64,000 nucleotides of DNA from Macrostomum lignano (lineage: Eukaryota). Shown in pieces: positions 1-64,000 of the stretch. The notes under the pieces are model-generated. The model ran no database searches and was not told the origin of the DNA. It saw only the letters and a program-made list of their open reading frames with translations. Made by a program: the position numbers and the translations under genes. Where the stretch lies: positions 62,001 to 126,000 of the forward strand of contig NIVC01000051.1 of assembly GCA_002269645.1 (NCBI GenBank), given 5' to 3'. The stretch's first letter is position 1; each line of letters starts with the position of its first letter.

Positions 1-343
1 AAGGCGAGAGAGTCAGACAAGGCGAGAGAGTCAGACAAGGCGCGAGAGTCAGACAAGGCGCGAGAGAGAGTCAGACAAGGCGCGAGAGTCAGAAAAGGCG
101 CGAGAGAGTCAGGCAAGGCGAGAGAGTCAGACAAGGCGAGAGAGTCAGGCAAGGCGAGAGAGTCAGACAAGGCGCGAGAGAGTCAGACAAGGCACGAGAG
201 AGTCAGACAAGGCGCGAGAGAGTCAGACAAGGCACGAGAGAGTCAGACAAGGCGCGAGAAAGTCAGACAAGGCGCGAGAGAGTCAGACAAGGCGCGAGAG
301 AGTCAGACAAGGCGCGAGAGTCAGACAAGGCGCGAGAGTCAGG
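1..343. repeat. Minisatellite, 20-22-bp unit AAGGCGCGAGAGAGTCAGAC (runs off the window)
   Basis: Directly visible tandem units. Confidence 0.9.
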
Positions 344-992
344 CATTAGAGTTGGTCAGTAAATTTTCTCAGCCAATTAGTAACCCTTCCCCACTGTCTG
401 GTGGCCGCTGCTGTGAGAGACACCGGGGGGGGGGGGAGCGGCCCCAGGAAACAGGGGCCGCGCAGCCCCAGCTCAGCGGGAAATTAACCCTCAGCCAGAC
501 AATATCGTGGGAAAAATTCGCCCCTCCGTGCATTCGTAGAAAAGAAGAGGAATTTACACTCTAGTCGCCCTCATTTCCCCTTGCCCACCCACTTGCCGGC
601 TATTCCCGATGATTTAGCCAAAAGAGACAAGAGCAACTGCTTAGCTTAATTGCTGCTTTTAAAAAGGCTATAGCTAGGCTAGTTAGTGAGTTATCAAAAC
701 TGCATAAGCTAAATAGTTTGAAGAAGGCACCAGGCGAGTCAGTTTAATTAAGGCAGTTCTTGACCGCGGGTTTCGACATTATCGATACTGCGAAATATTT
801 TAGCTAATTGCTAACAGGCATTGGCAGCACTGTCGCTAGCAGGAATGTCGGTCTACTGGGGGGGGGGGGGTAATGAGGCTTATCTAACAACTTGTAAAGC
901 TCCCTCTTTAAGGGTTAACCAGCTATTTATTGTCTGGCACTAACTGTCAATCACGGTCTTTGTTGGTTTGGGTATCACACAGACTTTATTTT

Positions 993-1760
993 TCAGTCAG
1001 TCAGTCAGTCAGTCAGTCAGTCAGTCAGTCAGTCAGTCAGTCAGTCAGTCAGTCAGTCAGTCAGTCAGTCAGTCAGTCAGTCAGTCAGTCAGTCAGTCAG
1101 TCAGTCAGTCAGTCAGTCAGTCAGTCAGTCAGTCAGTCAGTCAGTCAGTCAGTCAGTCAGTCAGTCAGTCAGTCAGTCAGTCAGTCAGTCAGTCAGTCAG
1201 TCAGTCAGTCAGTCAGTCAGTCAGTCAGTCAGTCAGTCAGTCAGTCAGTCAGTCAGTCAGTCAGTCAGTCAGTCAGTCAGTCAGTCAGTCAGTCAGTCAG
1301 TCAGTCAGTCAGTCAGTCAGTCAGTCAGTCAGTCAGTCAGTCAGTCAGTCAGTCAGTCAGTCAGTCAGTCAGTCAGTCAGTCAGTCAGTCAGTCAGTCAG
1401 TCAGTCAGTCAGTCAGTCAGTCAGTCAGTCAGTCAGTCAGTCAGTCAGTCAGTCAGTCAGTCAGTCAGTCAGTCAGTCAGTCAGTCAGTCAGTCAGTCAG
1501 TCAGTCAGTCAGTCAGTCAGTCAGTCAGTCAGTCAGTCAGTCAGTCAGTCAGTCAGTCAGTCAGTCAGTCAGTCAGTCAGTCAGTCAGTCAGTCAGTCAG
1601 TCAGTCAGTCAGTCAGTCAGTCAGTCAGTCAGTCAGTCAGTCAGTCAGTCAGTCAGTCAGTCAGTCAGTCAGTCAGTCAGTCAGTCAGTCAGTCAGTCAG
1701 TCAGTCAGTCAGTCAGTCAGTCAGTCAGTCAGTCAGTCAGTCAGTCAGTCAGTCAGTCAG
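993..1760. repeat. Pure (TCAG)n microsatellite, about 190 units
   Basis: Uninterrupted 4-bp repeat; it produces the spurious SQSV ORFs. Confidence 0.98.
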
Positions 1761-2167
1761 GATGGTCCGCAAGGGCACTGGGGACCTTTCACATGGCGGT
1801 CCGGCCAGTTGTCTCTTTCCCTTAGTCTAATCAGAGAAATAATTTTAATTGCCGCAAAGCGCCTATAACTTTCGGCTTTATTCGATCTCTTTCAAAGGCA
1901 GCGCAGCGCGAATGTCAGTGTGTGTGCGCCAATGTGTGTGTTGTGCGGAACACAAAGCGGATCCCAGAAGCTGCCACGCAGACCGCTTATAGCCTGGGAT
2001 TCGGCGTTGATAAGGTGAGAGAAAGTGGTCAGCAGTGAGGTGATTCAGTTGAACCGGGCACAGGGACCTCCGATTTAAATTATTGGACTGGAAACCCATG
2101 CCAGCAATTGAGGCATTGGAAATATCAGTGAGCGATATGGGAGCATATTTTAGTACTATAATTTCAA

Positions 2168-2877
2168 CTCTAAGCTTCATCACCAACCCTAAGCTTCATC
2201 ACCAAACCTAAGCTTCATCACCAACCCTAAGCTTCATCACCAACCCTAAGCTTCATCACCAACCCTAAGCTTCATCACCAACCCTAAGCTTCATCACCAA
2301 CCCTAAGCTTCATCACCAACCCTAAGCTTCATCACCAACCCTAAGCTTCATCACCAACCCTAAGCTTCATCGCCAACCCTAAGCTTCATCACCAAACCTA
2401 AGCTTCATCACCAACCCTAAGCTTCATCACCAACCCTAAGCTTCATCACCAACCCTAAGCTTCATCACCAACCCTAAGCTTCATCACCAACCCTAAGCTT
2501 CATCACCAAACCTAAACTTCATCACCAACCCTAAGCTTCATCACCAACCCTAAGCTTCATCACCAAACCTAAGCTTCATCACCAACCCTAAGCTTCATCA
2601 CCAACCCTAAGCTTCATCACCAACCCTAAGCTTCATCACCAACCCTAAGCTTCATCACCAAACCTAAGCTTCATCACCAAACCTAAACTTCATCACCAAC
2701 CCTAAGCTGATCATCACCAACCCTAAGCTTCATCACCAACCCTAAGCTTCATCACCAACCCTAAGCTTCATCACCAACCCTAAGCTTCATCACCAAACCT
2801 AAGCTTCATCACCAAACCTAAACTTCATCACCAACCCTAAGCTGATCATCACCAACCCTAAGCTTCATCACCAACCC
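2168..2877. repeat. 19-bp minisatellite CCCTAAGCTTCATCACCAA
   Basis: About 37 tandem units. Confidence 0.95.
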
Positions 2878-3479
2878 GTAGCTTCTTCAATTTCTCCAAT
2901 TTCCCCAATCTGAATTCCCAGTCCAGGTAAAGCCACCGATGGTCCATGGACATTGCCGGAACCAAAAGTTTGCTTATTACCGGGGCTGCCTTATCTCTCT
3001 TTACCTTGATGCCGAATTGAGGCAAAGCTTCCCAGGAGCTATAAAATGCTATAGGTTCCGCAGCCTCGCATGGGCCCATGACTAGCGAATCTGTTATATC
3101 GTATAGACATAAAAGATTTTGCCGACAAAATCGCATGAAAACTCCTAACTATCTAAGCTAGCGCGGCCCAATTTGCTGTTGAAATTTCCCAGATCTCCTA
3201 ATATAAATGGGGGGGGGGGCAGGTCTATCAAATGTCGGCAGGTAGAAGGTAGTGTGTGTAAGCTGATCAGGCTAATGTGCACCGTTTGGGTGAATGAATG
3301 ACATTCAAAATTATAACCCCAATCAGATTTGAAACTGCCTGCTAGTAAGAAGATACTTCCTATATACTAAAAATGTATGCACTAAGATTAGAAATTCTAC
3401 TGGTCAAAATGTGGACAATAAACTAGAAATAAAAGAGATTCGGATGAGATAGAACACGACTCTCATAGAGTTTGGATGG

Positions 3480-4065
3480 AGATGGAGAGGAGATGAAGAG
3501 GGAGAGATGGAGAGGAGTGAGATGGAGAGGGGTGAGATGAAGAGGGGTGAGATGGAGAGGGGTGAGATGAAGAGGGGTGAGATGAAGAGGGGTGAGATGG
3601 AGAGGGGTGAGATGGAGAGGGGTGAGATGGAGAGGGGTGAGATGAAGATGAATGAGACGGAGAGGAGTCAGATGGAGAAGGGTGAGATGGAGTGGGTAAT
3701 ATGTTAAGGGGTGAGATGGAGAGGGGTGAGATGCTAAGGGGTGAGATGTTAAGGGGTGAGATGGAGAGGGGTGAGATGTTAAGGGGTGAGATGTTAAGGG
3801 GTGAGATGTTAAGGGGTGAGATGTTAAGGGGTGAGATGTTAAGGGGTGAGATGTTAAGGGGTGAGATGTTAAGGGGTGAGATGTTAAGGGGTGAGATGTT
3901 AAGGGGTGAGATGTTAAGGGGTGAGATGTTAAGGGGTGAGATGTTAAGGGGTGAGATGTTAAGGGGTGAGATGTTAAAGGGTGAGATGTTAAGGGGTGAG
4001 ATGGAGAGGGGTGAGATGTTAAGGGGTGAGATGGAGAGGGGTGAGATGTTAAGGGGTGAGATGGA
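3480..4065. repeat. 15-bp G-rich minisatellite (GAGGGGTGAGATGGA / TAAGGGGTGAGATGT)
   Basis: Two unit variants arranged in blocks. Confidence 0.93.
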
Positions 4066-4554
4066 AAGCAAGAGCACAGGAAGCTACAGAGAAGGGCAAT
4101 TACAGACTGCAGGCAGTTTCCTATTGATAAATTGAACTCGGAGTTGAAGGCCATAGCTCACAGTCTCAAATTATAGTTGTTGGCATTTTCTCCAGCCGCC
4201 CGCCGTCTAAGTAATTCCCAAAGAGATTTACGACAAACTGACTGGCCGAGCGCGAAGATTAGGGGATGGGAATGCGGGATATTTCTGGCAGAAAATGGAT
4301 TAGCTGTGGGCTGCGCCAGCCATTGGGAGGAAGAGGCCAATTATTATTCAAGCGAGCTTTGAGCTTCTCAACACCCCCGCACAACTGCTCAAACCCCTTG
4401 CACCTGGGTCTCGGGGCTCATCAGTCGAGTCCGGCGCAGGGACCACTGGGATATCTTGGACTGGAAAGCATCGGCAAAATCGCAACAACCACAAAAATTA
4501 GACAAAACAATTAAGGCAAGCAGAGCAACCGGATAACGCGAGCTCTTAAAAAAT

Positions 4555-5585
4555 CTCACACTCAGAATACCCAACCTTCAAAATCCCATCCTCAAAACCC
4601 TGCACCTTCAAAATCCCATCCTCAAAACCCTGCACCTTCAAAATCCCATCCTCAAAACCCTTCACCTTCAAAATCCCATCCTCAAAACCCTGCACCTTCA
4701 AAATCCCATCCTCAAAACCCTGCACCTTCAAAATCCCATCCTCAAAACCCTGCACCTTCAAAATCCCATCCTCAAAACCCTGCACCTTAAAAATCCCACT
4801 CTCAAAACCCTGCACCTAAAAAATCTCACCCTCAAAACCCTGCACCTTCAAGTCTCACCCTCAAAACCCTGCACCTTCAAGTCTCACCCTCAAAATCTCA
4901 CTCTCAAAACCCTGCACCTTAAAAATCTCACTCTCAAAACCCTGCACCTTCAAAATCTCACTCTCAAAACCCTGCACCTAAAAAATCTCACCCTCAAAAC
5001 CCTGCACCTTAAAAATCTCACTCTCAAAACCCTGCACCTTCAAGTCTCACTCTCAAAATCTCACTCTCAAAACCCTGCACCTTAAAAATCTCACTCTCAA
5101 AACCCTGCACCTTCAAGTCTCACTCTCAAAATCTCACTCTCAAAACCCTGCACCTTAAAAATCTCACTCTCAAAACCCTGCACCTTCAAGTCTCACCCTC
5201 AAAACTAGGTACCTTCAAAATCTCATCCCCAAAACCCTGCACCTTCAAAATCCCATCCTCAAAACCCTGCACCTTCAAAATCCCATCCTCAAAACCCTGC
5301 ACCTTCAAAATCCCATCCTCAAAACCCTGCACCTTCAAAATCCCATCCTCAAAACCCTGCACCTTCAAGTCTCACCCTCAAAATCTCACTCTCAAAACCC
5401 TGCACCTTCAAGTCTCACCCTCAAAATCTCACTCTCAAAACCCTGCACCTTAAAAATCTCACTCTCAAAACCCTGCACCTTCAAGTCTCACCCTCAAAAC
5501 TAGGCACCTTCAAAATCTCATCCCCAAAACCCTGCACTTTCAAAATCTCATCTTCAAGACCTGCACCTTCAAAATCTCACCCTCA
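4555..5585. repeat. ~30-bp minisatellite CCTTCAAAATCCCATCCTCAAAACCCTGCA with variant blocks
   Basis: Tandem units; two similar super-blocks. Confidence 0.93.
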
Positions 5586-6296
5586 AATGCGTTAATTATT
5601 AAGTTTGCTTTTAAAAAATTTCCATTAAAATCAATCTGGCAGGCCATCGAGGCAGCCAGTCCAAGTCTTCAAAGAGGTCCCTGTGCAGAGTCAGTCGGTA
5701 GCATCTGCAGCTGTTCATCTCACCCATCAGCCTCCCCTTCCCGGATATTGCGGGTTGACCGTATCCCACCCATCCCGTTCCTTGGCGGGTGGATTATTAC
5801 TATTATTACAGCTTAACGACTCTCCGCTGCTCAATTTTCTATAAAGCCTCGAATTTGGGGGGGGGAAGATTTACCGTAGGGATATTTATCCCCACAGTCG
5901 GGACAGTTCTTGGAATTGAAATTTTTTTGTCATTTATAAGCTCGAATTGGCTGGTTAATAATAAAGATAAGGATTTTCAGTCACGTGACCAAAACCGGAT
6001 ATTCTCACCTGGCCTGGGTTATATAATTAATTATCCTTCTGGCCATTCCGTTTGACCGCCGCAATTCTGTGTTCGGGGGTGTTGGCGCGTGAAAATCCTC
6101 TTTGTATGAGGCACGTGTCTCCCGGTCCCGTCCCTGCCCCCACTTGTATCTAAACTCAAATTTTAAACCGACTCCAGCCAAAATGAGCAGTCAATTAAAT
6201 GTATGAAAATTCCATAATCTCTTTGTTTGAAATTCGAGCTACTCGTAAATGTAGTGTCACCCAATGTCCTTCATCTGGAGGCTCGCGAATTCGCTA

Positions 6297-7250
6297 AATC
6301 TCCCAGTCTCTCCCAATCTCTCCGCAATTCTTCTAATCTCCTCAATTCTCCCAATCTCCACAATTCTCCCAATCTCTCCTCAACTCTCCCAATCTCTCCG
6401 CAATTCTCCCAATCTCTCCTCAACTCTCCCAATCTCTCCGCAATTCTCCCAATCTCTCCACAATTCTCCCAATCTCTCAACTCTCCCAATCTCTCCACAA
6501 TTCTCCCAATCTCTCCTCAACTCTCCCAATCTCTCCGCAATTTTACCAATCTCTCCACAATTCTCCCAATCCCCACAATTCCCCTAATTCTCCCAATCTC
6601 TCCTCAATTCTCACAATCTCTCCTCAATTCTCCCAATCCCCACAATTCCCCTAATTCTCCCAATCTCTCCTCAATTCTCACAATCTCTCCTCAATTCTCC
6701 CAATCCCCACAATTCCCCTAATTCTCCCAATCTCTCCTCAACTCTCCCAATCTCCGCAATTCTCTCGATCTCCGCAATTCTCTCGATCTCCGCAATTCTC
6801 CCAATCTCCGCAATTCTCTCGATCTCCGCAACTCTCCCAATCTCTGCAATTCTCTCGATCTCCGCAATTCTCCCAATCTCCGCAATTCTCCCAATCTCCG
6901 CAATTCTCCCAATCTCCGCAACTCTCCCAATCTCCGCAATTCTTCCGATCTCCGCAATTCTCCCAATCTCCGCGAGTTCCCCAATCTCTCTGGCAATTCT
7001 CCCAATCTCCACAATTCTCCTTAATTCTCAGAATCCCCATAATTCTCTCAGTTCTCCTAATCTCCGCAATTCTCCCAATCTCCGCAACTCTCCCAATCTC
7101 CGCAATTCTTTCGATCTCCGCAATTCTCCCAATCTCCGCAAGTTCCCCAATCTTTCTGGCAATTCTCCCAATCCCCACAATTCTCAATTCTCCTGAATTA
7201 TAAAACTAACCAATTGCTCAAATCTCCCCAATCTTCCCCATAATCATTAT
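6297..7250. repeat. Degenerate C/T-rich minisatellite (CTCCCAATCTCCGCAATT-like)
   Basis: 18-21-bp degenerate units. Confidence 0.88.
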
Positions 7251-7969
7251 TGACATCTTCCTAATAATTCTACTAATCTCTTAAATATTCCGAGTCTTTT
7301 CGATTCTTAATATTTTCAATAAGCTAATCTCCCAGATATTGCTAATCTGCCAAATTCACTCCCCCAAAATCTGCAGATAACTCTGCAACGAAAGCAAGCA
7401 AGACAAATAAATAAGCGGAGCCAAAATGCGTTTTTCTTCCAAAAGAATAAAATTCGAAACAAAGACCGAAAACGCGCACACACTACGGTGACGAATATAC
7501 TTTATGGGCAGCTTATAAAAACCATATTTTTCATATAGAAGAACAGAAAAAAAAGCCGGAAAATATGAGCGCCAATAAACTAATTGAATTTTCCACAACA
7601 ATTATAATTAATTGACAGAAAATTAAAACATGCGTCACAATATTATAAAATTAGAAACACGAAAACGGATTGGTTGGTTAGACCAAAAATTGGCTGAATG
7701 GTGATTTTTGCTAAAAAAAATATAAAAACATTGAGCTACTTGATTGGTATGGCAATAAGGACAGGGTTTATAAAAAATTGTTGAAACAGATTTACCTGTT
7801 GTTTCTGTTTAATTAAACAAACGCACAACAAATGCAGCAACTGCGAATGCAAAAAGTTGATAAAATATGATGACGCAATTGTCGAGAGAGAAAATGCTTA
7901 GAATTTCAAACATTGGCACGCAAACTGCGCGCTAAACTTTTATTATTGGCCGATGTTTTTCAAACCATG

Positions 7970-10900
7970 TCAGTCTTCGATGGCTTTAACAAAAATTTCA
8001 GAGTAAGGCTGCTTCTGACGCAGATGAACTCGACGCTGTTTGGCCAACTCTGTGCGCAAAACAATAAGTAAAACTGTTTGTGCCTTGATTTGCTACAAAT
8101 GCTGACTTAAGTAGACATGCAAGGAAAAAGTTTACAAAACAGAGAGACTGGGTGAAAGGGGAGACTCGGAGAATTAAGGAGATTGGGAAGAATAAGAGAA
8201 TGGGAAGATTGGGAGAATGGGAAGAATAAGAGAATGGGAAGAATAGGAGAATGGGAAGAATAAGAGAATGGGAAGAAACGGAGAATCGGAGGACTGGGAG
8301 AATGAGAAGATTGGAAGAATGGGAAGAATAGGAGAATTGGAAGAATAGGAGAATGGGAAGAATAGGAGAATGGGAAGATTGGGAGAATTGAGGGTAGAGA
8401 GAATCGAGGAGATGGGGATAATGGGGAGTTTAGGAGAATTGAGAATTGGGAGATCTGGAAGTTTGAGACGGTGAGACTTTAAGAGGAAAAATGAATAAAT
8501 CAGAAATGAATAAAACAAGTCTCACCAAGCAGGCCGGCAAAAGCTCTGGCAGCCTCTTTCTTTGTAGCGCCATTGGGCGGGCACAGCGACGCGAACGGCC
8601 GATAGTCGTCGCCAATCTCGCTGCCGCTGTCAGCCTGTTGCTGTTGAGACCGGCGAATTCCCTCCATCAACAGCTCCTGGTCTTGCGAAAGCGGTGGTCT
8701 GCAATCGAATTAAGTACATGCTGCACTTTGCCAAAGTTAAAGAATTAATTAATAAACTGCTTTGCTGTTTTAAATACTCAAATAGCCGCCCTCAGACCCG
8801 GCTGTTAAAAAAAAACAGTCCAGGCTTGTTAAAAATTTCACCCCATCTGATCTCAAGCCAATCTTCGATTATTAATTAACCGTAGATTGACGAAATCATA
8901 ACTAATTGGGACGCACTCCGATTTCATCAGTGGGCGGTTAAGTTATTTAAAAAAACGCCATTTTTCTACAGATAGGTCAATCCAATCTACAGATTGGTCA
9001 ATCTAATCTACAGACTGGTCAATCCAATCTACAGATTGGTCAATCCAATCTACAGATTGGTCAATCCAATCTACAGATTGGTCAATCCAATCTACAGATT
9101 GGTCAATCCAATCTAAATATTGGCCTAAAAATTACGAACCTTTCGGCTACAAACGAAGCGAAAACCTCTTCCGGTGGTGGTGGCGGTTGCAGAAAAAACT
9201 CTTCAAAAGCAGGCGGTGCCGGCTGTTGAGCGGGTGGCGTCATCATTGGCGGCTCTGGCTGCTGCTGCTGAGGCTCTGGTTCCGGCGGCTGCTGATGCGG
9301 CTGCTCAGCTTCCGGTGGCACGGCTTCCGACTGAATAACGGTGGGTACCTGGACGCGTTCCTCGCTAATTCGGGGCAGATTCTGACCGGACTGCATGGAT
9401 ATTGTGGACATGTTGAGGCCCGAGAGCCGGGCACTGAGTCGGCCGCCAGCGGACAGTCGGGGCAGCTCATAATCAAGCAGTTCCTAGTATAGGGAATAGT
9501 TGAATGAAAGCTTGAGAATGTATAGACTAATTATAACCTCGACCGAGATGTCAACGTAACTTTCAATTAGACTCAGAACTTGCTCATTAGATCCCAGATT
9601 CCAATATCCCACTCCAACAACCCCAAACTCTTTCACTCAATCCCCAATATCCCAACTCAAATATCCCCAACATCCCAATTCACATATCCCCAACATCCCA
9701 ACTCAAAAATCACCAAGATAACAACTCAAATATCCCCAATATCCCAACTCAAAGATCCCCAATATCCCAGCTCAAAGATCCCCAATATCCCAACTCAGAT
9801 CCCCAATATCCCAACTCAAAGATCCCCAATATCCCAACTCAGATCTCCAATATCCCAACTCAAAGATCCCCAATATCCCAACTAAAAATCCCCAATATCC
9901 TAACTCAAAGATCCCCAATATCCTAACTCAAAGATCCCCAATATCCCAACTTAAATATCCCCAATATCCCAGCTCAAAGATCCCCAATATCCCAACCCAA
10001 AGATCCCCAATATCCCAACTAAAAATCCCCAATATCCTAACCCAAAGATCCCCAATATCCCAACTAAAAATCCCCAATATCCTAACTCAAAGATCCCCAA
10101 TATCCCAACTTAAATATCCCCAATATCCCAACTTGAATATCCCCAATATCCCAACTCAAATATCCCCAATATCCCAACTCAAATATCCCCAATATCCCAA
10201 CTCAAATATCCCCAATATCCCAACTCAAAGATCCTCAATATCCCAACTCAAAGATCCTCTATATCCTATGCGCAGACCCCAACAGCTGCGGCACTCACAG
10301 GCGGCACATAGTGAGCACTCTCCTCTCGTTTATGCTCCCAGACTCGAAGCAGTTTATCGCTCATTGGTTGCCGACCAGGCCGCAGCAGCAAGCCGGCCGC
10401 ATCAACAGTAGACAAAGCCAGAGCTCTCGGACCTTTAGTTGGCGGCGGCAGAGTCAACGGTTTCATCAGCTCGTCGCCGTGATCCATATTCCAGCGCAGC
10501 CGGCGGCTATTGTACTCGGTTAGGCCGTCAACAATGAGTAGGCGAGGTTTGGCGTGACGAGGCTGATGAGGCTGCGGCTGTTGCTGCTGCTGTCTGCGAG
10601 GCTGCAGCGGCTGCATTTCAAATTGCAGCACCGGAAAAGCTGGCGGCGGTAGCGGTGGCGGCGGCGGCGGCGGCGAAGTGCGCGGCGGCTGCTGGTCAGC
10701 TGGAGGCTGCATCGGTGGCGGCGACTGGCGATCGGCGGCGCTGGGGTGAGAGGAGACAATTTTCTCATTCAGAGATTCAGTGAAATCTCACCCGGAAATT
10801 CAGTAGAATCTCACCCAGAGATTCAGTAGAATCTCACCCAGAGATTCAGTAGAATCTCACCCAGAGATTCAGTAGAATCTCACCCAGAGATTCAGTAGAA

Positions 10901-13900
10901 TCTCACCCAGAGATTCAGTAGAATCTCACCCAGAGATTCAGTAGAATCTCACCCAGAGATTCAGTAGAATCTCACCCAGAGATTCAGTAGAATCTCACCC
11001 AGAGATTCAGTAGAATCTCACCCAGAGATTCAGTAGAATCTCACCTAGAGATTCAGTAGAATCTCACCCAGAGATTCAGTAGAATCTCACCCAGAGATTC
11101 AGTAGAATCTCACCCAGAGATTCAGTAGAATCTCACCCAGATATTCAGTAGAATCTCACCCAGAGATTCAGTAGACACGACACACAACAGTTACAGACGA
11201 GACACTCACGACACAATAGACACTCCCCCGGGCAGTCCAGCGGCCTGTGGCAATTCCGCCGTAACATCTCTGGGCAATTCAACTTCCATAGCCGTGGAAG
11301 TTGCGGCAGTAGTAGCAGGTGGCGTAGCCGGCAGTTCAACCTGGGGCTGGTCACCAGCCGCTGGTTCCGGCGGCTGCTGATGCTGCTCTTCCATTGCTGG
11401 CAGATCTTCTTCCGCTTTTCGTTTGCCCCGACGAGTAACTTGTTCGGGCAGCTGCTCCAGCTCCGGCTGCTGCTCCCGCTGTTGCAGCATCTCTTCTTCA
11501 TCGCGTTGCTGCTGCTGCTGCTCTTGCTGCTCTTGCTGCTGTTCGCACAGCAATCGTTCGAAATCACCGGCCGGAAACAGCAGACGTTCGCCAGCCTTCA
11601 ATCGATCGAACATGGCGCTCAGATCCAGCGGGGGAATGTCCGCTTCCGGTAGCGAGGGCAGCTCCTCTTCCGGCGGCTGCTGCTGTAGGTTTATTGGGAA
11701 AAGCGATTTCTCTCTGGTAGGTTTATTGGGAAAAGCGATTTCTCTCTGGTAGGTTTATTGGAAGGCGATTTCTCTCTGGTAGATTTATTGGGACAGACGA
11801 TTTCTCTCTGGTAGGTTTACTGGGAAAGGCGATTTCTCTCTGGTAGGTTTATTGGGACAGGCGATTTCTCTCTGGTAGGTTTATTGGGATAGGTGATTTT
11901 TCCCTGGTAGGTTTATTGGGATAGGTGATTTCTCTCTGGTAGGTTTATTGGGAAAGGCGATTTCTCTCTCTGGTATGTTTATTGGGAAGGCGATTTCTCT
12001 CTGGTGATTAAAAGTGAAATCATTAAAGCTTAAAAATTTGGCTAACTCTTGTAAAACCAAACTTTTTCTTTACCTCGCCGCCTGCGCCATCGCGTCGCCT
12101 CTGACGTGACACCCGCGGCGTCAGAGTGGTGTGAATTTCGGCGCTGGTTCTGCCCCCAAAGTCTTTGGAGGGAGAAATGCCAGAAACGGCGCCACTGCCT
12201 GCGGCCGAGTCGGCGCCAATTAGAATTGACTGGCTGGCCGAGGGCTCCAGAGCGAAGCTCGTGTCCAAGATTGTGATGTCCTCCTGGCGGGCCGTGAACC
12301 TGGGGTGGTGACAGGTGGCGGCTACTGAGAATCTGTGAAGCGGGCTGAGAATCTGGGAGGCTGGCAGAGGATCTGAGGATCAGGGAGGCTGGCCCAGCAA
12401 TTGAGGATCTGGGAGGCTGGCCCAGCGACTGAGGATCTGGGAAGCTGGCCCAGCGACTGAGGATCTGGGAGGCTGGCCCAGCAACTGACACTCTGGGAGG
12501 CTGGCCCAGCAACTGACACTCTGGGAGGCTGGCACAGCAACTGAGGATCTGGGAGGCTGGCTCAGCAACTGAAGATCTGGGAGGCTGGCCCAGCAACTGA
12601 GGATCTGGGAGGCTGGCCCAGCAACTGAGGATTTGGGAGGCTGGCCCAGCAACTGACACTCTTGGAGGCTGGCACAGCAACTGAGGATCTGGGAGGCTGG
12701 CCCAGCAACTGAAGATCTGGGAGGCTGGCCCAGCAACTGAGGATCTGGGAGGCTGGCCCAGCAACTGAGGATCTGGGAGGCTGGCCCAGCAACTGAGGAT
12801 CTGGGAGGCTGGCCCAGCAACTGAGGATCTGGGAGGCTGGCCCAGCAACTGAGGATCTGGGAGGCTGGCCCAGCAACTGAGGATCTGGGAGGCTGGCCTA
12901 GCAACTGAGGATCTGGGAGGCTGGCCCAGCAACTGGGGATCTGGGAGGCTGGCCCAGCAACTGAGGATCAGGGAGGCTGGCCCAGCAACTGAGGATCTGG
13001 GAGGCTGGCCCAGCAACTGAGGATCCGGGAGGCACATCAAACGCATTTCCATGAAACAGCAGAAACCAGCTGACCTAGCAAAGGAGGACTCAGCCCGGCC
13101 GGCACGGTTGCCCCCGCCGCCGCGGCGCAGCTCGGAGAACTCCAGATCCTCCGGCAGGCTGAGTCGCATCAGCTCCATTGGTGGCTGTTCGTCGGCGCCG
13201 GTAAAATCGGCGGCAGAAAACGACTGCAACTGTTGGAGTTGGCGAAGGTCGACCCCGGCAGCGTCGGCAACCAGGGAGATGTCCAATTCGTATTGCTGAT
13301 TATGGGCGGCCGAGCTAGCCTTGCCAGTTGGTCTGCATTTTTTTAGATTTAAAATAATATCATCTTGTGGAAGGGCTGAGCACATGTACATTGGAGTAAA
13401 GGGGCAACTGTACATTAAAGTAGGGGGAAGGGCACATGTACATTGGGGTAGGAGGGCACATGTACATTTAAGTACGAGTAGAAGGGGAAAGAATCGTAGG
13501 ACAGACCAATATGTACATTAGGGTAAGGAGCCGATGGGCTAGACTAAAGTACGAAGGGCTAGGCAGGAGTGGAAGGGCTGGGCACATGTACATTTGGGTA
13601 AGGAGTGGAAGGGCTGGGCACATGTACATTGGGGTAAGGAGTGGAAGGGCTGGGCACATGTACATTGGGGTAAGGAGTGGAAGGGCTGGGCACATGTACA
13701 TTGGGGTAAGGAGTGGAAGGGCTGGGCACATGTACATTGGGGTAAGGAGTGGAAGGGCTGGGCACATGTACATTGAGGTAGGAATGGAGTCTTCCCATAT
13801 AACTTAAATGCTAATTAGCGTTATTTTCATGTTTATGATGAACAAAATATTATTAAACCAATCACCAATAAATAAAAACAAATAAACCGAGCAAATACAC

Positions 13901-14994
13901 TATCTTGTGTTTCGCGAACAAAGTTAGCAAAAGGTGCTATTATTTATAACTAAAAAACCTTTACAATGTATAATTTTTACATTCGTTGAACTAAATTGCA
14001 AAATAACAAATAAAAATTTTGAACAGAACTTAAACATCTTAACAGAGAAGCGAACAAGCAAACCTTTTAACGTCTGGTCGCCAAGAGCGACAGCAGCGTC
14101 TGTAGAACTCGGCTGTTTCCTCTATAGAGGATTATTTAATAGTATTAAAAAAAGGAAATTAAAAATAGTCAATGGAGCGAAAAGCGAATTCTTGTTTAGG
14201 GTAATTTAATTTAGTACATTGCAGATATGTACTATTAGGAGCATGTACATTTTTTGATACGAGCGCACTATTATGTCAGTTTACATTGTAGGCATGTACC
14301 ATTGGGTGAGTGTACATTGTAGGTATGTACTATTGGGTGAGTGTACATTGTAGGTATGTACCATTGGGTGAGTGTACATTGTAGGTATGTACCATTGGGT
14401 GAGTGTACATTGTAGGTATGTACCATTGGGTGAGTGTACATTGTAGGTATGTACTATTCGGTGAGTGTACATTGTAGGTATGTACTATTGGGTGTGTACA
14501 TTGTAGAGCATGCAATTTTAGGTGCGTAAATTTTAAATACGAGTTCTTGCATGACTAGAGTGAAATTCAGATAAGGCCGATAAAAAGCAAACTGTTTAAA
14601 ATCGATAGTAAGAAGTAATTACAACACAACAAAATAAAAAAGAACTTACTCTCAAGCCAGACGACCTTCAATTGAAACACAACACAGGCGCCGTTCATCA
14701 AAAGGGCGCTTAAATAGAGTGAGAATTTTTTACTGCGCTGCTCGCAAATCTCCGCCAACAGTTCCTGGCTGTGGATTTATAAAAAAAAGTGCCGATATGT
14801 AGTGTAAATAACTTTGTGGCTTGAAATTTAAAGTTAAGAAATATTAGTTGTACGAGTATAATTCGGACTCACCAAGTGACGCTAATATCGCAGGTGAGAA
14901 CATCGCGCGGCTTAATTGATTGACGGGTCGCGCCCAGCCAGATTAGAGCAAATTTGCCCTTCTTAACCGATAACAATTCGTGATTGTAGAACAT
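7970..14994 (-). CDS. REC8: Meiotic cohesin kleisin, REC8-like (Rad21/Rec8 family), 10 exons, about 764 aa
   Basis: Exons (minus): 14994-14873, 14768-14650, 14121-14064, 13332-13075, 12299-12074, 11682-11210, 10740-10299, 9483-9140, 8698-8526, 8049-7970. All are GT-AG, phases agree, total 2295 nt. N-terminus MFYNHELLSVKKGKFALIWLGATR...KFSLYLSALLMNG matches the Rad21/Rec8 N-terminal domain (FSLYLSA is REC8-like). The middle region PRLLIVDGLTEY...LPPPTK resembles the STAG-binding segment. C-terminal winged helix: KKEAARAFAGLLELAKQRRVHLRQKQPYSEIFV. Confidence 0.88.
8150..8470. repeat. Degenerate AG-rich repeat in REC8 intron 9
   Basis: GAATGGGAAGAATAGGA-like units. Confidence 0.75.
8967..9115. 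repeat. 21-bp minisatellite TCTACAGATTGGTCAATCCAA in REC8 intron 8
   Basis: About 7 units. Confidence 0.9.
9590..10262. repeat. ~23-bp minisatellite GATCCCCAATATCCCAACTCAAA in REC8 intron 7
   Basis: Tandem units, more degenerate at the left end. Confidence 0.9.
10768..11175. repeat. 23-bp minisatellite CCAGAGATTCAGTAGAATCTCAC in REC8 intron 6
   Basis: About 17 near-identical units, each with an internal GAGATTC/GAATCTC inverted repeat. Confidence 0.95.
11686..12005. repeat. ~32-bp minisatellite GGTAGGTTTATTGGGAAAGGCGATTTCTCTCT in REC8 intron 5
   Basis: About 10 units, abutting the 3' splice site. Confidence 0.92.
12325..13032. repeat. 28-bp minisatellite GCTGGCCCAGCAACTGAGGATCTGGGAG in REC8 intron 4
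   Basis: About 25 units. Confidence 0.95.
13380..13780. repeat. 36-bp minisatellite GGGGTAAGGAGTGGAAGGGCTGGGCACATGTACATT in REC8 intron 3
   Basis: Clean units at 13565-13780, degenerate copies to the left. Confidence 0.88.
14280..14510. repeat. 31-bp minisatellite TGTACATTGTAGGTATGTACCATTGGGTGAG in REC8 intron 2
   Basis: About 7 units. Confidence 0.9.
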
Positions 14995-15381
14995 TTTCGA
15001 TTTTTATGGCAGCAATTAAAAATGAGCTTCTTGCTAATCATACTACTTATACTCGTAGATAGCAGTAAACGGTTTTTGTTATTATTATTTATTCTTATCA
15101 AAAAGCTGTTTTGCAAAAAAATAATTAAGTTTGGAGGCAACAATTATTGATTTTCTTGTTTATTCATTAAAGCAAACGATCTGCCCTACACCACAGTGAC
15201 ACACAAAACAGTAAAACAAATTGCAAGAAAGTCGGAGAAGTCGGAAGCAATCCAAGTATTAAAACACTTATTTAAATAATCATCACAATTTATTCCATCA
15301 AAGAACTTAAAATAATATTGTTAAGTATCCTGAATAATTGACAAGGTTTTCTTTATGGTAAATACGAATATATATTAATAA

Positions 15382-18300
15382 TTATTTTTTCATCACTCTA
15401 CTAGCAGTAGTCTCGGCGGCAGTTTTATCCCGATGTCTGCGCAGGCAATTAGTAGAACAGAATTCGTATCGATCGTAGTGAAACGGTACTTTGCCAGTGA
15501 TATCGGCGGCGCATTGAAAGCAGCGCGACAGAATCAGCGGCTTCTGATTGGCGCCGCCCGCAGACTGCTGAGACGCCGCCGCTGCCGCTAGAAGACGCCG
15601 TTCGGCGGCCAGAGCCATCTTCTGGGTGTCGCTAAGAGTCTAAAAAATGTAAAAATTTGACGCTTATAAAAAATAATAATGACACCTGTATGACACCAAT
15701 CATGACATCTGTGACACCAATCATAATGACACCTGTATGACACTAATCATAATGACACCTGTATGACACCAATCATAATGACACCTGTATGACACCAATC
15801 ATAATGACACCTGTATGACACCAATCATAATGACACCTGTATGACACCAATCATAATGACACCTGTATGACACCAATCATAATGACACCTGTATGACACC
15901 AATCATAATGACACCTGTATGACACCAATCATAATGACACCTGTATGACACCAAGCATAATGACACCTGTATGACACCAATCATAATGAAACCTGTATGC
16001 ATCACATTGCTAACCTGTAAACCAATACTCTATCAATCCCATTGTACCTGAAACCGCTCCCGTTCGTCGGCCTCAGCCTGGGCCGCCGCTTCGGCCGCCC
16101 GTTTCGCCCGATCCCTGTCCCGTTTAGCCGCTTTAGCCGCCCGCTTTTTATCCGCCTCTTTCAATCGGCGAGCCTCCAACTGTTCGGGAGTCAGCGGCGC
16201 GGGAATCCCGGCCGACGCGTAGTCGTGCCAATCCGGCCGTTTGGCCATAAATTTTCGAAACGCCTCGCGGACAGATTTATTACCAGCCAGCTGATATGGC
16301 GTACGGCCAGCCAAGTCGCGCTGGCAGGGGTCAGCTCCTGACTCCAGCAGGCTGAGCACTGTCCTGCCGCAGCTGTTTGACGCGGCCAGGTGCAGCAGTG
16401 TGGCGCATTTCTGACCCAACGGCTGGCGGAGACGCTCGGCCACACTGTCCGGTTCGGAACTCGCCAACTCGGACAGCAACTGGTCCAGAGTTTCCAGATC
16501 GGCGCAGGCCACGGCAGTAAACAGCTGATTCTGGAGGGCCCAGTCGGCTGGCTGGGAGGCTTCGGCGCCTGCGGGCTGAGAGCAGTTCAAGGCGACTGCA
16601 TTGCGAATCCTGGGATGGCCCAGCAACTGAGGATCTGGGAGGCTGGCCCAGCAACTGAGGATCTGGGAGGCTGGCCCAGCAACTGAGGATCTGGGAGGCT
16701 GGCCCAGCAACTGAGGATCTGGGAGGCTGGCTCAGCAACTGAGGATCTGGGAGGCTGGCCCAGCAACTGAGGATTTGGGAGGCTGGCTCAGCAACTGAGG
16801 ATCTGGGAGGCTGGCTCAGCAACTGAGGATCTGGGAGCTGGCTCAGCAACTGGGGATCTGAGAGGCTGACCCAGCAAGTGAGGATCTGGGAGCTGGCCCA
16901 GCAAGTGAGGATCTGGGAGCTGGCCCAGCAACTGAGGATCTGGGAGGCTGGCCCAGCAACTGGGGATCTGGGAGGCTGGCCCAGCAACTAAGGATCTGGG
17001 AGGCAGGCGGCAGCGGCCAAGCAACCGGATGGTTAGTGACAGTCAACAGTCGGATATAAGCTAGCAATCCAGAACAATCAAAGAGATTAATTGACCAGTA
17101 TTTGTACCTGATCATCATCTCCAGCTTCTAGGGGCTCCTCATCGCAGAGCTGCACTTGAAGGTCGCCATCACCGTTGTCGTCAGTCTTGACCGACTGCTC
17201 AGCAACCACAGCAGCCGAAGTAGACGAAGACGAGGATTTCTTCTTCCGCCTAGCAACACCGGAGGGCACCGGGGCCCGGCCGGAATGCCCCTCAGACATT
17301 GGAAACTGCTGCCGGCGTCTTGTCGGCGGCGATCGATTCTGGCTACTCAATTTCGAGTCATCCTTGATTGAATCTTCCGTTGCTGCTGACTGGTTGCTAG
17401 GCAACATAGAAGCTGAGTGCCGCTTTAAATACAAATTACCGTCTGGGGATTGGCTGACAATACGAAGGCCGCTCTCGATTCGATTGACCAGCTGTCGGGA
17501 TTCCGCCTGGCCAATGGAGGCCGCATCAGCGTCCGAGTCGTAGACGTGCAGGCAGGCGAGCTCACGGTGCACCCGGACCAGCTCGCTGTGAGTTGGCCAC
17601 CTGGTGCTGATTGGGATGCGGCGAACTCGAGGATCGGATCTGATTAGTGCATGCGGTGGGTGATTTCAGGGACTAGGAATACAGGTTGTAGTTATATTGA
17701 TCTGCGCGAAATTGCAGACTTTGGCTTAGATGAGGCGGAAAATTTTATACAAATCTCAGTGGAGAGAGACTGGCAGGGAAATCTCATGTAGGATAAAGCT
17801 GGGGAGGGGAAATCTCATGTAGGATAAAGCTGGGGAGGGGAAATCTCATGTAGGATAAAGCTGGGGACGGGAAATCTCATGTAGGATAAAGCTGGGGAGG
17901 GGAAATCTCATGTAGGATAAAGCTGGGGAGGGGAAATCTCATGTAGGATAAAGCTGGGGAGGGGAAATCTCATGTAGGATAAAGCTGGGGAGGGGAAATC
18001 TCATGTAGGATAAAGCAAGGGAGGGGAAATCTCATGTAGGATAAAGCTGGGGAGGGGAAATCTCATGTAGGATAAAGCTGGGGAGGGGAAATCTCATGTA
18101 GGATAAAGCTGGGGAGGGGAAATCTCATGTAGGATAAAGCAAGGGAGGGGAAATCTCATGTAGGATAAAGCTGGGGAGGGGAAATCTCATGTGAGATAAA
18201 GCTGGGGAGGGGAAATCTCATGTAGGATAAAGCTAGCGAGGGGAAATCTCATGTAGGATAAAGCAAGGGAGGGGAAATCTCATGTAGGATAAAGCTGGGG

Positions 18301-21300
18301 AGGGGAAATCTCATGTGAGATAAAGCTGGGGAGGGGAAATCTCATGTAGGATAAAGCTAGGGAGGGGAAATCTCATGTAGGAAAAGGCTAGGGAGGGGAA
18401 ATCTCATGTAGGATAAAGCTGGGGAGGGGAAATCTCATGTAGGATAAAGCTGGGGAGGGAAAATCTCATGTAGGATAAAGCAAGGGAGGGGAAATCTCAT
18501 GTAGGATAAAGCTGGGGAGGGGAAATCTCATGTAGGATAAAGCTGGGGAGGGGAAATCTCATGTAGGATAAAGCTGGGGAGGGGAAATCTCATGTAGGAT
18601 AAAGCAAGGGAGGGGAAATCTCATGTAGGATAAAGCTGGGGAGGGGAAATCTCATGTAGGATAAAGCTGGGGAGGGGAAATCTCATGTAGGATAAAGCTG
18701 GGGAGGGGAAATCTCATGTAGGATAAAGCTGGGGAGGGGAAATCTCATGTAGGATAAACCTGGGGAGGGGAAATCTCATGTAGGATAAAGCTAGCGAGGG
18801 GAAATCTCATGTAGGATAAAGCAAGGGAGGGGAAATCTCATGTAGGATAAAGCTGGGGAGGGGAAATCTCATGTGAGATAAAGCTGGGGAGGGGAAATCT
18901 CATGTAGGATAAAGCTAGCGAGGGGAAATCTCATGTAGGATAAAGCAAGGGAGGGGAAATCTCATGTAGGATAAAGCTGGGGAGGGGAAATCTCATGTGA
19001 GATAAAGCTGGGGAGGGGAAATCTCATGTAGGATAAAGCTAGGGAGGGGAAATCTCATGTAGGAAAAGGCTAGGGAGGGGAAATCTCATGTAGGATAAAG
19101 CTGGGGAGGGGAAATCTCATGTAGGATAAAGCTGGGAGGGGAAATCTCATGTAGGATAAAGCTGGGGAGGGGAAATCTCACCGAGCATAAAGCTATGATA
19201 CGGAAATCCCACGGAAAAATCAGATTAGAATAAGCAGCAAATGTCCACACAAAAAACTCACTTTGCAATCGGCGATGGAGGGCCTAGAAAGATGGCCTGC
19301 TGCTGCTTACTAATCCGAATCAATACGAAATGACAAGCGTTCAATTCGTCAGTCCACGAGGCCAGCAGGTTTTGAATCTTCTCGCGCAGATGCGCCTCGC
19401 AACGGCGCCGAAGATTGGCGCCGGCAGATTTCGGTCCGCTAGCGCCGCCAGATTGAGAATCGCGCGCGCTCTGCAGTCCGCCCTGGCGTTTCCGTACGGC
19501 GTATTGGTGAAACGTTTTGTGAGCCACGGCTCGGCCAGATTCGTCAAATATTGCGCCGGCGAAATGACCGCCGGCTAGCATTAGAATTGCCCAGCGAAGC
19601 ATTCTCGGCAGGGCGGCGGCTCGGCTCAGCAGAGACTCTTCGCTTGGGGCGGGCAGGTCGAATAGGCATCGGGCTATGCTCACGTACTCGCGGTCTTTGT
19701 TTAGGAAGAACAGACGGCCCGACTGGCTGAGCAGCTGGTGACGGGAGAGCGACGCAAAGCTGCCGTCTGACTGGCCACCGGCCTGCGGGGTCGGCGCGAA
19801 GATTCAGGGGCTAGGGGTTGAGGGGCGATTCTTATCTGCAGGGGTTGAGGGGGATTCTTATCTGCAGGGGTTGAGGGGCGATTCTTATCTGCAGGGGTTG
19901 AGGGGGATTCTTGTCTGCAGGGGTTGAGGGGCGATTCTTATCTGTAGGGGTTGAGGGTCGATTCTTATCTGTAGGGGTTGAGGGGCGATTCTTATCTGTA
20001 GGGGTTGAGGGGCGATTCTTATCTGTAGGGGTTGAGGGGCGATTCTTATCTGTAGGGGTTGAGGGGCGATTCTTATCTGTAGGGGTTGAGGGGGGTTCTT
20101 ATCTGTAGGGGTTGAGGGTCGATTCTTATCTGTAGGGGTTGAGGGTCGATTCTTATCTGTAGGGGTTGAGGGGCGATTCTTATCTGTAGGGGTTGAGGGG
20201 GGGTTCTTATCTGTAGGGGTTGAGGGTCGATTCTTATCTGTAGGGGTTGAGGGGCGATTCTTATCTGTAGGGGTTGAGGGGCGATTCTTATCTGTAGGGG
20301 TTGAGGGGCGATTCTTATCTGTAGGGGTTGAGGGGGGGGGGGTTCTTATCTGTAGGGGTTGAGGGTCGATTCTTATCTGTAGGGGTTGAGGGGCGATTCT
20401 TATCTGTAGGGGTTGAGGGGCGATTCTTATCTGTAGGGGTTGAGGGGGGGTTCTTATCTGTAGGGGTTGAGGGTCGATTCTTATCTGTAGGGGTTGAGGG
20501 GCGATTCTTATCTGTAGGGGTTGAGGGGGGGTTCTTATCTGTAGGGGTTGAGGGGCGATTCTTATCTGTAGGGGTTGAGGGGCGATTCTTATCTGTAGGG
20601 GTTGAGGGTCGATTTTTATCTGTAGGGGTTGAGGGGCGATTCTTATCTGTAGGGGTTGAGGGGCGATTCTTATCTGTAGGGGTTGAGGGGCGATTCTTAT
20701 CTGTAGGGGTTGAGGGGCGATTCTTATCTGTAGGGGTTGAGGGGCGATTCTTATCTGTAAGGACGTTAGGGGCGATTTTTTTCGCAGCGATATTTTAAGC
20801 AGCTAATTTTCAGCTTACCTTGGCATCATTATTTTTAGCATAACTATTATTATCGTTCTCGGAGCTCGACGAATCCGAATCGTCTTCATCTTCATCGCCC
20901 GAGAGGCTGGACAGATCGGACGAAGCAAGCGAGCCGTCAGGTCCCGCTGCTCCACCGCCGTTGATCAGCTGATCGAATTCGGCTTCGCTAATACAAGCCT
21001 GTTGCTTAGCAACCCGATGCCGATTGTACAGATGCCAATCGGAGCGGAAATGCTCGCGCTGCTCGGCGCAACTGGAGAACTGCTCGCCGCATGTGGCGCA
21101 TTGGAAAGAATCTAACTGCTGCTGCTGCTTTTGCTGCTCCTGGGGGAATAGGTTGAATTTACCTTTTAGCTTATCAAGCTGTCAATCTGCTTTTCCATGT
21201 GTCTGTTTGTATGGCTGTCTTTCTGTCAGTCTGTCTGCCTGCCTGCCTGTCTGTCTATCTGTCTGTCTGTTTATCTGTCGTCCTGTCTATCTGTCTGTCT

Positions 21301-21708
21301 GCTTATCTGTCGTCCTGTCTGTCTGTCTGTCTGTCTGTCTGTCTGCCTGCCTGTCTGTCTATCTGTCTGTCTGTCTTTGTCCTGTTTATCTGTCGTCCTG
21401 TCTATCTGTCTGTCTGTCTATCTGTCTGTCTAGCAATCACTGCATCAAGCAAAACCCGCACACAGTACCTGTTGCTCTTCAGCCGCAGCCTGGGCAGCAG
21501 TCTCAGCAGCGGATGAGCTGGTGCTCAACCTGGCCACACCGTCGGCATCGTGATACAGGAGTCGCAGGCCGGTCAGCAGTTCGGTGCTCTGCTTGAAATT
21601 AAACAGCGGCACAGTGCCGCAGGTGCGCTGGCAATGACGGGGCACAAGGCCGTCCAGTCTAGCTCGCTGATTCTGCGGCTGCGACTGCTGCTTCTCTACA
21701 GTGGCCAT
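15382..21708 (-). CDS. ANKZF1: ANKZF1/Vms1 nascent-chain release factor and tRNA endonuclease (C2H2 finger, VLRF1 domain, ankyrin repeats, treble-clef finger), 6 exons, about 799 aa
   Basis: Exons (minus): 21708-21469, 21139-20819, 19782-19262, 17639-17108, 16575-16048, 15639-15382, total 2400 nt. Motifs: CATCGEQFSSCAEQREHFRSDWH, GHFAGAIF...HKTFHQYAVRKRQGGLQSARD (catalytic Gln loop), SAGANLRR, TLLHLAA...GADP, RCFQCAADITGKVPFHYDRYEFCSTNCLRRH. Confidence 0.93.
15677..15995. repeat. 26-bp minisatellite AATGACACCTGTATGACACCAATCAT in ANKZF1 intron 5
   Basis: About 12 units. Confidence 0.93.
16612..17005. repeat. 28-bp minisatellite in ANKZF1 intron 4, same unit as 12325-13032
   Basis: GCTGGCCCAGCAACTGAGGATCTGGGAG, about 14 units. 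Confidence 0.95.
17775..19180. repeat. 31-bp minisatellite GGGAAATCTCATGTAGGATAAAGCTGGGGAG in ANKZF1 intron 3
   Basis: About 45 units with recurring variant blocks. Confidence 0.96.
19812..20765. repeat. 27-bp minisatellite TTATCTGTAGGGGTTGAGGGGCGATTC in ANKZF1 intron 2
   Basis: About 35 units. Confidence 0.96.
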
Positions 21709-21837
21709 GAATCAGGTAGGTGAGGATTCAGGACTAGGATTACCTTTACAGCTCTGTCTGCCTGTGTGTCTGTCTGTCTGTCTGTCTGACTGTCTGTCTG
21801 TCTGTCTGCCTGCCTGTCTGTCTGTCTGTCTGTCTAT

Positions 21838-21886
<49 letters not shown>

Positions 21887-21897
21887 TATCTATCTAA

Positions 21898-21943
<46 letters not shown>

Positions 21944-21972
21944 GTCCATCTATCTATCTATCTATCTATCTT
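21180..21972. repeat. (TCTG)/(CCTG)/(TCTA) microsatellites on both sides of ANKZF1 exon 1
   Basis: Two tracts, about 21180-21432 and 21753-21972. Confidence 0.85.
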
Positions 21973-22477
21973 TGACTTTGTGATTTAAAAAATAAAATTT
22001 TGAAAAAAACATTAGTAGAGATTATTTTTATTCCAGCTGAAATGGGTCAAACTGCAGTGTATTTATAATATTAATTCCTACTATCCGTTTATAATGACAA
22101 TAAAACTAACAAAAGCAACTAATAAACAGACGATAACATAATTATTTCACAAATTATAAACAAGTACAAAAGTGAACCAACGTGACAAGTTGATTAATAA
22201 TTCACAAAATCTATTTTTAGATTTTATAATCGTAAATAAAAATTAGGCAAAACGATAAAGATTACAATAATAAAACAAATATAACCAATGACAATACGGT
22301 GAGATTGTAGAAATTTTTACTTAACTACACATATAATACTTACAAGCGCATAGAAAGGTGGGACAAAAGAGTAGACACAATAAAACAATACGGAACTTAG
22401 CAGCCCACACATATGTACAGAACTTAGTTTTAGGCACTTTATTTATTTTTTAAAAATGAAACTCAACCTTACCTTGC

Positions 22478-23775
22478 AATTTGGGGATCTGAGTTGCAGT
22501 TTGGGGATTCGAGTTGCAGTTTGGGGATTCGAGTTGCAGTTTGGGGATTTGAGTTGCAGTTTGGGGATTCGAGTTGCAGTTTGGGGATTTGAGTTGCAGT
22601 TTGGGGATTCGAGTTGCAGTTTGGGGATTTGAGTTGCAGTTTGGGGATTCGAGTTGCAGTTTGGGGATTTGAGTTGCAGTTTGTGGATTTGAGTTGCGGT
22701 TTTTCTGGGATTCGAATTGCAATTTGGGGATCTGAGTTGCAGTTTGGGGATTTGAGTTGCAGCTTGGGGATCTGAGTTGCAGTTTGGGGATTCGAATTGC
22801 AGTTTGGGGATTGGAGTTGCAGTTTGGGGATTCAAGTTGCAATTTGGGGATTCGAGTTGCAGTTTGGGGATTCGAGTTGCAGTTTGGGGATTCGAGTTGC
22901 AGTTTGGGGATTCGAGTTGCAGTTTGGGGATTTGAGTTGCAGTTTGGGGATTCGAGTTGCAGTTTGGGGATTCGAGTTGCAGTTTGGGGATTTGAGTTGC
23001 AGTTTGGGGATTCGAGTTGCAGTTTGTGGATTTGAGTTGCGGTTTTTCTGGGATTCGAATTGCAATTTGGGGATTCGAGTTGCAGTTTGGGGATTCGAGT
23101 TGCAGTTTGGGGATTCGAGTTGCAGTTTGGGGATTTGAGTTGCAGTTTGGGGATTTGAGTTGCAGTTTGTGGATTTGAGTTGCGGTTTTTCTGGGATTCG
23201 AATTGCAATTTGGGGATTCGAGTTGCAGTTTGGGGATTTGAGTTGCAGTTTGGGGATCTGAGTTGCAGTTTGGGGATTCGAGTTGCAGTTTGGGGATTAG
23301 AGTTGCAGTTTGGGGATTTGAGTTGCAGTTTGGGGATTCGAGTTGCAGTTTGGGGATTCGAGTTGCAGTTTGGGGATTTGAGTTGCAGTTTGGGGATTCG
23401 AGTTGCAGTTTGGGGATTCGAGTTGCAGTTTGGGGATTTGAGTTGCAGTTTGGGGATTCGAGTTGCAGTTTGTGGATTTGAGTTGCGGTTTTTCTGGGAT
23501 TCGAGTTGCAGTTTGGGGATTTGAGTTGCAGTTTGGGATTGAGTTGCAGTTTGGGGATTTGAGTTGCAGTTTGGGGATTCGAGTTGCAGTTTGGGGATTT
23601 GAGTTGCAGTTTGGGGATTCGAGTTGCAGTTTGGGGATTTGAGTTGCAGTTTGGGGATTCGAGTTGCAGTTTGGGGATTTGAGTTGCAGTTTGGGGATTT
23701 GAGTTGCCGCTTGGGGATCTGAGTTGCAGTTTGGGGATCTGAGTTGCAATTTGGGGATTCGAGTTGCAGTTTTTA
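22478..23775. repeat. 20-bp minisatellite GAGTTGCAGTTTGGGGATTC between PAXIP1 and ANKZF1
   Basis: About 64 units with a recurrent marker variant GAGTTGCGGTTTTTCTGGGA. Confidence 0.96.
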
Positions 23776-24046
23776 GGGATAAACATGTAATAATTTAGAA
23801 GTGAGACAAAAACGATGCATGAAACAATTTCCTAACAAACTTAAAACTAAAAAGCCATGCAAGAAAAAAGCACACAGAGCAATTATAAAGACATTAAAAC
23901 TGACAAAAAAGTCGCAGAGATAACCTATACACGGATAGATATATAAGTAGTATGCAATTGAATAAGCAAACAGACAATAGTTGATGACCAAAAATTGATT
24001 TCCAATAATTATTACAAATCAGTAATTAATTATGACTAAGTAATCA

Positions 24047-27000
24047 TTACTCAAATCCTTGTTTAACACTGCCAGATGACTCATCTTGCTGTTGACGCTG
24101 AACTGTAGGAGAACGATTAATCGTTGATGAAGTAGAAGATGCTGCAACAGTAGCAACAGTAGCCCCAGTAGTCCCGGATTTGGCAATATTAGATCCATCA
24201 TTTTGAGCACTATTGGACACAGGTCGAACAGCTGCGTTAGGAAGTTCCGTAGCTACTGCCGTATTACTATTAGTAGTATCAACAGTAGTAGCAGTAGTAT
24301 TAGTAGCAGTTACAGCTAAGCTAGGCTCCTGCTTTTCCACTTTAATAGTAATCTGACTGGCTGAGTTAGTAGCGCCGTCAGTAGTAGATGCAGATGCGGT
24401 CGGTTTTGATGAAGCCTGAGCGTCAGATTCAGCGGAGACTGGAGGAGCAACGGCCGCAGGCGGTGGCGGCGGAGGCGGCGGTGGTGGCGACACAGGCGGT
24501 CGAATAGGGAATGGCGACTTTTTGAATTGCAACTGATGAGACAGAAGATCAACGCGCTGGTGGAGGGCGCAGTCCAATACAAATGACTCGCTTTGGACAG
24601 CTGAATGGGGGTTTAGACAGGGGGGTGGGGGTTGGGGTTAAATCAGTTTATTTATGCATTCTGCTGACCAATAGGCGCACATACATTTTCATAGTATGTA
24701 CACTGGCCACCCGTTGACAATGTACACCTCACTCCTCTGTGCCTTAGCGCTGTAACATGGGTTACTTAAAGACAGAATTATCCTATCTGTCTGTCTTACC
24801 TCTGTTTTACCTGTCTACTTGATTTAGTGTCTGTCTGTCAGTTTTACCTGTCTGTCTTTGTCTTGCCTGTCTATCTGTCTTACCTGTCTTAGTGTCGATC
24901 TGTCTTTTTGTCTAGCTGTCTGTCTGTCTGTGTGTTTTCTGTCTGTTTCTGCTTTGTCTATTTGATATTAAATCACTTTCAAAGTCTATATCTAGCTGTA
25001 TCCGTATCTTTCCCAATATTTTCTATTAAAATTTTGCTATTAGAAAAGTTTATTTCGATACATATCGTCAAAACTAATAAATGAGTAACAAAGCTCACCT
25101 AAGCGTCCGTGTTTACCACGCAGCAGATAGTGAACGCAGTGACAATCTTCCTCAGTGCCAACAAACAGATGCTTGGGCGCCAGCTCGCTATGGCACTGAT
25201 CAGCTGGCGGCAGGCGTTCAATAATATGCCCGCCGTTGACATTAATCAGCTTCCTAATTAGGTCATCTCGTACAGCTCCGCCGCAGCCGCCGCAGGTTGG
25301 GCCTAGACAGAAGGTATAACCGGAAAATAGCTTATTCTGCCGGCTGGACTCTAGCACCGAGGCCAGACTGATGCCCAGCTGCCGCTCGCCATCTGTATCG
25401 GACAGTGCAAACGATTCGGGTTGCAGCCAAGCCTCTGCACTGGCCGATTCGTTCAACCAATCGGTATTAACAATTGGCACACCGCTAGATACTGCTAATA
25501 GTAGTTTAGGCGTGACAGCTAACGATGGCGTCACTAATATTTGACACTTCTCCGATTCTGTATCTTTCAACAGACGGCCGCCTAGCTTGGCGCACAGTTG
25601 GGCGCATTGAGTTCGATCTTCTTTTGTTAGACCGGAGACGGCTACTAGCAGGGGCTCGTCTGTTGGCCGCTGCCACACTGGTCGAGTGGCAGCCGCGGCG
25701 GCGGAACTGTTGGCCGGGTCGCGGTTGACGGCGCCAGCGAGTTCGAGTCTAATAAAAACGTTTATGTGCCGATATGTATCGAAAGTACACATAAACCCCC
25801 AAAAAATTGTTTCCAGAAGGAATACTAAATCATGCAAGACACGTATAATAGTTTATGTACCTATATCATACCTGCATTAATACTAAGTAGACGTAACCTA
25901 GCCGATATGTATAGAAAAACAAGTTTACTAATAGTTAATAAAATTTCTAAATCTGCTATTGCCTCACCGATATGTATCGAAAGAAACATTTACTACATAA
26001 CGATACTATTAAAAGTACGTGAAAGGAAAAAATAGCATTAGCTATAAATCCATCAATTTAAGACACAAAAATCCGATATGTATAGAAAAAGAGGTTGACC
26101 AATAGGTTTTTTATTCATTGTTATAATAACGACATGTATCGAAAGTACACTTTACTGTACTTACTTGATTCTCTTAACGGAACCAGTCGAATCAGCCTGC
26201 GCCTCCTCTAATTTGCGCTTCTTATCGCCACTGTTCATTAATTTACGATTCTCCACAGCAGCCTAAAGGGGTTCGAGAAGATATGAAGATTTAGATACTA
26301 CACACTATGGTAGATACTATGGTAGACAAATAAATAAGCTAGTACTATACCTGCAGCATCTCAACAGTGACATGAACAGGTGTTGTCCAAGGTGCTAAAA
26401 AAGGTAGTTATAAAAATTACAAAACTTTGCAAATTAACATATGAAAAAATATTAACTGACAGAGAACCACGAGATAATCACTAACCCATCAGAGCTTCGG
26501 ATTCGCCTTTAGCCAGCATTAATTCGTTATTTTTATTTGCGTCCCACCGGCTGTATTTATCGGACACTGGTTTTGCTAGGATAGCAAAACTGCCACGATA
26601 TAGATCCATGACAAATTTGGCATTCACCACCTGTACACGAAAAAAGAAAAATTATGTAATTGCGTAATTTTTCATAGACTGCCTTAAAATTTAATGACGG
26701 TATTTTTGACTGCCTACTTTTAACAAAATATACGAGTAGTATCATTAGCATTTTTGAATAAAAGAATCGATAAATTTTTTTTGAAAACAGCTTACAGCAA
26801 TGCCAAGACCACGAGCCTTATGAACAACATCTGTGTCGCCTTTTTTGCAGACAAGCACAGAAACGGTGGCGCACAATACAGGTGAATAACGAGCGCCTAA
26901 GCTTTTGATCATGTAGTACAGCTTGAGGCGATCGTCCACAGCGAAGCCGTGAATAGCGAATACCTGAATAAAGATAATTGGCAGGCGCACTAGTATTAAC

Positions 27001-30000
27001 ATTAATAGGGACACATTTCACTGCCGCAAATAAATGCTATAGGAGACCAGCAGGCACACGGGGATTACGAAAAACGGGAACATGTTCGCACAGGGTGTAC
27101 TTTCTCGGTTAATGCGACCAAGCGCGAATTCGAACTCAGTCAACCTTGGGTCGAGAGTCAGACGCATGGGTCTAAGTCGAAAATTGACTGCCAGTAATTT
27201 GACTGTCAAACCTGAACCTAATCTTCATAAACATATTCCAGATTTATCCTAAACCCGGGTTCCTAAATCTGACCTGAAATCTAACCTTAACCGAAATTTC
27301 ACTCATTAAAACCGATTCTATTTGGGTTTAGGGACCCTAATTCCTCACCCAAACCTAAGCCCTAATTCCTAAACTTTAATTCCTGAACCTATCCTAAGCC
27401 CTAAAATCTACCTAAACCCTAATTGTAAACCTTGTTTAATTCCTACCTAAACTCAGATTCATACCTAAACCCAGATTCCTACCTTAACCCTAATTCCTAC
27501 GAAAACCCTAATTCCTACCTAAACCTTAATTCCTACCTAAACTCTAATTCCTACGTAAACCCTAATTCCGAAATCTAATCCTAAACCCCAATTCCTAAAC
27601 ATATCCTAAACCTTAATTCCTTAACCCTAATTCCTACCTAACCCTAATTCCTAAACCTTGACTAAATCGCTGACAGTAAATTGCCTTGCCCCCCTGATGC
27701 GTTACACCATCGCTAGCAGCTTTCTAAAAGTGTAAATAAAAAACAATAAGAAAAAGAAGAACCAACCTGATCCCGGCAATAGGACGGCGAGCTTTGCCTA
27801 TCAACAATGCAGGGCAGATGCTGCAGCTCAGTTGGCGGCTCCATTGTGCCTTTGGTAATGCAGGCGGCCAACCAATTCATGCTCACTATGCGCTTCTTGT
27901 CTTGCAGAGCCTGCGCAATATAGTTATGAGATATTGTTAATAAAATAAATAATCCGGTTTGCTTTATGATCTATGATAATCGTATTTTGTTTTATTGATG
28001 AGAACAGAAAAACTGAAGAGAGAAGAGGAAAGAGGAGATGAAGATAAAAGAAGAGAGGAAATGACAGAAAAGATGAGAGTAGATAAGATGGGAGAGATGA
28101 AAGGAGAGAAGAGATGAGAGGAAATGGGAGAGTGGAGAGAGAGAGAAGAGATGAGAGAAGAGAGGAGAAAAGAGAGAAGAGGAAAGAGAGGAGAAAGAAG
28201 AGGAAAAAGGAGATAGGAGAGAGAGGAGAGAGAAGGAAAAATGAGAGAGGGGAGAGAGGAGAGAGGAGATAGGGGAGAGGAAAGAGAAGAGGGGAAAAGA
28301 GGGAAAAGGAGAGAGAAGAGGGGAAAAAAGAGAGAAGAGGGGAGAGGAGAGAGAAGAGAAAAGAGAGGAGAGAGAAGAGGGGAGAGGAGACAGGGGAGAG
28401 AGGAAAGAGAAGAGGGGAAAAGAGGGGATAGGAGAAGGAGAGGAGAGAGAGGGGCGAGGAGAGAGAATAGGGGAGAAGAGAGGAGATGACAGAGAAGAGA
28501 GAAGAGGGGAGAAGAGAGGAGAGGACAGAGAGAGAAGAGGGGAGAAGAGAGGAGAGGACAGAGAAGAGAGACGAGAGAAGAGGGGAGAGGAGAGAAGAGG
28601 GAGATGGAAGAGGAGAGAGAGGAGGGGACAGTGGAGGAAGAATAGGGGTGAGGGGAGGAGAGCTGAGAAGAGACATAAACCTTGAACAGGCCGGATTACT
28701 ATTCTTCTAAAGGACCCCGAGGGCCAGATACTCGTAGAGAGGCTTTGCTGGTCGAAGTTTGCCCACCCTGAATTAGCACAAATACGGTTAGATGTGCTGG
28801 TTTACTGGAAGATTCCTATAGCAAGCTTACTACTAGCACAAACTTACCACAAAGTACTCATCACAGGTGAGACACTCCAGCAGCACGTGAGTAACCCTAT
28901 CCGGGCTGTACCGTTGAACAGTAACGCCGCCCCTAGCTTCAATTCGATCCAACCAGTGCTGCTTATATTTGGGACAATCGTTGAATGCTGGTACGAAAAA
29001 TACGCAGCCTAATAGACACAGGTCCACTGGTAATTTCTCTGGACAGTCGTGACCTACGTAGGTTGGCTTTGGCGGTGGCTGCTGTTGTTGTTGCGGCTGC
29101 TGCTGCTGCTGCTGAGCATGCATTTGAGCATGAGCAATTGACGGAGCGGCAGGTCCCCCAATCATAGTCGGAGGCTTGAGCACAGCAGATGGACCAGGAG
29201 GCTGATGAATAAGAACACCTGGTTGATGATGCTGCTGTTGCTGCGGTTGCTGATGTTGATGATGCTGTGGCATTGGCAACTGAGGATGCTGTTGCAGCTG
29301 CTGGTGCTGTTTAGCAGCCATCATAGCCGCCTGTTGCTGCTGTCGCTGTTGTTGCTGAGCTACAGCTGCGGCCACAGCGGCAGCTGACGAACTGACAACA
29401 ACTGAAGCACCGGAATGAACCGGATGCTGAGGCTGATGATGCTGCAATTGATGATGCTGCAACTGATGCTGATGTTGAATAGCTACGGACACAGGCGACT
29501 GCATGTGAGGCGACGGAGCTTGCAACTGCTGGTGCTGTTGCTGCTGCTGAATTGGATTCAAGTGAACAGTCTGCTGCTGCTGCTGCTGCTGGTGATGATG
29601 CGGATGCTGATGAGGCATCGGCTGAGGCTGCTGCTGCTGCTGCTGATGATGCACAGCGTGAGCTTGAGCCATCATCTGTTGCTGATGATGATGCTGAGCA
29701 GATAAAGTCATATTAGGTTGAGCAGGCAATAAGCGAGACTGCAGATGCATAGCCGGTGCGTACTGAGGCGACTGAGGCGGCAACGGTTGAGCGTAGGAAG
29801 TGAATTGAGCAGCAGCAACTGGCGGCTGAGCATGAGAATAAACTAAGTGTTGTTGTTGCTGCTGCTGCTGCTGAGGTGGAGGAGGAGGAAAATTAGGATG
29901 CTGATGCATAGGATGATGATGATGCTGCTGCTGCTGCTGCTCAAGCTGCTGGTGCGGCGCCGGGGCTAGAAATATACTCTGAGCAGGCGTGGCCTGCTGA

Positions 30001-31413
30001 GTAGCCGTAGTTAAACTAGACTGAGGCGGCTGCTGAGTAGCCAATGCTGAGTTAGCAGATGAAGAGACGGCTGTACCAGTGACATTGATGCTAACACAGC
30101 TAGGCGACTGCATGCCGCTAGGAGAGAATGCAAGGCCAGGTGTTGACGACATGGGCGAAGGCGACACTTCCGGTTGTTGCTGTGGCGGCTGCAGTAGCAT
30201 CGGAGTAGCTATACTACTACTACTACTAGTAGTAGCATTGCTAACACTCAAACCAACTGATACAATCGACGATGCTACTACAGGATTATTATTATTGCTA
30301 GGAGAAGCGGCAATAGTGCCAGCAGTAGTAGGAGCAGCAGAAACAGTTGAGGACACAGTTGAAGCAGCTGTAGTAGTAGCACCAATTTTGCCAACTTTGC
30401 TTTTGGGACTCTTGGGCGAACGAGTTTTCGCTGGCGATTTCGGCGACCGAGGCTTTTTTGGCTAAGAAAAGTTTAAAGGAATGATATTTTTAGCAAAATA
30501 TACTACTAATAATTTTACTATAACATATTAAAATACGAGGCAAAGGGGACTCTAAATCACTAATCAAAAAATGACATAATGATACGCATACTAATGGACT
30601 CAGTAAGAATACTAATTGACTCGATAAGAGTACTAGAGGACTCAGTAAGAATACTAATGGACTCAGTAAGAATACTAATTGACTCGATAAGAGTACTAGA
30701 GGACTCAGTAAGAATACTAATGGACTCAGTAAGAATACTAATTGACTCGATAAGAGTACTAGAGGACTCAGTAAGAATACTAATGGACTCAGTAAGAATA
30801 CTAATGGACTCAGTAAGAACACTAATGGACTCAGTGAGAATACTAATTGACTCGGTAAGAATTTTATTGGACTCATTATTAGCAGACAATACAAAATACT
30901 CTCCTCAGCAGCATACCTGCGAGGGAGACGGCCTAGAAGGCGCGGATTCTTTAGTATAAGCCAAATATTGCTGGCTAAGTATGTTCTTTACGTTTTGCTG
31001 CACAATAGCGTCTTTTTCTTCTTCGTTCAACGATTGCTCTTGATGATATTTATTAGTTTTTAATTTTTTCAGCTGTTGCTGCTGTTGTTGCTGCTGCTGC
31101 TGGGTCATAGTGAGAGCGGCGGTTGCAGCTGCAGATGCTGCAGCAATAGTTTGAGCAGCAGAAGAAGCAACAGTAGTAGCCAAGCTGCCACTTCCAGCCA
31201 TAGACATTGTTGACACGGAGGCCGCTCCGGCGGAACTAGTTGGCGAAATCAATTGCTGCTGCTGCTGCTGCTGCTGCGGCTGAGAAGGCGGTGTTAATCC
31301 AATCACTGGCGGGTTGCCTAGCAACTGTTGCTGCTGCTGATGAGGCTTGGCTAAACTACCACCGCTAATAGCTATACCAGAAGCTACCGGAAGGCGTTGT
31401 TGAAATGCTTGCG

Positions 31414-31447
<34 letters not shown>

Positions 31448-34400
31448 TTGTTGAGGCATTGGAGCAGCAATACGCATTTGAAACGGCTGCTGTTGCTGTT
31501 GCGAAGTATGAGGCTGCGATTGCTGCTGCTGGGCCGACGTGGCAAATCTAGGCTGGGCACTAATGTGCGATACAGGCACAGCGCCAGGCGCTACCGACTG
31601 CTGAGACTGCTGCACGCGCATCATATTCGGATTGTGAGTTAATATAGTCACCTGTTGCTGTTGCTGCTGAGTAGGAGCCTGTTGCACCTGTAGTTAAAGT
31701 TAAACGAGTAACTTAGAGCATGAGAAGGTTTGAGGGGCTTGTTGTAAAGTTTAAGCCGGGGGTTGGCAAACCCTTTTTACCTCAAGGAAACTTGGCTCAT
31801 GAGAGTGGAAAAGAGAGGTAATAGATTAGAGATGGGAGAATGTAGGAAAGGGATATAGAGAAGAGAAGACGATAGGGGGTGAGAAGAGCGGAAAGAGGAG
31901 AGGGAAGAGAAGAGGAAAGAGAGGAGAGAGGCAAGAGGGGAGATGGGAGAGAGGGAAGAGAGGGGAGAGGGGAGAGGAGGGAAGACAAGAGGAGAGAGGG
32001 GAGATGGAAGAGAGAGGAGAGAGGAGAGGGAAGGAGAGAGCTGAGAAGAGATGCAAACCCTGATCGGGCCCGCATTGCTATTGTGAAATTTCAAAGGACC
32101 AGAGGGCAGGACAGAGCCGAAATGTGGCCCGCGAATCCGAGTTTGCCGACCCCTGCTTTAAGCCAACAAGGGCCAACCACTAGGACTAATCATTGAGCGC
32201 GTACATGCCTGACAGCGAGAAACTCAATGGCCACTGTGCACCCCGTGTGAGCGTCTTGCGTGTTCAAGGTTAATCAGAATGCGAATACTTGCTTCCCATT
32301 GTGGGTATACATTGTCCCAAGTTAAACTATAATAAACTAACTAATCATTGGCGAAGTAACGTAGGTAGCATAGGTAACGGTAACTCATGTAAAATAGGAA
32401 AGAAGAAGTTACTCTAGACGACTTTAAAACAACGAGACGTCACGGTACAAGTCGCCAAAAAGTCGTCTAAAGTTAATCTGATGAGTTTTATCAGAGTCTG
32501 CGACTCTGGGGCCGTAGAGTCTCTGTAGAATCTGTGAGTTGCGTTTATAGCGCATCTACGTCACTTTATAGATTGGAGTTAGATTTTGCAAAAATCTAAA
32601 AAACTCTTTTTAGACTACTTGAGTTAGTAGAAAGTTAAGCGCTAATACAATGACCCTTGAACGATTTTTCGGACTTTTTTTTACGATTCTGAAACTCATG
32701 TGATACTCTCGTGACTAAATAGTCGCCTCTTTGTCGCATTACAGTAGTTTGGAGTCGTTCAAAAGTCACAAGAGTCACCCTACAGGTCGGTGAAGTCACT
32801 AGTCAGTTGTTTGCAATGACCCTTTAGCGATTCATATCACCGTGCCGTTTTTAACTGAGGTTGTACAGCGCCCCCCCCCCCTCTGAATTTCTAATTGTCA
32901 AGCATGTGTACACTTTCTGTGCCTTGTGGCAAGCCAGAGTCAGGTGTTTTATCAGGATGAAAAGCATACATAGAAACAAATTTTATCGACAATTAACTAC
33001 AACTGAAACATATAACTAACCTGCTGCTGCTGCTGCTGTATGTTAACGGACATAACTGGCACATTGTCAACGTGACTGCCAACGCGAACATCGACTGGCT
33101 GCGGCCCGCCAACCGCCGATGCGGCAGTGGGACCGAAGCTGAGCATAGCCGGTCCAGAAGCCGCTGAGCCGGCACTGCTGCCAGTCAGAGCAAAATAGGC
33201 TGACACTCTGCTTAGCCTACTAGGATGATAGTCGCTCTCCCTTTGCATAACATTATGCTGCACAGAATCTGTAACCCAATCCGGTAGTACAACGTGTACT
33301 CTAGCTTTTAATTGAGTCAATTGATCCATTAATCTGCCGCCGCCTTGAGTAGTGACAAAATGCGTCACAGTATTATCTAATCGACATTTCATTTCCGCGC
33401 CCCGGAAGCTCAACAAAGCGTACAGATTGAACCAGTCCTGTCGGCCAACTTTAGCTATGAAAGCTGTAACGCCGCGGAATAATTTCTTAATACTTGGATG
33501 AAACCAATCCATCTGTTGTTGATTCTGCAGCTTGCACGATAGCAGCACCCATTGCGGTGTAACGACTTTGACATTGTGCAAATCGGCCGCTTCGGCCACT
33601 TCGTCGGCGTCTGGATCGTCGCTAATTGCTACACTACAGCTAGACGTCAATAGGCTGGTCTTACTGGCCCCATTGCGATCGAGGAGTTCCAGAGCCTGCG
33701 TGTTCACAGTGGAGAGCGGGGATTTGAGAATTGTAGAGATTTAAGCACCCATTTAGTGCCACACATAGAGCCAAGATTTAAGCACCCATTTAGTGCCACA
33801 CATAGAGCCAAGATTTAAGCACAAGAAAAATGAACTATAATTTTCTTGTAAACAAATTTATTGAACTCATTGCATATACAAAGTAGTTAAACAATCTCAA
33901 TAACCCAAGGAGATATTAATTATCTATATTAATATAATATAGACAAAAGATAGTTTTGAAAATAGTAGGAAAATAAATGTCAACAAAAACATAAAAAAAT
34001 TATTGGAGTTTACTCTACCAAGAGGTTACTGCCCTGACTAAAATCCTCAGATCCAATGGTTACCCTCTCAGTTTTGCCAGCTGCATTATTAATGCATTTG
34101 TCACCAAGAAAGTTTCCACGAATGTGAGATCCAGGCAACCGGAGATAGATTCTTGGGACGCTCTGTTGGTTCTCTCATTTCTTGTAACGTTTTGCTTGAC
34201 TTCAGGAAAAAACTTGAGAAAATGTTTAGCAAATGGCTTAAGTGCACCATGAGGATTGTTTTTTGCACTGAAAAGACTGGTCACTATGCTAGCAGGCTCA
34301 AGTCAGCTGTTCCACTTGCTCTAAGGGCTGGTGTTGTTTACCAATTTCGCTACTCTGAGAATCAGAGCCTTTCTTACATTGAAAAAACAAAACAAAACCT

Positions 34401-34648
34401 GCACACTAGAGCTATGGAACATTGGCTAAAAAGCTCTGCAATTAATGACCATCTGCTTGTTTGTAAAAAAATGTTGTGACAATGAACTAATTCAGCTCTT
34501 TAAAGTGTTTGATAGGTGCAAATTTGACCATAAGCTTAAGATTATTGAAGCTTCGTATATCAGAATACACAAACCCAACTTGAATATGCAGCTTGCTAGC
34601 AATGGGGTAGAGTGTGAGCTAAGACTACTGTGAGCAGAGCCATGCCTG

Positions 34649-34709
<61 letters not shown>

Positions 34710-37700
34710 TCATTGTATACTTAGGACTTTTGAAATTCTATTGGACTGTTTTCAGTCTGTTTTGGACTATATAGTTTGTTTTGCTTAAATATATTGGTGC
34801 TATGAATTAAGGTTAATTGAATTTGCCCTGAGGACATCTTGTGTTTGACAAAATGCATTGCCTAGAAAGAAAATTTTATTTTTATCTTGCTTTTGTTGAC
34901 ATTTATTTTCCTACTATTTGTTAGACAGGCTACACTTCTACAGTTTTGAAAATAGTCTAATAATATTAATTAAAACTTGCTTAGTGTATATATGAGTATT
35001 TTTTATTGCATAAATAGACTTTATATTAGGACTTATGCACTTAAAAAGGATTAGCTTTGTTTGATATGCTTTTGGATTTTATCTAAAGCATACAAATTAC
35101 CTGTCTAAAGCAATTTGATCCTTGGTTATAATATAAAAATGATTTAAACCAAAAATATTATTGATAGAATAACAAATAAGTCATTTTGCCTAAATTTATC
35201 ATTTAGTATTAGATATTTATAGGAAAACACTGATGTTTTAAATGAAAAATAAAATATACTGTATCAATGAATTAAAAGCTTAAATACTTACAAATGATTA
35301 AAATAGAATAGAATTACTAAATATTTGGTTTAAATTGGAATCCGAAAGTTGATATACCAAATATATCAAATAGTTGCTTTGACATAGGGAAAATATTTAG
35401 AACAAATCAAGAATTGAAGATTGGTATTGTGGCCCATAAATGAATGGAAAGAATTGGGAATAAATAGGAATCAAGGAATTAAGGACTACAAAGTTTGCAT
35501 TTGAAAAGTCAAGAGTTTTAGAGGTTGTAGGATTGTGGCTTATGAATGAGGAATGAAATTTAGGATGGGATAACACATGACACATCTTTATGAAAGGTAG
35601 GAGTGCTTAAGTAATCATAAGTATATTGTGCTCAGATTGAGGCTTTAGGAAGCTTTGAGGCTTTATTGTAACCACTGCTTTCTTTATTATCAGACTGCAG
35701 CAATTTAACAGTGAATAGCAATTGGCAAATCAAGGCAATCCAACATAGTTTGTAAAAATGAAAGATTTATATAAAAAGCAATATAATACAAGTGACACCA
35801 TGGAAATTTCAACATCAAGTTTTACCCAAAGATACTCTAAAATTTAAATGGCCTCTTAAGAAATGTGCATTGTCTTGGTTGTTAGACTGATGTAGACTAC
35901 TACAATAGAGCTGAACTTTTTCTCAGGGCTGCAAATTAGCTAAAAAGATGACATGATCAAAGCATAATAACAATCATGAGAGTACTATGTTCTACACACT
36001 GGCTTTTGAAACAGTGATTGGCAGACTTTAACATCAAATGCCAGAAAAATCTTGCTCAGCTCTAGCTTTAGAGGAGAGGTGAGAGAAAGGATAAGAGAAA
36101 AGATAGAAGATAAAAAGAGAAACAAGGGATAAGGGGTGACGACAAAGAGAGTGAGGTGGGAAAACATGCTTGGGCACAACCTTGGGATTCACTCGGCTGT
36201 TTCTATTGGCAACACACACATGTAAGTCGCTATTGGACGGAATAGTAGTCACGTGACTGCTCTCAGCCAATAGCAACTTACATGTATGTGTTGCCAATAG
36301 AAACAGCCGGGTGATTCCCAAAGTTGTGCATGTATGTGGGAAAAGGGGGAAAGAAAAATAAGAGAAAGGAGAGAATAAGGGGTAAGAGAAAAGAGGAGTG
36401 TGAGAAGTGAGAAAAGAGAATAGAGATAAGAAGAGGAGAAGAGAGATAAGAAAAGAAGAAGTAGAGATTAGAAAATGGAGATAAGTAAGCAGAAAGAAGA
36501 AAGGAAAGATAAGATAGGACTAAGAGAGGAGTGATGAGATAGGAGATCAGAGAGGAAAGAGAAAAGAAGAGAAAGGGAAAATGAGAGAGAAAGAGAAGAG
36601 AGAAGAGATAAGGTTATATAGAAAAGAGATAAAACTAAATAAAAAAAATTAAAGATAAGAGATAAAGGAAACAAGAGAGGAGAGTAGAGAGAGAAAAGAA
36701 AAGTGAATAGAGAAAGAGCTAAAGAGCTAAAAAAGAACAATAGAGAAGGAAGAGAAGAGAAAAGAAAAGAAAAAGGAAAAAGAAGAGAACAAAGACAGGA
36801 GTAAATAGACAAGAAATGTAATAGTCCCTATAGGAAAAAGTTGTAAAACCGCGGACGGTGTCCGGCGCACTTTTGAAATTTTTCTAAAGCGCAGCGCGCG
36901 CACAGGCGCAGCGCCTGCGCGCGCTGCCCTTTCTTACTGGCTGCTGCTCTAGCAAATACATATACATGGAAATGGGTATAATACCTCTGTTGAAGGGGCT
37001 TATACACTCGTAATTTATTATGCTTAGAGATGTTCCGAAAATTCAATTTCAATTTTCCAAAATTTGAAATTTTTTAGAGCGAATTTCAATTTCGAAATAA
37101 AATTTAGAAGTGAAAATTTTGGTAGTGTCTAAAAAGTTGCTAAAAATAAACTACTTTCTACTACATATACATGTATTACTTTTCAGTAAGCAGTAAATTG
37201 AAAGTAAAAAAGTGAGTGTTGATCATACTAAACTTTGTTTTTCTGAATTATGATTTTGGGAAATTTCAATTTTGATTTTGGAAAGTTAGCGAATTTTGAT
37301 TTCGACGAAACTGCAGATCTTTCGGAACATCTCTAATAATCCTAAAGCGCGGTAAAATAGTTTGACTCTTTTCTAAAGCGCGCGTCCGCGGGTTTTTAAC
37401 ATTTATTCCAATAGGGGTAATAGTGATGCTTATTTAAAAAGTATTAGAAAAATAAAGGTTAATACCAACATATAAGTAAATTAATAGACAAGTAAAAATA
37501 AAGACAAGAGATGCAAGAGTAAAAAGAACAGTGAAAAGAGATTATAAAGACAAAAGGAGAGAGGGTAGAAAAGAAATTTGTGAGAGCAGAGAAGAGAGAC
37601 AGAGAGAGAAAGGGGAAAGGGAGAAAGGAAGAGGAAAGAGGAGAAAAGGGATGGGAGAAAGTAGAGAGAAGAGAAAGAGAAAAAAAGAGAAAAGAGAGAG

Positions 37701-40205
37701 AAGAGAGAAGAAAGGAAAGAAAATAAAGAAGACTTAAGAGATTTAAGAGAAAATAATAAAGGAAAGGAAAAAGAAAAGATAAGATGCATACATGCGCAAC
37801 TTTGGGAATCACCCAGCCATTTCTATTGGCAACACAGACATGTAAGTTGCTATTGGCTGAGAGCAGTCAAGTGACTACTATTCCGTCCAATAGTGACTTA
37901 CATGTATATGTTGCCAATAGAAATGGCCAGGTGACTCCCAAGGTTGCACCCAAGCATGATAAGATGAGAGATAAGAGAGCTGAGACCAGAGAGAAGAGAA
38001 GAAAGAAAGAGAAAGAAGAGGGGCAAGAAGATAGGAGAGAAGAATAGATAAGATGAAAAAGATAAAAAAGGCAAAAAATGGAAGATAAGAAAGGAGAAAA
38101 AAGAGAAAAGATGAATTGGAATTTAGCAGGTTTAAAATTCATGGGTTTTAATAACTTATAAATATGAAAAAGTTTTGATGCAAAATAATTATGATATAAA
38201 TATATGCTAAAAAATTAGATAAGTAGATTAATTTTCTTAAATGCTAACACTGGGGCCTAACAGAATTATTTAATGTCTATTTAATTTTAAATCACATAAA
38301 TTTTAATAAGTAATAATAAATATTTGTCAAGAAACAGGGTATATTTTATACAACAAGTAGACACAAAAAATTTTGACCAAGAAAGGTACACAGAAAAGTG
38401 CCAGTGGATTTTTTTCTAAAAGTAGGCACTTCAGTGAGAAAATTAAATTTCAGAAATTGTTATAGGCTGCTATTTCACTAGATAGATCTTACTTTCCCAT
38501 TTCCAAAATGGCCAAACTTTAGTGATTTGGTTGAGTAATAAGGAAACTACAGCTATTTTAGTAACCCCGATTTGTGCCTTTAGCCAATGGAATTTTTACA
38601 TTACGGTTTGTGATCATTTTTGGCCAAAAAGTTGGCTTTTTGTCTTTGAACACTTGTAATTAATTTTCTAGCCAACCAAAATGACTGTGCTTGGTGTCAT
38701 TTTGTTCAGTTTTTTAGTGTTAATTGTATGAATTATATATTTTAATATTATTTTATATGCCCAAGTTGCTAAGCTAATTGAAACAGGATGGGTGTATGAA
38801 ATTTTGACTATTTTAACCAGATACGCAATGATTGCAATTTTAAAAATACAATAGCATCTGTTCTGCTTGCTTAATTTATACAAGGCTAGTGTCATTTTGT
38901 TCAGGTTTTTACCTACTATAATACTATTCTACTTCTTGCCCTAAATTTTTAATGCATGACAGACACCCCAACTGCAATGTAATGTGCTGTACAGGCTTTG
39001 CGCATGGGTTTATTAAAAAACGGTTTTGCCTATCGTGTTCAGCATAGCAGAATTAGTTAAATGACACAGAGAACTAGTTTGCCGGAAGGCAGAGTCTCAC
39101 AAAAAACACGAAATACACGTTTCAATGGGTATTTTACATGTAAACGTATCAAAAAAAGAAACCTCCACAAAATTTTTGCGCCTATAGCTATTGGCAAGCG
39201 GTTTTTTTTACTGTGCTTGTATTGTCAATAGGTAATGAAAAATATAAAGAGAAACAATGCAGGAAAAGGATTTCATGGAAAATTTTGGATTTGAAATTTT
39301 GCATAGAGCCATATGGGCATTAAAAGAAAAAAAAAATTTTTTTTAACACCAGAAAAATGTTTCTAAATTATCCCTTTACACTATAAAACCTTTGTTTCCA
39401 TTATAAGAAACACGTTGCAGCTAAGAAAAAGCATTTTCTGAACCACTGTTTTTTTATTCATTTTGGCTTCAATTTTATATTCCTCCTAAAAAATGGTCAA
39501 CTTTAAAAATAGACAGTGCAAAAAGTATAACAAAGCTAGACTTGCAGTTGGTGTCATTTGAAAGAGCTCCTTTTTACCTTTTAAATGCATATTTTACTTT
39601 CATCCTGGCTTCTATAGTTTCTTTAAAATCGCCCTTGAAAAAATTGGACTTTTTTCTTACTTTTTTGCCATTGGCACGCACTTCTTATAACTCACTGAAG
39701 TCCCTACTAAAAGTGCATATTGACTATTGTAGCTATTTAAAAATGTTTAACAATGGGATAATATTAGCACTAATATTTATTTACAAAGCTTCCTTAGGAC
39801 CAAAAAATGAACTTTTATAGGCAAGAGCATTTAATTCTTTATTTTTCTCATACATAGAATGCATTATTTGTTTTGGGATAAATTTCACCCTGACATGGGA
39901 CTAGGCTGGGTCAAGAAAAAGAAACTCATATTTTTTATACTTTTTTAATATATAAGTTTCTTTAATTTTAAAATCTTTTTTGTCTAAAGCTATATCAGGC
40001 CTAATAATAACTTAAACAGACAGCAACTTAAGCCAACAAAACAATTTGACGAATTTCGTACATGACCAAAAAATTTAAAAAAGTCTAATAATTAACAAAA
40101 AGACAACAGGAATGCAAAACTTACCAACTTATCTGAGTCTGAACATGAAATGACATAATATCTCATACCAGCAAATAGCTTATTAGCTGGAGTAGAATTC
40201 ATCAT
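24047..40205 (-). CDS. PAXIP1: PAX-interacting protein 1 (PTIP): six BRCT domains with a long Q/H-rich linker, 11 exons, about 1647 aa
   Basis: Exons (minus): 40205-40125, 33695-33021, 31687-30917, 30461-28848, 27910-27767, 26963-26796, 26630-26486, 26394-26351, 26262-26165, 25748-25099, 24600-24047, total 4944 nt, phase-consistent. Architecture is BRCT1-2, polyQ, BRCT3-4 (HDCPEKLPVDLCLLGCVF), BRCT5-6 (VAVSGL...VTPKL). Exon 1 (MMNSTPANKLFAGMRYYVISCSDSDKL, followed by GTAAGT) supplies the missing first strand of BRCT1. Confidence 0.88.
27210..27660. repeat. Degenerate AAACCCTAATTCCTACCT repeat in PAXIP1 intron 5
   Basis: CCCTAA-rich degenerate units. Confidence 0.75.
27990..28770 (-). mobile_element. 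One-ended copy of the same MITE family with a long AG-rich tract (PAXIP1 intron 4)
   Basis: The minus strand starts CAGGGTGGGCAAAC at 28770 and contains TCTCTTCTCAGCTCTCC, shared with the 31757-32155 copy. No second TIR is seen. Confidence 0.55.
30585..30870. repeat. 21-bp minisatellite with a 63-bp higher-order unit in PAXIP1 intron 3
   Basis: GACTCAGTAAGAATACTAATG and two variants cycle three times. Confidence 0.9.
31757..32155. mobile_element. hAT-type MITE with AG-rich interior (PAXIP1 intron 2)
   Basis: Ends CGGGGGTTGGCAAAC and GTTTGCCGACCCCTG. Flanks GTTTAAGC and CTTTAAGC match 7/8 as a TSD with central TA. Confidence 0.75.
33952..34956 (+). mobile_element. 5'-truncated, decayed Penelope-like retroelement (GIY-YIG endonuclease end)
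   Basis: Frameshifted coding remnant at about 34000-34633: ILRSNGYP...GVVYQF...SYIEKTKQNLHTRAMEH...SAINDHL...IIEASYIRIHKPNLNMQL. Inverted repeat between 33960-34000 and 34875-34919. A 15-bp direct repeat AGTTTTGAAAATAGT lies at 33952 and 34942. A (CT)n tract follows the stop. Confidence 0.8.
36165..36336. mobile_element. 172-bp palindromic (foldback/MITE-like) element, copy A
   Basis: Arms of about 70 bp around a short spacer; it aligns end to end with the reverse complement of 37787-37958. Confidence 0.7.
36826..37416. mobile_element. Non-autonomous TIR element with 8-bp TSD, carrying a nested MITE
   Basis: Ends CCCTATAGGAAAAAGTTGTAAAACCGCGGACG and CGTCCGCGGGTTTTTAACATTTATTCCAATAGGG. Direct repeat GTAATAGT at 36818-36825 and 37417-37424. 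Confidence 0.7.
37025..37335. mobile_element. hAT-like MITE nested inside 36826-37416
   Basis: Perfect 16-bp TIR TAGAGATGTTCCGAAA / TTTCGGAACATCTCTA. Flanks ATTATGCT and ATAATCCT match 6/8. Confidence 0.7.
37787..37958. mobile_element. 172-bp palindromic element, copy B (inverted relative to copy A)
   Basis: Its reverse complement matches 36165-36336, and the differences are mostly at CpG sites. Confidence 0.7.
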
Positions 40206-40991
40206 GTTTAAATTAAGCCTAAGCTAAAGTAAAAAGACCTATTAAAATAAAATTGCGTCAAGGTTGGCTTGGCTTAGGCTAAGCTAGGTCTAATCAAATT
40301 TCTTACTAAACTAGAGAAAAAGGGCTGAGGCAATGAAATTATTAGTCTTTAAATTTACTTAACATGAATTAGACCAATGCAAATGGATTTAATTAAATTT
40401 CGAGTAGGGAGCCTAGTTACAAAGATTGACATATTTCAGCAGATCTGACGATTTTTTTACTAGGCCTAGGTCTAAGTTTTTTAAATATACACAGCGTTGA
40501 TATAAGAGTCGTTGCACAAATTTGAGCTAACATATGGTGCAATGAAACAAAATGTAAAATGACCTTTTTATAATGATAAGAAACTTCTAAATTCATCTTT
40601 TGATATTAAAACATAAAAAAGGCCACAGTTTTTTAATGTTTAGCAATCTTTTGTTTAAATCTTTACTCTGTTTTTATAACAACAGAAACTAAATTCTTGT
40701 CTATATTTAAGTAAAGCATAGCAAAATAATCAACATATTTGTTAATAGTATTTTGCCTAGCATAGAGTTATGTTATTTTTTTGTTATTTATTTTAACCTT
40801 GTCAGTAAAAAGTGCAATAAACTGTATCGTTTTTTAAACGCAAGCATTGCCCGTGAATTTTTTTCTATCCGGTTAATCAAGTGCGCATAGCTACATTTTG
40901 GCACTGTCAGCTCTTGTAATTTTGCCAAAATAGTAGCATTCGATCCTGTATCTCATTGCATTTACAATTATAAGTATCACAGTGACGTGAC
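40206..40991. promoter_or_regulatory. Putative bidirectional promoter between PAXIP1 and RUVBL2
   Basis: 786 bp separate the divergent start codons of the two inferred first exons. No TSS data. Confidence 0.55.
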
Positions 40992-51694
<10,703 letters not shown>

Positions 51695-52244
51695 ATGGGC
51701 GCTAGTAAACTGCCATTTATTATTTAATTTACAATCACTTACACAATTCGTCAGCTCTCATAGCTTTATGTTTGTAATAGAAAAAAATCCAAAAAAAAAT
51801 ATAATGCCATTCCGACAGCAGAATTTCAACTGGCCCTTTTTCAGTGTGTGTTTTTCATGTCTAAATTTTCTAATAAAAAATGAAAACATTACTAGTGTGT
51901 AAGTTTTTAATACATCATGCTCGCTATAGCAAATTGCTAAAATTGACTGTTTTTAAAACCCCTTTTTTCTTATCTTTTTCATGTTCGTGTTCTTCGTTCT
52001 TTTTCTCAACGCTTAAACCTACTTATGAGTAGTATGTCTTGTTTGCTGTGCATCTAACCATCTAGCGAGTAAATAAAAAACGGTGCAGTTTTGAATTAAA
52101 CCGCCAACTCTGTGGCCTGCTGGCTCGAGCCAATGTGGTATTTTGATTAAAAACTTTTTTTGTTTTGTGTTATTTTCTTTTATCTTTTTTTAGCTAGGAC
52201 TTAGAATGTGTTTGAACTGGCCCCCTTTTCCATGGGTTTAGAAT

Positions 52245-52682
52245 CTGGATTTCCAGCGGTTAATCTGGAATTCCAGGGGTTAATCCGGAATTCCAGGGGT
52301 TAATCTGGAATTCCAGGGTTTAATCTGAATCCCCAGGGGTTAATGTGGATTCCCAGGGTTTAATGTTGATTCCCAGGGGTTAATCTGGATTCCCAAGGGT
52401 TTACAATGTGGATTCCCAGGAGTTTATAATGTGGATTCCCAGGGGTTTACAATGTGGATTCCCAGGGGTTTACAATGTGGATTCCCAGGGGTTTACAATG
52501 TGGATTCCCAGGGGTTTACAATGTGGATTCCCAGGGGTTTACAATGTGGATTCCCAGGGGTTTACAATGTGGATTCCCAGGGGTTTACAATGTGGATTCC
52601 CAGGGGTTTACAATGTGGATTCCCAGGGGTTTACAATGTGGATTCCCAGGGGTTTACAATGTGGATTCCCAGGGGTTTACAA
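52245..52682. repeat. 23-bp minisatellite GTGGATTCCCAGGGGTTTACAAT
   Basis: Homogeneous on the right, degenerate on the left. Confidence 0.93.
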
Positions 52683-52972
52683 TTAGAAACGCTCCGCCTC
52701 TCTGCTGTATGGTTAAGGCAGGCCAATTCTCGCCGCTAGCCTGCTTTTTTCCTCCCTTTTTTCTCCGCTGCTGCATGCTTCTCATTTAAGCCGGTCTGGT
52801 TGGAGTAGAGCTCACGGATAAGTGGCGATATAAGCTTGCTTGCAAGACTTTCTTAGCCCCCCAGTAGGTAAAGTTGCCATATACTCGTATGTACTCGTCG
52901 TATTTTATATAGCTGGTATTCCTATAAATTTAAACTGATAAACCTCCCTATATCTGCTTTTTTGGTTTCTCC

Positions 52973-53007
<35 letters not shown>

Positions 53008-53100
53008 ATTCCTTATTTCTTTCTTGAGATTCTGTTCCATAAGAACGGTTAAGCTGACTCAAGGAGTTCTCATATCATAAACTTATCTGGAGAGAGGATT

Positions 53101-53300
53101 AGGGAGTTGTAAGCCTAGTGGCTAGACCCTCTAGAGCATCGGACTCACCACTAAAAGGCCGGAAGTTCGATTCTTGACCCACTTGAAACAAATTGTATCC
53201 TTGAGCAAGACACTTAACTCTGCATTGGTTCAATTCACCCAGCTGTAAAATGGGTGCCAGCATTAGCTGGGGTAACTGAGGGTGGGAGTGGCGACCCCCC
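53101..53300 (+). mobile_element. Second copy of the tRNA-derived SINE
   Basis: AAGCCTAGTGG...AGTTCGATT...GTATCCTTGAGCAAGACACTTAACTCTGCATTGG...CAGCTGTAAAATGGG...CATTAGCTGGGGTAA. Confidence 0.7.
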
Positions 53301-53573
53301 CCCCTTAGCCCTTGGACTGAACAGCAACTGTCTATGGCCAACGGTGGCAGAATCTGTTATTAAAGCGTGCATTAAACTTTGGCAAAAGTAAGCGAATTTT
53401 GGCAACACGCTTAATTTCCTGTAATTCATACTTCACTTAAAATCTCTATAGTTTATAATTCGTGAAATTTTTGGGATTTTTACATTTTTTAAGAAGACTT
53501 TTGCAACCTCTGTGGGCCAGAGAGGCTCACTATAGCATTTCCCGGTCAATTTGGTCCTAGAAGCACTCAATTT

Positions 53574-54399
53574 AATCCGCAATAGAGAATTCCAATTCAT
53601 TCCGCCGTCACTAGAGATATGTCTATGGCCAAATATGCTGTTTCGTTCCACTTAATTTAATCCTGGAGGCACTTATTTCGCGTATTTATTTTAAAAGCTC
53701 TTACTTTTGAAGAAAAGAGATTGACGCATTGATTTGTAAGCATTAAGTTGTTCGTCCATTAAGACGTAGAACTGCTGCTGGTGCTGTACATCATTGCGAA
53801 CACTAACGTTCGCGACCAATCGATCGATGCAGCCCTGAAACTTTTGAGCAGTCATTGTCTCGGCAATAATCTCATGGTGCAGTAGGCCAAGATGCGGGGA
53901 TATAGCTTGAAAAATGTTCACTTGGACACCGCGTTGTGTATGAACAACTCGGCGCACTCGTTGACCCCGTTTGCTGCGGCCTTGACCACGTCGCGTCCAC
54001 AGATTAAAACCTGTTTCGTCGACGTAAATCAAATGGCAATCAGCTGGCAGACCTAGCAGCCATTCGGCATGCTCACGCCTCCTTGCAATGTTTTCGGGGC
54101 TGTTCCTGGCTGCTGGCACATCTGCATCCCTTACCAAGCACTTCATCGTAAACAATTGCTTGTCGAGCTTGCGAGCGATCGTACTTTTGCTAACTTCGAT
54201 TCCACGAGATTGTTGAAGCTCATGTTGCATTTGACTGCACTACTTTCCGAGTCACTCATTCTTGCTTATTAACGGCTTTTAAAATAAATACGCGAAATAA
54301 GTGCCCCCAGGATTAAATTGAGTGGAACGAAACAGCATATTTGGCCATAGACATATCTCTAATGACGGCGGAATGAATTGGAATTCTCTATTGCGGATT
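53574..54399 (-). mobile_element. IS630/Tc1/mariner-type transposase fragment between ~125-bp inverted repeats
   Basis: ORF 54230-53691 contains VSKSTIARKL (HTH end), LIYVDETGFNLWTRRGQGRSKRG (first Asp) and YVLMD (second Asp); no third catalytic residue. The inverted repeats at 53574-53699 and 54275-54399 are nearly identical. Confidence 0.75.
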
Positions 54400-54617
54400 T
54401 TTATTTTACGAGTTATTTTGAAAGTTTTCACTGATGCCAGTTGGCAACCTGAATTCGGATTCAGGATGCCAAATATAGAATTAATTTGGCAAGAGTTACA
54501 AGCGTATAGTCTATGGATCCAGTTGGGATCGAATTTGGAACTTAAATGCAGAGTCATAGATAAATAAAACGATTCATTTCTATGTATATGATAGCTTCAT
54601 TAGTGATACATCTATTC

Positions 54618-54725
54618 CAGGGGTTGGCAAACTCTGGCCGTCCCGCTGCTCAAGGTTTATGTCTCTTCTCTCCTCTCTATAATATTCTTTCAATTGACTC
54701 CTGTTCGACACTTCTACCCCCTCAT
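54618..54725 (+). mobile_element. Short copy of the same MITE family
   Basis: Starts CAGGGGTTGGCAAACTC. CAAGGTTTATGTCTCTTCTC is identical to the 28770 copy. The right end is degenerate. Confidence 0.5.
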
Positions 54726-55599
54726 CTCTAGGGTATGCTACTTAACGAAAGACAAACATCTGTCAACTTTATTTGTCAAACACCATATTGTGTTTAAGCT
54801 CCCGGGTACAGGAGCTTTAGCCCTTGAAACTAGGCTAAAACTAAGTTTTTCACAGCACATATTAAGATTCTTAACAGCATCTTCCGCATTGGATTAATTT
54901 TAAAATTTAAAAGCAACTTCTGAGCTTAGAAATGTCAGAAACATTATCCAAGAGGTCGAAATAAGTACATGTCGTTAAGTCAGTTGAACTTCATTGGTTA
55001 ATATTAGACTTGCGCCTGTTTGGCTCACAGTTTCTAGAGATACAGAGGATTGTGATTAGTTTCTCTTTAGTAGCTAATAGTGTTGGAGTTAGAAGGACTA
55101 CTTGACTGATCAAAACGACAGGAATGAGAGTAGGGCCAGGGAGGTCTCTGCGAAGGGAAGCGTGGTGCGGAGATGTGGTATATGGGGATAGAGCAGAAGG
55201 AACTGTACATCAGTTTCGCCATCCTCTTCTTCCTTTTTCCCTGTATGTGGAAAGAAAAAATATCTCTTCCTTGCTCCTTCCCGCTGTACGCCGGTGTGGT
55301 ACGAGCTCAAGTCGCGGAAGTGGGATCTGGAATGGGGGGGGGGGTTGGCGTGAATGCTAGTGTGTGCGTGTGCATCTAACTCGACGTTATTAAATACCCA
55401 GTCTGTCATTAGGAGAGCGCGTCCACTGCTGGTAAATAATTCACAATTTCGGTCATTGACTCCCGAGTCTAACAGTCTTGCAATTTGTTCATCAAAAAAA
55501 CACATAGTAAGAATAATTAAAAAAATATCTGGCCATGTCTCTGACCATCTAACTGACTATAGAGAGTCTGGCTTTAAGAGTACTCCTGGCACTTCTCCA

Positions 55600-56205
55600 A
55601 GAGTATCTTTATGGCATCTGAAGACTATCTTTATGGCATTTGAATTAGAGTATATTCTGGCATCTGGAGAGCATCTGAAGAGTATCTTTATGGCATCTGA
55701 ATTAGACTATATTCTGGCATCTGAAGAATATCCTCCGGCACTCATCCAAGAGTATCATCTGGCACTCACCCAAGAGTATCATCGGGCACTTATCCAAGAG
55801 TATCATCTGGCACTCATCCAAGAGTATCATCTGGCACTCATCCAAGAGTATCATCTGGCACTCATCCAAGAGTATCATCTGGCACTCATCCAAGAGTATC
55901 ATCTGGCACTCATCCAAGATTATCATCTGGCACTCACCCAAGAGTATCATCTGGCACTCATCCAAGAGTATCATCTGGCACTCACCCAAGAGTATCATCT
56001 GGCACTCATCCAATAGTATCATCTGGCACTCATCCAAGTGTATCATCTGTCACTCATCCAATAGTATCTGGCACTCATCCAAGAGTATATCATCTGGCAC
56101 TCACCCAAGAGTATCATCTGGCACTCATCCAATAGTATCATCTGGCACTCATCCAATAGTATCTTCTGGCACTCATCCAAGTGTATCATCTGGCACTCAT
56201 CCTGT
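55600..56205. repeat. 24-bp minisatellite CTGGCACTCATCCAAGAGTATCAT upstream of the hemerythrin-like exon
   Basis: About 20 clean units. Confidence 0.93.
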
Positions 56206-56350
56206 CTCAAGTGTATCTCTAACTCCTTTAAAGAGTACCCAAAACTAGCCTAGGGACAGCTTAGACACAGAATCAGTCCTGGAACTTTCAGACTCAAAAT
56301 ATTCAGCCATCTAGCAATGTTACTAAACTTATATAAACTGTCAATTACAG

Positions 56351-57702
56351 GGTGCCCAACAGAGCTACACTCTTGCCGACGTACGCCAGCGCGCCGAAGC
56401 TGGCGGAGCCGGCAACAACAACAAATCGTCGAACGAAGCCGACGAAACACGCGACGCCGCTATTCAAGGCGTCCGGCTGGGCCTGCCGGCTGGCAACAGC
56501 AGCCGTCAAGTTGTTGAAGCCAACATTGAGAGCATGTCCCGAGAGAAACTAGTCGAACATCTCGTCCAGCTGGGTGTACCTCCGGCCGCTGAAGTGTCTG
56601 ACGCTGATCTGGCCGCTATGCTGAAGTTGGCCGTTCGCAGCGACTTCTGGCGCGGTGTCTGGCAGCAGCATCCCAATAAGGGCCTGCTGCGCATGTGGAT
56701 GTACGCTCACGATGGATTTAGAAAGCGGCTGACCGCCCTGCGCCAGACTGTTGCCGGCGATGCCGACTTGACTGCCGCTCAGGTGGGGCATAGATTTATT
56801 AGATTGCTTTGCCTTTTAGAAGAGAGTCCTTATCCCATTTGAGGATCCCCTCTAGTACCATTTCCAAGAATTCCCTCTGATACCGTTCCCAGGAATTCCC
56901 TGTGATACCGTTTCCAAGAATTCCCTCTGATACCGTTCCCAGGAATTCCCTGTGATACCGTTTCCAAGAATTCCCTCTGATACCGTTTCCAAGAGTTCCC
57001 TCTGATACCGTTTCCAAAAATTCTCTCTGATACCGTTCCCAAGAACTCCCTCTGATACTGTTTCCAAGAATTCACTCTGATACCGTTTCCAAGAGTTCAC
57101 TCTGATACCGTTTCTTCTAATAATTCCCTCGATACCTTTTAAGAATCGCCCCTGTTACCCTTTCCAATAGCCGCCCTAGTATCATTTCTAAGAATCCTCT
57201 CATTTTTATTACTCTTTTTTTTAAAATCGCAAACTTATTGAAAAAAGTCTTTTTGTCTACTGAAAGTAGGATAATAAATTTTTTTCTCATTTAATTTTTT
57301 GTTCAACAGGTCGCCGACGTGGACAGTCATTTGCAGGGATTTCTAAAAAAGAACGCTCCCCATTCGGAGTTTGAAGACACTCAACTGTTCCCCTACTTCA
57401 AAGAGGCCTATCCTCAGTTCGCTCAGTTCTGGCAGGAGATCGACAATCAGCATGGCAAGTTCAACGAAGTAGTGAAGAAAGCCACTGAGGCGATCGCTGC
57501 CGGCGCTTCCGGTGGCGCCAACGGCGACGCTAGAAAATCTCTGGCCGGCGCTGTTAACGGGCTGGCTGATTTCTATGAAGATCACCTGCTGCTTGAGGAG
57601 CGACTCATGGTGCCGCTTTGGCTCAATGTCACGGATGCTCAGAAGGCCGAATTGCGTAGCCGTCTGCGCGGAATGTATTGGCTGTCGTCATATTCATTCT
57701 GA
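56351..57702 (+). CDS. Hemerythrin-like (HHE cation-binding domain) protein
   Basis: Exons 56351-56782 (first in-frame ATG at 56534) and 57310-57702, phase-0 GT-AG intron. Spaced metal-ligand motifs AHDGFRKRL, HSEFEDTQLFP, EIDNQH and DHLLLEERLMVP are typical of hemerythrin-like four-helix bundles. The N-terminus is uncertain. Confidence 0.75.
56855..57200. repeat. 25-bp minisatellite TTTCCAAGAATTCCCTCTGATACCG in the hemerythrin-like intron
   Basis: About 11 units plus a degenerate tail. Confidence 0.9.
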
Positions 57703-58825
57703 TTTCTTGGGGTAGAGCGATGAGATTAGTTTTATCGTTAGAAGTTTTAGTAGTTTTATTACACTTTTCATTTAGCTACTTGAAGTAGTCAATAAAGAAA
57801 GGTTTGAATTTTAATCCAATCGATTTATAAACTTTGATCTGATCGATTTAACTTTGAGTTTAAAGGATTTGATTTAATGTTCAGATGACTTAGAGTAATA
57901 TGGAAGTTATAATTTGCTACTTCTAATAGCTTTTGTCAGAGAGAGGTATTTGACAGGAAAACAATTTTATCTATTGTTAATCTGTCTAAATGTTAGCAAT
58001 TCTAATGCTCTATTCGTAATCGTTAATCTTTAGCATACGTTATTTGTTATCGAATTGTTTTGATTGTATCAACAGCATATTTATATAGCTATGCTTTTTG
58101 TATGTCGTTCAATTGATGAGTAATTATAAATTTACAAACATATTATTCTTGGCCAGTCATTCTATTGTCGTAATCTGCGAATATTTATTATTTTTGTTAT
58201 ATTTGCATATTTTCTCTGTTAAAATACATGTACTCCTGATATAAGCTTGACAGCTGTTAATAGATTTGAGGTTAATAGTAAACATTTTTATCGTATGGTC
58301 TTTTCGTTGTGTGCTTTTGTTGGTTTATTACTTTTTGATTAAAATTAAAACAAAATTATCTTGTATTGTTTGTTCATTAAAGTCCGTTCTAAATATCATC
58401 CTTAAAAAGTTGCTTTTTCAAGTTTTTATATATTGTCTCAAAAAGAGTGTGTACTTTAAAAGTACATGTTATCAGTTTGTACTTTAAAAGTACACGTGCT
58501 CTCGGTGTGCACTTCAAACATACATGTACTTTATCTTTGTTCTACTATAATTACAATTGCATTATATTTTTATTTTTTTGTTCGGTGTCTTTAGATAGTA
58601 GCTAAAAAAATCTTAAAACTTTGAATTATGTGCAACAAAATAAAAAGCGCAATTTAATTTTTTGCTGCTCTTTGTTCTAGTTTGTGTGTGTGCGTTTGTT
58701 TGTGTTTGTTGTTTCGTTGCATTATTTAACTACAAAATCTTACTGGCGTTTTTTTCTCGAGCTATAATTTTGTAGCAGGTTCTCTGTTGCTTTCAGGGAG
58801 AGTTGGCCAGCAGGTGCCTTTTGGG

Positions 58826-60085
58826 CAGTAGATAGAGATGCAGGTCAGTAGAGATAGAGATGCAGGTCAGTAGAGATAGAGATGCAGGTCAGTAGAGATA
58901 GAGATGCAGGTCAGTAGGGATAGAGATGCAGGTCAGTAGAGATAGAGATGCAGGTCAGTAGAGATAGAGAGGCAGGTCAGAAGAGATAGAGATGCAGGTC
59001 AGAAGAGATAGAGATGCAGGTCAGTAGAGATAGAGATGCAGGTCAGTAGAGATAGAGATGCAGGTCAGTAGAGATAGAGAGGCAGGTCAGAAGAGATAGA
59101 GATGCAGGTCAGTAGAGATAGAGGCGCAGGTCAGTAGAGAGAAAGGCGCAGGTCAGTAGAGATAGAGGCGCAGGTCAGTAGAGAGAAAGGCGCAGGTCAG
59201 TAGAGATAGAGGCGCAGGTCAGTAGAGATAGAGGCGCAGGTCAGTAGAGAGAAAGGCGCAGGTCAGTAGAGATAGAGGCGCAGGTCAGTAGAGAGAAAGG
59301 CGCAGGTCAGTAGAGATAGAGGCGCAGGTCAGTAGAGATAGAGGCGCAGGTCAGTAGAGAGAAAGGCGCAGGTCAGTAGAGATAGAGGCGCAGGTCAGTA
59401 GAGAGAAAGGCGCAGGTCAGTAGAGATAGAGGCGCAGGTCAGTAGAGATAGAGGCGCAGGTCAGTAGAGATAGAGGCGCAGGTCAGTAGAGAGAAAGGCG
59501 CAGGTCAGTAGAGATAGAGGCGCAGGTCAGTAGAGATAGAGGCGCAGGTCAGTAGAGAGAAAGGCGCAGGTCAGTAGAGATAGAGGCGCAGGTCAGTAGA
59601 GAGAAAGGCGCAGGTCAGTAGAGACAGAGATGCAGGTCAGTAGAGACAGAGATGCAGGTCAGTAGAGATAGAGGCGCAGGTCAGTAGAGATAGAGGCGCA
59701 GGTCAGTAGAGAGAAAGGCGCAGGTCAGTAGAGATAGAGGCGCAGGTCAGTAGAGAGAAAGTCGCAGGTCAGTAGAGAGAAAGGCGCAGGTCAGTAGAGA
59801 TAGAGGCGCAGGTCAGTAGAGATAGAGGCGCAGGTCAGTAGAGATAGAGGCGCAGGTCAGTAGAGAGAAAGGCGCAGGTCAGTAGAGATAGAGGCGCAGG
59901 TCAGTAGAGAGAAAGGCGCAGGTCAGTAGAGACAGAGATGCAGGTCAGTAGAGAGAGAGGCGCAGGTCAGTAGAGATAGAGATTCAGGTCAGAATAGATA
60001 GAAATGCAGGTCAGAAGAGATAGAGATGCAGGTCAGTAGAGACAGAGGCGCAGGTCAGTAGAGATAAAGATTCAGGTCGGTAGAT
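58826..60085. repeat. 22-bp minisatellite CAGGTCAGTAGAGATAGAGGCG
   Basis: About 57 units with alternating variants. Confidence 0.96.
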
Positions 60086-60512
60086 ATGGAATTAGAAGTA
60101 AGAAGTCTAGCAAAAAGATTAGCACGAACTATAGCTAGGTGCTGCGAGCTGCCTATGCTATCGTATGCAAAGGTCTCGATGCAGTCTGCATACGTTGTCT
60201 ATACGTTTTCTCTATCGCAGGGTAGATTGTGCTCGGTCCGATATATGCTGTATACACAATAGTTTTGTTTGTACAAGGCTTACGAGAGCACACAAAGCAG
60301 CTATCTCTGTCTTATTTAACTACTTGGCCTCATACTATATGCTTCGTTTTTACACAGTAAAGCACCTGGATATCTGTCCAGCTAGTTGCTATGTCAGATA
60401 GTAAAAAGGCATACGCTAATATGAATCACCTTTTGTTGATCAGTCTTGACAGTGCATTTTCGATCGGTCGTTTCATTTCAGCTACAATACGAGGCAAAAA
60501 AAGCAGGCAACA

Positions 60513-63500
60513 ATGGCATCATCTGTGGTGCATTCCCGAGCTTACCTGCTCATTGAACAGGAATTGCTAAAATTTGAACGTAATCCTGTTAAGGTAAGTC
60601 TATTGAATCAGTACTTTGGAAATCTACCGGGAATCGCCATCTAACCTCATTAGGAATCGCCCTCTAACCTCATTAGGAATCGCCCTCTAACCTCATTAGG
60701 AATCGCCCTCTAACCTCATTAGGAATCGCCCTCTAACCTCATTGGGAATCGCCCTCTAACCTCATTGGGAATCGCCCTCTAACCTCATTAGGAATCGCCC
60801 TCTAACCTCATTAGGAATCGCCCTCTAACCTCATTAGGAATCGCCCTCTAACCTTATTGGGAATCGCCCTCTAACCTCATTAGGAATCGCCCTCTAACCT
60901 CATTGGGAATCGCCCTCTAACCTCATTGGGAATCGGCCTCTAACCTCATTGGGAATCGCCCTCTAACCTCATTGGGAATCGCCCTCTAACCTCATTGGGA
61001 ATCGCCCTCTAACCTCATTAGGAATCGCCCTCTAACCTCATTAGGAATCGCCCTCTAACCTTATTGGGAATCGCCCTCTAACCTCATTAGGAATCGCCCT
61101 CTAACCTCATTGGGAATCGCCCTCTAACCTCATTGGGAATCGGCCTCTAACCTCATTGGGAATCGCCCTCTAACCTCATTGGGAATCGCCCTCTAACCTC
61201 ATTGGGAATCGCCCTCTAACCTCATTAGGAATCGCCCTCTAACCTCATTGGGAATCGCCCTCTAACCTCATTGGGAATCGGCCTCTAACCTCATTAGGAA
61301 TCGCCCTCTAACCTCATTGGGAATCGCCCTCTAACCTCATTGGGAATCGGCCTCTAACCTCATTGGGAATCGGCCTCTAACCTCATTGGGAATCGCCCTC
61401 TAACCTCATTGGGAATCGCCCTCTAACCTCATTGGGAATCGCCCTCTAACCTCATTGGGAATCGCCCTCTAACCTCATTAGGAATCGCCCTCTAACCTCA
61501 TTGGGAATCGCCCTCTAACCTCATTGGGAATCGGCCTCTAACCTCATTAGGAATCGCCCTCTAACCTCATTAGGAATCGCCCTCTAACCTCATTGGGAAT
61601 CGCCCTCTAACCTCATTGGGAATCGCCCTCTAACCTCATTGGGAATCGCCCTCTAACCTCATTGGGAATCGCCCTCTAACCTCATTAGGAATCGCCCTCT
61701 AACCTCATTGGGAATCGCCCTCTAACCTCATTAGGAATCGCTCTCTAACCTCATTGGGAATCGCCCTCTAACCTCATTGGGAATCGCCCTCTAACCTCAT
61801 TGGGAATCGCCCTCTAACCTCATTGGGAATCGCCCTCTAACCTCATTGGGAATCGGCCCAATCCTTCAAAATTCAGGGCATCCGAGTCTATCCAACCAGG
61901 GCCGGCAATCTATTTTCACTGTCGGCAAAGATCAAAGGCCTACCAGATACTCTGTGGGACGGTGGCGTATTGAAGCTCAGACTAAGATTCTCCGAGAGCT
62001 ACAATTATGTGCCACCTGAGGCTAATTTTGTGACTGTGCCATTTCATCCTAATGGTAAGAGATGTTTTTATTATTTATTAATATAGTGCTAAGATGTCCT
62101 CTAGGTCAAACAAAGATTATTTTTAAACTACTTAGTGAGTAGGGTGTATTAGGGTAATGTAATGGGTAATGACCTGAGGTTAGTTCAGTCAAAAATGTAT
62201 TTTATTCCCAAAACAATACTCGTTTAGTTTAATTGCGAGCTATTATTGATCTTTGTGTAGTTTTTCAAGAGCTCTGTTAAAAAATACCTGCAACATTAAT
62301 TTTTATAGTACTAACAGTAGTCCTACGACTTGTGCGTTGATTATAAAAGTAATTTGTTTAAAAAGGATTCGGGACCCCAAATCCCGGGATTTCGGGATCC
62401 CGGGATCCCGAGATTGCAATCCCTAGTACCAATCTACATTTTCGCTTTGCCATTCGCAGTTGAACCGGACACTGGTCGTGTTGCATGTCCTTATCTGGAC
62501 GATCCGCAGAAATGGAACGCGTCAGTTTCTTTAGCCGATTTATTGAGCAGCATTCAACAGCAGCTAACTGAGCCAAATGCTCAGCTAATATTGAATCCCG
62601 AGGCTGCCGAAATGATGAGCACTGATTATGAGCAATATAAAAGCGTAGTTGCTCAGTGCGTACAAATGAGCCAAATTGTTGAAAGTGAGTTCGCGTCTTG
62701 TATTTTGTTTTTTTAGGTTAGTGTTAGTTAATTATTGTCATTTTCAGCTACATTATCATGTTTTAATTTTAATAAAGAATCACATTTATTGTCTTTTTAG
62801 CTACAGAAGTCGCCATTTCTCCACCAAATCCGCCCGCAAAGCCTTTGCGAGCTGGCATCGTAGTTTCTATGTGTAATTTTTTCAGTGAAATAGAAAATTA
62901 TTTTTGTTTGTTTGTTGAATGTGCCAGTATTTTAGCTAATTTAACGATGTTGAATACAAGCCAAATTAGCACAATATTTAAAGTCCCGCATACATACATT
63001 GAGACCGAGATAAAATGAAAAGCTGGTTGGTAATATTAAGGTCGCGTTAACTTTGCTTGAACCCATTCGCACTTTCGCGATAAGATAAATATAGTTAGGG
63101 TAGAGGAAGGATTGGTTGACGGCCCAACCAGATCGATAAAACAGTCACCCACCCCCATCTAGCCAGCAGCGATTAAGTGAAGTTGGCGGGGTAGGAAAGA
63201 GGTTTAAGGCCGATAATAAAATCGATAAAAAAACACCCACCCACCCCCTGTGACTGTACATGACCAGCAGCGATAGATATAAGTTGACGGGAGGTTAGGA
63301 AACTCGGGTTGGTGGACTACCAGCTAATCGATAATAAACTCACCCACCCCATTCCATCCGGGCCTATGGGACTATGGCGCTTAGGGGGCCAGAGTGTACA
63401 TTTGTCTATGGGGCTTTGTGGGCAGAGTGTACATTTGTCTATAGGGCTTGAAGGTAGAGTGTACATTTGTATATGGGGCTTGGCAGGGGCAGGGCAAGAG

Positions 63501-64000
63501 TGTACATTGTCTATGGAAAAGGTCACTTTGACAAAACAGTTAATTAAGTACAGATGAAAATAAAAGCTATTGAATTCGCGGAAGTGCGCCGATTATCATT
63601 AATAGAAGCTTTTATTAATTACTGTGGAATCATATCTACCTTATTAGTAATACTATAAGAAATCTATTAATGTCAGAGTAAATTACTAACATGACTTCTT
63701 AGATAAGTGATTTTTATTCGAAATCATGCTATTTACCACCACCACTATCGGATATTGTTTCTTAATATTATCTGAGGAAACCTGACTCAAACCTGACTTT
63801 ACATGAATCCATGCTTAAATTAGTTACACCTTTGTTTAACAAGTATATTTCAGTTTTTTTATTTTCAAATTAAATCTTCCAGACTCCCCAGACAAGCTGC
63901 GACCATTCTCTCCATCGGGCGACGACGAGAATCCCGATGCGTCTGGCGGTGTGCGTCAACCCGTAGAGATCGAATACGATTTGGACTATTTGAACCGACC
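60513..64000 (+). CDS. UBE2U: Ubiquitin-conjugating enzyme E2, UBE2U-like; 3' end lies outside the window
   Basis: Exons 60513-60593, 61877-62054 and 62460-62684, with probable further exons starting at 62801 and 63883. Protein: HSRAYLLIEQEL...YNYVPPEANFVTVPFHPNVEPDTGRVACPYLDDPQKWN. HPN motif and catalytic Cys are present; RAYLL, PFHPN and LD.P.KWN resemble UBE2U as I recall it. Confidence 0.8.
60627..61860. repeat. 23-bp minisatellite GGGAATCGCCCTCTAACCTCATT in UBE2U intron 1
   Basis: About 53 units. Confidence 0.96.

What the first reader, a model, noticed from the sequence alone, without database searches (positions are those of the whole stretch)
56341..56536. Hemerythrin-like gene may take its start codon from a spliced leader, creating MGAQQS
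Seen: right after the acceptor TCAATTACAG (56350) a phase-0, coding-like, stop-free frame runs 61 codons (GAQQSYTLADVRQRAEAGG...) into the ATG at 56534. Adding one Met gives M-G-A-Q-Q-S, an exact MGxxxS N-myristoylation consensus, yet I found no upstream exon ending in ATG followed by GT. Established: flatworm spliced leaders end in AUG that can act as the initiator. Inference: trans-splicing would supply both the start codon and a lipid-anchor signal. An alternative is a cis exon at 55354-55506 (MLVCAC...KKHI then gtaaga), also in phase, which would give a different N-terminus; the two could be switchable targeting isoforms.
Basis: partly seen in the sequence, partly recalled or inferred. Interest (0 to 1): 0.72.

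Follow-up and report, generated by a model that had tools for sequence, protein, structure and literature searches.

The report
Spliced-leader start codon completes lipid-anchor signal
In the flatworm Macrostomum lignano, a hemerythrin-like gene has no start codon of its own and most likely borrows the AUG at the end of the trans-spliced leader, giving an N-terminus (MGAQQS) that matches the lipid-anchor signal its algal and protist relatives encode directly. This is a neat but not new use of a known flatworm mechanism.

Summary
The window is Macrostomum lignano scaffold NIVC01000051.1. The gene is the two-exon hemerythrin-domain gene Mlig016643.g1 (exons 56351-56782 and 57310-57702).

The published M. 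lignano spliced leader ends in ATG, and TTACAG|G at 56345-56351 fits its trans-splice acceptor motif. An in-frame TAA lies 8 codons upstream, with no ATG between it and the acceptor.

- **Coding:** the 61 codons before the first genomic ATG score like true coding sequence in this frame only (shuffle z = 4.9).
- **Family signal:** fifteen of the 29 closest complete homologues start MG and fit the PROSITE myristoylation pattern. A profile of their N-termini matches the flatworm extension (13 of 3000 shuffles reach the score).
- **Local precedent:** RuvBL2, in the same window, also starts directly after an acceptor and cannot otherwise encode its conserved N-terminus.

No RNA reads could be examined, so trans-splicing at this site, translation from the leader AUG and lipidation are all inferred. 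The mechanism is already known in flatworms (Cheng et al. 2006), so this is a new member of a known kind. Public protein records lack the Met.

The parts
56324..56326 (+). In-frame TAA stop, 8 codons upstream of the acceptor. No ATG lies between it and 56351, so read-through of unspliced RNA cannot supply a start.
   Evidence: Translation of 56201-56782; sequence.
56341..56350 (+). 3' splice acceptor TCAATTACAG. TTACAG (56345-56350) matches the M. lignano trans-splice acceptor motif [T/C]TNCAG. It is the proposed site where the 35-nt SL (...TTATTGCATG) is joined.
   Evidence: Sequence. Motif and SL sequence from PMC8629364. The site is identical in the second genomic copy L001. The GenBank CDSs of the two copies are flagged partial and begin 3 and 6 nt downstream.
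56351..56368 (+). Codons GAQQSY. With the SL AUG they give MGAQQSY, which matches the N-myristoylation consensus (Gly2, Ala3, Ser6, no Pro at 7).
   Evidence: The homologue N-termini carry the same motif.
56351..56533 (+). 61-codon N-terminal extension with no ATG in any frame. It is coding-like in frame 0 only.
   Evidence: Codon model. N-terminal family profile scores 7.9 bits, reached by 13 of 3000 shuffles. AF2 predicts helices at residues 9-18, 30-43 and 53-62. Divergence between the two copies is 0.5% with no indels.
56534..56536 (+). First genomic in-frame ATG (Met63 of the full protein), in the context gagagcATGt with A at -3. It is a possible secondary start by leaky scanning and would give a non-lipidated 213-aa form.
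   Evidence: This Met is not conserved in homologues.
56351..56782 (+). Exon 1 of the hemerythrin-like gene (Mlig016643.g1); the donor is CAG|GTGGGG.
   Evidence: The two-exon model is 100% identical over its full length to UniRef A0A1I8HXK9.
56783..57309 (+). Intron, containing a 25-bp tandem repeat array (56848-57167).
57310..57702 (+). Exon 2, including the TGA stop at 57700-57702. Together with the end of exon 1 it carries the hemerythrin HHE domain (Pfam match residues 114-248).
   Evidence: Pfam PF01814 at E = 4.4e-13. The metal-ligand-type positions H121, H163, E167, H193, H237 and E241 are invariant.
55354..55506 (+). Judged not to be a coding exon.
   Evidence: Codon score is -4.6 to -4.8 in all frames and GC is 41%. 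Divergence between the copies is 7.9%, like neutral flank. No Pfam hit.

Best explanation
The gene is a two-exon hemerythrin-like (di-iron four-helix-bundle) gene of Macrostomum lignano whose coding sequence begins at the first base after a trans-splice acceptor (56350|56351). It has no start codon of its own. The 35-nt spliced leader, which ends in AUG, is joined there. The mature mRNA then reads ...UUGC-AUG-GGU-GCC-CAA-CAG-AGC..., and translation from the SL AUG yields a 275-aa protein starting MGAQQSYTLADV. After removal of Met1, Gly2 would be N-myristoylated, as inferred for most members of this eukaryotic family, tethering the iron-binding domain to a membrane or partner. Shown here: the organism, the gene model, the acceptor motif, the lack of a genomic start, the coding nature of the extension, family conservation of the MG start, and a parallel case (RuvBL2) in the window. 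Inferred: trans-splicing at this exact site, initiation at the SL AUG, and lipidation. Because the SL AUG has a weak -3 base (U) and the next AUG in any frame is the in-frame Met63 with A at -3, some leaky scanning to a shorter non-lipidated form is possible. This last point is speculative.
For: Identity: the two-exon protein is 100% identical to M. lignano hemerythrin-domain proteins, and the locus is NIVC01000051.1. SL and motif: SL = CGGTCTCTTACTGCGAAGACTCAATTTATTGCATG; 30-39% of genes are trans-spliced; the acceptor motif is [T/C]TNCAG, and the site reads TTACAG|G. No genomic start: TAA lies at 56324-6, there is no ATG before 56351 in frame, and no ATG in any frame from 56351 to 56533. Coding extension: frame 0 scores -3.92 per codon against -3.97 for control CDS and about -4.5 off-frame, z = 4.9. 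Family: 15 of 29 closest complete homologues start MG and fit PS00008, 13 as MGxxx[ST]. They come from green and brown algae, a diatom-bearing set, an oomycete and a gregarine. The homologues carry 25-70 residues before the conserved L..L...GV helix, as the flatworm protein does only if it starts at the acceptor. The N-terminal profile hits the extension at 7.9 bits against a shuffle mean of 1.4; 13 of 3000 shuffles reach it. AF2 gives pLDDT 75-88 with helices in most of the extension. Precedent in the same window: the RuvBL2 CDS starts at 46619, directly after cattAG. The TAG is in frame, and residue 9 aligns with human RUVBL2 residue 5. [quoted passage not shown]
Against: No SL-containing read, cDNA or peptide was examined. 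The only junction search possible was uninformative, because that collection does not hold the exon at all. The GenBank partial CDSs begin 3 and 6 nt after the acceptor rather than exactly at it, and this is unexplained. One UniProt model from an older assembly (A0A1I8F7Y1) reads the extension in another frame. That implies a 1-nt indel in that copy, or an assembly error. Conservation between the two genomic copies does not separate coding from other constraint, since the proximal outron is also conserved at 1.3%. Two ATG|GT sites exist upstream, and the second copy has ATG|GTAAGA where the window has ATA|GTAAGA. Myristate alone is a weak anchor, and no nearby Cys or polybasic patch is evident.
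Confidence: 0.72

Rival explanations
1. Translation starts only at the genomic ATG at 56534 (MSREKLVEHL...). The 183 nt after the acceptor would then be 5' UTR, and the MGAQQS reading would be a coincidence.
For: The ATG at 56534 has a good context, with A at -3, while the SL AUG has U at -3. A 213-aa product would keep the whole Pfam hemerythrin match, residues 114-248. One database model has a frame change inside the extension. Frame +1 of the extension is also open.
Against: Frame 0 of the extension has codon usage equal to true CDS, while frames 1 and 2 do not (z = 4.9). Homologues carry 25-70 residues before the point aligned with Met63, and that Met is not conserved. Half of the homologues start MG plus the myristoylation pattern, exactly where the flatworm frame begins. 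The N-terminal profile matches, and AF2 predicts confident helices in the extension.
Confidence: 0.1
2. A cis-spliced upstream exon supplies the start. It could be a short exon ending in ATG (52709 or 53874) or the reader's exon 55354-55506, which would give a different, non-myristoylated N-terminus, possibly as an alternative isoform.
For: ATG|GT sites exist at 52709 and 53874. 55506|55507 has a consensus GTAAG donor in phase with 56351. In the second copy that donor reads ATG|GTAAGA. Sharing of acceptors between cis- and trans-splicing is reported in parasitic flatworms.
Against: The 52709 and 53874 donors (GTTAAG, GTGCAG) lack GT[G/A]AG. About five ATGGT sites are expected by chance in the 5.3 kb scanned (my estimate, 5350/1024), and two were found. 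The 55354-55506 segment has non-coding codon usage in all frames and 41% GC. It shows 12-13 substitutions in about 153 nt between the copies, with roughly 7 non-synonymous to 4 synonymous codon changes, like the neutral flanks at 5-8%, and it has no Pfam hit. The transcript-based GenBank models of both copies are 5'-partial and start next to the acceptor rather than extending upstream. An internal position for GAQQS would abolish the family's conserved N-terminal Gly.
Confidence: 0.07
3. Both forms are made from one SL-capped mRNA. Initiation at the SL AUG gives a myristoylated form, and leaky scanning to Met63 gives a soluble form, so the protein has dual localisation. This extends the best explanation rather than competing with it.
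For: After the SL AUG (context uauugcAUGg) there is no AUG in any frame until the in-frame 56534 AUG, which has A at -3. The chance of zero ATG in 183 nt of this composition is 0.15.
Against: The absence of intervening AUGs is not statistically unusual. Met63 is not conserved in homologues. There are no expression data.
Confidence: 0.2

Closest known systems
SL-AUG-initiated mRNAs of Schistosoma mansoni and other flatworms (Cheng et al. 2006, J Biol Chem 281:733, PMID 16230357); 'slORFs' (slORFfinder, PMC9851317)
   Same: The spliced leader ends in AUG. After trans-splicing, that AUG is in frame with the recipient ORF and supplies the initiator Met for a gene that lacks a suitable one.
   Different: This is a different species and SL, the free-living M. 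lignano, where SL-AUG use is only mentioned in passing in the papers read here. Here the AUG also completes a position-specific lipidation signal conserved in the protein family. A full-text search for spliced leader, myristoylation, trans-splicing and AUG together found no paper. There is no experimental evidence for this gene.
RuvBL2 (TIP49b) gene in the same window, CDS start 46619
   Same: The ORF begins at the first base after an AG acceptor, an in-frame stop lies immediately upstream, and the conserved N-terminus cannot be encoded without a spliced-on Met.
   Different: It gives MAAQ..., an ordinary N-terminus with no lipidation motif. The acceptor there is TTAG rather than YTNCAG.
Eukaryotic (algal and protist) hemerythrin-like proteins ending ...YRSYLSWKYxxMY, such as Tetraselmis striata TSEL_006336, Nemacystus decipiens g10254, Choristocarpus CAM9322900.1 and Selenidium pygospionis
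   Same: They are 22-35% identical across the alignment and hit table. They share the architecture: MG start, variable linker, L..L...GV helix, then an H/HxxxE/H/HxxxE four-helix bundle.
   Different: They encode their own ATG-GGN start. The flatworm protein has a divergent C-terminus (...RGMYWLSSYSF) and is the only named metazoan member found.
YtfE/RIC (repair of iron centres) di-iron proteins, PDB 5fnn and 7bha
   Same: They are the closest solved structures by sequence profile, at E = 8e-8 over the hemerythrin-like domain. The fold search gives only weak four-helix-bundle matches (2p0n, 6q09).
   Different: They are bacterial, cytosolic and lack an N-terminal MG extension. Sequence identity is low, and the function cannot be transferred with confidence.
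N-myristoylated gas-binding proteins such as globin X (recalled from memory, not tested here)
   Same: The analogy is a small O2- or NO-binding metalloprotein tethered to a membrane by an N-terminal MG lipidation signal.
   Different: The fold and cofactor are unrelated (haem rather than di-iron). This is an analogy only.

Membership tests
SL-AUG-initiated (trans-splicing-dependent) ORF of flatworms | The organism has an SL RNA whose leader ends in AUG | tested here: met
   The window is M. lignano. Its SL is CGGTCTCTTACTGCGAAGACTCAATTTATTGCATG (PMC8629364).
SL-AUG-initiated (trans-splicing-dependent) ORF of flatworms | A 3' splice acceptor of trans-splice type lies at the 5' end of the ORF | tested here: met
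   TTACAG|G at 56345-56351 fits [T/C]TNCAG and is conserved in the second copy.
SL-AUG-initiated (trans-splicing-dependent) ORF of flatworms | The SL AUG is in frame with the main ORF, and no genomic in-frame AUG can encode the conserved N-terminus | tested here: met
   In-frame TAA at 56324-6; no ATG until 56534. The family N-terminus aligns with residues 1-62.
SL-AUG-initiated (trans-splicing-dependent) ORF of flatworms | SL-containing transcripts are joined at this acceptor | not testable with these tools
   No M. lignano RNA data were reachable, and the junction and exon searches both returned nothing. Only indirect evidence exists: the transcript-based GenBank CDSs are 5'-partial and start 3 and 6 nt after the acceptor, and the annotation pipeline cuts transcripts at SL-read peaks.
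SL-AUG-initiated (trans-splicing-dependent) ORF of flatworms | No competing cis donor is used upstream | tested here: inconclusive
   Candidate donors at 52709, 53874 and 55507 exist but are weak or flank non-coding-like sequence. Their use cannot be excluded without RNA data.
SL-AUG-initiated (trans-splicing-dependent) ORF of flatworms | Translation actually initiates at the SL AUG | not testable with these tools
   This needs ribosome profiling or N-terminal proteomics.
N-myristoyltransferase substrates | Gly at position 2, with positions 3-7 fitting PROSITE PS00008 and Ser/Thr at position 6 | tested here: met
   M-G-A-Q-Q-S-Y fits, conditional on the SL AUG. I applied the pattern from the PROSITE definition.
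N-myristoyltransferase substrates | The motif is conserved in homologues | tested here: met
   15 of 29 closest complete homologues start MG and fit PS00008; 13 are MGxxx[ST].
N-myristoyltransferase substrates | Covalent myristate on Gly2 | not testable with these tools
   This needs metabolic labelling or mass spectrometry.
Hemerythrin HHE cation-binding domain (PF01814) | Significant match to the family profile | tested here: met
   E = 4.4e-13, 50.2 bits against a cut-off of 25.3, residues 114-248.
Hemerythrin HHE cation-binding domain (PF01814) | His and Glu metal ligands on a four-helix bundle | tested here: met
   H121, H163, E167, H193, H237 and E241 are invariant in 19 sequences. AF2 predicts long helices with pTM 0.83. 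The PDB profile hit is to di-iron YtfE.
Hemerythrin HHE cation-binding domain (PF01814) | Binds a di-iron centre | not testable with these tools
   This needs biochemical work.

The most novel reading that the evidence does not exclude
A hemerythrin-like gene of algal or protist type, possibly acquired horizontally by a diatom-eating flatworm, lost or never had its own ATG and became obligately dependent on the spliced-leader AUG to rebuild the family's N-terminal myristoylation signal. Acceptor choice to the nucleotide would then decide whether the protein is lipid-anchored, and leaky scanning to Met63 would give a second, soluble form. It would be the first described case in which SL trans-splicing is required for a co-translational lipid modification.
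Probability: 0.2. Interest if true: 0.6.

Novelty: new member of a known kind. Interest (0 to 1): 0.38.

Why it matters
The case has some value in four ways.

- **A strict test of SL-AUG function.** N-myristoylation needs Gly at exactly position 2, so here the SL AUG is more than a possible alternative start. It is required, and its position is fixed to the nucleotide. That makes the gene a clean reporter for whether flatworm SL AUGs are functionally used, in the one flatworm with stable transgenesis.
- **An annotation gap.** All five public protein records for this gene lack the Met or start in the outron. RuvBL2 in the same window has the same problem. SL-aware ORF calling would fix many 'partial' M. 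lignano proteins and reveal N-terminal signals that are now missed.
- **An uncharacterised family.** It points to a eukaryotic family of probably membrane-tethered di-iron proteins that has not been studied.
- **Limits.** The mechanism has been established since 2006, so a specialist would find this a nice example rather than a surprise.

Tried and rejected
- **SL RNA gene in the window.** I searched for the SL 3' end (TTTATTGCATG) and scanned Rfam. The SL hits were at chance level and Rfam found no family. The SL gene lies elsewhere in the genome.
- **Direct RNA evidence.** The SL-exon junction was absent from the metagenome contigs, but so was the exon itself, so that negative means nothing. 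The gene identifiers do not occur in the searchable literature or in the held supplements.
- **dN/dS between the two genomic copies.** The copies are too similar, with one substitution in the 183-nt extension. The proximal outron is equally conserved, so this cannot separate coding from other constraint.
- **The open frame as evidence.** Rejected on its own, because frame +1 is also open and 21% of YTNCAG sites are followed by at least 60 open codons.
Rejected.
- **Operon membership with RuvBL2.** The gap is 4.66 kb. About 1.05 kb of it is tandem repeats, and it also holds a DDE transposase fragment. That is still above the published 1-kb repeat-adjusted threshold, so the question stays undecided.
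- **Bacterial promoter and terminator scan.** Irrelevant for a eukaryote.
- **Fold search against the PDB.** No significant match (best E = 0.37), only generic four-helix bundles.
- **Cheng et al. 2006.** The paper itself is not held. I cite its results through PMC9851317 and PMC12582326.
Full report
**What is there.**
- TCAATTACAG ends at 56350.
- From 56351 an open frame, GAQQSYTLADVRQRAEAGG..., runs 61 codons into the ATG at 56534 and on to a donor (CAG|GTGGGG, exon end 56782).
- After a 527-nt intron that holds a 25-bp tandem array, exon 2 (57310-57702) ends in TGA.
- The joined product has a hemerythrin HHE domain (PF01814, E = 4.4e-13, residues 114-248).
- Eight codons upstream of the acceptor there is an in-frame TAA (56324-56326), and no ATG lies between the two.

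**Which organism and gene.** The two-exon protein is 100% identical over its full length to 'Hemerythrin domain-containing protein' of Macrostomum lignano. The cluster holds five records.
- Three UniProt models start LQGAQQS..., LQGAQQS... and a frame-shifted YRVPNRATLL....
- Two GenBank proteins are flagged 'partial': PAA92452.1 (Mlig016643.g1) starts AQQS and PAA71700.1 (Mlig032384.g1) starts QQS.
- None has a start Met.
- The window is scaffold NIVC01000051.1 of assembly GCA_002269645.1, and the GenBank CDS starts at window 56354.
- So the refuting condition 'not a trans-splicing flatworm' is not met.

**Does the organism have the required machinery?** M. lignano has a single 35-nt spliced leader, CGGTCTCTTACTGCGAAGACTCAATTTATTGCATG, so the leader ends in ATG. 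Between 30 and 39% of its genes are trans-spliced. The top motif at trans-splice acceptors is [T/C]TNCAG, placed right at the junction (PMC8629364 and PMC5730564). The site here reads TTACAG|G, an exact fit. [quoted passage not shown] For flatworms in general the SL AUG is an established initiator. In Schistosoma mansoni it is in frame in 28% of trans-spliced transcripts, and more than 40 cDNAs need it (Cheng et al. 2006, as summarised in PMC9851317).

**Is the 61-codon stretch really coding?** Being stop-free is weak evidence here. Frame +1 of the same 183 nt is also open, and 64 of the 302 YTNCAG sites in the window are followed by at least 60 open codons. Codon usage decides the matter.
- I trained a codon table on the undisputed downstream CDS (213 codons).
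- The extension scores -3.92 per codon in frame 0.
- Held-out true CDS scores -3.97.
- Frames 1 and 2 of the extension score -4.52 and -4.64, and off-frame control CDS about -4.5.
- Against 5000 shuffles, frame 0 has z = 4.9 and no shuffle reaches it.
- GC content jumps from 38% in the 150 nt before the acceptor to 62% after it.

An exhaustive HMMER search found 85 relatives. The named ones are algae and protists: Tetraselmis, Bryopsis, the brown algae Nemacystus and Choristocarpus, the diatom Ditylum, the oomycete Saprolegnia and the gregarine Selenidium.
- Of the 29 closest relatives that begin with Met, 15 begin MG and fit the PROSITE N-myristoylation pattern. Thirteen of them are MGxxx[ST], including all four top hits: MGNSES, MGSAAS, MGSGQS and MGNSSS.
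- From general knowledge, only about 1% of eukaryotic proteins carry such a start, so this is a family trait.
- In the alignment the relatives have 25-70 residues between the MG start and a conserved L..L...GV helix. The flatworm Met63 sits just before that helix and is not conserved.
- A profile built only from the first 32 residues of 23 relatives scores the flatworm extension at 7.9 bits. Shuffles that keep the MG average 1.4 bits, and 13 of 3000 reach the observed score. Frames 1 and 2 score about -1. The match is centred on SYTLADV against, for example, SISVADV or VVSVNDV.
- An AlphaFold2 model built with this alignment (mean pLDDT 85.7, pTM 0.83) puts helices at residues 9-18, 30-43 and 53-62. 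Ten-residue block pLDDT means across the extension are 75-88, apart from 53 for residues 21-30.
- Together these results say the protein starts at, or within a residue of, the acceptor, and that the residue after the initiator is the family's conserved Gly.

**A positive control in the same window.** The RuvBL2 (TIP49) gene has its GenBank CDS start at 46619, which is the first base after ...ccttcatTAG|GCAGCC.
- The TAG of the acceptor is in frame.
- The ORF after it reads [39 protein letters not shown].
- Its residue 9 aligns with residue 5 of human RUVBL2 (E about 1e-26).
- The first genomic in-frame ATG lies about 47 codons in, past the conserved motif.

This essential, highly conserved gene therefore also needs a spliced-on Met (MAAQ...). 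It shows that SL-AUG initiation is in routine use at this locus.

**Alternatives.**

(a) *Start at 56534 only.* This is disfavoured by the coding signal and by the homology of the extension. However, the SL AUG has U at -3, while 56534 has A at -3. No other AUG in any frame lies between them (chance of none = 0.15). A minor, non-lipidated isoform by leaky scanning is therefore plausible but untested.

(b) *A cis exon.* ATG|GT occurs twice upstream, at 52709 and 53874. Both lack the GT[G/A]AG donor motif.
- It has non-coding codon usage in every frame (-4.6 to -4.8) and 41% GC.
- It has no Pfam hit.
- It carries 12-13 substitutions in about 153 nt between the two genomic copies (7.9%, about 7 non-synonymous to 4 synonymous). 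That is like the flanks (5-8%) and unlike the exons (0.5-2.4%, no indels).
- Placing GAQQS internally would destroy the conserved N-terminal Gly.

One oddity is that the second copy reads ATG|GTAAGA at this donor, where the window has ATA. I treat this as coincidence, but RNA data should check it.

**What could not be shown.** No M. lignano RNA reads or transcript contigs were reachable. The transcript-based GenBank models are 5'-partial and start next to the acceptor, and the annotation pipeline cuts transcripts at SL-read peaks. This is indirect support. The starts are 3 and 6 nt downstream of the AG rather than exactly at it, as in RuvBL2, and I cannot explain that offset. One UniProt model implies a 1-nt indel within the extension in another copy, or in the older PacBio assembly. 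Trans-splicing at this site, initiation at the SL AUG and myristoylation are therefore inferences.

**Function.** The domain keeps the H/HxxxE/H/HxxxE-type positions (H121, H163, E167, H193, H237 and E241 are invariant). Its nearest solved relatives by sequence are the di-iron YtfE/RIC proteins (E = 8e-8). The fold search gave only weak four-helix-bundle matches. The most likely picture is a small di-iron protein that senses or handles O2, NO or iron and is held at a membrane or partner by an N-terminal myristate. The biochemical role is unknown.

**Verdict.** I give about 0.7-0.8 to the SL AUG being the start and somewhat less to actual lipidation. The cis-exon and isoform idea is not supported. 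The mechanism is already known in flatworms, so this is a new member of a known kind. It has two mildly novel sides. First, the SL AUG completes a position-critical lipidation signal, and I found no paper linking the two. Second, the gene belongs to an otherwise algal and protist family.

Noticed in passing
window 46600-46840 (+), acceptor at 46618|46619: RuvBL2/TIP49 starts at the first base after cattAG. The TAG is in frame, and the [13 protein letters not shown]...[24 protein letters not shown] aligns from residue 9 to human RUVBL2 residue 5. The first genomic in-frame ATG is about 47 codons in. This is a second and cleaner case of a start codon that must be spliced on (MAAQ...).
   Followed up: yes
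window 60495-60530 (+): In the ubiquitin-conjugating-enzyme gene, a YNCAG-like acceptor aaagCAG|GCAACAATGGCATCA lies at 60506|60507. An SL AUG would be in frame three codons upstream of the genomic ATG at 60513, giving M-A-T-M-ASSVVH. The collection places the CDS start at 60516, just after the ATG, and I cannot explain that.
   Followed up: partly
whole gene 56351-57702; homologues P0006-P0035: All named relatives of this hemerythrin-like protein are algae or protists (Tetraselmis, Bryopsis, Nemacystus, Choristocarpus, Ditylum, Saprolegnia, Selenidium), at 22-35% identity. No named metazoan was found. The flatworm gene has an intron with host-type tandem repeats and sits between RuvBL2 and a UBC gene in two copies, so it is not contamination. 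Either a patchy ancient family or horizontal acquisition is possible.
   Followed up: partly
L001 7745-7753 (equivalent to window 55504-55512): The second genomic copy reads ATG|GTAAGA where the window reads ATA|GTAAGA. In that copy, a cis splice from this donor to the acceptor would also place an ATG directly before GGT. It is probably a coincidence of a neutral A-to-G change.
   Followed up: partly
window 56410-56425 and 56478-56486; protein P0005 (UniProt A0A1I8F7Y1): A third database model reads the extension in frame +1 and returns to frame 0 at LPAGNSS. It also has one extra AAC unit (NNN becomes NNNN). This implies a 1-nt C insertion in a GGGCC run in another copy, or in the older assembly. 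It is either an assembly error or a disabled copy.
   Followed up: no
window 56354 and L001 10001: The GenBank partial CDSs of the two copies start 3 and 6 nt downstream of the AG acceptor (AQQS..., QQS...). The RuvBL2 CDS starts exactly at its acceptor. The reason for the offset is not clear. It may reflect SL trimming or peak calling in the annotation pipeline.
   Followed up: no
window 51695-56350: The 4.66-kb gap between RuvBL2 and the hemerythrin gene is largely repeats. It holds a 23-bp array of 20 copies (52242-52683), a 24-bp array of 20 copies (55724-56202, ending 150 nt before the acceptor), and a DDE_3 transposase fragment on the minus strand (53691-54230, E = 1e-10). RuvBL2, the hemerythrin gene and the UBC gene are all on the + strand in the window, and a GST gene follows on + just beyond its end (seen in L002). 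The first three have acceptor-adjacent starts, which hints at a repeat-inflated operon.
   Followed up: partly
window 58823-60090 and 60630-61860: Very long tandem arrays with units of about 22 and 23 bp (for example GCAGGTCAGTAGAGATAGAGAT) fill the region between the hemerythrin 3' end and the first intron of the UBC gene. They are also present, with different copy numbers, in the second copy (L001).
   Followed up: no
window 25040-25837 (-) and 44209-45498 (-): Other coding segments turned up while I looked for training exons. One ORF contains a BRCT domain (E = 1e-11). A 429-aa ORF has weak zf-C2H2_12 and DUF4371 hits, typical of a domesticated or decaying hAT-like transposase.
   Followed up: no
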